Assembly: GCA_026023565.1 (NCBI GenBank)
Contig: JAPETS010000017.1
Coordinates: forward strand, 186,001-250,000
DNA: 64,000 nt
Direction of reading: 5' to 3'
Source: Cirrosporium novae-zelandiae
Lineage: Eukaryota
Part shown: in pieces, positions 1 to 64,000 of the stretch
Layout: every line of letters begins with the position of its first letter
How positions within the stretch are numbered: position 1 is the stretch's first letter
The notes under the pieces: model-generated
What the model was told of the DNA's origin: nothing
What the model saw: only the letters and a program-made list of their open reading frames with translations
Databases searched by the model: none
Made by a program: the position numbers and the translations under genes

Positions 1-368
1 CTAGGGCATATGAGTTGCTCGCTAGTCAGTTCTACCAGTGTTCTGAGAAGGTGCATGGACAAATTTTCCTTATAGGCAATGAGAAATGGGATACAGTGGG
101 TGATATAGTGGAGGGGCTTCGGAAGGTGTACGGGGAACGGAAGGTCGAGTGGATGACACCTGATCCAAACAATCAATTTCAGACTCTCATGGCGCATTCA
201 CAGGCAATTTGCGCAGACAAGATGAGAGCCTTGGGTTGGACGACGAAGAAACCTGCACTCGTTGATTCGATTGACGTGTATGTAGCAGCTTGGGAGGAGG
301 CAATGAGGATGGAAGATGCAAGGGCCAAAAAAATGTTGGAGATGGTGAATCTGGTGCTCAAAGAATGA
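1..368 (+). CDS. 3' part of a probable NAD-dependent epimerase/dehydratase (extended SDR); 5' end lies outside the window
   Basis: C-terminal pattern GQIFLIGNE...SQAICADKMRALGW.TKKPALVDSIDVYVAAW resembles the tail of extended SDR enzymes; stop TGA at 366-368. Confidence 0.5.
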   Translation, partial: RAYELLASQFYQCSEKVHGQIFLIGNEKWDTVGDIVEGLRKVYGERKVEWMTPDPNNQFQTLMAHSQAICADKMRALGWTTKKPALVDSIDVYVAAWEEAMRMEDARAKKMLEMVNLVLKE

Positions 369-969
369 TTGAGGGGAAGTGTAATTCTCGATATTGGAGA
401 GTATGATTTGGTTATTCTATAGCTAGCTTCCACTTGATGATGATACATATGTCGAGGTAGATAAATCATAGTAGCTGAACACCACGAGTACGCATTGCTT
501 GAGGTCAGAAATTATCAATCGTAAATTGTTCTTCCTCATCGTGCACCATGCTACTTCTCATATCGTAATGAGTGCTGAAACAAAACAGAGTAAAGGGAAA
601 GGAAGCTCTCTATGTTAGCGTTGAAATGATGCCATGGCAAAAGGCATTTTGCAATCACAGCAGTATAGAGAAGTGTTATACTAAGATGCTAATGGAAACA
701 ATAATTGGAGAGTTTATTAAACATTCTACTCTTATAGATGGTACTGGTTTACTATGGTCAAGGATGAGGAAAGCTTGAAATTAGATAAGATATGCTATCC
801 ACTAATGTATTTAAGCCAAACCACATCTCCCAAGTCCAACGTTTCATTATCACAAATAACTCGGTATTTATGAAACAAAATGATGCTTATGGTCCTTGGC
901 AAAAGTTTTATATACTCGGAAATCACTGGTATATTCGTATATCAAGTTACAGCTTAATGCTTTAATCTA

Positions 970-3461
970 ATGGCTGAATTACAAAAATCGTCAACAGCCA
1001 CCTTTCGGATGTTGCAATCCAACCCCGAACCAGAGGAACCACCGCGCCCAGTAAAACGCGCGAGAGTTACCTTAGCATGCCAGAGGTGCAAGGCAAGGAA
1101 GCAGAAGGTTGGCTCTAAGTCCTGATATTTGGGTTGTCAGTCGTTCGATGCTCTATGGGAGCTTTATGGAAACTCTGCTGACGACTTCTGTTTACAGTGT
1201 GATGGTGCCCATCCAGCTTGCTCAAAATGCAAGGCCCACAAGCTGCCCTGCAAATATATCATACCTAATAAACCAATGCCATTTGGGAAAAATCATTACA
1301 TCAAAGCCCTTGAGAATAAAATTGCTGAATTAAAAAGCTACATTAGAGAAAATTCATTACAATTACAATCGAGTCAGGACGACGTACAGGATGTGCAGAA
1401 CTCTCCCCATTGTCCTTCTGCTTTACAAGATAGCAATCCCCATAGCCCAGAAACAGAAACCTGGCAACCCCAGGAGGAAAATACAACCAATATAACAGAA
1501 GATACTTATGCTTCGGAAAATGATGATAATGAAACCTTTGGATCGCAAAAGGGATTAGATTCCATGGTTGACGTGCTCAGAGATTTGTCGCTAGATGCAA
1601 ATGGCGGTTATATTGGCGCGTCATCTCATGTGAACATAGGGAAACTGATTAGCTCTATAATCAATTCCGGGCGGAGTAAAGACCTTACTGGAAACAGTCA
1701 TGTTCAAGACTCTAGGAACGTTCGTCTACCAACATTGAGTTTAGGAATAGGACAGGAGTGTGAAAGCTTTGGATTCTCAGACGTTCCAGCAGATGTCGCA
1801 GATCGGCTGGTTATTGAATATATGAAACATATTTCCCACCGATGGCCAATCCTTCAGTCTTCGTGGATCCAGAAATTACATCTTAGACGAGACACAATCG
1901 ATAATGTGTTTGAAAAGAGTACCCTTCACCTCATCTATGCCATAGGAGGTTGGTGTCTAGAAACAACTGGGAAGGCCGGAGGATTCTATCCTGAGAAACA
2001 CCATGCAGTCTCGCTGAGAAACCTGGATGGCATTTTACAGTTTCATGATACACGAGCTATACAGACACTGTTATTGCTGGCTATATACTGTTTAAGAGCA
2101 CCTACCGGACCAGGTGCCTGGTTCTACGTGAGGCTAGCCATGCTTATTTGTATTGATCTAGGTTTACACAGACGAACGACCAGTCAGGATAGACCCAGCT
2201 TGAATGCAGAGATGAAAAAACGGTTGTTCTGGTCGTGCTATTGTTTTGATCGACAGATGTCTATTTCACTTGGGCGTCCATTTGCAATATCCGATAGGGA
2301 TATTGATGCTGAATTGCCATTAGACATTGATGAAGCAGCTGACGACATGAAATCACTTGAAAGGACATCTCAAGTCGATTTATCCATCGTGCCAATGACG
2401 AGTACTACACTCTCGTCATTTGTTCATGTTTTAAAGTTGAGACAAATTGAGTCAAATATACAGCAAAATATTTATCGCGTAGATCGATCAGGAGAAGCAT
2501 CAGCTGTTGAGACCGACTATTTTCTTGAACAGCTTTCTAGGTGGAGAAGTATGATCCCATTGGATATCAGAAAGAAAGCAAATGCCCAGTCAATAACCCT
2601 CGACGGGTATGATTTCTATGTACGCTCCCTTTATGCAGTTGCTCGCTCTATATATTATGGAATCATTATTGACCAGATCTATCAAAGATGATATGCTACT
2701 ATAAAGCTCTCCGTCTACTTTTATATCCACAGATATTAAAACCCACGGTTGATCCGCGATTCCTTCGCACTTGTGCTCAAGCTTGTGTTGGAATTTGCCA
2801 AATTTATAAACGCTTGTACCAGAACACGTCTGTTGGATGCTCAATGGAGGCTCTACAGACAGTACTCCTAGCCGGTATTTCTTTCTATTTAGATAGCCTA
2901 CGATATACTATACCATCACTAATATGAAACCCAGGCTTGACTTTAATCTATTGCACCTGGATCTCCCCAGAAATCTTCAACAATTCCACGAGCAATGACA
3001 TCGACTCCTGTAACATTGTCCTAATTTTTATAACAGAGCGATTACCAGGCACCAAGAAGTATCAAAATGCATTCGAACTCGCAAAGAACAAAGTCATCGA
3101 TTCGATTGCCGATGGCAGCCACCAAAAACCTCAAGAAGCAATAGGAGCTCTTACACCAGACCTACGATCGACCCTTGACTCTTTCGAGGTAGGCGACGAC
3201 GGGCGCGAAGAGCTCTCTCGCATGATGCACAACATGGCTGGAATCCAAAAAGGCGCTGAACTAGCACTCGCCCAAGCTGCATCCGCAGGTCCCCAATTTT
3301 ACTCGTCTGAAGGCCCACTCGAATTTCCTCACTTGGGGACGCAATTTCAGTTCAACCGAGTATTTGGCGATCATATGATCACAGGTCTTGAAATGACAGG
3401 CGTACGATTTCCCCAGCATGATGATGATGACAATGATAATGATTCCAATTTCTCAAAATGA
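970..3461 (+). CDS. Zn(II)2Cys6 fungal transcription factor with Fungal_trans (MHR) domain, Ppr1/UaY-like; 4 exons
   Basis: Exons 970-1107, 1198-2619, 2688-2874, 2935-3461 with GT..AG introns. The spliced binuclear cluster reads ACQRCKARKQK|CDGAHPACSKCKAHKLPCKY. MHR motifs CIDLGLHR and KRLFWSCYCFDRQMSISLGRPFAISDRDID are present. Confidence 0.93.
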
Positions 3462-5191
3462 CATACTCCCTGAAGGCCATCATGCGCCCAGCACCGGACT
3501 AGTCTAGAAAATCTTTTAATTGTCAAGTTAAAAATGTGGCATTCCAAAAGCGATTGTGGGATTTAAAGATTCCGGGGAAACCGTTCATCGGATCTCCAAT
3601 TCCGCTTCCGATATGTTCGTTTCTCTACACGGCCTACACTTCCGTACACATATCGGGTACTCTATCCCGCGCCCTTATTCCCTGAATGGGAATATCTCTC
3701 CGTTATCTTTGCATTTCGCAACAAATAACCCTGGGATGGTTGGTGGTGGTGGCCCCGAAACAACTTGTGTTCTAGACATTCAATGTCTCGAGATTGTTCC
3801 CTTTTCGGGATTGGACAAAGCCGAAAGGAGGATGTGGTGGATCTCTATAATTATATATTGTTACGAAAATGGTACAGTACTTCAGCAATATCATCAATCT
3901 CTTTGCCCGGCTTCTGGGAGAATTTTACTGGAAGGTATGATTTGTCGGATGCCATAAATACTATACTAGATTGGGTTCGATTCCCAAGAGCAGCTAGTGA
4001 TTGGTCACAGCTTAGTATCAGTGTTCTTTCTATGATGAGTCTCCATCCCTTAATCTTTCTAGGACTGTTGCATATGGGGGGGGGGGCGCCCCAGAACCCT
4101 AACTAGCTATCAATTTCCAAGCTAAATATGTTACAGTATGCATACACTTAAAAAGAATTAGAGAGCGGGGGGGTTGGAACATGCATATCTATATTCTATT
4201 AAAGGCTAAGGGAAATGACAAGTGGGAAAAATAAAGAGGGTGTGGTGTGCTTGCTTGCTTATTCTTTCCAGAAGAGAAAGAATCCCCTCCCACCACCTCT
4301 TCAAAGAAAAGCGAAACAGTATTTTTTTTTTTGCGGGTTTTATTGGTAAGTAATATGCTTCCATACCATGCCATACTATCTAGACAAAGTCCCTACCATA
4401 CCTACCTCCTAAACACTTATCAGCTAGGAGCTAGGGGATTTTATAGCAAAAGAGATACAGTAGATGGCCCAAGGTTTGCAAGCAAGCAAGGTTTATATCA
4501 ATCAGCAATTTCTGGATAATTATCAACAAAAAAGCTCTTCTATCTAAACACAAACTTAACAAATCTTAACAAACTTTAACTAAACTCTTTTCCCTTTTTT
4601 TTCAATTAAATCACTTTACTTTATATATATAATTATATTCGAAAAGACGGTAACTAAAAAATAAAAATAAAAAATATGCATCAAGGTCCTTCAAAAAAGA
4701 AAATCTCTCTCCATTGGACACTGCTATTATTCAGTACAGAAGTCAAACCTCCCATTAATCCATATTACTTTGTTCGAAATGTATATTCGAAGAATTAACT
4801 ATATTTCATTAAAAAGATCAGTGTCCGGCCCTTGAAAGAAAGGACTAAACGGGATCCCATCAACACCTCTCCATGATGTTTTTTGGAATCCCTAATTTTT
4901 TCCCTTGATACCAATTCCCCCCTATCGAGTCATTCTTCATGTCCCAAAGTTTTTCTAAACCATACATAATCTCGAACCGAGTTTGCATCCAATGCTGTCC
5001 CTGGGAATCAATCAATCAATCTTCAATTCCTTGCCCTTGTTCCGTGTTTTCAATTTTCTTTTACAGTGTGTCCGGCCTTTGCTAAAGCTATCAACGAAAG
5101 ACATCCCATGTTAATTGTTAAAATTTAACGCCAGGTAATGTTCCCCGAGACCTCCCGGTCAATGGTGCTGTGATCTTAAAGCGTTTTGTTT

Positions 5192-6886
5192 TTAAACACC
5201 TGCGTATAAGTCAACAACGATATTTACAGCTGCAACGAGGATTTCGGCTGCGATAAGGATGATAACTAGGAATCACGATGAAGAGTTAGCGTTCCTAATT
5301 TATCTGGTATATTTTGTTTTCTTCCTCGTTCAAATTAAAAAAGGGGAACACTCACCTATCCACTCTAAATATTCACTATGCCTATGACTTAACTGATCCT
5401 TCAACACGGCCAATAAATCCGCAATGACGCTTAGCCTTTCCGTTAATAATGCCACTCTCTGGTTCATCTCCAGATAACTCCTCACAGCACTGTATATCGG
5501 CTCTAATTGGGGCTCTGCCCACATCAGCTCCGGTGAATCCAGCACTGAGCCTTGAAGATGTATGTTTATTCGTAAGATGAAAAGTTCGCCGATTCGCATG
5601 TTTATCTGCCGACGGGACATATTAACAGACCCGGTTGACGCGATTTGTGTCGGTAGGCTAGAGGTTGCGGCGATTGTGGTGGTGACGAGGTCTTCGAATA
5701 AACTGGTTTTGACGCTTTGAGATAATGCATGGCTTATTGCCAACTTCGTCATGTAATTTTTCTTATCCATCAAAGAGATGAAATCATTGTATATCCTAGC
5801 TTGGTACTCGCGCGTATAGTAGAAATTGAAGTTTTCTGTCTGGACATCGTCGGATGCAAGCTTCTCGGATTCGAATTTCGAGATATCTCTTAGGAAACGA
5901 AGTTCTTGCTGGGGGGTCATACCCCATATTACCACAGTTCCATATTCAAAAAGGAAGACTTCGGGAGTGTGGACTTCGGTGTCCAGCTCTGGACCATCAG
6001 TAGTGGAAGTTGTGAGAGGCTGGAGAGAAGAAGGTAATTGAAGAGATGTATCCGAAGGGAGCGCGGGAATCGCATTGCTGGAACTGGCAGTATGGGTAAG
6101 GTCGATAAGATCGGACGGACGAGAAACGGCAAAATCCTGAACGTCAACTACGCTGTCTGAGTGTCTTCGTTCTAAAAGTGGTGGATCTGGCAAAGAAGGA
6201 CGTGGAGCTCCATCACCAACATCGGTGCCTTTATTCACATTACCCTTAGTCTTAAAATTGTAGTTATACGGCGAGTATATGCATTCGTCGAACTGCTTTG
6301 GATTTGCACCTCTTGTTCGGACTCTTGATTTTAAGAACTTCATAAGCCCATCAAGTCGATAGGCGCTCGCAGTACAATATGCCGTTACACGCGGTAATCG
6401 ATCGCGATCCGCCTTTCCAAGCCGTGCAGCATCCTGTCTTGCCCTCGGTTCCTTGATCTTTGTAAACTGTGAATAAACATCGCGTCCACTTTCCTCGACT
6501 TCTTCAGCTGGATCCGTAGTTGGGAGGAACTTCAGCTTTTGGGCATTCTTCGTTGTTCTTTGTGGTCCGACCTTTGGTGGAGGACCAAACATCGGCTGTG
6601 TGGTATATGGTGAACCATGGCTGTGACGTCGACTGAGCTTGTTATTGAGGGCAGAGAGTGTGGATGCGGTAGAGCTGCCAGTATGACCGGTTTGGAAGGA
6701 AGGTGATGGTTGTGAAGGAGGTTGAAGAGCAGAGCTGATGGTAGAAGCTCCAGAAGGCAAGCTTGCTGTTGTAATTGGATTAAACGTGACCGTTCTCTGA
6801 GGACGAGGACTAACAGACTTGGAGGGTGTTGATGGCGAAATATGGGGTGACAACAAAGGCTCCGTTTCTGATGCCGTAGTGGTCAT
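5192..6886 (-). CDS. RMD1: Sporulation protein Rmd1 / DUF155 family; 2 exons
   Basis: Motifs LPRVTAYCTA, EVFLFEYGTVVIWG, ARIYNDFI, KLAISHALSQSVK, VRSYLEM.QRV.LL.ERL. Intron 5266-5355 joins LEWI|VIILIAAEILVAAVNIVVDLYAGV* (C-terminal TM). Confidence 0.9.
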
Positions 6887-7340
6887 GATGACGGTGGAGG
6901 ATTAAAAGGCGGCGGTAGGTTCAAGATCACTCACAGGGTTCATTGCAGATGCTAGTCATTTTTGTGGAACTGAGGCATTGTTTTGGATACTGAAGTAAAA
7001 AGTAGGTATTAAACTACGGATAGAAGTTGAGGCATGTGCTATGGCCATGTTCTATGAAACTATGAGCTATCGATAATTAAACCCAGCCGTTACACCCTGA
7101 TACAGTTCGCTTTTACCCTTTCGTGCCTTAGAAGCCCGGAAACTTCCTCATGACGTACACCGAGAAATCCACGTGATTTCAATAGCCCTGATATGATATT
7201 TCCAATTATCTTACCACAGTTCAACTAGAATTTACATATTCTATGTCAAATATTCCATGTCAAATATTCCAGGTGAAACTTGCGCTAAAATAAGGGCATG
7301 TGCAAGGGAGAAAAGGTCTCCGGAACATTCAGAAAGGTAC

Positions 7341-8498
7341 TTATTTGCGAATAAATCCACCACCACTCCCAAAAGTCACCTTCCGCTGGACCTCAAAGCT
7401 GCCCTTCCCATTACGCCGCTTAGACAACCAAGATTCTTTTTGTTTCCGTACTTCCTTGGATGCTCGAGGAGCTCTACCACTTCGGTCATTATCTAAAACG
7501 TGGACATGTACAGGACCACGCTTAATATCCTTTGGTTTCTCATCTTTGTCGGCAAAAATTATTCGCTTGGGTAATACTTTGCGATGTTCGCGAGTAGGAG
7601 TTGGGGGTCGTGGTTGAGGCTCGTGTGCCAATAGTTCTTCGGGTAATAAAGCTGGCATTGTAGGCTGATCAATTAGAAATAAGTTTGGGAAGGTGGCTGT
7701 TGATTTTGGCGAAGGCTCTGGCTGGTCTAAAAGGCTCTCCAAGTTCACGGTTTCGAGTTCAATACGTTTTCTCGACTTTGCCTGTTCGCGAAGCTGTAGA
7801 TCGCGTTTACGGCGTTTCTCTTTCAAGATATCGTTCTGTCTGAAATGGATCCGCAGTCATTAGTAAAATCACGATGTAATACCTTAAGGTGAGGCAAACC
7901 TCTTGATTGCTTTATTTGCTTCTTCATCATGGTCACGAGCGCTCTTTACGGCAGCAATATTCATGACAGCCTCCGGTGCTTCATCATCGCTGCTTTCCAA
8001 CTCCGCGGAATCTCGTTCGTTCTCGGATTGTTTTTCCTTTTCATTCCCGTCACTCAATGGTACTTTCTGATCCGGTTTAGGCTCTGTGCTATCGAATCGT
8101 TTATGCGCTCTAGCAACTGAAGTTTCGTGATGATCCTCCCTCAATGTTGCACTGGCTTCAACTTCAGTAGCATCGTCCTCTTTGTTCCTTCGTTTATCGG
8201 TAGAGGTAGTTGACTTTCTTCGTTTCCGTGCATTTGCAGAACTAAGACCTTCGTCCACCACGTCAATTTTTCTCTTCCCAGATATATTTATTCCTTCTGA
8301 GTCCTGAGCAGTGTTTGAACCTATTTTTTGAGCGTGCAGTTCAGAGCTCAGCGGTAAAGTGACAGCCATGTCTTGTAATGGGTCGTTTCCAATGGGCCTA
8401 ATAGGTAGTGCGGTAGAACCTTGAGAGGGCTTTGGGTTTTCGTTAGTAAATGTCCTCGAGAGGATTTGCGAGGTAGCATCAAGGAATTTAGATAGCAT
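7341..8498 (-). CDS. U3 snoRNA-associated protein (Bud21/Utp16-like); 2 exons
   Basis: Intron 7840-7899 joins the two ORFs. Motifs SSDDEAPEAV, a basic KEKRRKRD coil, PALLPEELL...RPPTP and KDIKRGPVHVHVL; basic GGGGF tail. Confidence 0.65.
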
Positions 8499-8842
8499 TG
8501 AATCACGTGTGAAACGATAATCTGGGGAGCCTTTAATCAGGAATTATGAGATCTGGTCTGATGCAATAAATTTGTTATCATGTTGAAAGTAGTTTTACAG
8601 TTAAGAATTTTTAAGATTTAGACCCCGGTCCATTTTCGATTTTCGGTTTTCTACCGGCGCAGCTCTTCTATGATGTCGACCCTTGTACCTAGTTAAGTTC
8701 CACAGTAGTCAACCTCAATCGTATTAATAGGCCAGGACTCCATTACAATTGTCACTGTTAATTATATCTGACCCTCAAACTTCTCGGTTCTCCCATTTCT
8801 ATATTCATAGCTATAATGCTGTACTCACATCCGCGCTAGAGC

Positions 8843-10184
8843 ATGCCCTACGAACTTGTTCCACTCTCAACCCGTCGAACAACTAGGTACCATATATCTA
8901 CATTAGCGAGAGGACCATGGCTACAATAAGATCCATATCGGACACTGGACGGCATACCAGCCATCTACTAAAACTAGTCATCAGGCCTCGAGTGACAGTT
9001 TTCATTTTTTGCAGGCCAGTACATGCAACGAACGCTCATCTCGCCGCCCAACGCGCTCCGTCTACTGTTAGGAAGGAAAGAAAAGTAGCGAGAATGGTTG
9101 AGAGAAAACGGCCATCTGCAGTAAAGACGGAGACTAGTAACTTGCCAATAGGAGAGCTTTTAAAAGCCCATAAAAGCGACATTGAGGACCTTAGGATCTC
9201 CAAGGCTGTGGGGTTCCTCGAACAGTTTGTGTTGTTGGGTCCCATGCCTGATCTCGACAGGGCATCATCCCTTTGCAAAGGTATGTCGCCCTTCAACCTC
9301 AGATTTTTTGTTTCTAATAGTCTGTAGAATATGGAGTCTCCCCATCAACTCTGTATCGTCTCGCATTAGTAATCAATTCGTCCTCAGCCCACCAGACCGG
9401 AGGGTATCCTCTCATATATTGTGCTTCTGCATTAGGTCACTGTGGTGCAACCATCCATATAATTATCAATGCTCTCTCTGGCGGCAAACTCCAAAGCCCT
9501 AGGATTGCGTCGGCAAGACGACATCTAGCAGACCTCGTAAAAGCGAAATATCGGCCCGCAATGGTACTTCAAGGGAAAGTCCTCGAGTCCCAAGGTCAAC
9601 TTTCAAAGGCTATTGACTTGTATTTTGAAGCTCAGAAGATTACTGTGGACCCATCTGCATCGGTAGATGAGAATGTAGGTCAACTGGGAAAATATCTCTC
9701 GCCTGGGCTGGCTTTGGCTGATGCCTTAGCGAAGCGGAGCAACAGTGGAGACAAAGGTATTAAAGCCGCGCTCGAAAAGGCTGCATTGGAAGAAGACGAG
9801 CCGATGGCCTATTATCTCCTTTCAAATTTGCTCCAGGATCGGAGATCGGATACGTATCGTGACTACAACCTGAAAGCAGCACAGACTGGTATTTCAATGG
9901 CAGCCAATAACTTGGGGTGCTACTATATGTCCGTATCATCAGCACACTCCGATAATACTCTACTTGCAAGAGATTGGTTTGAGGTAGCTGCCCAAGCAGG
10001 AATAGGAAAGGGTCAACTTATGCTAGCCGTCATCCTTCACGGAGAAGGTCTTATTACCAGTGGTAGAGCCTGGCTTGAGAAAGCTGAAGGTGACCCTACT
10101 GTAACTAGTATTGCAAGGGATCTAAAGAAAATGTGGGATCATGACCACTCATCCATCCGCAAACGGGTTTCAGGTCTCCTCTAA
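8843..10184 (+). CDS. Sel1/TPR-like repeat protein, Mss2-like (probably mitochondrial); start uncertain (8843 or 8917)
   Basis: Intron 9281-9327 (GTATGT..TAG) joins ...SLCK|EYGVSPSTLYRLAL... in frame to ORF 9561-10184. Sel1-like segments: PAMVLQGKVLESQG..KAIDLY, KAAQTGISMAANNLG, ARDWFEVAAQAG. Confidence 0.6.
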
Positions 10185-13046
10185 TCAGGATTCCTACCCA
10201 TTAAGGCCTGCAGTGTCTACAGACAAACTGATCAGAGAGTCATTGGGCACACATACTTCATACATGTATGGCGATGCCTTTTTAGCTAATTATGGGGTAT
10301 AGTCCTTTCTCTGTGGTTCAAGCTCTAGTGAAGTACGCAATCTTCGAACCTGGTAGGGGGGTATTTAAATTCGTCATGACAAGGGGAGGGGACATGCTTA
10401 AGTTCTCCGAACCACACCAGTGCCTTCGAGAATGGGTTTAACCTAAGCCCAAAAGTGCCCAGGTGCTGTTCTTAAGACTTCATGAACTCGAGGCAAGGAG
10501 CAATCAGATTCAATAAATCCCTAGCCATTGAGAGTATACCCAATAAGCAAGGCTGACTGCCAGCCAAGTGAGTCTTTTCCATCTTTAGCAGCTACACCTA
10601 AGTTTCCAATGAGCTATTCGATACTCTATGGTTTAGCACCTTTTCTCCGGAGATTCCTCCGAAATTAATCTCCTGTTGGCTTCTCTTGAAGTACAAATGA
10701 CGACCTTGAGCCAGGCTTCATGAGTTCAACCAACTCTATGAAGCTTATTAGATCCACATACACGCAAGTGATCCCCTACCATCACTCTTTACCCTGTCCG
10801 CAGTGGTTCATCTGAGGATGGTTGGGATTTCCTGACGTAGAGACCATGAACATGAACGCTGCTGCTACAAATAAGATTGTGCTTGTAAAAGCCAACTGGA
10901 ATCTCGGCTTCTTTTTTTAGCAGAAATATTATTATTTCTTCAAAAGTTCTCACAATATTTTACGATCAACGGTCAAAGCTTAGAGCAGTTCAATCTCCTT
11001 AGAACATAGTATTTCTCAAACCGATAGGTTCTGGTGGAGAAAGAAGAGCATCCCTGAGTCGATTGGCTATCACTATCACATGGCCCATTAGAAGGAGAAA
11101 TTTGAATGCTTCGTCCAACATTGAATGAAAATTTCCAGTTGAAGGTAATTGTGACCTGTTTCTGGGTCTTAGATCCGCCGCCTTCCTCTTTCCTCTTTCT
11201 TTTTTTCTTCGGTTTGGAGACAACCCTAAAGCTGTCATGCAGACCGGCTCAACATCCTGGTTTACTTAATAACGGCACGAAAAGTGGATTGGCTTGCATG
11301 GGACAGAAGTCGACTTCCTTGTCAGCAAACGGGTAAAGCAGCCAAGCTTTCTCCGCAACATCCCTTCTCAGCCTCTGTGGCGCTTATTTTTGGACTGTGT
11401 ATGTGTTACTGTTGTGATTAAAGTAATAACTAAGCAAGCTGAGGGTGGAAAATAACAGCTTCTATCGTGTATCTAGCCGCCACCCTAGTTTACCATTTCA
11501 AGGAAGCTATGTCTCCCAGCTTCATTGCCGAGGCCCCAGTCCCTGCAGTAATCCATGATGATGGTTTGGGCGATATACAGTTCCTCGAATGGCGCCATGA
11601 CTCATTCTACCCTACTTTGGATTGAGTGTTGACATTTATCAACAAAAATCAGAAATACTCTTTCCGAGGACCGGAAGGATTGACTGTTGGCAATCTCGGT
11701 GCGATATGGTTGACTGGTTTCTAATGCGGCTGGTCCAACAAGGAAAGGCTTATTGCGGAACGACAGCCGACTATCATTAGTAGATGTCATCGGTTAAATC
11801 ATGGCAATTTCCCGCAGGTCATGGACAAAGTCTTTTGTGTGGCTTATATATCGGCCCCATGTTTTTTGTTTTGTTTTATTTTTGTTGTTGTTTTATTTTG
11901 TTTTGTTTTATTATGATTGGCTGAGGACTTACCAAAATGCTGGTTAGCCGGTACCACTGCCTTGTAGTGGAAGGAAAATCGTGTGATTGGGAGAGAATAA
12001 GTAATCATAAAATGAGGGATGTAGTGGTGCAGAGGTGTGCAGACACGACAATAACGGTCATGGCCCCAGTGGCCGCGATGGCTCCCAGTGGCTCCTAGTG
12101 GTGTCCCCAGTCGCAAGGCATCGTTTAAAATCCTGGGGGCTCTTGGTTATTGGCGGATTCAAGCATACGAATAGAAATCTACTCACTATCACGACACAAT
12201 GATGTAGGAATGCAAAAGGACAATCATCTCATGCCCGAGATGACATCTCAACCAGTTTTAGAGGCTGCATGAGAGATGCAAGAAATACGAGAATTAAAAT
12301 AATGTCAACGGCTTAAGACCAACGTCAGTGAGCATGAATAGCTCGACGGCAGCTAGCGGTTGACACTTAGACTGGAATTCCCCAGACCAAGATCGACGGC
12401 GGACTCATATCATATGATCTGGCTTTTTTTGTTAAGTTTTTCTAATGTCGACTTCGTTTTTAAAAAGAACAATAAAGTTGAGAATCCGGAACCTGTCACA
12501 GATGACAAAACAAATCAGCAGGACGGCTCACGAGAATCCCCTTTGGTCTTTCCGACCCTCGGATTTCTATTGATGCATCATCCCTGGTCATTGACACATG
12601 TTGTACGTCGTCGTTAACGACAGTCATCTTGGTTTATCCTATTTGGTTTCTGAATTGGAAGAATTAATTCGGCATTAATTATTTTTATCTTTGCATTATA
12701 CAGACCCGATAACGGGAGAGTCCGGGCTTTGGAAGAGAATACTTGAATGATGAGGAGGACAAGGAGAGATGGGGGGGAGAAAGAGAGAACGAGAGGGAGG
12801 GAGAAAGAGAGAACGAGAGGGAGGGAGAGGAAGAGGGAGAGGTGTCTTCCGGTGTGTCACAACATTTCATACACAAATACATTAATGCATCTCATAATGT
12901 GTATATTATTGGTTGAAATTCATAGTGTTAGAGTATTGGGGCCCTCGCCTCCCCCTGGTCTATGGCTTTTTTTTGGCAAGAAAAGAAAAAGAAAAGAAAA
13001 AGAGAAAAGGAAAAAAAAGTAAAAAAAGATAGTGAACGAGTCATTA

Positions 13047-14889
13047 GAGAGGTCGGACGGGTCTATGGACAGCCCTAGCTTTTAGCCGAAAACACCACAA
13101 CTTCTCAATTCGAGTACAATCGACTAATTTATATATTAATGTACATAGAATTGCCCCATGAAATTCTGCATTGGAGTAGGAGATTCCTGAGAATGCGATC
13201 TTTCCTTTTTAGGCAATTTTGGCCTTCCCCGCCCACGACCCCCCCGTTTTTTGACTTTATTTTGCTCCTGTTTCTCCCGCTGCCTCTGCAATTCGCGCTC
13301 GATACCTTGTTTGTCAGCAAATCGACTATTTAAATCGATTGCGATTTTAGTACGTTTTTTATTTTTGAAAATCTCGATTTCGGCTTATGTTTGCTTTAAT
13401 TGCAATTTTGTAAAGCTTTCGTCGAAACTTTATTGATCGAGCCTTTTCCCGGCCTTATTTAAGAACGTCCGGACGTTTCGGGTAATCGGTATATCCAAGT
13501 CAACCGCCAAGCCTACTAGCTGTTTTTTGTTTTTGGGGGTATTGAATATCGTCGGGGTGCTAGATTGGGGGAGCTGAGGGGATGGGGTAACCGCTCTAAG
13601 GGGGGGAATATTCGAATTTTTGAATTCGGGGGAAAAAAGCACTCGGTCAGGGTTAAAAGGATATAAACCAGCTTTTTTCCACCCAGCTGTAATTGTCCGA
13701 CGAGTCAGGTGTTCAATACGAGCTTGATTGTATATTCGCATAAAGCTCTCTTTCTTAACGGATACGGTATTATCCTATATAGAAAGATCTTCAATATCAC
13801 GTTTATATACGTTCTTCAGAGGGGAAAACACGTCTCTATCCAGAGACTGCAGCAAATAAGATGAATGAGCAGACAAATATAGATATTGAATATTGTTTTG
13901 GTGATATATCTATATGAACTCTGGGGTTATATGACTACCATGCCTATCAACCACTAGAATTCTAGTTTCGGGGAGCGTCAGCGAGGTCCGGGGAATAAAC
14001 ACCGTATTCAATTATTTGACCCCAATATTATTGCTCGTCCATCCATTCGGGGACACCGTATAATATAAATCGGGGATATAATTATCGAACCAAGACGTAA
14101 TAAACGACATTCCTTTGAATATAATAACACACGGAATATATTTCCCCCGTACAGACACGGTTTCCAATATAGAAGTCCAGTCACGGTTACCAGGTATAAC
14201 CTTAGTCGTAGACCGCTGATTTGCCCGCCCTACCACTTTAGTTGTATTATTGTATGTCCCTATTGAAACACCTATTTCGTTCATATTCCATATATTCTCC
14301 AGCTTCATATTGTACTCAGTTTTAACACGATCGAATAAAGTAAAAAAAGCAATAAGGTCTTGAGCCGTAATAGAGGTTCGGTCGGTCGAAATAGGACGAT
14401 TCGGAAGGATTTTGATGTCTGGATATCGATTCACAAATCGAGTCACCCATTTCTGACTAAGCTTGTTTGGACCGGCGATATATTTCGCGATATCGAGGAT
14501 GAAACGACGTATAATTTTGAATATTGGAGCTTGACCTCGATCATTTAGGATTTTTATCCAATCAACTATAGCGTTTTCCTGATCTTCAGACAAAATTTGC
14601 TGATTTGTATACGAATTACGCATTGCTCTAGCTTTCCCAGTTAATCGATTAGATAGAGTAGATCGGGTGACTCTATAAATCACCGCACAAGCTCGAAAAC
14701 TTGAAAAAATACCTTTTTTATAATCAGCAATTGCAGCTTGAAGAGCTGACTCATTAACAGATGAATTATAAAGTATGATGGTGGTGTTGAATTAAATAAA
14801 TTGATTGGGGGGTGAGTTGGGGATGAATTGAGAAGTTGTGGTGTTTTCGGCTAAAAGCTAGGGCTGTCCATAGACCCGTCCGACCTCTC
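13047..14889 (-). mobile_element. Fot1/pogo-family (Tc1/mariner superfamily, DD35D) DNA transposon, 1843 bp, RIP-inactivated
   Basis: Perfect 65-bp TIRs (13047-13111 and 14825-14889), TA target duplications at 13045-46 and 14890-91. The interrupted transposase has psq/CENP-B HTH motifs, NIWNMNEIG, SPNGWTSN and VVDRHGSH-x-QSLD (35 residues between the Asp residues). Confidence 0.96.
13130..14776 (-). pseudogene. Transposase pseudogene of the Fot1/pogo element
   Basis: One frame runs from a probably mutated start (ATA at 14774-14776, context CACCATCATA) through several in-frame TAA/TAG stops (e.g. 14012-14, 13910-12, 13430-32). The first catalytic D reads N. The 3' limit is approximate. Confidence 0.9.
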
Positions 14890-15949
14890 TAGTTGGTCTC
14901 AAATGGTTCGAAGGGATTTGGTTAACCGGTACAGCGGTTCTATCGTAAAGCTTTCCCCCTGTCAAATTTCTTACTTTCATACACAAACTACAATTACAAT
15001 ACATGATCTGGTTAAAGTTAACAAACCGGATAGCTCCCGAGAGACTAGTTCCATATGTTCCTGCACCGGCCGTGGCTTAAATAAGTCTTGGACATTCCTG
15101 GATATTGGGATTTGGCCGGTCAGAGCGCGAACGGCTATCCGGGGTATGACCAGAAGGAATAAGCCTTATATGGGGCCTTTCAGGCGGGGCCCTTCGTCTT
15201 GGATTTTACCCATCATGATTAAGTTGAGGGATTATCTATTAGATGACAACCACCAAGCCTGAAAAAAAATAAAAATAAAACTGGAGACCACCAACGATAA
15301 GGGAACCGCTTCTTTCGTTCGGAGCGATTGTGCAAGCCCCGAGTGGGGTTGACGTATTTAGTTGATATGTTGGCAAGGAACCGCCGAGATGAACAGTGGC
15401 TACGTTTAAAAGGAGTAAAGTACCAAAGTAAATGGCGGAGATATACATGATTAGGTTAGGTTAGGTGGTGATGAAGATGATGAAGATGATGAAGATGATG
15501 AAGATGATGAATGATGATGGAGGAGGAGGAGGAGGGGTGAGCTCCCAAGGAAATCCAGGATAATGGATCATCGGTTTATCAGTCTATCGTGTCCTTTTGG
15601 TACAGTAGTGATGGACAATCGATGGAGGGGATAGGAGGGGATAGGAGGGAATAGCAAGGTAATAGTAGTGACGGACAGTAAGTAGAGTAGTATGTATGTG
15701 TGTGTGTATATTGGTAGTTTAGTAGCGATCACTGACTGATTGATTGATGAGCAAGATGAGCAAGATGAGCCAGTGGGGGGGGGGGGGAGTATACTCAGTA
15801 GTAAGTAAATGATGAACAGCAGCACTGGGCAGCGGACAAACTGGGCATTGGGGGGGGCATTTGCATTTGGGCATTTGGGCAACTATGTTTTAGCCGATAA
15901 AAACTCGATTCCGGGGGGGAGTAGCTTGGGGATAGATGGGGGTAGCTAA

Positions 15950-16034
15950 GGGGGGGGGGGGGGGGGGTTAACTGGGGGGGGGTTAACTAGGGGGGGGTTA
16001 ACTAGGGAGGTTAACTGGGCGGCACTAACTGGGG
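15950..16034 (+). repeat. G-tract/GTTAAC tandem array (G18 then ~15-bp units), G-quadruplex-competent
   Basis: GTTAAC at 15967, 15982, 15997 and 16010, separated by G runs (long for the first three, short before the fourth). Confidence 0.8.
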
Positions 16035-17126
16035 TAGAAAAGATAAAGTCTTGGCTTATTCTATTTCTTGTTTAGTTTTGTGTCACCCATCCCAATCCCC
16101 ATCCTCCATCCCAATCCCCTCCATCCCCCCCCCCCCGAACCCCCGTAATTTCGTACCTGGTCCCCCCAAATGTTTAGTCTCCCACAGGCTCCCACAGGCT
16201 CCCACAAGGCTTCCACAGGGTAAGGTAGAGTCATTACTAAATGCCTTGATTCTCTGGCTTGAATTGCTCTTCTCATTCGCGTCCTTAATCCCTTCCCAGA
16301 CCCACGTTCCACCGCATCCCGCCGTTTCCAACTACTGCCAGCTACTATCAGCTACTATCAGCTATTATCCAGCTACTGCCCAGCTTATTCAGAGACAAGA
16401 CTCAATCTGAATCAATCATATCCATTCATATCCATTCATATCCATTCAAATCTATTCTACCAATCCACTTTTTATTGACATTGAAATTCCAGGGAACTTT
16501 CTTGGATTGACGCATCTGTAGATCGAAGATGCAACTACTTTGGGCCCCTGACTCCCTGGCTCCCGGTCTCAAAAGGTGGTGCTCCCATGGCCATGCCGGA
16601 AAATGAATGTTGCCAGAAAGTGCCAGGAAGTACCAGGGAATGCCAGGAATGCTAGATTTCTCGTACTGCTAATAATTAGTTGATATTACACCCCCCCAAT
16701 TGCCTGTCCATGTCGCTAATGTCTACCCTACTGAGCTTGAACCTGATCTCCTCGAAGCTCTTGTTTCTGCCTTAGGACCAGTCCTCTTCCTCGAAGTTTC
16801 TGTATATCAGATCCCCCAGGTAGAAGAAGAAGGCTTCTCTTTTCAAATCACTTTTTTTCTCTTTCCCTCTTCCCTCCTCTTTTACTTCTTACTCTTTGCT
16901 AAACACCTCAACTTCAGCTTAATTATCCCTTTATCCCCCCCCTCCCCCCCCCCTTCAAAAAAAAAAAAAACCTCTTTTCTTTTTTTCTCTCTTCCCTGTC
17001 TGGCCTTGACCTATTTCTTCTCGACAGCCAACCATGATCCGGTGCGGAGAGCTGCATCTCCCAGCGTTTTCTTGTCCTGCAATGCTTTGACACGCAAAGG
17101 CTTTTACCTTCAGCCGAAAATCCCTT

Positions 17127-18739
17127 ATGTCCTCGAGGCCTCCTCCACTATCAACAGGTCCAACAAATCTTCCTTCAACCTCTGTCCTACCTGGGACGAC
17201 CATGGCGGAGACAATAGTACCAATTCAGCCAGGCCTTTTCATGGCTCACCCGGCTTCCTTTCCTAGTCCCATTCATCCACCACTTCATCCACAACCTTCA
17301 TTCCTACACCCTCCGACGATACCTCCTCGACTTGCACGACCCGATTCCCATGGATTCGGTTCTATATTCCACGACCCTCCTCCACCTTGGGAGTCGGGAC
17401 CGTCCCATCTGTCCCATCAACCTGGGCCACTGTCAAGGTGGAGGCCACCACCTGCCGAACCTCCAATTGCATCGCCAGCGCAGACATCACACCCGATTAC
17501 TCACCAATCATCATATTACCCAATTCGCTCCCCCGCAAGAGATGGAGTGGTGCCACCGTCTTCAGGCTACCAGCCGACCAGAATGTCGCCAAGTCAAAGT
17601 TTGAGGTAAGGAAAGTGGAGGCGATAAGCGCAAAAAGGTGCTGAAGGGGAGCATAGATACCCTCCACTTCCATCGATGAGTTATCCACAGCATCAAGTAT
17701 CGCACAGTCCCCAGACTCAGAGAGGTTCAATTCAATCTATCATCAACCCACCACCACCACAAGCAACTGCCCCTGACATATCAATGTCGCCTTTATATGC
17801 CCATTCAAAGCCTAGGCGGGTTGTCCTTTCAATTCAATGACGGGAAGATTGCCCTGTATATTAATGTCATCTAGTCCTTCTCGTTACCGTCTTCATATCC
17901 GTCAGCAGCCCATAGCAGCCCGTGCCTGTGGTTATGGAGAGCGCGATCGCCGGGTCATTGACCCACCTCCAATAATTCAACTTTTCTTATCTGATTTCGA
18001 TCCCAACAGTGACGAGGACTTGAGTCTTGTTCAATACCAGTTCAATATCGTCCACTGTTCCCTCTACTCGCATCCAGACAATCAACCCCCAGCCGACGCA
18101 AGCCAGCTGCATGATAGCAACACAGGGCGCGTCACTCGGCGGCTGATGGGCTCGCTTGTTGGCTCTCCCCTGACGGGGATTGACCCAGACCCAGCCAGCT
18201 CGCCTCTTTCTCAATACCTTCTCCCGTCCTTAGGCGGTGATCCTTCGCGCGTTTCCAATTATGTGAAAACGGTTCCTTCAACCTTTTATATATTTCCAGA
18301 TCTCTCGTGCCGGACCCAGGGCGTTTACTGCCTTCATTTTAAAGTTGTGCGTGCTGGGGTTGAGATGGCATCAAAAGGAGGACGGAGCTCCATGGAAGCA
18401 GAGGTTGTCAGCGACCCCTTTGTAGTCTTTCCTGCAAAAGATTTCCCTGGCATGAAACCTAGTTCCATATTGACAAAAGGCATGAAGGCCATGGGTGCTG
18501 CGGTGACGCTGAAAAAGGGGAAAGGAGGGCCTGTAGCTAAGAAAACACCAGGCAAGAGGTCAGCTGGAGAAGATCCGGCGGAAGAAGATGATGAGGGAGC
18601 TGAAAGTATAATTGAGGAGGAGGTTAAGGGAGAAGGGAGTCGAAGCGGCTCCGTAGTTATTGCCAAGAAGCAGAGGCGGAGTGGATCCGGTGCCGGCGCT
18701 CCGCGTGGAATGAACCCACAACGCGCTTGGGAGATCTAG
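17127..18739 (+). CDS. velC: Velvet-domain regulator, VelC type, with Pro-rich N-terminus; 3 exons
   Basis: Velvet motifs RYRLHIRQQPIAARACGYGERDRRVIDPPPIIQL, FYIFPDLSCRTQGVYCLHFK and SDPFVVFPAKDFPGM in a C-terminal velvet domain. Exons 17127-17605, 17657-17815, 17875-18739; the second intron is predicted GC-AG. Confidence 0.85.
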
Positions 18740-19499
18740 GGTAGGACAATTGATTCCCATTTGACGGGAGAGACTGGACTCTGGGCACAGTTAAGGGCCC
18801 GAGGAACGATAAATTCAACCATTATGATTTACGATCGAAACGTGAAACAGAACGACTAGGGTGACTCCAGCCGCCGTGATATAAGGAGGATTGAAATTCA
18901 TTTATCCTCTCGTTTTCATAAATTCATCTACTTTTCTTCTATCATTTGTTTTTTTAGCCTTGGTCTTTTATGATATACCAAAGAACTACGCCAGTGTACC
19001 CCTTCTGCTAGATACCATCTCTCACCTCTTCTACTTCTCAACTCTTCTACTTCTCACCTCTTCTACTTCTCTCATCTCTTCTACATTTCTCTCCTCAAGC
19101 CATCCTCGGAACTTCGGACCAATCTATGCTCGTTGTTTCCCTTCTCTGACGGACCAGTTCCTCACGAGAAGCAGGAAAACGAAAACGGAAATAGAGGTCT
19201 CTTGCGCAGGGCGCACCAGCACAAAATTATCACGAGAGTTATGTTTTCTCTTTGGATGACGTTCATGCACACTACAACACTTGACACATTTCAAATGCTT
19301 CTATTTATTCTTCTTCTAAGATGGGATTATTGGATAAACGATATGATACCATGGCCATGTTTTTCTAAGCGATTCTTTATTTTATAATCATTTATCACAC
19401 GTATGGATGCATCAAGGGGGGACAGCAAGCACTTTTGAGCCCCTTTCGTTTTCTTTTTTTTCGTTCACTTTTGAAACTCAATGAGTCTATTTAGTATTC

Positions 19500-21400
19500 A
19501 TTATTATCACGGGAAGGTGACGAAGCAATACGAACGGGACGGAACGGCATGAAAAGGCATGGAACGGGCATGGTCATGGACATGGAATAGCATGAAAACA
19601 CGGAACGCTTGATAGATTTGGCTCTCGGGAATCGGAATCGGAATTTGGGAAATGTGAATGGGGGGAGGAACAAACAATCAAACACGATGTGATCCAGTGA
19701 CTAGCATCTGCATTTAACTTTTGCATTTGCGTTTAAGCCAACTGGAAAGGAAAAGGAAGAGGTCTTGAATGGAGTGGAAATATCCTTTATTGTGTCGGGT
19801 TTTGGTCTTTTCTTTTTTTTTTTATAAAAAAAAAGAAAAAAACAAGATTGAGAAATCGAAATGATGGCATGGACACAATCTATCTACACTATTCATACAC
19901 CTATCCTTATGTTTACAGATTTACAGCTATACACTTTCTTTCTCAAGGTTACAACAGAATCAGGAGTACAGCACGTAGAGGGAAGGAGAGGGGGAGGGGA
20001 AAGGAAAACCATCATCAAGACTACCACCACCATCACCACCATTACCACCATCACATCATCATCATCTCCCCACCATCCACCAATCTCCCACCACCAGCCC
20101 ACCCTACCTTACCTTACCTTACCCCTCATCCCCCCCCCCCCAGACATCCCTCCCCAGACCCCCCAGACCCCCAGACCCCAATATATAATACGGATTCGCA
20201 TATTAAGCCCCTCCCTTATCTTAGCCTACGTGGTATGGTGGTGGTGGTAGGTGAAAAAACCAGAAACAAAAGCCAAAAGCGAGCGGCACCCGCCTAATTG
20301 TAAATCATCACCCCACGTCCGCACATCATATACATACATACGCACTCGCAGACGGATGGCGGATGGTGGAGATGGATGGATGGATGAACGGGGTTAATTA
20401 TGTATGTAATGTATGTTAGATGGATATGAATATGGATGGGTAAGATCTTGTAATTAAGATCTAGATTTGAAAAATTTGAAACGAAACGAAACGAAACGAA
20501 ACGAAACGAAAAGGTGAAGGGACCCCCCCCACCCCTCTCCTCTTGAAAAGAAAGGTGAAGAGAATGGAATGAAAATGAAACGAAACGAAATGAAATGAAA
20601 TAGATCTTGTAATTACCTGTTACTATTACTATAGGTACAGTACATGTACAAGGTAAGGTAAGAGTAATTATCCAAACAGAACCGAACCGAACCGAAATCC
20701 GTATGTATGTATGTATGTATATAACCACCCAACTCCCCTCCCCTCTCAAACCAAACCAAAAAAAACACATCCTCTTTTTCCCTCTCTTTTCATAACTCGC
20801 AATAACTGACTTACTAATTATTATAAAACCTAACAAAAAAAATATCATATCCCTAGAAAAAAAAGAAAAAAAAGAAAAAAAAGATTTTATTTTTTTTATT
20901 TCATATTATATGGATACCGATTGATACCTATACCGATACTAATACTGTAAATATATAGACTATATAAATATTTATTATATATACCCCCCCTAATACCTTC
21001 CCCCTTAGTCCCTAAGATTCCCAGTTCCAGCCCTTATTGCATCCCCCCCTCCCTTAGGTTTCCCAAATTCCCCATAAAATAAAAAAGGCCCTTTTTTTTC
21101 TCTATTTGTTTGCTTTGTATTATTTGTTTTTGCATTTATTTCTTAATTTGTGTTTTTAGTCTATTTATTAATTACTTAGTCTAACAATCATTAAATCATT
21201 ATATCATTAACCAAACCTCAAACCAGACTGGACTAAACAATCACTTGTTTATTTATTTACTCTTTATGTTATATATAATGTACTTATAACTATATCTATG
21301 TAGAAAGGTAGGAAGGTAGGAAGAAGATAGCTACTTGGTAGATAGATAGATAGATAGGTAGATAGATAGGTAGATAGAGTATCTAGGTAAGATATTGAGA
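19500..21400. repeat. Microsatellite / low-complexity tract
   Basis: (CAC/CAT)n 20023-20065, (GAAAC)n 20478-20510, (TATG)n 20702-20720, (TAGA)n 21339-21377 and poly-A/T runs; ORFs here are only repeat translations. Confidence 0.85.
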
Positions 21401-21417
21401 CCATCTATTTATAAATT

Positions 21418-23836
21418 AATCCAGATCTGAATCCGGATTTCCCATCTCGATCCCCCAAGATCCATCCGTCCATACGTACGTAAATCTATACTTTTTTCTT
21501 GTTTCTTGTTTCTCAAGCCCCTCCCCCCCTGACCGGACCCGAATATATCCGTTTTTTTCTTTTTTTTTGAGGGGGTTTCCGAGAGTGGGGGATTCGTGAG
21601 GTTGGGTTAGGGGTCGCATGCGGGAGGTGTGTAGGGTAGTGTCAGGGGGGGTTGGTTTATATGGGGTTAATGTGTGTGATGTTGGGGTGGTGGTGTGGTG
21701 GTGGGCGCGAGGCAAGGGGTATAATATGTGTGTATATAGTAAGTACAGTATTTACATACATACATACAAGTATCAATTCCTTTCGTTCGTTGTTTTTGCG
21801 TACCTGCTCACATAATTACATACTTACCTACATACCTACTCTATCCACACACAAGTAATTATTAAAATATCCTTTCTTATTACTTATGTATTATATGTAC
21901 AGAACAACCAACAACCAACAACCCATACATATATATACACACATATCTAGCCAATAAGTAAACAAATAAACAAGTATCTACCTAGGTTATCTACAGTATT
22001 AATCATGATTATAATACCATGACCATCAGCATCATTAGCAACAACAACAACACTTATTTATACACAATGAATACCCACTATATACTCACTGTACTCACCT
22101 TACTATACTACACACATACAAACCCCTTTCTAATTAACCAGTAGTCTAGTCTACTATAATGAATGAAATCAATAGCCCCAACCTCCAAACCCACAAGTCC
22201 CACACACACAAAAAAAGCAAACATACACACACCAAAATCCCAGGACCATGGATATGGGTTCTTGGTTCTCTTTATTAAGACAAACACAGGAGGGACACGA
22301 CACAACACAACAGGCAAATGAAAGTGGAAAAATTGGAAAGACGAAAACGGATTACTGATTACTGGTAATTACGGCATAAGAAAAAAAAAATACACCTATC
22401 TAGTCTTTTTTTTTCCCATTTTTTTTTTGGTTGGGTATACCAATACCAATTCCAATACCAAAAAAAATCAAAAAGCAGGTATCTATCACGTATCTATTAA
22501 TCAAGCGTTTTAGATAACTAAAATGGAATTTTGGGTCCCCCCCTCTTTACCCCAACCTCCCATTGGAAAAATTACAGTAATTAGCGAGTTTCTTGTGAAA
22601 CGTTAAAAGGAAAGGAAGGGAAAGAAAGGGAAAGGAAGGGAAAGGAAAGGAAAAAAAAGAAAAAAAAGAGAAAACCAGGTTTATGGTATTTTATGTATGT
22701 ATGTATGTATATGTTATTGGCGTTTTGGAAATTCACGGGGGTATGAAGGGATGGGATAGGATGGATGGATGAGTGGATGTTTGAGAAGGAGATAGGATAG
22801 GATAGGATAGGAGTTATTAGGTGAATCTATAGATTATTTGTATAGTACAATACATGTATGTTATATACGTACGTATGCTGTATAAGTATCCGTCCATCCA
22901 TCCATCCATCCATACATCCACCTACCCATCCCTATTACACACCCTCATATATCCCTAAACCATCCACCCCCCCAAAAACAAAAAAATGACACATAACCGC
23001 CCCATTCCCCCTTCCTCCGCCCCTTCCTTCCTGCAAGTAAGTTTCATAAAAGCAAATGCATGCCATGCATGCCATATGCCATAAGGAGGAGGGGTTCACT
23101 TATGTATGTAGGCGAAAAAACCGAATCTGAAACCGGGACTGGGACTGGAACTGGAACTGGGGAGTGAAGAAGGGAAAGGAACCGAATGGGCTCGGGACAC
23201 GATAATGACAATAACAACAACGATCCTGGAATGGATGAATGGCGAGATGGGAAGGAGAGCCTCGAAGGGTGAAGTGAAATGAGGCTTACATGCACATGCA
23301 CATACTCTACTCTTACTAAAAGCGTTGAATCCCGGTTTCGGGAAAAGGGAAAAGGGAAAAGCGCGAATGGATGTGTCCTGGGTGGGAAGGGAAGGAAGGG
23401 GATCCAAAAATCTTGAATACCAGGGATTGGATCCGAGCGATAGACAGGGGAAAATGTGCGCAAATTAAGATCTCAATGTTGTTGGTTTTCGGGAAGGGAG
23501 TAAGTTAGGCAAAAAACCAAAACCTGGAAATGTTTGAGAGAGTTTTCGAAACGGGCGGAAGCGAATATACACATACATACATTCCAAGGAAGGAAGGAAG
23601 AAAAGTCGTGTGCTTTGATTGGTATGTATGCGATATGTGGGGGATATAATATACAGAATAGGAAACGCACGCAAGGTTTGCAACAAACAACTCTTTGGAG
23701 AATCATTCATTTGGGAACCAACCGCAAGAAGAGTTAGTTTCTGAAAACCCTGGGGTTTGGATATCCTTGACCATGATAAACCCGCCAGCCAGGTAAAAGG
23801 CCCAAAAAGATAACGGTCTGGGTTCGGGTCTGGGTT
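21418..23836 (+). ncRNA. Candidate telomerase RNA (TER), ~2.4 kb
   Basis: Terminal 22-bp helix 21418-21439/23815-23836 with 7 G-U pairs (favours the + strand). Nested helices 21439-49/23243-53, 21471-82/22866-77 and 21510-16/22781-87. Pseudoknot-like element 22581-22739. CR4/5-like ...GCAAG-A-AGAG-UUAGU-UUCU-G at 23724-23743. Template not identified. Confidence 0.55.
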
Positions 23837-24338
23837 TGAGTGGGAGTTGTCATATCATTTGTCTAATCTGTGTCTTCCTTTGCTGCGTCATGTCCGTTGT
23901 GTTGCGTTGGCATGTATGTAAGGAATGTGAGGTGTGGTGGTGTGTGTGTGCACAAGGAAAAAAAAAAGAAAAAAGAGAAAGGGGATATTACCATGAACCT
24001 GGATCCGAAATCAAATCCGAATCAGGCAGTTGGACTCGATGGCCACAATCGAACAAGATAGGATACAAGGATCGAATTCTTCCGATACCCATCTCCAATT
24101 CATCCCTACTCTCATCACGCTCATCTACCCTAATGCAGAAATAGAAATAGAAAAGAAAAAATGCATACGTGCACACATGAACACAACCCCATGACAACCC
24201 CATCAACCCCATCATCTCAAAAAATACCGCCAACCATCCATATATCCAAGCCAAGGAACATCTATGTGGGCCCCCATATGCACACCAAACCACAGCCAAC
24301 CCCGATTAAACATCCATTAAACAACCCGATCCATCTTT

Positions 24339-27300
24339 TTAGATAAACCTCACCTCCTCCAATAACCCAGCCCTTACCTGCACCAGCGCCGCCAGCTCAA
24401 GAATAAATTCTTGGAGTAATATAGCGTTTGTGAGAAGGTGGTTGAGTGAGACTTCTTTCACATTCTTGCTATTCTGACCGTCGCCCTTGTGGGAATTGAG
24501 ACCTTCCGTTGTTTCGGGTTCGGCATCCTTGGATGCATCCTCGGGGGTTTCGTCTTGGTTATTGTTATTGTTTGTCTCTCCTGCAGATGATCCCTGGTCA
24601 ATGGAATTGAATGCAGCAAGGGTGTGGTGGCCCTCGTTCCCGCTTTTGATGCTGCTGGTTTCACTTTCCCCGTATACGCTTAGAGGAGGACCATCGGAAG
24701 CGCTTCTGTTCTCGACATCCCCTCTTCCCACTGGAATCATGATTTTCCTTCTTAGAAGTTCATCATTTTCACCAAACAGCGAGTCTCCCAACGATCTCTT
24801 CCTGTGATGTTGTGGGGGTGCTAGCATTCTCTTGAACGAGGACTGGGACTTTGATTTCCCAATTTCACTTCCCGGCATTGCTGGCGAGCGAGACCTTACC
24901 GTCGCTTTGGACGAGAGACCAAGTTTCCCCGACAGTGAACTTGAATTGTCCGCGTCAAGATCGTTACGTTCACGAACACGTAGAGGGCGTCCAGGAGAAC
25001 TAGACCGGGATAGCGGATCACCAAGTATACGCTGCGAAATAGACTCTAAGCGATGGCTACTCGGCGAAGAAACAAAGGGTCGGTTTACAGATTCTTCAGA
25101 GCGGCGAGGCGTTTGAGGAGTTTGGTTGAAACCAGCTCTAGTATTAGGTGAACGACTACTAGCCCGAGATTTAACCTTGTCGCTGAAAAAGAGTTCCCTG
25201 CGTTGTGCAAGAAGAGAATCAAAGTTTGGAATCTCTGCTCGCCATACGTCAAGCATGCTGACAGTATCTTGTAGTCGAGCAATGACAGGTGGTGTCTTTT
25301 CCTTTGACCATGATGGAGCTTGTCGTATCTTTTTAATGGAATGGAGGTGTGCTTGTGCAGGACTGTTTGCTAAGCTAAGGAGTTCATCGAGCTCCTTTAG
25401 CTCAGAACCTAGATCGTCATCCTGAGCATCCTCGTCTACTTCATCAACATCATACTCATAGGCAAAAGGATCAACGAGCAGCCAGCCTTCAAGGTGCATA
25501 TGCGCACAGGATGCCAGGTCTGTGATGGCTCCAGTCAAACTAAGGTTGACTTCCACGCTATTGCTAAAGAAGGTATCCAACAGCATTAGTAAAGATTTTA
25601 GTACTGGATCTTCTGCTAGCAGTCTATGAGGTATCACGGCGCGTGGACCAAAGTTCGCCTGGTCTGCTTCTTTTGATTTCCAATCCCCATAATTAGAAGC
25701 TAGGACTTGCATTGTGCAGGGATGGCTTTCAATAAGGCTCATTTCATCTTTAAGATGGGCATCATAAGATATTTCAAGGCTCTCGTCCTGAGTTATAGAC
25801 TCCGCAAGGCCCATAAAAAGCTCCAACTCTGCGTGAAGCCCACCGATCGTTCGCTGAGATTCAGCCGCTGCCGGTAGGACTTTCAACATAGTGAACATGG
25901 CATATTTGTGAAATTTTCGAAGAATGATAGACACTAGTTTGAGTGTCGCAGCAACAGTCTGCTGGCTTTTAGATCGAAGTCCCCCCTTTATAAGGTCAAC
26001 CAGAGTAAAAAGGGTTGGCGAATCTTGCTCATCCTTTTCGGCCACCATTTGGAGTAGTAGAAGGGACTTCCGACGACTCTCAGACACACGCCTCCTTCTT
26101 GATGATGATGACTTTGGAACGGGCTTTGGATCGTCGGGTAAAGCGAGGAGGTAGTGTAAGATGCTATGAATCAAATCAGGATGGTCTATTGACTCAAGTA
26201 TTCGGCGAAGATAGTTAAAGACGGCAGCTTGTGAGCCACCATCAAAGTCAGAAGACTCTAAAAGGGATGGGTATCTGAACATCAGTTAGCGTGGGTAAAC
26301 TACACGTTTGAACGGACTGTCTGACAATAACTGCTGTAAGAACAAAGCCTGAAAATGGTCTAGTAGCGTCTGTTTAATTTCGTACGAGGGACAGTGCTCC
26401 AGCACATCCTGCCAGAACATCAGATGTGATATAAAGGTTTCCATTGACCCATAATATTCCCGATGGCTTTCTACATCATGCTCAGACGGTTGCGTTGCTT
26501 TATAGTCGGAATATGCTAGTACAGGAGGCAGTTGTCCAGACGGAATGGTATACTCGGCTTTTCTATTTCAGGTCAGCGGACATAACACACCTTACTATAT
26601 ATCTAAACCGTACCTGCTTAGCTGGCTGTACTGGGCTCCAAGACCGCTTGCCATTAACGTCGCGAGATCACTTTCGACTATCCATCTCTCCAAGTCCTCC
26701 GAGTGAGCAGAAGCTTCAATCATATAGAGAACACCCATCCGGGCAAACTCTCCGATCTTCCCTTCATGATGCCACAAGTCCCGTAGCACGTAAAATAGGG
26801 GGAAGTCGTCTTTGTGTAGAGCTCCGACGAATTTAGACCTCTCGTTATCGTCGAGATCTTTTCCATCTTGTGACCCCGAGTTGGAGAAAGAGAACCATGC
26901 AGATAAAAGTTCCGGTTGTAGTCTGATTTTAGTAGCAATTCCAAACAGCAGTTCTGTTATTCTCGCAATTGTGTCTTCTGATACTATGACTCCATTGGGG
27001 CCCGAAATATGTTCTGCAAAGTTCATCAATGCTTTGGAAAACCCAGGATTGCTAACAAACTCCTCCTGCTCGCTGTCAACCAAGTCATTGAAGAGGGTTA
27101 TTGTCAAATCGATAATGGCTTCATCGTCAACAGATGTCGCGATGGCGGATATGGTCTCGTAAACCCGCCATGTGAAAGCGGCGGAAAGGGATACATGAGG
27201 AGCGGGAAGTCGAGTTTCATCGTCGAGGATTTTAACCAGGTCATGGAGGCATTTGCGAATCGTGTCTGTCGCAACATAATCTTTGGATAGCAAGCCTGAT

Positions 27301-27556
27301 GCTGCTTGCCATGTGTTCTTTCCATATATTAGATATAATGACCTCAGGCCCAAAACAGCGAGAAGGGTCTCACCAGAAGTTTTCCGTAGATCTTTTTGAA
27401 TTGAGAGAGTCGTTGTTGAGGTCTATTGATTAAAGATTGCTTGCTAGAGGGCGAAGCTCCGATGCCTCCAATGAGGCGGGACCACTGGAACCTATGCTTT
27501 AGTACACGTTTCGTTACAAAATGTCATGTAGAAATGGGAGAACATACAAAGTCCAT
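24339..27556 (-). CDS. FHIP / FAM160 / RAI16-like protein (FTS-Hook-FHIP complex subunit); multi-exon
   Basis: A 9-nt first exon MDF (27548-27556) splices to WSRLIGG. Motifs FPLFY, GEFARMG.LY, SDLATLMASGLGA.YSQLSR, FFSNSVEVNLSLTG.I..LA and C-terminal VSLNHLLTNAILLQEFILELAALVQVRAGL. Confidence 0.88.
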
Positions 27557-27967
27557 TTTGCTGTCTCCTTCATTTTGTTGCTACACCGTCCATACTGAAG
27601 AAGCAGTAAACACGGAGGTTGCGATGATTCTCGCGTTTCACTTTGCCTGGACGAATGATAAAGCGGCACACACCAAAGTTGGGGCTCACGGGCTTAACCT
27701 TCCATTCGGCAGTCGACCAAATTTCAACTCAATATTTCGAGAGGCAAGCACCACGAAGCCTACGGATGCCACAAATACGATCAAGGTTTACGAAATTAAT
27801 TGGAAAATGGATATGGAATTTCGAATGCCATCATTGCCGAAAGTAAAAACCATCATCGGCGCCTTTAAATGCGCGAGTGTTGTCAGTTCCCTTTCCTCTC
27901 GTGTCGCAGCCGAAACGCCTGAACGCAACTGAACAAATGCCACCATAAGCTCTGCTTTTGTACCACC

Positions 27968-28782
27968 TTAAAACTCATCACTATCCTTTCTCCTTTTGCC
28001 TCTCCCACCTCTCCGTTTCCTTCCCTCTGTTGGCTCATCGTCATCGTCATCTTGCTTCTTCTCGTTAGGAGCAGGTGCATCTGGGACTCTGGCCACAATA
28101 TCTGCTAAAAAATCGAATGCATCGTCGTGGGCAACTGCTGCCTTGAGATGAGCAGCAGTAACACGTTTGGAAGACCTTGCTCTCGCCTCATCTGCTGATT
28201 TTGTGACCAGAGAAATCATAAAGAGCTCGAGTGCTTTGGCTAAAGAGAAGAACAGATGTTAGTTTGGGGCCAGGAAAACACAGAAGATTTACACGTACAA
28301 ACTGCGATTGGAGTTACCTGTGAAACTTTACCCACTTCCTCGTCTGCTTGCATAATGCGTTTGATTCGTGCGACGGGAAATTTCGTCTTAACCTCAATAC
28401 CCTCCGCGAATGCTGGCGTTTTACCACTGCTATCAACTAAAGGTAGAGGAGGGACGGCGGGGGCTTGTTTATTTCTTCCTCTCCCTCTAGGTTTGGGCTG
28501 GGTAACTTGAGGTGCCCATTGTTGCCCCTCATCATCTTTAACGGCGGCGCGTCGAGCCATGTCTGGATGCGGAAAGGTAGAAAAAGGATAACCCTGTAGA
28601 CCGTTTGCAGATTGTGGAGAGAAATAAGGGCTCGCGTCGTAAGAAGCTCTATGGGTTGCCCTATGGGTGTAGGAGCTATTGTAAAAATTATTATGGGAGG
28701 GATTGCCCTGAGAATGTGAAAATGCAGATAAATCCGGCGATCGAGGACGATATTCATAAGAGCCTTCCGCCGGCTCGGCCAT
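27968..28782 (-). CDS. BUR6: Negative cofactor 2 alpha subunit (Bur6/DRAP1), histone fold; 2 exons
   Basis: [46 protein letters not shown]...HLKAAV...FDFLADIV; intron 28240-28298. Confidence 0.92.
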
Positions 28783-30180
28783 AATGAGGTAAGCTCGCCT
28801 CTTATGTTTGCTGGTCTGTGGGGTGGGCCGTGGAACGATTTGCTGCAGGGGTGGTCTGGAGAGTTCGGAAGCTTGCTTTCGAGGCTCTTTTAAATTCGGA
28901 AAAGCTGGGTAACTATTCAATATAAAAATTCCTATTCAAGCCTGCAACAACACTATACACGTCCGGGTTAGGAAGGAAGGTACTGTAAATAATGGACCTG
29001 ATTGGCTGATCCCAAACAGGCTTAGATGTGAAATCACCTGACACACCGAGAAACCCTTCTTCACTGAAAAGGTTCTTAGTGGTCTTGGTCTTCTTGATCT
29101 GCTTGGTCTGCTTTTGTTGGCCTTAGGCTGCAACTGGCTGCAAGGTGGTTTGCTGGTGTTTGCTGATGATGGCTCACTGGACGGGTTATGGGCCAATGGA
29201 ACCTAATTGGCTTTGGCTTTCTGGCTTCTGGCTTTTGGCTCTGGCTCTGATTCTGACCCTGGTACTTGACCCTGGCTCTGGCTCTGCTCTGGCTCTCGCT
29301 TGATGCTTCTTTCTTCTTAACTGTCTGATGTCAATTGTCCGAGAAGTCCGTGGTCACCCACTCACCAGCCCTGGGGACCTCACGGACCTAAATACTTTCA
29401 TTTCTCGACAGGACCCTTTCACTTCTTTCTACACTTGCCTGCCTTGGCGCTAGGCCTTTCAGCGCGCTTGCAACCTTTAAACCCACCTCTCCATATTTTC
29501 TTGTCTCACCAAACATTCAATAATCATCATCCTCAAGAGATATCTGAATGCCATTTATCTATCATCCATTTTATCTAAATTCATTTTCTAAACCATCATC
29601 CTTCTAATCATCGTCATCACACATGGTGGTTTCATGCAAAACAGCCACGTTGGATTTCTTCTCATGTTTCCTATTTCGCTTACCGTGTATCCTTGTCGCG
29701 TTTTCTTTCCAATTCCAATACAGACTCCTATGATTGAATGATGACAGCAAGGCTCTGGAGACCTTTTTGACATGCAAACAACTGTCAAATTTCCTTTCTG
29801 TAACAATGGCCACTGTCGTATCCGTTGACTGAAGCTGAGAAGAAATTCTATGGTTTTGGCTTCGGATTGATGACATGTCGTTGAGAAAGGGATATCGGTC
29901 GCTGATGGAAATTACTTGATCTAATCTGACAAAAAAAAAATACTTGAGTCATGTGTCAGCCTAATGACATTTTCCTTGTGAATCATTTGCCCCTTTCCAG
30001 GATACAATCCTTCCTCGGTATCCCTGGGTTGTATTGAATCAGGCAACCTTGAATTCGATGACGCAAAATCTGTTGGGGCTCACGATGTGGCAACATGCAG
30101 AATCCGGTAGTGAATAAAGCCGAATCTGAAATATACAAACAAAATTGATGGTATTCGCCGTGTTCTAAAAGTATCCAACT

Positions 30181-31410
30181 TCATTTTACTTCCCTTTTCA
30201 ATTTTAGTATATCCGATAACTTGACCCCCCCTTTCTGGCCCCATCCATTAGGCCCAGACTGAACTTCCGGTCTTATCTGTACATACCATCCCCAGGATCG
30301 ACTATCCAAGTCCTCTGCGCTCAAAACGGATGCCCATGAGCTAAACAATATTTCCAATGCTCCTAAAAGTAGAGCGAGTGCCCTTTCTTTCTCTGCAATG
30401 AGTGCCGAGGCTGTTAACTTTGAACCTTTTATTTGAGGTTCCGCAGAAGGCTCGTGAGCGATGGAGAATGATTTGAGGAGATAGGATCGCGCAAACTGAG
30501 GAGTGTAGATTGGTAGAGCCGTAGTTGTATCCGGCCTCTCGACCCATCCACTTTTTGCACTTGAACGAAGAGCTTCGAGGTCAAGTGCCCAGAATGTCGT
30601 CTCATACACTGCTTTAGGCACCTTCATTGTATCTTGTTCATCATCTGAACCATTTTTGGTGTCATCATATTTACTATCATCACTAAGTGTCGCACTCGAC
30701 GCGAAGCTTGGCGTATCTTGTTCCTCAAGATAATATCTTCGAAGAACCCTAACTTCCCTTCTCATTATCTTGACTAGAGGCTGTCCTTGACCCCAACCCT
30801 CTTCTTCGGCACTTTTACTACCTTCTAATCCCAAACTGATAGCCTTGCTTCTACTATTCATGCTCACTACTGCTTGCGCCAAGCTTAATCTGCTTGAAAG
30901 AGGTTGTAAGGGCATTGTATATTTTAGAAGGGTTACTGTAAAGGCGAGAAATAGCGGAGCACGATTGGTAATTATAGTTGTTGACGACAGTATGGTAGTA
31001 TCATGTATAGACGATGGGAGTGTAATAGAATTCGATGTAGTCTGCATTGACGATCCTGAAAGCTCAGTGCGCTTTGAAGAAGATTCTGCAGAGGTAGAAT
31101 CGGATGGCCGCTTCTTGGTTTGGTGTTTGGCTGCATTGTGGACCTGCTTGGCGATTTTAGAATCTGATATAGCCCTCTCAAGTGTTTTAAGGTCTGTCCT
31201 GGAGATTTCCAAGGAACTGAGGATATGTTAGCAAATATGAGCTAGAGTCCTAGACAATTCACATATTTGGAAACTTGAGGTGCTTGGGATCAACCTAGTG
31301 AGATCAGCTTTTTGCAAATCCTTCACCTTCCTCATGGCAGTAGCTAGGGGAAGTTTGGCATCTTGAGAGAGAAAACGAAGTAGTGCTTCAAGTTCCTCCT
31401 TCGTCGACAT
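30181..31410 (-). CDS. Conserved fungal hypothetical protein; 2 exons
   Basis: Intron 31217-31294 joins the two ORFs in frame. Conserved-looking blocks TNRAPLFLAF, QPLSSRLSLAQAVVS.NSRSKA.SLGL and WGWYVQIRPEVQSG..GWGQKG. Confidence 0.75.
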
Positions 31411-31695
31411 AGTAACAATTTTAAGATGAATATGTCGAAGGGTGATATAGCATATCTCACTTTCAGAAGAGCGAGCTTGCGAGAATATTTAATTAGGAGG
31501 TATTTTGTTTCTTATGTAGAGTAGTTGTAACTTGTAGCCCCTCACGCCTTAGAGAATGAGGGGCATGAACTCCGCTGCCGAGCCTAGAGCTCTATCGTAG
31601 GGCTGGAGATTAATGACAGCATTCAGTCGCAAAACAACGAAAGTACCACCAAAAGATAATTACTTTGAGTGACAGAAGCTCTGTGGAGCTGAAAC

Positions 31696-34600
31696 ATGGA
31701 GTCGACGGGGAGTCGCGCTTTTCAAAAGGCAATTTGCTCTACATGTCACCGAAAAATTAGCTAACAGGAAGCAGCTTAAGCCTCTATGCGTAGAGTTGCT
31801 CAAACTTGCTCTCGACTTTGACCGTGGAACAGCCAGTGGCAGAGATGTCACTAATTCGATCCAGGACTTCTATCGTATTCTCAGCGAGGTCGCTACAGAG
31901 GGATCTCTAGACTCAAAACTCGCCGAATATACCTTCCTCCCTCTTGGGCACGTATTCCGCCAATCCAAGCAGCTACCCTTACGATGCAATGAGCTTGCGA
32001 TCCGGTGTTTACGGTTCTTGGTCGCAGATGGATGGGGTCTTGCACTTGCACCTGAACTTGCCAAACAGATTCTGATCTTACTGGTATTTTTTCTCGACCA
32101 AAAGTCCAATGCCGCCGTCAAAGTCAATCGTGAAGAGCTAAAGATTGCAACATATGAGTGCATGGTGGAGCTTTTTAAGGTTGTGTCAGCATCGTCGTCT
32201 TGCAAAGGGCTTCTTGCGGACACCGCACTCCTTCCAGGAGTGGGCCAGCTTATTGTTTCGCTGCTCGAAGATGCTAACCAAGGGGAATCACAAGATGTAC
32301 AGCTGGCTGCTATTTCAGTACTCGAGGCCTTTTCTCATGCAACGCAAAATAAGGACTTATTGGCACAATTCCTACCGGGCATTGTATCTTCTCTATCGAA
32401 AGCCCTACAACCTGAGCGAGCAGGGAAACACACTGCAAAAGTCCTCTCTAGTGCTCTCGTTACGCTAACAACTTTCATCAATGCTACTCTCAGTGATGCT
32501 GTAAACGATGATTCCACGAGCGACCAATCTCCGGAAGGCTGGTTAAATGCTACGGCAAGTCAAGTCAAAATTGCGCTAGGAACTATAATACATCTACGAA
32601 GACATGAAAGAGAAAAAGTCCGGAGTGCTTTACTCCAGTTATGCATGACCATCCTTGACCAGTGTGCCAGAACCCTTGCCAATTGCAAGCCCATGTTGAT
32701 CGAAACCGTATTGGTGCTTGCTAGCCAAAAACAGGTTGGCAATAACCAAGACGCAAAACTTTCACTTCAACAGCTGATTGCCCGTGACCCTGAAGTGATT
32801 GACATATCCAAGTCCAGCTTGGACACATGGACAACTGCTTTACCTCGTGTACTCAGCTCAAACGATGACAATTCAAGAGAACGACTGCTTGATCAGATAT
32901 TTTCGTCACTCAACCTTCTATCCAACTATTCAGACGAATGTACGCATTTAGTTCAGGAAGTGGTCATACCAAATATATGTTCAGGTATTGCAGGAGCTGT
33001 GCATGGTCTCTCGTTGCAGAAATCAAATTCGAATGCAACGAACAGCAATTCTCTTCAGTTGATATCTACTGACCTCTTAGTATCCAAATCCTCTTTTCAG
33101 CCCGTGCTCTTAAACCACAATCGTGACAAAGTAATATCCTTGAAGCTCGAATCGATAGCCAGGCTTGTCGCTCTTTCGCCTATGTTCCCTCAAGTTACCA
33201 GGTCCATTCTCAACCAATTATTAGTGTCATCGGGAGAAGATCAAATTGCAAGTCTCTGGTTCGGCCTGAAGATATTCTCTTACTACGAGAAAGAGGTTGC
33301 AGTAATAGACGAATTTATAGATATTGACGATTCCTCGATCTCTACGTTTAATAACCTCGTTGGCGAGCTTTATGCCACGGCTCTCTCGTTCCTCCCAGGC
33401 TCCGCGTATTCAGAATCCACAGACCCGAGATTACCGTGCTTAGCACTTGAGGTTATTGGTTTTCAGGCGCGACGATTAAAGACAAACTTCCGACCCGAAC
33501 TCATGGATACACTATACCCAATACTCCATTTTATGGGTTCTTCTAATCCAGTTTTAAGTTCTCACGCCATGGTGTGCTTGAACGTTACCTCGTCTGCGTG
33601 TGCATATCCTTCAGTTCGCGAATTGATTGTTGATAATGTTGATTACCTTGTTAATGCTATTGGCTTAAAACTTAATACCTTTGATATTTCTCCACAAGCC
33701 CCTCAGGTCTTGTCCATGATTGTTAAGCTGTGTGGGCCATCACTCCTCCCATACTTGGATGATCTTGTAGCTTCTCTCTTTACTGCCTTGGATTGTTTTC
33801 ATGGCTATCCTGATTTGGTAGAAAGGCTGTTTGCGGTGCTAGCAACAATCGTGGAAGAAGGGTCAAAAGGAGCAGATAAAATGATTGAAGAGAAGAAATC
33901 TGATAAGCATTTAAAAAAGCCGTATACTCCTCCAAGCATCGAAGAGGTTACAAAACTGCTCAGCGAGAAAAAGGAAAAAGAAGTACAGACACATAATCCA
34001 AGAATCGAGGAACTCCTAGACGAAGAAACGCCACAGACTCGCTGGAAATCTGAATTTAATTCGAAAATCCAGAAAACCGAATCAGAACCCGACCAAGACA
34101 TGGACGACGAAGACTCCCTTACCGAGCCCTCCAAAGGCAACACCTCCCTCGAGGAATCCAAACCCACCACCTCTCAGACCCTCCTCCACCGCATCTCCAC
34201 GTTCTCCCAATACCATCTTACCTCACCTTCCCCACTCCTCCGTCAACGAATCCTACACCTCCTCTCAACCTCCATCCCTACCCTCTCCCAATCCGAAGAT
34301 ACATTTCTCCCCCTCATAAACGACCTCTGGCCCGTAGTCCTCCACCGTCTCTATGACCCCGAACCATTCGTCAAAGTCGCCGCCGCAAATGTCATCGTGG
34401 GTTTTTGCACAGGAGCAGGGGACTTCATGGCAGGTAGAGTCCGAGACGAATGGAAAGTTCTAACTACAACATACCAAAAAACCTATAAAAGGGTCCAGAC
34501 CGAGAGAAAAAATAAAGGAAAAGATGCCAGGTTTGTGCCCGAGTACCAAGTTTGGGAGGCCTTCGTAAAGCTACTGGTCGCCGTTGCCGGACACGTCAGA

Positions 34601-34810
34601 TTGGATCTAGATATGGAAGACGATATCGTTGGCATGCTCGCGGATGAAATTTCCACGAGCAGAGAGATTAGAGACGCGTTGACGGCACTGAATCCCGATG
34701 CCGTGTGGCTGGAAACCGTGAAACGGGGCAGTGGTAGGAGCTTGCTGGACGTGCAGAAGGTCCCACCGCAGTTAGAGGAGGAGTGGGTGTTTAAGCCTGT
34801 CGTGGTGTGA
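31696..34810 (+). CDS. TTI1: TEL2-interacting protein 1 (TTT co-chaperone complex, HEAT repeats); 2 exons
   Basis: ~1020-aa HEAT-like protein with RAFQK|LKPLCVEL, LAEYTFLPL, FLPGIVSSL, ELIVDNVDYLVNAI, LLPYLDDLV and FLPLINDLWP. First intron 31729-31774 is predicted GC-AG. Confidence 0.88.
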
Positions 34811-35632
34811 AATGTAAATAAATACTTCCTTCCAATGGAACATGATGATGATGATGGATTGATGACAGTACCCCGTGTGATATTCAATAGATGTATGGAT
34901 GAAACTGCACCCCTACCTACCACGAACCTTACATCCCCTTTATACCATCAACGAATCCTTAGATTCCCAGAGTACAGCAGACATATCCTCACACATAAAA
35001 ATAGCATAGCATATCTACATCTAAACAAACAGAGAGAAAAAGAATATAGGAATACTAGAGATAGCATCATCAGCAGAAGTTGTGATCCAAAAATCAAATA
35101 CAAAGATGTAAAAGTATGTGGGTTTTTATTCATTCTAGGATTCCTTGATTGAAGACTTGGACCTAGAGCTTTTATTATATTTGGATGTTTGTTTGGTTGG
35201 CTAGCTGGTTGGGTAGTTGGTTTTTTATATGTATCGGGTGAGCTGAAGGAAACGAAAGTGCGCCCCCCCCTTGTGAGGGGGACTATATTCTAGAAGAAGT
35301 CTGTATATGTGTATGTATATATATATTACTTTCTATACAAGGAAGGTGACCAAGATCATCTTCTGGCAACTTAACTTAACCCAACTCACTCAACCCAACA
35401 TACCATTTTCCTGCCTTTCATTCCCCCTAACTCCATCATTGTCATCATGATAAATGAATAAAATCCCATACACCCACTCACCATCCATCCATCCAAGGCC
35501 ATACAGAATGCATGATATGGAAACTGTAGTAGTTACCCAGGTTCTTGAAACCCCATCATATAAGAATCTCTCTCACTATCCCACATGATTACTTAATAAC
35601 GTCATGAATCATCTCTCTCCAACCTCTTTCTG

Positions 35633-37284
35633 TCACATCTCCATCTCATCACCCCTACTGTGTGCCGGTGGCATCTGCCCACCATCACCCATATGTTTCA
35701 AAAACATACTCTTCCTAAAATAAGAATTCGGATGCAAAATCGTCTCCTTCATCTCCCCCTCCCAGTTCCCCTTATCCTTTGCCCTGCGGATATCATCCGC
35801 GTGCGCGTAGTCGAACACCCTGTTGCACGCAATGTGGTATCTTTTCTTTTCGATATCTTCGCGGACGCCCTTTAGGGTATCGCGGTCATGGATACCTGTT
35901 TGCTGGAGCAAGGAGATGAGGTTGTCGGGAGAAAAGTGGCGGTACGGACACCCGTGGGTTTCTCCAGGGCCAGGCGCGCGCTCCGTTAAGATTTTCTGGC
36001 AGGAGGGTGGGGAGTAGCCGCGGCCGCGGCGATTGGCGTCGCCGCCGACATCCCCGTAGGCGTGTCGAACATTGTAACGGTATTCTTTGTTAAAGACGTC
36101 GTCGGTGATCTTGGTGAAGGATTGTCTCCAGAATATTAGAGCTTGATCGAGGGAGAGGCCGAGGCCTTTGAGGAAGAGCGTGTATTGTAGTCGAGAATAA
36201 TGCTTTAGGTGAGAGTTTTCGCGGAGGTGTCGGTGTAGGTGCCGCATGCATAGGGGGAAGTGTTGGGAAAGGGCGTCGATGGATTGCGCCGTTGGGGCAC
36301 CACCTGGGGTTGGGTTTTCGGACTCGGTGAAGGTGGTATCGGGTGTGGTGAAGTTGTTGGAAAGGTGGTTCAAGATCGGTGTGAGACGATCATCTTCGTC
36401 GAGGCGGGGAAGAGCACGGCTTGTGAGCTAAATGTTAATGTTAGTATAGGTTGATTGAGGTTCAGGATGGGGGGCTTACCTGAAGTCCTTTATCCAGACG
36501 TTGTGTAAACTCGGCAAGAATCATGCTCATTTGCTCCCGCATTGGTACGTACGCTTTTCCTTGCCGTAAAAATACTCGTCGGTTCTCTACCAGCTCGGGC
36601 ACCCGCTCCCAGTCCACTTTAAACCAGTTCTCATCTTCCAGCCTTCTTACACCTGGTGTAGACGCTATTAATTTTTCCCCAAACTCGCGTTTTTCTTCGT
36701 CACCAACAGCTTCCCAATCAAAGTTCAGACTCTCCACAAAGGCTTGCCGCTCCCTGGTATCGTCGTTCTGAAAACGCAACCGGAATAGCGCAGCTTCCAC
36801 GCGTGAAAATCGCCGCCGCAAGTCCTCTGTTCCTGAGAAAGCAAGTCGAAGAATAAAGTGTGAGTAGTGATCCTTTTGGCGTTCAGCGCGGATGCGAGAA
36901 TCACGCGCCCCATGGGATGATGAGGTATTGGAGGAAAGTGGGAGGTATTTCTGTAGGAGCGGGGCCATATGGGAGGCCGTTTCTTGGGGAGATTTATTGC
37001 GAAATGAGCATGCTTCAAGTTCGGCAAGGACTTGATGGGATTGCGTCAGTTGGCTATTCAGGTTGCAATTAAATAATATCAAAAGACTCACTCTTCAGAC
37101 GGTCGATGGCCCATTGTTCAAATTGTTCGAGCGTTATCTCGGCGGTTGGAGGTATTTCATAAAAGTTAAGACGAAAAGGGTAGTCATTTTGCTTGAAGGA
37201 TGGATTTGCAAATTGACGTTTCTTGTAGTCAATTTCTGCCCTTCTCTTAGAATCAATGCGATTTTGGTTCTGGGTTCGAATCAT
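35633..37284 (-). CDS. PRI2: DNA primase large subunit (4Fe-4S); 3 exons
   Basis: YPFRLNFYEIPP.AEITLEQFEQWAIDRL, KDHYSHFILRLAF, FPLCM, HLKHYSRLQYTLFLKG, SCQKI, HGCPYRHF, YHIACNRVF, HPN. Introns 37031-37091 and 36428-36479. Confidence 0.96.
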
Positions 37285-37349
37285 TTTGGGGAATAAGGAC
37301 TCCTAGATTATTGGTGTACACTTGAGGTGGAAGGAATGTAGATGGGAAG

Positions 37350-37489
37350 ACGCGTTCCCACGATACTATAGAGGTTACGTGCTATCTTACGCGAACCCTT
37401 GCTATTTACTACAGTTAGCGTGCCTCAGGCATTAAACTCGCGTAGACCCGCTTATCGTCCAAGCTTCAAAGCCAAAATCTTAACCCTAA
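37350..37489. promoter_or_regulatory. PRI2 promoter with MCB-type elements, a TGCCTCAGGCA palindrome and a TAACCCTAA telobox
   Basis: ACGCGT 37350-55, ACGCGA 37389-94, TCGCGT 37438-43, TGCCTCAGGCA 37421-31, TAACCCTAA 37481-89. MCB boxes are typical of G1/S DNA-replication genes. Confidence 0.6.
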
Positions 37490-37996
37490 TCGACGGACTT
37501 AAATAGTATAAACCCCGCAGCCCATAGACTAATCCTTCCTAATGTTCTAGCCAGCTTCCAATACTAATTGTTAAGCGTACTTCAGTATATCTCGAGATGA
37601 TTTTTGCATCAGCAGAGAGATTCAAAATGAGTGTTTGTCAACTACTACTATATATAACTTCGCATCTACAGTTTCGCTTTCAATAAACATTGTGAAGACC
37701 GAAAACCCAAAATGTGAACAGTGTTATACATAGGCAACCGGTCAGTATTAGTAGCAGCAGGATACATTAATTGTCAATTATGGATTAGCTCTGTTGGTAG
37801 TCCAATCCTGATTAAACCTGGATTAAGTGCTAAGAATGCATGATTTGAAAACAAATATCTACAGTAGCGAAAGTACGTTCAACTTGTCAGCAGTGGGCAC
37901 AAGGCAGACGGACATCGATGGCCGAAAGACCGAATATATTCGAGAATATATATTCTATAGCATGCTCACAAGACTACAGAAATCCATCAACCTAAA

Positions 37997-39703
37997 ATGG
38001 CGTCTTCATCCATTTTGCTGAAAAATAGTACGGTTCTTACCCATGGCAAAGACGATCATGTCAACTTCCTCCAGAATATAGACCTTCTAATCGAGGGAAC
38101 CACCATCAAGCAGATGGAATAGATGTCCCACCATAAAAGGATACCAGAATCATTGATTGTTCTGGCAAACTTATTTCTCCCGGCTTCGTCGATACGGTAG
38201 GTGCTCTTCAAAAACAAATAGCATTACGAGTTTCAAGCTCATCCATTCTTAGCACTACCATGCATGGCAAACTCAGCTCAAGGGCCGCCATGGAAATGAT
38301 ATCCTATTTGATTACTTTGCCAATGGTATGTCATTCTTTATTACCATATTACTCTGTGGCTGCTCACCCGAATTCTCCAGGGGGCTTTCGGTCATACAAT
38401 TATACTGCAGGAGATGCCTTTTGGGGACAGCTCGGTGCTTTGCTTGAAGCTCTTGATAAGGGCACAACAACGTGGTGGATTTTGTGAACATGACATATTC
38501 ACCGGAACATGGTAAAAAATTATCATGTGGAATCCCCAGAATTTAGCTGGCTCCTGATAGCAAAGCAGGCTGTCTCGGCAACGATTGCCTCTAGAATCAG
38601 ATCCACTTTTAGTTATAGCATGCATCAAGGAATGGGCCGGCGTTAAGGTAAAAATGAACGAAGAAATATTCCTAGATTGGTGAATGGCTACACTTGAAGA
38701 GTTGACAAAAGGCCAGCCATACGGAAATGGTAGAGTGTTCATTGGACTAAGTTTCGATGGACTGTGGCTTCCAAAGGGAAAAGTGATTGAAGTTATAACG
38801 AAAGCGCGCAAATTAAGGGTTAAAGTCATCACGACACACTATGTTTGCGTGCCTGTCGCTGGTAAGGAACCGCATTTTCTTGCCAACATATTGAACTCTC
38901 GGTAGATCACAGGGAAAGTACCCGTCTACTAACAAAACATAACAGGAAGGACTTCGGCCGTGTCTCTTTTACCGGACTATAGCCTCCTGGATTCCGATAT
39001 TCTCTTCGCCCATGCCACCAATCCTTCTCCAATCGACGCTCCCCTCTCGTCAAGTCAAATGCTCACATCTCCAGCACTCCTGAAATGGAAGTTCACATGG
39101 CCCAAGGCTCCCCATCTGCTTCCGTCCTGACTACTTTCCCCTCTCATCCCTTGGTATTGACTGCCATAGTGGCGTGTCTGCTTCAATTCCTTACCAAATG
39201 CGGTTTGGACTATAGTATACGTGGGGGGTGCAGAATGAGAAGTTCTTAGAAAAATGGAAATCCCCAAAGCAGTTAGATTTCCTTGTGGAACAAGCGTTTA
39301 ACCTGGGAACGATCATGGAAACTAGGGCGGTAGGCATGGAGAAGGAGATATGAAGCTTAGAGGTCGGAAAGAGGGCCGATGTTGTGATATTTGATGGCAT
39401 GAGTCCAGCAATGATTTGCGCAGCCATCAAGGATCCTGTTGCTGCCATTGTGCTGCATTCAACGCCGGCAGATATTGATACCGTGACTGTCAATGGTGTC
39501 ATAGGAAAGAAGGGGGGAAACTAGTGTCGACGAAGACAGAAGATGGCAAAACTCTCCATTTGGAAGAAATTGCAGCAGAATTGATCAAAAGTCAGGAGAA
39601 GATTGAGGAGAGGATTGAGGAGAGGATTAGAGAAGGGGATATAGAGGCGGGGAGACGGCATACAATGGATCTATTCAGAATTAATCCGAATAACCTTGTA
39701 TAG
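37997..39703 (+). pseudogene. Amidohydrolase (Atz/Trz, MTA/SAH deaminase-like) pseudogene
   Basis: Recognisable motifs SILLKN.TVL, IIDCSGKLISPGFVDT|HYHAWQTQLKGRH, AFNLGT, SLEVGKRADVVIFD and DPVAAIVLHS, broken by in-frame stops (TAG 38120-22, TGA 38681-83, TGA 39351-53) and frameshifts. Confidence 0.85.
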
Positions 39704-40467
39704 TGTATAAATAATTCAAGTCCTTGACTTGAACAAGATTATTTATTTTTAAATAATTCTTTATTAGCAAAACAATTACTAAGAGGTTGTAGAATGCGCG
39801 AGACCCCAAACCTATATTACAATCCCATCTTCATTAATAAAATACGTATTTATCTAGTTCTAATATATAATTATATAACCGAAGTTGAATTATTTACAGC
39901 TGTATGAGATTTTCGTTGGCTCGAAGGCGACATGCGAACAATAAAATGAATTATCATCATGAGATTTTTTGTTAATGATCGGGATATATGATGGCCAAGG
40001 ACTAAAATCTATGGTTGGGGGAGCTCTAAGCTATAGAAAGAGTTAGGGCATAGTCTAGTCAATGTCAAAACTCGGGAATTGAAAATTTTACCTTAACCAT
40101 TCATTAATAATCAGCCTTTTATTACCGTTTCTAGTCAACGCTCGATTACCTAGATTAGACTGTTAGGGTCTCATGTATTCTACAACCTCCAAATACCATA
40201 GCTCTTGAGATTACATCATCCGTCGGTATTCGGGCCTTCGGTTGCTAGTGCTGAGATAGAAGACTGTAATTTGATAGAGAGCTACAGGTGATGAGGAGAG
40301 AGCTCCAAGTGACGAGCTTGGCTTGATGAACGCCTACATAATGGGGCTCTAACTGCATGCTCTTTCATTACATGCCTCCCAAACTTCTCATCTTGTTTTC
40401 TTTCTCGTGAATCTATCAAACAAAATAACCCAGCGATTGGAAATACTCAATTGCCCTCAGCACAACC

Positions 40468-41480
40468 ATGTCTTATCTCAGAAAGATCCTTGTCACAGGT
40501 GCGACAGGCAAACAAGGTGGAGCCGTCCTCTCACAGCTTCTCGCTCATAATTCTCCTCCGAAATTCAATCTCTTGGTTCTCACCCGCAATGCGTCATCTG
40601 CAAGAGCTCAGGCACTGGCCGAAAAGCCCAACGTTACTGTCATAGAGGGAGATCTTTACGACGTGCCAGCCATCTTCGAGAAGTTGGAAGATGTCTGGGG
40701 AGTGTATTCTGTGCAGACGGTCGATAGCCCGGAGAAGGAGGAGACGCAGGGGAAGGCTCTGGTTGACGTTGCTACTGAGGCTGGAGTGAAGCATTTTGTA
40801 TACTCTTCTGGTAAGTGTCTCAGGGGTTGGCACCCATTTCGGAGCCAGCAGCAGTGGTATCCATGGAACGGTTCTAATATCACGTCCTAGTTGACCGCGG
40901 CGGTCCCATCAAATCCGTCACGGATCCTACCGTCGTCCCCCATTTCGCCTCCAAACATGCTATCGAAAAACACCTCGAACTGAAGGCTACTAGCTCGCCC
41001 CAGCAAATGACCTTCACCATTCTCCGCCCCACTGCATTCATGGATAATCTTACGAAAAATTTCTTCGGCAAGACATTTGCTTCGTGGTGGAAATCTCTCC
41101 CCGGCACTCGGCACGACGGCAGCATGATGCACGAAAAGCTTCAGCTGGTTGCGGTGGCTGACATCGGATTCTTTGGAGCAAAGGCGTTTTTGGAGCCGGA
41201 GAAGTTTGCGGGGAAAGGAATCAGTCTTGCGGGGGATGATTTGACTTGGGAGGAGGGAAATAAAATTTTCAAGAAGGTGGTCGGGACGGATATGCCGCAT
41301 ACATTTGGATTAATTGCCAATGCATTTAGGTGGATGGTTAAGGATATAGGAGAAATGGTAAATTGGTTTAGGGAGGTCGGATATGGAGCTGATGTTGAGG
41401 AGTGTAGGAAAATTAATCCCGAAATGATGGATTTTGAAAAATTTTTGAGGGAGAAGAGTGATTGGGCTGAAAAGAAATAA
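40468..41480 (+). CDS. NmrA-like family protein (atypical SDR, NMRAL1/HSCARG-like); 2 exons
   Basis: ILVTGATGKQGGAV, EETQGKALVD.A..AGVKHFVYSS|VDRGG, VPHFASK..IE, TILRPTAFMDN; intron 40811-40890. Confidence 0.92.
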
Positions 41481-43639
41481 GGGGGTTTGTTTTGGAAGAG
41501 TTAGGAGTTAGGGCTTGATATTAAGGGAAACAAAGATTCTGGAAAGATAACGGGGCTGTTCTTGAGCTCTTTCTCTTATGGTGAGAATCTAGGACATCTG
41601 TCATTTAAACATCGTATCGAAGATATAGACTGCAGCATAGCTAGGATAGTCTTAGAACTCTTCGAGACTAGGAATTGTTAAAAGAACTAGCTTGAAGATT
41701 CCCCGCAATGCACAAAAGTTTTCCAGCCCTCTTATACAACTAGACGTTTCAGATATGAACAGGCATGAAAGGTAGCAGAACTCACCCATTAATATTAGGG
41801 AAGCTTTGAAGCAAAATGAGACTTTAATTAAAAGTAGCTTTCAATGCGAATCGACCTTTGCATTTCAAACGTTGAGACCTCCAAGGAATTTCTAGCCAAA
41901 AATTTCGACTAGGCTATTCTTAATAATTGACGAGGGAGAGCAGCAGATGGAGAGGAATTTCTTTTTCTCAGTATTATATGTTGAAATGTTACATGTCTGA
42001 AATGTCAACAACGTGTTTGCTCATTTCTCATACTCTCAGGAACCAGCTTGCAAATAAGAACAGCAAGCAATGGAAGAGTTTTGGACATTGGTTGTGCCTG
42101 CATGGTGAGTGCAGCTTAATGGCCATTGACTCGTAAGTTTGTGTGTGCCGTGTAGCTGATATGTCAAAAATGTATCAGAATGACGGGGAAAAATTGCTTG
42201 ACGAATCAGGGTTGGTGGGTTAGCTGGAGAATAATGAGCCTATGACTAGCTAAGCTCAACGTTGAACCGAATGTTGGAGAAAAGAAAGGTGAAGATGTGA
42301 GAAAGTATGATAGGATGGAAAAGATTAAAATAGAATACTATGGTAGTAAATGTGATGTGTTGGAGTGGGTTGGATGGTGGTGACTGGTGACTGGTGACTG
42401 GTACTGGTACTGGTACTGGTACTGGTACTGTATTCGGATTATGTATTTATTTTCATAATTGAATACGGAATGTGATTGGTATAGTGTCACAAATCAAGCT
42501 CTGTAGAAAGGCGAAGAACAAGAAAAGATAAGTTACGAATGCGTTGCCACGCGTCTACCGACTGGTTCGTGATCTTCAAGACCTTCTCCGTAGCCAAGAA
42601 CCAACCACCAACCGAGAGGGGCTGAACCAAAGACCAAAGCCCAAAGGGCCCAAAGCTTTTGACAAAGCCCCTCAAACCAAAAATAGTCGCAAATATGGCC
42701 ATGACTGACAACAACAGTAACAACAACACCACACTACTGTAGTATTCAAAACCATTTACTATACTCGAGTAGTTACCGGAGAATTCAATTTCTTTGCAAC
42801 TTTATAACCGTGTTCAGTGTCACCTGGTGAATAATTAATAAATAGAGAGATTAACAAGGATTCCCATGCTCCCTAAGCCAGATAACAGTAAACGGGGAAA
42901 AACGACGTCATAACTGTTATTTACTGAAGACGGTACTTACGTTGTCCCCTGTAAAGTAAGTAGGGATATTTCTCTCTCGTATTGCTCAACCACCTCACCA
43001 TCGAAAAGACGGAAAGAGGCTCTGGGATTAGCTCTCGGCCTATCGGATACATGCAACAATTGCTTGATGAGGCGTGAAAGTTGAACTACTCAGTAAGTGG
43101 GCTGTTAGTGGTATCAATGGTACATGTTAGCTATTCCACTTAGGATAAATGATGCAAGTTGATAGACATGCTTGCCGGGTTCCCGTCCTTGCTTTTTCTG
43201 CCCTGTCGCCCACCTTTCTGAGTTACTCAAGTTTAATTATAAAGAACAAGCAGAAAGAAAATGATGATAGCTACTTAGTTACCAGGAGGGAATTTTGTGA
43301 ATTGGCTTTCCATCTTTAATTAATACTAACAAAATTACCGTGTACTTGTCCTTGACTACTCCTCTAACTGGGTGTGTGCATTGTGCGTGGCAGCTAAGCT
43401 AAGCTATTCATCACCCAGAATCCCTTCATTTACTACTATATCGTTTTTGTTGTCTCTCCCTCGCTCTGGGTCAGCATTCCCTTTCTTTATTTCTATCATA
43501 GTCATGCCTTACTAACTTCCTAAACTTATAGAGATATTTCAGCTTTCATTCATTCGAATCAGTTGTCTGTCTGCAACTCACATAACCACCAATAAATACC
43601 ATCAACCTGGTACAATCAATCCGTACAGCAACTGCCAGC

Positions 43640-44800
43640 ATGGCATCTCTTCGCATATGCTTCTTGGTCGCTCTTCTCATCTCCCTTCTCTCGCTCGCCG
43701 CCTTCTCCCAACCTATCATCGAAGCAACCAGCCCAGATGCTAGATTGCCTAATTTTGAAACATTCAAAAGGCTGTTAGAAAATGCTGATCCGGAAGCCCT
43801 TCATAAAGCCCTCCACGATTATCAGCCAGAATATCGAGATGGTGTGTATGAGAAGGATTCCACTGCTCTCGAGGCTGTCCATCGTGATAATGCTCCGCTA
43901 GCCACAATGCTTATCGAGCTTGCAAAGAGGCAGAGTGATAACTCTACCACCACGGATGCATCAGCTACGGCAACGGTATTTATTTCCTTTCCTAGTTCAA
44001 GCTTTTAGAGGGTACCGACATATCAGCTTTGGTTGGTCCCAGTAATGCTACTTTGACAGATACTAACTGGGGTACTCCTGTAGACTGAGACCGAGACTGC
44101 AACCAAGACTGCAACTGCAGAGTCATCTGCCACAGAGACCACGGCCGAAACCACCGAGAAAACCACTGCCAAGGCCACGACTACTGCAACCGCAACCGCC
44201 ACTGCAACTGCTACCGCTACAGCTACCTCTGACACGAAGGAGACCACGACCGCGGAAACAACACAGGTCAAAACTACCGTTGTGACGCAAACAACAGTTG
44301 AAAGTACCACAGCGGAAAACTCCAAGACCACTCCTACTACACTCACCACCGCTGTAACTACCGCCGAGACTACTACCGTAGCGGAGACAACGACCGAACA
44401 GCCAACGACAAAGGGTTCTATTCTGACCACTACGAACGCAGCTGGAGTCACTGTGGTGACCACAATTGGCGGTGGGGTAGTAACTTTAACTGCTTCCGCT
44501 GAAACCGCAGATGATACAGCAACCTCAGATACTGCTACTACGACTGCTGAGCGCTCGTCCTATACCTCAGTTGTTCTGGCCACAACAACCCTTGCAAATG
44601 GTCAGAGAAGCACTTACACTTCGTATACCATTGTAGCTGCTGCCACTGATGCCTCGGCCGCTAGCGCAACCACTGATGCCTCAGGATCATCTGGCACTTC
44701 AAGCCCAAGCCTCCAGAGCGGAGCCGGAAGCATGTCAGGAATTGGAATGGAGATCCTAGCCATGATGGGAGGAGCATTGGCAGTTGGATTGGCACTATAA
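43640..44800 (+). CDS. Secreted Ser/Thr-rich, probably GPI-anchored cell-wall protein; 2 exons
   Basis: N-terminal signal peptide, KR|Q kexin-like site, long Thr/Ala/Glu-rich stalk, C-terminal small-residue site (LQSGAG) followed by a hydrophobic tail; intron 43976-44083. Confidence 0.85.
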
Positions 44801-45744
44801 AACTAAGGTCCTCTTGCTCTCACAAAAAACAAAAAACAAAAACAAAACAAAACAGGCTACACTCATTTACGAAATTACGGCTTTGACGGCTCTCTCGTTG
44901 TTAATTGACATTTTCCAAAAAAAAACCAGATTGATAACGGAGGTACATATGGGCATATTTGGTTGGGAAAGTGTGGCATAGAAAAATGGCGTTGACATAT
45001 ATTTAGTCCTCTTTTGCTGCGTTAAAGCTTTTTTTTTGTGATTTATATAAGGAAATATGGGAGCGTTAACAAGCGTGCGCGGTTATACCTTAAGACAGCT
45101 CAGTCTTTAGTTTTAATTATTCAAAATGGTAATTTCTATTTATTGCAGGAAAAAATGTTTGTTGCTTTTGTGCAAGGGATTTGGTTAGACTATGACTGCC
45201 ATATAGATAATCCCCTTGTGGGCATTGTACATGAAACAGGCAAGGAGGGAAACCTCATTTCGCTAGAATCGGGTGGGGGCTTTTCTCCTTAATATATATG
45301 GCGAAATGAAAAAAAGGGTACTGTATGTAGATCAAAATTTGAGGGAGTTTTCATCTCTGATATCTCCTTCCTTGCTTATTTAGTTAATTGGTCCCTTGGA
45401 GGGATAGATTGGATAGATAACAAATAATAGATAATGGACGGCACACACATGCGGTTACAAAAATGACATCAGTGTTTGTGTCTGTATTTTTTTTTGTAAA
45501 CAATGATAGGGAATTCCCATTTCTCCATTTTTTATTTTGTATCTCCTAGATGTGGTTAATTATACCAATGTCTCCATCCCATACTCATGCCCCCCCCCCG
45601 TAAGTATCAAACACCAAAAGAAGCCCTAGTAATTATATATCGCTCTCTACCAACCCCAACTCCAATAAAAATGCGTAGTTGAGTTTTTTTCTTTTCTTCT
45701 TCCTCGCCTTCTTTCTTACCTTTTCTTTCTTTTCTTTGAATTAA

Positions 45745-47058
45745 TTAATCAAATGGAATGATCCTAAGCCCTTCATGTCCTCCCATCTTCTTCCTGTGCT
45801 CCTGTAACGCTGCCACGGAGCTTGGAACCTTGATTCCGCAACAATCTCCTAGTCCCGTATGATTGTGGCCTTTATGTTGATGATGATGATGATCGTCCCC
45901 TCCTTCTCCTTCTTCTTCCTCTTCGACCTCGTTGCTTCCTTCCTCTCCACTGATTCCTTCGCTCATGCCGTCTTCCCCTGGCAGTAGCCCTCCAAATAGA
46001 AAGTGCTGCATGACGGCTCTCTTGCCCAGCACCTCCTTGACGAACAATCTTTTCATTCCGTTCTCCACCTTTTCCCAGCTTTTCGATCCGGAAATGTCGT
46101 CTAGCATTGGACTATGCCAGCGTAGCCCTTGTACGCTTTTGGAAGCATTGATGTGCGCAATCTGGTCGAGGTAAAAGTAGTTTGGTCCTTCCTCTGCCAG
46201 TGTTAATGCGCTATGGATTCCTTTGGGCGTAATGTAGCGATGATGTAGGAGCTGTGAGGATCCAAATAGGAAGGGCATGAAAACGTAGTCGTCGAGACCC
46301 CAGACACCATGTGAGCCCGCGGGTTCTAGATAGTAGGTTGCCTGTAGGTTTCGGATGAGAGTCAGATATGCGGGATAGACACGGAGGACGAGGGTGGGGA
46401 AGTCCTTTTTGGGGATTAAGCCCAGGAGATACAGGCAGAGGAGGTAGGCGAGGAACGCGAGCTCATGGCCGGAGCCAAAGTCCAAGCGCAGAGCAGAGCC
46501 TAACGAGGAGAGGAAGTAGGGTGCCACGGCTGCAGTGGCGGGGCCTGTGGGATGGGGCCCGCCTTTGGGGAATATTGGTTCATGCAGCGCGGGAGAGAGG
46601 TCGGTGAGCGCGTCCAGGTAGGTTCGAAAAGCGACGTTACCGAAGCGGGAGGAGTTTTTGACTGGGGGGCATTCGTTGATCAGGTCATTGGCTTTGTGTA
46701 GAAGATCGAGGACGTGCGTGAGCGTAGGATTTGTGGATTCTGTGGGAGGGGGGACCGCAGATATAGGTGTATCGATCACCGAGTCTGTGAGGGCGAAGAT
46801 CCATGACAGTAAAAGTTTGTATGTCGATGATTGAAGGTAGATCTGGTGATCCTGCGGGTTAAGAATTCGGCGAACTGGTTCGTCATAGAAGGAGGCAGAT
46901 AATGGCGGGGGAGCAGGAAGAGGTGTGGAGGTAGGAACTGGAATTAGATCAGCAGGCGGGGAGGCCTTGCGATGGCGGGGTGTCAGTTTGGGGATTTTAG
47001 CGGAGAGAAGAGGAGGGATAGAAGAGGAGGGAGATGATTTAGTTGATGATGGCTCCAT
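45745..47058 (-). CDS. RRD2: PP2A phosphatase activator PTPA, Rrd2/Ypa2 type
   Basis: SRFGN..FR, RLDFGSGHEL.F, YYLEPAGSHGVWGLDDY.F.PFLFGSSQL, LRWHSPMLDDIS, GDCCGIKVPS, IPFD*. Confidence 0.9.
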   Translation of the reverse strand: MEPSSTKSSPSSSIPPLLSAKIPKLTPRHRKASPPADLIPVPTSTPLPAPPPLSASFYDEPVRRILNPQDHQIYLQSSTYKLLLSWIFALTDSVIDTPISAVPPPTESTNPTLTHVLDLLHKANDLINECPPVKNSSRFGNVAFRTYLDALTDLSPALHEPIFPKGGPHPTGPATAAVAPYFLSSLGSALRLDFGSGHELAFLAYLLCLYLLGLIPKKDFPTLVLRVYPAYLTLIRNLQATYYLEPAGSHGVWGLDDYVFMPFLFGSSQLLHHRYITPKGIHSALTLAEEGPNYFYLDQIAHINASKSVQGLRWHSPMLDDISGSKSWEKVENGMKRLFVKEVLGKRAVMQHFLFGGLLPGEDGMSEGISGEEGSNEVEEEEEGEGGDDHHHHQHKGHNHTGLGDCCGIKVPSSVAALQEHRKKMGGHEGLRIIPFD

Positions 47059-47598
47059 GATGGTTGATCGGAGAACAGATGCAAAGTAGCTACTTTGATA
47101 TAATTGTTATGTGGCTTTTGATGGTTGTTCCATTGTGTCATTTATGTCATTTATGTCATTTATGTCATTCTGTCATTCTGTCATTCTGCCACCAAATGGC
47201 TTTGACCGCTTTTGGAAACTCCAATGGATCTTTCTAATTAAAATTATCTACATCTTTTGTCCAACTTAAGTAATTCATTGTAATCTTAATCATTTCTTTT
47301 CCTTATGACCTCAAAACTCCTTATTATTTCTTGTATATGTTAGCTAAACAGCAGCTGGATAAATCCGAAATAAACCTGGTCTCACCGCTCTCTCTCCTAG
47401 TATCCCTTCTCCAAGAAACTTGACCGAATAGCCCAAGCCATCTTTCCGGATCGCCGCTTATCCTTTCCGCCATTAAGACTTATCACCTGCAATAAGCCGT
47501 TGACTGCTCATTATATACTTTCTAGTCACCTATAATCAACCCCTCATCATCCCTCTTCTTTCATCACCCAACGCCTATCTTTCATATCCTTCCTAATC

Positions 47599-48435
47599 AT
47601 GGCTGATCAACAACAACAACATCAACATCAACATCATCATCAACCTCCTTCTCAATCTCCAGCTGCCAGCTATCCTCCATCAGCCAACGAAGTCACCCCC
47701 ATTATAAGTAACGAACAAACCCTCCGCCGTCTTCGTTCATATAACTCAACATCCGGTCATTCGGTTTCGCATCCTCGTCCACACACTATTGCTGAAAACC
47801 GCTCCACCACCAGAACACAATCACAAATATCCATTCAATCTACCGAACAAGTTCAATCAACTCTGCCACATGAACCCTCCAAATGTCAAGAGAAATCCTG
47901 GTTCAAGTCTATCACTGACCGCTATGGTTCCCTCGAACTCGAGAATAAGGGCAGTGTGGCGCGCGACCATCTTGCTCTTGAGCGTACCTTCTTAGCATGG
48001 CTTCGGACTTCTCTCGCATTCGCTAGCATAGGTATTGCAATTACCCAGCTGTTCCGTCTCAATACAACCCTCTCTTCCGATAATGCTACACAAACTGGCT
48101 TTACTCCGATCTCGGGGAAACCCTCGTCCTACAATTCCTTTTTGGTCCCTAATTACACATCTGATTCCCTGGCTTTAATGACAGCAAAGCAACAACAACA
48201 AGACCGCCTGCGCCAAATAGGAAAACCACTTGGCGCTACATTCATTGGAATTGCCATCATAGTTCTCATAATTGGAGCACATCGATACTTCGAGGCACAG
48301 CACTGGATCGTGAAGGGCAAATTCCCGGCGAGTCGCGGAAGCATAGGGATTGTAGCCTTGGTGGCTGCTGCCTTGATTATTGCGAGCTTGGTGGTTATTT
48401 TGACTGTTGACCCCGAGGATATTTTAGGAGTGTAA
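47599..48435 (+). CDS. DUF202 (YidH-like) membrane protein
   Basis: LENKGSVARDHLALERTFLAWLRTSLAFASIGIAITQLFRL, three hydrophobic segments and the G.FPASRG motif. Confidence 0.9.
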   Translation: MADQQQQHQHQHHHQPPSQSPAASYPPSANEVTPIISNEQTLRRLRSYNSTSGHSVSHPRPHTIAENRSTTRTQSQISIQSTEQVQSTLPHEPSKCQEKSWFKSITDRYGSLELENKGSVARDHLALERTFLAWLRTSLAFASIGIAITQLFRLNTTLSSDNATQTGFTPISGKPSSYNSFLVPNYTSDSLALMTAKQQQQDRLRQIGKPLGATFIGIAIIVLIIGAHRYFEAQHWIVKGKFPASRGSIGIVALVAAALIIASLVVILTVDPEDILGV

Positions 48436-48990
48436 TTCGAATAAGGATTTCTTATATCTATCTTGTTACCTTTATATTTGTGTGGCTAAACGAAAGCGTG
48501 GAATACGCTTAAACGAAAAGAAGAGAAAAAAAAGACGGGTTTAATATGGCATGTATAATATGGGACGAGTCGACATCTGGATACATTGTACAATACTATG
48601 GATGAAACGGACGATGTGCTATTTAATGCGGTTCAACTAAGATAATTAGAGTTATTCAGCAATGTCATTGTTTTTCTCAACTTCCATTACACTTGTTTAA
48701 GGTTAACCACATTATCCCAAACCAATACAGGCAAAGAAGTTCAGTTGCATCATGACCTTCATAATCTTATATTTTTCATAGACTGAGCAGCCGAGTTTTT
48801 TTCATTTCCGTTCTATCTTAAGCTTGAAAAATAATATGACACCAGAACCAGAACCACACATTCTAAGATGAACTCCATCCCCTTTAAATATCGCTGCGAC
48901 CTTGTGTGCATTACATTTATCCCATTTCATAGCTTCATCCGCTCCCCTACAGCGCCCACATACACTTCATTACCGGCAGGACAATCGTCA

Positions 48991-50877
48991 TTATCCGCCA
49001 CTGAGTCCTAAGCCCCCAGCAATCTTCTTAATCAACGCCTTCTTCAAGAACCGCTCCCGCGCAGCCGCCCTTGTGGCTCTCATCCACACGTCCACTCCAA
49101 TCCGGCCCCTGTCCAGTGCTCTCGCTAGCCCCGCGATCGCATCTCCCGCTGCCATGTCCTCCGCACATAGCTCGTAGAGCTGATTCCCAACTCTCGTCGG
49201 TGCAACTAGTACATCGTCTACGGGAGGCGGCTCACGGCCTTTTGCTTCGACCATTACGGTATCGGCCCGGCGAATAGCGTTATTCAGAATGTGTTCGTTG
49301 GAAGTGAGGAGGGTTTGTAGGGATTGGAGCGCAGAGAGCTCGGCGCTTAATGAGGCATAGGCGGTGTGCATAGCTTGTGCTTGGATGTGTAGGGATTGGA
49401 GGGCGGAGGTATTTTTGGTCATTGTGGATTGGATGTTTTTGGTCAGTGAGTGCGAAATTGCGGTTAAGAGAGCATCTTTTTCTGGGTTTGGAGGTATTGG
49501 GGGTGGTGTGTGTGGCGTGGTGGCGGTTGGAAGTAGAATGTCCAGTGGCGATGTTAAGAGGTCGATTGCTGGTGCGGGTTTCGATTTAGGGGGTGGAGAC
49601 TGTTGAGGAGGAGGGGGTCCTTGTGTAGGCTGTAGAGCAGCAGATTGCCAATAATGTTGTGTAGGCAGAGGCTGGCCACCAGGTAGAGGAGGTGGGGGTG
49701 GTCCTTGCTGGCTATATGATGCGTTTTGAGGCGGCGGAGGTAAAGTGGGCTGTGGAGGCTGGTTGACAGGCGATGCAGGGCTAATCGGGGATGGCATCTC
49801 CTGTGGGGGATATTGTTGATATGGCCTTTGTTGTGGTTGAGGCTGACCGTGGTAACCATTTAAGCTCACTGACCTTCTAGGGGCATCTCTTGACAACGGG
49901 CTTGAATATTGTGGTTGAGTGCCTTGATAACTTGGCTGGGGAGAGCCGTATAAAGATTGCTTTCCCGGTAACGGAGGAAGAGGTAGTCTATTATCTCTCA
50001 TTGATGAATGCCGCTGTGGTAGCGGAGATTGCTGCCCTCTACTGTCGTATGGTTTGGGTGGCGGTGGAGGCGGTGGCCCTGAATTATCTTCATTCTCTTC
50101 CCTAGCTTGCATCCGTGGAGGGGGACCACTAAGCTCTGGAGGAAGAGGTGGGAGTGGAGGCGGCGGCTCATTTAGTCGGGAAGGGCCTTGCGACTGCAAT
50201 GATTGTTGCTTTGAAATAACCGGTGGCTCTTTGGCAAAAATATCTTGTGTTATGGATAAAAAGTCAATCAGTGTGGATCGCTACCGCCTAATCAGCAAAC
50301 CTCGATTTAGATAGTAGGATAATCGATATTTTGAGAAAATTATGAGCCCTCAGAAGGAGCTCAGGTAGCGACTTACCTCACTAGCCTCTGCCCAGTGCGA
50401 CAAGTATGGATGATACACCTTCCCCTCTCCGCTGACATGTTGTCCCGGTCGTATCATCATGTCCGGAGTCGGTGTAACATAGACCATTGGCCCTTCTTGA
50501 GGGTACGACTGTGGAATCCATATTGATATAGGAAATCGATAAGTTATGCCTCGGAAAGATACCGGAAGAGTCCCACGGAGATTGAGGAGGAGGGCAGATG
50601 CGCCATTCTCAAAAGCTTGAAGGGAATGTTGATCAGCATTTTCCCATAGTCTTCAAAGTATAAAAGATCATACTGTAGACATCTGTTCGCAGTGGCAACG
50701 AAGGGTATGTTGCTATAGTCTGGGCGACATCAGAATAGACTCGATTAACATTACTATAATATCCCTAGTAGCAAGCATATGAATTAGCGGGGGGGCATTG
50801 GACAAGACTGTGGGGGAACATACGTTGTTAGAAAGAACTCGATATAGCCAGTTTAAAACTTCCTGGGGAACAGCCAT
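48991..50877 (-). CDS. VPS23: ESCRT-I subunit Vps23/Stp22 (TSG101): UEV domain, Pro-rich linker, steadiness box; multi-exon
   Basis: MAVPQEVLNWLYRVL; UEV exons with LRTDVY, GTLPVSFRGITYRFPISIWIP.SYP..GPMVYVTP and G.VYHPYL; C-terminal NQLYELCAED.A..DAI..L.RALDRGRI...W.RATR..ARE.FLKKAL. Confidence 0.92.
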
Positions 50878-51790
50878 CACGTCGACTTCTAACGCTTTGA
50901 GTTGGCATAACCTAGGCAGTTCAAAAGAATTCTTCAATGAATTTGATAATCTACCTAGGTAAATAATTACAGAATTGTGACATAGCTGTTTGGGCACCTT
51001 GCTGGAAGGTCGGACCTCGGCACGGATTAAGGATATTCCACAAGATCCATTATACAAATATCGGATTCTATCAACCTCTTTTAATCTCAATATATATAAC
51101 TATTCAATATTTGCTATAATAAATAACTTCAGCTCTGAAAGAGCCTAGAGGTAAACTCCTTGGGATTCTTTGAGGCTTCCATTGTGATTGATCCCCCTCC
51201 TCTGGCAATCATTCCCAAACGAAAAGAAAGCCAACATGATATCCAGGTTGTCGTGTAAGATTCGTCTCTACCAGGATCGTTCTTGAGATTAATGATGCCT
51301 TGGAGGGGGAAACAAAGATATCTTAATCATGGGCATAAAGAAACATGGCCTCGAGAAGATATCTCTGCTTGCTCATAGGGAATTGATTCCAGCTCCTCGT
51401 CCAACACTCTTGTAATGGAATACAGTTAAATCGCTCTCTATTTCGTTGGTATCCCCTCTAATACTCTTACCTTCATCTACATCTTCTCTAAATTCTCCTA
51501 ACCTTCGATCCCTCTCTTTCTACTGTGTTTGTTCCTACATGACTTTCGTCTGTACACATATCCGTCTCCTGTGTTGACATCATTTTATCTCTCTGAAACA
51601 TCATATTTCTCTCAGCCCCCTGTCTACAACCGCCAAACAATACAAAAGTTCACAGTTACTGTCGTCGCCGCGAATAAAAAAAAAGCTTGAGAAGAGTCCT
51701 ATCGAAAGCTGAGAGCAAGGCGCGGACGAGTAACGATCTCAACCTGCCGCAACCCTAGAACAGCCACACTGAACTAAGATAACGACGACA

Positions 51791-52121
51791 ATGCCTGAGC
51801 TCTCAGTCCCATCAAACATGGAGGCATGGACCCAATTCTCCGACTCTACCTCATATACCTCCTTCGCCACCTATCCTGCTCCGTCCCACCGTTCTTATGA
51901 GTTGGAGCTCGATGAACTTGTCCGCATGCAACAGATCCCACCAACAATTAGGTCTAGGGTTTTGAACGCCTATGCAGAAGCGGATGAGCATGTATGCATT
52001 TCTCGGTGAAGTTTCATTGATAGAGAGATCTAACTGGCAGTATCAGGACAATGTTAAGAAACCACCAAAGAAAGTGAGCTTCTGGAAAAGGGTGTTCTGC
52101 TGCAGCTGCGGGAGGTCTTAA
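51791..52121 (+). CDS. Small (~91-93 aa) protein with a basic, Cys-rich C-terminus; 2 exons
   Basis: ACAATG start, donor CAT|GTATGC at 51992, CTAAC branch point, acceptor 52040 or 52046. Exon 2 encodes DNVKKPPKKVSFWKRVFCCSCGRS*. Confidence 0.6.
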
Positions 52122-53047
52122 AGTGTTTGCAAGGGTGTATGGGTGCTTACAGTCCGGATTATGACACTATGACACCCTCTTTCTGTACGCTCTCTCGATG
52201 GATATATGCAATGAAGGGATGACCGATACTCCTCGGCGTTTTCCATGTTGAAGACTTACCTTTTTATGGAAATACAATTGTGATTCTTTCTTCAACAAAA
52301 GGTAGAAACTACTTAAGAGATAAACCCATTTTGAAGAAATATGGAAATTCTTTGTTCGAGAGAGACTTATGCGGCCTTCTAGCCTTTTCAAAAAAAATGA
52401 GCACAGCATTTCATGTTCCCCTTACCTTGTCCTTACCTGTTCTGTTCAAATACCTTCAGGACTTGTTAACAGGACTTACTAACTCAATAGCTAAAAAAAA
52501 ACAACTTCACTAGTAATGAGTTCTGCTGATACCCCCTTAAAAAATAATTGATCATGCTGTTTTCCTCTCTTCAACATATTCGAAGGTTTCTACTACTATA
52601 ACCTCACCTCACGTTATTCAGGGCACTTGGAATACTTCCATATCTAGGTCCGCGCAGGGAAATTACTGAATATAGACTACTACATCAGGGAAAATGGACA
52701 TATCATAGCTCAGCTCTTCTTTAAAAAAAAGTTGGGTTTGGCCAGGAAACATGGTACTAACACACTTGTGAGATACATCTTAACTTTGCTAGGTAGATAG
52801 GGGTTGATTAGTTGTTCAAGGTATGCACGTGTTTGACGGTTTCTAGATCGGGATATTCCATTTTGTTATAAAATGATTTCATGCATGTGGAAACATATCC
52901 ACTGGTTTCATTGCATGTATCATGACTTAAGTGAAGTGACTCCTAACTCCAAACTCGTAGCCCTCGAGTACCCAAATCCGGTTAGACCCCCTCATCCCAA
53001 AATATTTCATTTGCGTGTAGCTTTTATACAATTTGGGTTATACCAGC

Positions 53048-54818
53048 TCAATGTTGGCTCCATTCAATACTATCCAAAGCAATGCCCTCCTGAACCAATT
53101 CCCACAGCGGACTGAGTTCTCTTAGGAAGGTGACCCGCTCTTTAACAGCCTTCAGCACATAGTCGATCTCACTTTCAGTCGTGAACCTTCCAATACCGAA
53201 GCGGATACTACTATGTGCACTCTCATCGCTGTTTCCGAGGGCACGGAGCACGTAGCTAGGCTCTAGGGAGGCGGACGTGCAGGCACTTCCAGAGGACAGG
53301 GCAATATCTTTGAGAGCCATGAGAAGGGATTCACCTTCAACATAATCGAAGGAAACATTGACACATCCAGGGTAATGATGCTCTGGGTCACCGTTGAGGT
53401 GAGTATGCTCAAGGCCTAAGAGGCCATCGAGAAGGCGTTTGGAGAGAGCAGAAATACACTTGTGGTCGTACTAAATTCCGGGGAGAGATAAGTTAGCGAG
53501 ACGAACCCATACATCATATGATGTGGATATAGATATTTTCCAAAATATTAGTACCCCTGCTATAACATTTAATGCATACTGGGAACATGTGCTTTGCACA
53601 TATTGCCACCCCAGGACGCCCAGGAAGCCATGCAATTAAAGCGTATCATCATATGTAAGAGTTTAGAGGACAAGGAGAGAATCAACGTACCGCCATCTCC
53701 TCCTTGGCTACTCGACTGGCTTCCCCAAAACCAACTACTAGTGCAGGAGCTAGAGTTCCACTTCGAAGACCACGCTCCTGTCCACCCCCACTAATGATAG
53801 GATCAATCCTAACCCGAGGTCGTCGTCGAACATAGCAAGCTCCAATGCCCTTAGGACCATAGATTTTATGTGAAGAAATAGACATCAAATCCACATTCCA
53901 TTTGTTGACATCGATGGGGATCTTTCCAACGGCTTGAGCACCATCAGTGTGGAAAAAGACCTTCTTTGATCTACACAAAGCGCCAATCTGCTCAACGGGT
54001 TGAATGACCCCTATTTCATTATTGACAGTCATAATGCTAACAAGGGCTGTATCAGGTCGGATGGCAGCCTCCAATTCTTTCATATCAATCAATCCACTGT
54101 GTTGTACTGGTAGATATGTAACTTCAAACCCCTCATCTTGTAGATGCCTGCAGCTGTCAAGAACACATTTATGTTCAGTCTGACTAGTTATAATGTGCTT
54201 TTTCTTGCCTGAACGGCCGAAGAACCTTGCGACTCCTTTAATACTCATATTATTACTCTCCGTAGCACCACTTGTGAAAATTATTTCTTTTGCATCAGCT
54301 CCGATTAATTTAGCCACATGCTCTCTAGCCTGCTCCACGGCCTTATCAGTTTCCCATCCATAAGCATGAGTTCTTGAATGTGGGTTTCCGTAGAGGCCGG
54401 TGTAAAATGGTAGCATAGCATCGAGGACACGAGGGTCAGTCGGTGTTGTAGCTTGCATATCAAGATAAATAGGCCGTGTTCCCTCATCCATGACAGTTGC
54501 TTGCTTTAAGATACCAGCCTGAGGGCTCAAGATGGCATCGGCACCCATTGTTGTCCCAGGAACTGTGACATCTTCAGGTTTTCGCCCCGTTTGAGCAATA
54601 AATGCCTTTTGATCAGCTTTAATTGCAGTCTCGACATTGACTGATGCTTTACCCTGCTTGGTTTCGGAAACATATGAGCGTCGATCGGATGGCAACGGAC
54701 GGATGCAACCTCTTAATCTTGGATGGGGCGAATTTTTGAACAAGGCGTTAGATATTGAAAGACGTTGAGAGGAGATTCTTGTGGCGTGTCTCCAAGCCTT
54801 GGGGGCTAGATTAGACAT
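53048..54818 (-). CDS. NFS1: Mitochondrial cysteine desulfurase; 2 exons
   Basis: [47 protein letters not shown] (PLP Lys), [35 protein letters not shown]; intron 53471-53690. Confidence 0.97.
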
Positions 54819-55617
54819 GATGAATGTCACTGAAGATAATAAGAAGGATAAATGAAGAAGGATGTTGAGAGAATTGAGAAATGGGAAAGCTCTTCAAGTT
54901 AAAAGAAGAAGATTGCTTATAATTAGCTCCGACAAGCCATTCATCATATTCCGCACTCTTCGGAGATATTGGGGAGGGCCGAGGGTTTGATATAGCCGAA
55001 ATAAGCGAACCAACCAGAAGAGCTATTAGATAATTATTCTCCTTTCAGCATTATTTGCATTATTATCTAATGTAGTGAAATAAGAGTTTGTAGTGTTGTC
55101 AGTCAGTCAGTGTACACAGTAAGCACATCAACGACGACTCATCTCAGCTCTTTTGGACCTTTTGGACTTTTGGATGTGTCAAAGCAGGATTGAAGTTGTT
55201 TGTACGTGGAAAGAAACTAACAAAGAGTTACCTTGACCTTGTCTTCCTTTGCCTGCGCCTCTTGTTGCCCAAAGCTCTGTCAGACTGTCAGGGCCACTTC
55301 GTACGCTACTACCTAAGCCCCCCCGGATACCTTCGTCATTGCAGATTCGGTACCCGGAGTTGCCATGTTCAGCAAAGACAATAAAGAACCATCATTCACA
55401 AATCATTAACACCCCATTTCCAAATTAAAAAAATTAAGTGAATATTGCAAGGAACTTGCAACCACTATCGACTTAATATCCCTCAATCACTTCGAACTCA
55501 CAAGTCCTAGTCGAAACCAACTTCTTTTCTACCTTCTACTAACCTGCCTGTTTATCCAAACCTCTCCTTCAGCTCTCTTCAAAATCATATGATCTCCTCA
55601 AAAACCCTGTAAAAACC

Positions 55618-57153
55618 ATGAGTTTGAAAGGCTTTCAAAAGGGCGTTGTGCGCGTATGTTTTATGACTTCTTTTCAACTCTGATAATCATCTTGTTGACA
55701 AACGTTATTAGGCGCCCCAAACCTTCAAAGCCAGATTCAACTTGGTAGGGTTCCCACCACCGCCCGTTGAGACTAAGTCGTGGGCATCGGGATCGACCAA
55801 CGTGGAAGACAAGATACTAATTTGATCAAGGGTGAAAATACCAAGGATGCTGTATATCTCGATGCAGAGCGGCGATTTCAAGAGTTAGAGAAGGAGACAA
55901 AGAAATTACATGAGGAATCTAAGAGGTAAACATCTATACTGTCAGCCTTGATGAAGATAGACAATGGCTAATCTTGGAACAGATATTTCGACGCAATAAA
56001 TGGTCCGTACCGCGAGACCTAATACTACAAATCGTTCCTAACATTTCTTCTAGGCATGTTAAGCCATCAAATTGAATTCTCAAAAGCCATTGCCGAAATA
56101 TACAAACCCATATCCGGTCGGGTTTCCGACCCCGAGTCAATAAAACCAGAAGGAAATCCTGAAGGCATTCGCGCTTGTGAAGAATATGAAGCCATTGTCC
56201 GCGATCTACAAGCAACACTAGCACCTGAACTCGAAATGATCGAAACACGAGTCATTCGTCCCGCCGACGAACTTCTTGACATTATCAAAGTAATTCGCAA
56301 GGCAGCCACCAAGCGCCAGCACAAGCAACTCGACTACGATCGTCACCGTGCTTCCCTTAAGAAGCTTCAAGATAAGAAAGAGAAAACGCTAAAGGACGAA
56401 AAGGCCCTCTACAAGGCTGAAAATGATGTCGAGATGGCAACGCAGGAGTTCAACTACTGGAACGACCTCCTCAAAGACGAGCTCCCCAAACTCTTTCAAT
56501 TAGAACGTGAATTTATCCGTCCCCTGTTCCAATCATTCTATTACATGCAGCTCAACGTCTTCTACACACTGCACGAAAAAATGCAAGGCCTCGATATCGG
56601 ATACTTTGACCTCACCAGCGACATTGAAGCTGCCTTCGAGAAGAAGCGTGGTGACGTTAAAGAGACTGCCGAAACTCTCTCAATTACGCACTTTAAGACT
56701 ACGGGTGGGATCAAACGACCCGGTTCCCGACCAGGAGAGTCCAAGTATGCAGGCAAGTATCTCGAGAGCAAGTCCGATTCTACCATAAATTCCCGCCGCC
56801 ACAGTGACCACATTGAAAACCCTCCACCACCTTACTCTGCCTCTCTCTCCCCCACCACAACAGGTGCCTCGGCGATTGGTCGCGCAAATAGCACAGGTTC
56901 GGCATGGGGCGCGGCAGCTAAAGCCAAACCTCCACCACCAAAACCCAAGCCAGCTCGATTCAGCGGGGCTCCACCACCAGAGACTGTTACAGCACTGTAT
57001 GACTACGAGGCACAAGCGGAAGGAGATCTCAGTTTCATCACTGGTGATGTGATTGAGATTGTCCAAAGGACGCAAAACGAGAACGAGTGGTGGACGGGAA
57101 GGATCAATGGGAGACAGGGCCAGTTCCCTGGGAATTACGTCAAGCTGAATTGA
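55618..57153 (+). CDS. RVS167: Amphiphysin-like BAR-SH3 protein Rvs167/Hob1; 5 exons including a 20-nt microexon
   Basis: [43 protein letters not shown]...|YFDAIN|GMLSHQ; C-terminal SH3 [15 protein letters not shown]...[16 protein letters not shown]. Confidence 0.93.
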
Positions 57154-57684
57154 TGAATTGGATGCCAGTTCGTTGCATTGTTTTCGGTCTTTTTATATGC
57201 ATTGCGATATAGCGTGCGGTGCGGTGCGCTCTTCAGTAGATAGATGAGTTTGGGAGTCCAGACTAGAGAGTCTGGGGAAGGCTGATTGGCTTGTGCGATT
57301 CATGCTGATGCTACACAGACGATCAGATGCCAAGCTACGAAGGATGATGCTTAAGTAATGCAGATTTTGGGAAAGTAAGCTTGCACTTATGTGTTAGATT
57401 CCTTCCCGATTTATAAAATACGAATATTTATGGTAAATTTTCTATTGAAACGACACGTAATTCTGGAAAGATGAAGCAAATAATTTTCATTTCATATGAA
57501 TCAAAATACCTACCTGGTATCATGTTGGATATTCCCCTCTCATGCTCGGGTAGAACTATGAACCTCACATATATAAAATCCAGAAATCAGAAGTCTAAGG
57601 TGGAAATCCGTAATATCAAACAACATGCACGTCTGTTGTCTTTCATCCGTAAGCAAATCACCAGACGAAAAGTCACTCCAATCG

Positions 57685-59258
57685 TCACCAATGGCATATG
57701 CCTCCCTCACTACTATCCATGGTCCAAGTCCCTGCGAGTCCAACAACTTCCATGACACCATCGGCATGTTCGCCCAGCTTTCCCAGCCTAGCAGATTTAG
57801 CCTTTGGAAGACCGCCATCATCGCCATCTCTATTCCGCTGCCATTGTCGGGGCTGCATACGCGCACCTGGCGAATTCGACAATAGCCTATCGGCCCAGCT
57901 ATCGATCGCCGGTTCGCCTGTCTCGTCGCGCGCTTGTTTCAGGAATGGAAGCAAGGCCGTCCCCCCGGTTCCTCGGAGGCCCTTGCTCCCGCTTACGCCG
58001 ACTGAGGCGGCGAAATTGATGGGCGTGTTAACACTGGGTCGGTCCGGGGACACGGATTTCGAGCCCGCTCGTTGCCGCTCGCGGGACTTTATGACTATGT
58101 ATCGAGTCACGATTTGTAGGTGCTTGTCTCGAAGAGTGCGGAGCATTGCGAGTGCGGCGTCGTAGGCGAGAGTTAGGGCCTTGTTTTCAGGGGTATCGTG
58201 CATGTGCACGAAGTCGCGGATGTTGCAGACATAGGATAGGTCGCTCAGGAAGCGACGGTGAGGACCGGGCATGTATTTTCGCATCTCGGAAAGGAAATTA
58301 TGGCCTGAAGGTTGGGCCTCTGCGGGGGTAGCGGGCTTTGCGGTGCCTGTGGGACGGTGCTCCACACCAAGGGCAATATCGAAGAATTGAATTAGAGAGC
58401 TTTGTGCATTGCTCCCGCCGCCATATTGGGCATACTTTGGATCTGGTCCTCCGTCGTCATAAAGAACGCCATTTGGTAGGCCAGCATCCGCCATATTCTT
58501 CGAGCCGGCAAGGAAGGGCCGGATACGGTGATAGAAGACATGCGGATCGCAGTTTTCGTACATGCGTGTCAAGAGGGTACCAACTTCATCCACCTTCTCA
58601 GCAAAAGTCTGCAGGCAGAAAGTAACGGTCTCGATATCATCTCGGCGAGCAGCGGCAATAGCACGTAAGATGATAGGTAATGTAGGCGCGCCCACGGATT
58701 CGATTGCAGTAGAGACCAGGTAAAACCATGATTCATCAAGGGATCCAGTGAAGGTGGTGAGAGTGGCGAGGTTTGAGAGAGAAATTTCAGGATCTGATGC
58801 AAAGAGGGGCCTCCAATTCCATAGGCAGAGCCCGGCGTATGTTGCTGCTGGAGGAAGGTCGAGGTGGGACGACGTGCTGAGCAGGGGTATGGTGATGGGC
58901 GGAGGGATACGCTGTTACACAGATGGTTAGACTTCTCAAAGAAAGTCCCTTTAGATATGATGGTTACCTCTTCCGGCATGTCTCCTCCCCAGATATAGGC
59001 ATGTGCCATGAATCCTAATATCATGTAGGCTCGACGCCATTCCGCCTTAGTCTTCAGCCGCGAAGTGGAGAGGACTAGAAGGCCATCGATGACCTGCCGT
59101 ATCCGTTTGGTCAGGATCAAGGGTTGGAAATTGATTATAATTTCCTCCCATGGCTTGTAGTAAGGGTTAGGGAGATGCTCCAGGGGAAGTTCGGCTGGAA
59201 GGAAGCCATATTCGGGTGAGATATCGTAGTCCTCGAGTCTAGGGATTGGGGGGAGCAT
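57685..59258 (-). CDS. BNA2: Indoleamine 2,3-dioxygenase (Bna2/IdoA type); 2 exons
   Basis: YGFLP, WRRAY..LGFMAHAYIWG, FTGSLDESWFYLVS..IE, FYHRIRPFLAG, GGSNAQSSLIQFFD, MRKYMPGPHRRFL, RDKHLQIVTRYI, GTGGTALLPFLKQARDET; intron 58912-58967. Confidence 0.95.
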
Positions 59259-59888
59259 AACTCCTAGCGGATGCGGGGTAGTGCAAATTCGACTAAGGCA
59301 AATGTGGTTTGGATGGGAAGGGGTTGGCCTTTATTCCAATATCTAATCAGGGGGTATCTGACTGCAATATATGTTCTCGCGTTGAAGAAGAAATATATTC
59401 TAATCGTGTGCTGTTGGGACCCAATTGCTAAGAGGTGGAAGGAAGCCGGCAAGAGGAGTGCTGAGATTTTTAGAGAAGTCTTTTAGTAGAAGTCAAAAGA
59501 CAGGAAAGTTGGTTCTATATGAGAAATATATGTACGAAGGAGAAGAAAGCAAAGAGAAAGAGAGAGGAAAGAAAGATAAGGGAAGAAATGTTGGGAAGTA
59601 GATTTGTATTTCTAATAAAAAAAAGTATTTGAACCCCACGGGACTACGGTACCAAGATGTATTATTGTATAATTGATCGGTATGATCGGATGTCTCCAAG
59701 GTTGAACTTCTTTTGCTTTGACCTGTAGGGGATCATCGGAACTGTTCAGGGATCAGTGGCTTCGAAGGCTCAGGACCAAACACCAAACCCCACCCCCACA
59801 AACGCCATTCAAAAGTATCATGGTCATGGTATCATGGTATCATGCCGAAGTGCCTGCCTAGGTACCTAGGTAGGTACTTATAAGGATG

Positions 59889-59927
59889 CAGGCACTCAGG
59901 CACTCAGGCACTCAGGCACTCAGGCAC
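59889..59927. repeat. (CAGGCACT)x~5 tandem array upstream of the IDO gene, next to the palindrome CCTAGGTACCTAGG
   Basis: Read directly from the sequence; palindrome at 59857-59870. Confidence 0.85.
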
Positions 59928-60417
59928 CTAGGAACCTAGAGCCCTAAAGCACGTGTCGACCTCAAACCCTCCGCTTCACCGTTAGTCATGTCCGGGCTAA
60001 AGGACCAACTGTTGCTAACAAACCACTGTCCTACAAGATCCTGTCCTATACCCTTCTTACTGTATAATTATCTATCATGTTCCGCTGTGTTCCATTTCTT
60101 TCATTTCCAACCAGATTCAGTCATCCCTCTCTGAGTCATCATCAGATCACCTACCCACATCTACTGCTAATATTACATATACATCTTCACTGTCATACAT
60201 CTCCTGATTCAACAAAAGAGAAAAAAAAGCTGGTGCAATGTATATGCCTCAAAGATCAGACAGACACTGTGCTTATACATGCAAGATATCTTCAGAAAAT
60301 GAACAAAAGAAGGAAATATAATGTCCATGACCCGTCAAATCATTTAGAGCCCAGAAATAATCCCCCACACGGTCAAGTTGAACTCCATCCTTATCCAAAT
60401 CTTGCATAGAAGGGTTT

Positions 60418-62520
60418 TCACTGTACATTTAAAATCAATTCATCTCCACTCCGAGTTGGTGTCAATTTGGGATTCCAAACTGGACTTTTCGGATTCGATG
60501 CTTCGCTTCTCATTTGAGCTTCCTTCTCGTTCTTCTCATTCGGTTGCTGAACCTTCCATCTTTTCCCTATTCCGTTCTCTCCCTGTTTCAACTTCATACT
60601 CTGCTCGAGCTGCGCCGCTCGTTCCCCCTTTCGTTTTGCCAGCAAAGACGAAGGACTCTGGTCCCGAGATAATGCCCCCTCTCTTCTTTTGTCTATCTGC
60701 TCCTCTGACTGTATTCGACTTGCGTCGGGGCTCCCTCGTTCCGGCCAGAAACGAGCAGTTGGAACGGCCTTTCTGTCCGCACCTTTTATCCAAGATGAAG
60801 GGCGCGGCAATTTTGGATATCTCAACCCACTTATAGGGCTCTTATCCGGGCTCTCTACCACTGGTGATAGTCGCATATCCTGTTCCGGGGGTGTTTCTTC
60901 GTCATCGGCTGATTCAAAACTAGTCTCAGAAGATGCGGTGGAATATCTTGTACTAGACCTCTTTCCAAGGCTTTTTCGAGACAATCGCGTTGAGTTGGAC
61001 GATGCCTCATTGCCTTGCTCTCTTAAACCCTTCCCATCAACGCTTTCTCGTGGCTCACTGGGCGGAAGAGAGCCCGACGAAGAGTAAATACTGGAGGTTG
61101 CTGTACCTGGTACCGTTAAATTTTGTTGAGACCGTTCTGGTGGCATTAATTTCTTGTTTGTAGGCACTGGCGGTGTTGGCGTTCGAGGTCGTTGGGCCTG
61201 TGATGGGGCCGCTGGTGGGCCAATAGATTCAGGACTTGCATCGGGCGTAACTAGCCTTGGTAGAAGACTCCTTGATCCACGCTCTCTTGAAGGCCCCTGG
61301 GCCCGTGGTGTTGTGTAGGTGTTCTGGGGTCGCACCAACGGTCTTACTGGTTGCGCTGGCCACCGACTATTTTCAAAGGCTCGATTTCTCGCTGAAGGGT
61401 CTTGTAAAGTGGCGAGCTTCATACTTTTACGATCACCGTCGACATCTTCCTCAAAGTCAGTGGCAACACTTTCTGGCCTATTTGGTCTATATGGCCGCGA
61501 AGGAGGTGGAAACAGCGTATAACTGGGCTTTTCGGGCAGGAGCTGCGACGTGGTACGATAACTTTCAAAGCTACCTGTCGATTTAATTCTCGGTGATTCT
61601 GGTGATATTGCAATTCCAATCTCCTCTGGTTTAGCACTTTTTCGCCAGAAACTATACCGTCGTTCTCCAACAGGCGGCCTATCTTGTGACGATCCCTCCC
61701 CTCCATTGCCGCTTCTTACATCTATATCACGAGGGCCAATTTCCATAGGAATCTCTGGGCTAGGAAGTGGATCAAACTGAGATTTAGGAAAGTCGAAAGG
61801 AAGTTCAGGACTCCTATCTTCTAATTTTCTTCGTTTGCGTAAACAGCATACAAATATCAGAAGTCCTAATACGACTATAGCAGAGGCTACAGCGGCAACT
61901 GAAATACCGACTATCTGACCGGTGGATAATCCTTTAGACTTGGAACCGGTTGGCTGGATGGTTGCAGATGCTGTCGCTGTTGAAGTGGATGCACTAAAAC
62001 TTGTAGTTTTCGAAGGAATTGTAGGTGTACCGGACGCTGTGAGTAAGCCAGTCTCTGAGTGAGTGGATGAATTTCTAGAACTAGATAAAATAGAAGTTGA
62101 CGTAGGAATTGTGGTCGATGTAGCAGAAACAAATGAAACTGTTGTCGTGATCATTAATGTAGCAGTGATTGTTGAATGAGTGTTGGGTAAAGCGCCCACT
62201 ATTCCAGAACAAATAGCATATACGGTCGTGTCATGAAGGGTTTGACTTGAGCATTCTGCTGCAACGCAAGCAAGAGCGCCTTCTCCAAGCGTATATCCCG
62301 AAGTACTGTTTTTTGTGCAAAGGCAATCTAGACTTCGTTGATTGGCGCAAATCGATGTTGGAAAGTTATGGTCAATGAATTGAGCTAAACAGGATTGTGA
62401 ACAGAAAGGTATGGATTTCACGATAGATGAAGGGAGTGGATTCGAAGGCTGCGGTAAGGCCGAGGCAAATGCTTGAAGAAAGAGCAAGATGCGTTGAAAT
62501 CTGAGAAATGGTATCGTCAT
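60418..62520 (-). CDS. Type I membrane protein: CFEM-like Cys domain, Ser/Thr stalk, single TM, long cytoplasmic tail
   Basis: Signal peptide from MTIPFLRF; IPFCSQSCL...C....LDCLC.....GYTLGEGALACV..EC...YAIC; TM GLSTGQIVGISVAAVASAIVVLGLLIFVCC followed by LRKRRK. Confidence 0.85.
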   Translation of the reverse strand: MTIPFLRFQRILLFLQAFASALPQPSNPLPSSIVKSIPFCSQSCLAQFIDHNFPTSICANQRSLDCLCTKNSTSGYTLGEGALACVAAECSSQTLHDTTVYAICSGIVGALPNTHSTITATLMITTTVSFVSATSTTIPTSTSILSSSRNSSTHSETGLLTASGTPTIPSKTTSFSASTSTATASATIQPTGSKSKGLSTGQIVGISVAAVASAIVVLGLLIFVCCLRKRRKLEDRSPELPFDFPKSQFDPLPSPEIPMEIGPRDIDVRSGNGGEGSSQDRPPVGERRYSFWRKSAKPEEIGIAISPESPRIKSTGSFESYRTTSQLLPEKPSYTLFPPPSRPYRPNRPESVATDFEEDVDGDRKSMKLATLQDPSARNRAFENSRWPAQPVRPLVRPQNTYTTPRAQGPSRERGSRSLLPRLVTPDASPESIGPPAAPSQAQRPRTPTPPVPTNKKLMPPERSQQNLTVPGTATSSIYSSSGSLPPSEPRESVDGKGLREQGNEASSNSTRLSRKSLGKRSSTRYSTASSETSFESADDEETPPEQDMRLSPVVESPDKSPISGLRYPKLPRPSSWIKGADRKAVPTARFWPERGSPDASRIQSEEQIDKRREGALSRDQSPSSLLAKRKGERAAQLEQSMKLKQGENGIGKRWKVQQPNEKNEKEAQMRSEASNPKSPVWNPKLTPTRSGDELILNVQ

Positions 62521-63680
62521 GCTGTATGAAAACTGATACCAGATTAGCCACCAGACGATCCTGTCTCCAGCACTCAAAATAGACTGACCTTTTGGAAATT
62601 AAAAGTCCCAAACATAAGAAACCCAACATCAGAAAAGAAAATATTGATACATTATCAGAGTTGAAGAAGATGTCAATCAGGAATCTGAAGAACAGAGAAA
62701 AAAGGAGAAGTTGAAGAGCACGAAACACTCATCTTGCAGGGCAAGATGGAATTTTGATCACTGGCATTCTGCATCTTTAGGGAGCCATATGCGTCATTAG
62801 GCTCTGGATAGCCAGTGTCAAGACTTGACGCCTCATTCGAAGCGCCTTGAATGAAACTCAAGCTGTACGATTTTGAGGTCGGAGGTTGTTGGCAATTTGT
62901 TGGTTGTTGGATGGAATACGCGCTTTGTCTAGCGTTTAGAGCATGGCTCACTAGAGAGTGGTTGCCAAGTTGCAGGTCACGTGTAATATCTTCAGCCTTA
63001 AGCTTACAATGACGTGCAACCATTCATCTCAAGTCCCTTGACGCCCACATTGATCCATCCAAGCGGTTCCATCTCAAAATTTTCAGGGCAGTCAGGGCGA
63101 AGAAAACCCTAGACCTGGAGATCATTCTCCAAATTTTCTTGCAGAAGGGGCTTGCCTCCGAGCACCCAATTCTCAAGTGCCTATCCCGCCAAACTATCCC
63201 TCAAGTCTATCAACGTAACTGTGGCACTCCCGGATTACTCGAATTATGAGGGTTACAAGTCTAAGTACTGACTACAATCGCAAACAATCGCAACGTGTAC
63301 ATATAGTGAATGTAGAAATCATGACAGGATATTCATTAGGTAGATACATCGTTTAACGTCTCTGACGACATGGGTATTTCATACTCGTAATCAGCTTCGT
63401 AGAGACTCCTCCATGACTATCACTCAAGAAACAACCCAAGAAAAAACACCGGCAACCAACTAATGTCAACAATCAAGCATGAAGTGAAAATATCTTTTCC
63501 CATGATAGCGATGCTGTGCAAGGGCGAAATCATGCATCTATTACGCATCGATACACCAAAGTTGTCATCAATCATGGAACAAAAGCCGAGGTTAGAAGTG
63601 GAAGGACAAAGTGAGGTCGGTCCTTGCCAGTTCAAATGCGCTGCGGGAGGAAGATTGGCGATATAGGGCGCGCCATCTTG

Positions 63681-63986
63681 CTAATATTTGAGGATGATAT
63701 ATCTAGGGAAGCAGGTCAGTGATTGATAGATAAAACATATGGATATATTCTAATTGACTTACAGTGCATGGATGATACCAGGAATGTAACCAAGGATAGT
63801 CAAGCAAATGTTGATGAGGAGATCACAGTTGCAACCACGCTCGAGGAATACACCAAGAGGCGGGAGGATGATGGCAAGGATGATCTTGCAAATGTCGCTA
63901 TGCAAATATTAGCAAGACTGAGGTAAAAGAATGTCTCTATTAAGACAAAGAGTGGTTGTATTTGGTTACCTAGCGGTGAAGGCCAT
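63681..63986 (-). CDS. PMP3: Plasma membrane proteolipid 3 (Pmp3/RCI2), 57 aa; 3 exons
   Basis: Exons 63970-63986, 63763-63897 and 63681-63702 give MAFTASDICKIILAIILPPLGVFLERGCNCDLLINICLTILGYIPGIIHALYIILKY*. Confidence 0.95.
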
Positions 63987-64000
63987 GTTGACTAGTTGTT

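Follow-up and report, generated by a model that had tools for sequence, protein, structure and literature searches.

The region examined here is part of a 64 kb window (the whole stretch of DNA that was analysed), in which two convergent genes are separated by an intergenic spacer whose bounds are the stop codons at 18739 and 24339. The spacer and its neighbours, in coordinates of the window, are:

17837..18739, + strand: Velvet factor gene, the left flank, with its 3' end toward the spacer (Pfam Velvet, E 1.6e-49)
18740..24338, no strand assigned: gene-free, low-complexity intergenic spacer of 5.6 kb
24339..27353, - strand: RAI16-like / DUF5917 gene (Pfam), the right flank, with at least 2 exons and its 3' end toward the spacer

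The right-hand gene matches Pfam RAI16-like in two frames, 24339-26282 (E 5.7e-13) and 26598-27422 (E 5.1e-37). None of the 9 open frames of the spacer has a Pfam match at E up to 0.1, and their translations are of low complexity. Short repeats are dense in the spacer region, which holds 64 tandem-repeat rows in 6 kb and 373 inverted-repeat pairs in 5.7 kb. The bins that make up the spacer have the lowest GC content of the window (0.382 and 0.411) and are also its most compressible (0.293 and 0.307 vs 0.32-0.34 elsewhere), while GC skew across the spacer's 150-nt bins ranges from -0.83 to +0.77. One part of it, 20001-22000, has a TpA/ApT ratio of 1.02 and a (CpA+TpG)/(ApC+GpT) ratio of 0.91, and is the sole 2 kb bin of 32 to pass both of the thresholds used for repeat-induced point mutation (RIP), namely > 0.89 for the first ratio and < 1.03 for the second; values like these can also be produced by microsatellites, for example (TATG)n or (TAGA)n. 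In its dense short repeats, lowest GC, RIP-like indices at 20-22 kb and lack of coding signal, the spacer resembles the microsatellite-rich, AT-biased intergenic DNA and the RIP-degraded relics of filamentous fungi. It differs from RIP-degraded repeat relics in that homology to transposon proteins is absent from its open frames and no second copy was found elsewhere in the 64 kb window.

The host is a filamentous, Pezizomycotina-like ascomycete. The best relative in collections of the PTPA protein encoded in the window is 53% identical, no close relative being present there, and judged by this conserved-protein identity the lineage appears remote from all sampled fungi. When sampled words of the stretch were looked for in the listed sequencing runs, they were found in one DNA run and in no listed RNA run; two other runs from that study contained next to none.

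According to excerpts of the published descriptions, the template of filamentous-fungal telomerase RNAs (TERs) is longer than one telomere repeat but no longer than two, has a CCCUAA core and lies on the transcribed strand (PMC3603654; PMC3592445). An earlier note, which treated 21450-22580 as part of a candidate TER on the + strand, had remarked that CCCTAA is missing from that strand and had offered two C-rich words with terminal direct repeats as templates, one of them following a possible boundary helix; either the fungus has a divergent telomere repeat, it was argued, or the TER call or its strand is wrong. The sequence elements concerned are:

21449..21463, + strand: GATCCCCCAAGATCC, proposed 10-nt-repeat template; sequence present, with a GATCC...GATCC repeat
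21560..21720, + strand: G/T-rich block holding GGGTTAGGG; 81 G of 161 nt
21604..21612, - strand: CCCUAACCC (GGGTTAGGG on the + strand), a 9-mer that fits the (CCCTAA)n series exactly and the spacer's only canonical-type template candidate
22289..22296, + strand: GGAGGGAC, 5' arm of the proposed boundary helix, pairing at 7 of 8 positions with 22535-42
22535..22542, + strand: GTCCCCCC, 3' arm of the proposed boundary helix, pairing at 7 of 8 positions with 22289-96
22549..22557, + strand: ACCCCAACC, proposed TTGGGG template; sequence present, one of 4 TTGGGG-type sites in the window

As far as the letters are concerned, these remarks are accurate. The + strand of the window carries CCCTAA 13 times, never within 21450-22580 (the nearest copies are at 21010 and 22953), both C-rich words are found with their terminal direct repeats at the positions given in the list, and GGGTTAGGG, being G-strand sequence on the + strand, does have the wrong polarity for a TER read from that strand. 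Words of this kind are common, however. The TTGGGG-type sites lie at 22549, 30790, 36305 and 45650, and together provide 8 overlapping 9-mer matches where dinucleotide shuffles of the window give a mean of 3.44 and reach at least 8 in 5 cases out of 100. As a template, GATCCCCCAAGATCC would imply a telomere repeat of the 10-nt GGATCTTGGG type; 5-nt direct repeats at a spacing of 10 occur at 296 positions in the window, 102 of them in the spacer and 9 within 21450-22580. Similarly, a 9-mer with a 3-nt terminal repeat (period 6) is present at 57 of the 1122 positions in 21450-22580, and 10 of these 9-mers are both C-rich and free of G. The arrangement of GGAAYC plus template that is described for Aspergillus TERs in an excerpt of PMC10767889 was searched for in the spacer and was not found.

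The template boundary element of Aspergillus is a stable helix of about 8 bp located about 2 nt 5' of the template. The helix proposed in the earlier note stands as a pairing, since GGAGGGAC and GTCCCCCC match at 7 of 8 positions with a single A.C mismatch and the helix ends 6 nt before ACCCCAACC, but helices of this quality are common at other sites. When random sites were checked for an 8-nt helix that pairs at 7 or more positions and ends 2-10 nt upstream, 736 of 1500 had one on the first strand, 758 of 1500 on the second and 759 of 1500 in the spacer, such that about 50% of random sites do equally well. Moreover, the helix is absent from the minimum-energy fold of 22270-22600 on the + strand (z -0.01).

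Features of TERs other than the template were sought on both strands. At gathering score, 0 families of Rfam 15 (which presumably includes an ascomycete telomerase family) match anywhere in the window, and telomerase families are absent even from the weak matches at E up to 10, which number 19 in 19500-24500 and 7 in the whole window. Compared with shuffles, the fold of 21440-22439 has a z-score of -1.12 on the + strand and -1.89 on the - strand (1 of 20 shuffles folds as well), and none of the folds tested on either strand is predicted to be clearly more stable than shuffled sequence. TERs of Pezizomycotina have a pseudoknot with U-A.U base triples 3' of the template. U and A tracts, judged by eye, are plentiful on both strands and can be drawn as helices; because of the density of inverted-repeat pairs reported above, such pairings carry no information here.

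The stem letters of the pattern used to search for P6.1, AGAGNTNGNCTCT, are those of vertebrate P6.1. At most one mismatch was allowed, and the rule for the 5-nt loop, NUNGN, was taken from PMC3592445. In Pezizomycotina TERs, this loop caps the 4-bp P6.1 stem of a CR4/5-like three-way junction. With these vertebrate stem letters the pattern has 4 matches in the window vs 4.54 expected, including:

19010..19022, - strand: P6.1-like AGAGATGGTATCT, 2.6 kb downstream of CCCUAACCC, with the stop codon of the Velvet gene about 270 nt away; its mismatch breaks the 4-bp stem
23730..23742, + strand: P6.1-like AGAGTTAGTTTCT, with one mismatch; the hairpin does not form in the fold of 23650-23800 (z +1.37)

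Taken together with the folds, these matches suggest that the spacer has no credible three-way junction or P6.1. The 3' end of filamentous-fungal TERs is described, in excerpts of PMC3603654 and PMC4993307, as a product of spliceosomal cleavage marked by a U-rich Sm-like site, a 5' splice site AUAAGU or AUACGU, and a branch point. A strict composite of these parts in that order (U tract, AUAAGU or AUACGU, and a branch point within 150 nt) was found at 0 of the 44 5'-splice-site-like sites in the window. The + strand of the spacer has 5 strict 5'-splice-site-like words, and a branch point accompanies only the one at 21472, at the 5' end of the range. A permissive version of the composite occurs 19 times in the window, with a single occurrence in the spacer, at 23576-80 on the - strand and upstream of CCCUAACCC, and none on the spacer's + strand.

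The spacer is similar to the TER of Neurospora crassa (2049 nt) and to those of Aspergillus in the order of its non-coding length, in its Pezizomycotina-like genome, in the 9-nt CCCUAACCC on the - strand and in its U and A tracts. On the other hand, it differs from them in having no Rfam match, no stable boundary helix in the folds computed, no credible P6/P6.1, no 3'-end module and no fold that beats shuffled sequence, and its template-like words occur at chance frequency. Very probably, then, 21450-22580 is part of a non-coding, low-complexity spacer in which the proposed templates are chance words, and there is no telomerase RNA gene here. Of the two branches of the argument in the earlier note, the Rfam, fold, P6.1 and 3'-end tests favour the wrong TER call, whereas the non-standard telomere repeat finds no backing in motifs that occur at chance frequency; the observation behind it is correct but carries no information, and calling a telomerase RNA here is most likely wrong for either strand. 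If no telomerase RNA gene is present, the missing + strand CCCUAA template therefore says nothing on the telomere repeat of this organism. With one TER gene per genome, and 36 million letters listed for the one DNA run that matches the stretch, the prior for a given 5.6 kb to contain it would be roughly 1 in several thousand.

The spacer is a patchwork in which microsatellites and homopolymer tracts alternate with strand-asymmetric blocks of purines or pyrimidines. Judging from its composition, it would have arisen for the most part through replication slippage in DNA under weak constraint, possibly superimposed on an old repeat that RIP had degraded. DNA of this type would be expected to yield, by chance and on both strands, C-rich words with terminal repeats, complementary arms and pseudoknot-like pairs of U and A tracts. 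Two observations count against a chance origin: the perfect 9-nt CCCUAACCC lies inside the largest ORF-poor non-coding stretch around, and the 1 kb fold of the - strand is the lower one (z -1.89). In addition, because TERs diverge fast and the lineage appears remote, the Rfam models and the motif rules from Aspergillus and Neurospora could miss a real TER.

Among the other readings, the one that fares best is that the spacer holds an unannotated transcript other than a TER, from either a small gene specific to the lineage or a long non-coding RNA. The gap between the two 3' ends is unusually long (5.6 kb is a large distance in a compact fungal genome, and such a transcript could go unnoticed in it), and between the - strand frames 23468-23854 and 23047-23472 there is an intron-like GTATGT followed 68-72 nt on by GCCTAAC (23580-23500, - strand). 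With a Pfam match for 0 of 9 open frames and translations of low complexity, we regard this reading as unlikely.

It is a good deal less probable that the G/T-rich block is a decayed interstitial telomere-like tract, i.e., the relic of an old chromosome-end event and not a template. Like interstitial telomeric sequences, the block is rich in G (GC skew is +0.77 at 21550-21699, which overlaps it) and its alignment to (TTAGGG)n is somewhat better than that of composition-matched shuffles, with a local alignment score of 28 vs 16.7 +/- 4.1 that is reached by 2 of 200 shuffles; the units TTGGGG, TTAGGGG, TGGGG and TTGGG do no better on it than on shuffles. The nominal 1% becomes about 5%, and thus marginal, on correction for the five units tested, and the alignment is gapped and covers only about 70 nt. 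Unlike interstitial telomeric sequences, the block has no tandem array, its longest exact telomeric word being 9 nt, and other G-rich low-complexity blocks are abundant nearby.

A further reading is a TER on the - strand, with CCCUAACCC (21612-21604) as a canonical TTAGGG template (or, read as ACCCCUAACCC, a template for TTAGGGG); the earlier note would turn to this strand if the telomeres were (TTAGGG)n. The word is a perfect 9-mer in a non-coding stretch, it is unpaired in the minimum-energy fold of 21400-21780 on the - strand, and both its length and its core agree with excerpts of the literature on known TERs, which report a 9-nt template in N. crassa (PMC3592445) and CCCUAA conserved in 13 of 13 Aspergillus-group TERs (PMC3603654). 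However, it is one of five TTAGGG-type 9-mer sites in the window; these give 6 matches where dinucleotide shuffles of the window have a mean of 2.43, and at least 6 are present in 8 of 100 shuffles. The local fold is no better than shuffled sequence (z -0.23) and shows no stable helix immediately 5' of CCCUAACCC, nor any helix abutting it, long-range helices being outside the reach of a single-sequence fold of 21400-21780. Read by eye, the downstream sequence has A tracts but lacks a U tract over the first 520 nt or so, whereas a U-A.U triple-helix pseudoknot would need the opposite order. This strand offers a single P6.1-like motif, the one with the broken stem at 19010-22, AUAAGU or AUACGU with a branch point is absent downstream (the sole permissive site is upstream), and the Rfam search gives no telomerase match. 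We consider this reading very improbable.

Least credible of all is a + strand TER with ACCCCAACC (TTGGGG) or GATCCCCCAAGATCC (10-nt repeat) as template and a divergent telomere repeat: the two words exist, excerpts of the literature record non-TTAGGG repeats within Pezizomycotina, such as TTAGGGTCAACA in A. oryzae (PMC3603654) and TTATTGGGG in A. restrictus (PMC10767889), and a P6.1-like word with an NUNGN loop lies 1.2 kb downstream, but template-like words are frequent in the range and in the window, the boundary helix carries no information, the hairpin of the P6.1-like word is not formed, the 3'-end composite is absent downstream, Rfam has no telomerase match, and TTAGGG is described as the rule in filamentous fungi in an excerpt of PMC4993307. 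Its most permissive form, in which the spacer would hold the highly divergent TER of a deep-branching filamentous ascomycete, with a non-TTAGGG template such as ACCCCAACC and invisible to models from Neurospora and Aspergillus, has next to no likelihood in our view; if true, both the telomere repeat and the telomerase RNA would be new, in a poorly sampled fungal lineage. The reading in terms of chance words carries a more general caution, which is that microsatellite-rich, strand-asymmetric spacers give template-like words, boundary helices and "pseudoknots" by chance on both strands, and a TER call in such a spacer has to be backed by the telomere repeat, by expression data or by conservation before anything is read into its template.

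Several further matches were considered in the course of this analysis. A metagenome scan with the 20-mer around CCCUAACCC returned one contig of 1403 nt, which shares those 20 nt only, is GC-rich and coding-like, and looks bacterial by eye; we take it as a chance match. No 9-mer template was found near the Vps23 and PTPA genes at 45.7-50.3 kb. By name only, these two genes recall the neighbours of Aspergillus TERs, which in an excerpt of PMC3603654 include a "vacuolar protein sorting protein" and a "peptidyl-prolyl cis-trans isomerase". Two other sites in the window were rejected as TER positions: TAACCCTAA at 37481, flanked by the DNA primase large-subunit gene and, across a gap of some 700 bp, by an amidohydrolase-like broken frame, with no telomerase match in Rfam, and AACCCTAAC at 4095, likewise with no Rfam telomerase match and with a fold z-score of +0.97. 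At the latter site, a G11-CGCCCC word is located just upstream of AACCCTAAC, and a U12 tract with GTAAGT follows 250 nt downstream.

The motifs at 21450-22580 that had been read as parts of a telomerase RNA (TER) were accurately described yet are uninformative: they are very probably chance products of a repeat-laden spacer, with the TER call wrong on both strands and a non-standard telomere repeat unsupported. The description itself is correct, since each quoted word, helix arm and CCCTAA count matches the sequence. Both proposed + strand templates, ACCCCAACC (22549-57, TTGGGG type) and GATCCCCCAAGATCC (21449-63, with a 10-nt repeat), and the + strand word GGGTTAGGG (21604-12) stand where they were placed, and CCCTAA, which occurs 13 times on the + strand of the window, is absent between 21450 and 22580. 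In the boundary helix proposed upstream of ACCCCAACC, seven of the eight positions of the two arms (22289-96 and 22535-42) pair and one is an A.C mismatch. Equivalent helices end 2-10 nt before about half of random sites (736/1500 and 758/1500 on the two strands, 759/1500 in the spacer). The minimum-energy fold of 22270-22600 does not use this helix, and the energy of that fold (z -0.01) is equalled by 47 of 100 shuffles.

The frequencies of the motifs are likewise no more than chance. TTGGGG-type 9-mers occupy 4 sites in the window, giving 8 overlapping matches, where 100 dinucleotide shuffles give 3.44 on average and 5 of them reach 8; TTAGGG-type 9-mers occupy 5 sites, with 6 matches against a mean of 2.43, and 8 of 100 such shuffles reach 6. 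Direct repeats of 5 nt at a spacing of 10 are common: the window has 296 such positions, of which the spacer accounts for 102 and 21450-22580 for 9. Within this last range, 57 of 1122 positions begin a 9-mer with a 3-nt terminal repeat, of which 10 are C-rich and G-free.

The range is part of a 5.6 kb spacer (18740-24338) that separates two convergent genes:

17837-18739, + strand, Velvet factor gene
24339-27353, - strand, RAI16-like gene

This spacer contains 64 tandem-repeat rows and 373 inverted-repeat pairs. Of all 2 kb bins in the window, those of the spacer are poorest in GC (0.382 and 0.411) and the most compressible. Measured over 150 nt, GC skew ranges from -0.83 to +0.77, and the spacer is therefore a mosaic of strand-asymmetric blocks. 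All translations of its open frames of at least 50 residues are low-complexity, and nine frames searched against Pfam (E up to 0.1) gave no match. Bin 20001-22000 is the only one of 32 2-kb bins whose dinucleotide indices resemble those left by repeat-induced point mutation (TpA/ApT 1.02, (CpA+TpG)/(ApC+GpT) 0.91, judged against index thresholds), a signal that microsatellites can mimic. The bin may be what remains of a degraded repeat, or TA-containing microsatellites may have produced the signal; no long repeat is shared between the spacer and other parts of the window. Two adjoining minus-strand open frames (23468-23854 and 23047-23472), neither with a Pfam match, are separated by an intron-like signal (GTATGT, then GCCTAAC after 68-72 nt), and 23047-23854, downstream of the RAI16-like gene, may give rise to a spliced transcript that has escaped annotation.

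As set out in passages of PMC3592445, PMC3603654 and PMC4993307, a TER has a template with a CCCUAA core, preceded at about 2 nt by a boundary helix. It also has a pseudoknot with a triple helix and a three-way junction; the junction is highly conserved, and its P6.1 stem of 4 bp carries an NUNGN loop. Spliceosomal cleavage forms the 3' end, which is marked by a U-rich site, AUAAGU or AUACGU, and a branch point after these; in A. oryzae this end is some 1.6-1.8 kb from the template on its downstream side. No Rfam family reached gathering score in the window, and no Rfam telomerase family matched at E up to 10, either in 19500-24500 or in the whole window. The fold of 21440-22439 is not clearly below shuffles on either strand (z -1.12 on +, -1.89 on -, 20 shuffles each). 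P6.1-type patterns number 4 in the window against 4.54 expected; the hairpin at 23730-42 (+) is absent from the local fold (z +1.37), and the stem of the motif at 19010-22 (-) is broken. The window has 44 candidate 5' splice sites, and none of them is part of a strict 3'-end composite. A permissive one finds 19 sites, with a single spacer site at 23576-80 (-), which lies upstream, not downstream, of the minus-strand template. The spacer lacks the Aspergillus-type arrangement in which GGAAYC accompanies a template (Table 1 of PMC10767889). The alternative raised in the earlier note, a mistaken TER call, is thus the most likely one for both strands.

The fallback, a minus-strand TER with CCCUAACCC (the complement of 21604-12) as its TTAGGG-type template, is very improbable. 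This perfect 9-mer lies in non-coding DNA and stays unpaired in the predicted fold, but the 64 kb contain five such sites in all, the surrounding fold is unremarkable (z -0.23), no helix adjoins the 9-mer, A tracts follow without a U tract for about 520 nt, and every downstream TER feature tested is missing. Given one TER gene in some tens of megabases of genome, any one stretch of 5.6 kb has a prior of a few in ten thousand; finding a 9-mer at chance level lifts this only about five-fold, and the negative tests bring it down again. A + strand TER with a non-canonical template is more improbable still.

With the template words at chance frequency, the non-standard repeat read from them loses its support. 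TTAGGG is the rule in filamentous fungi (PMC4993307), and passages of PMC3603654 and PMC10767889 describe Aspergillus exceptions, one of them CCCCAA-containing. Because such exceptions exist, a divergent repeat is possible in principle, with no evidence for it from 21450-22580. Half of the bases in the 161-nt block 21560-21720 are G, and its alignment to (TTAGGG)n outscores those of 198 of 200 shuffles with matched composition, whereas alignments to four other G-rich units were not above shuffles; at most, this hints marginally at a decayed interstitial tract of telomere-like sequence. The longest telomere-like tandem of the window is a (TTAGG)n run of about 3 units at 15451-15467, which we take as an ordinary microsatellite.

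The window comes from a filamentous (Pezizomycotina-like) ascomycete and also carries genes for TTI1, PTPA, Vps23, DNA primase large subunit, IDO and a CFEM protein. In a search of 5.8 billion proteins, the nearest relative of PTPA (45745-47058) is just 53% identical, and its top matches are scattered evenly over Sordariomycetes, Leotiomycetes, Dothideomycetes and lichen-forming classes, which argues for a sparsely sampled lineage. In the collections searched there were no alignable non-coding relatives.

There is no support for a TER in any part of the window. At 4078-4352, a G11-CGCCCC word stands 3 nt before AACCCTAAC (4095-4103, +), and a U12 tract and GTAAGT follow about 250 nt downstream, a layout that looks TER-like at first sight; this site was rejected on its fold (z +0.97), the lack of an Rfam telomerase match and too little room for a TER core. 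A template-like word in non-coding DNA at 37481 was also dropped. The amidohydrolase-like frame at 37961-39524 is probably a pseudogene or heavily interrupted, because stops break it across several reading frames; Pfam Amidohydro_1 matches its C-terminal piece only, weakly and below cut-off (E 0.001). Perfect terminal inverted repeats of 67 nt (13045-13111 and 14825-14891) mark the ends of a 1,847-bp element (13045-14891). Between them, a minus-strand frame (14015-14791) encodes a DNA-binding domain of Tc5 transposase type (E 7e-08), and the element resembles a young DNA transposon of the pogo/Tc5 type or a derivative of one that has suffered a deletion.
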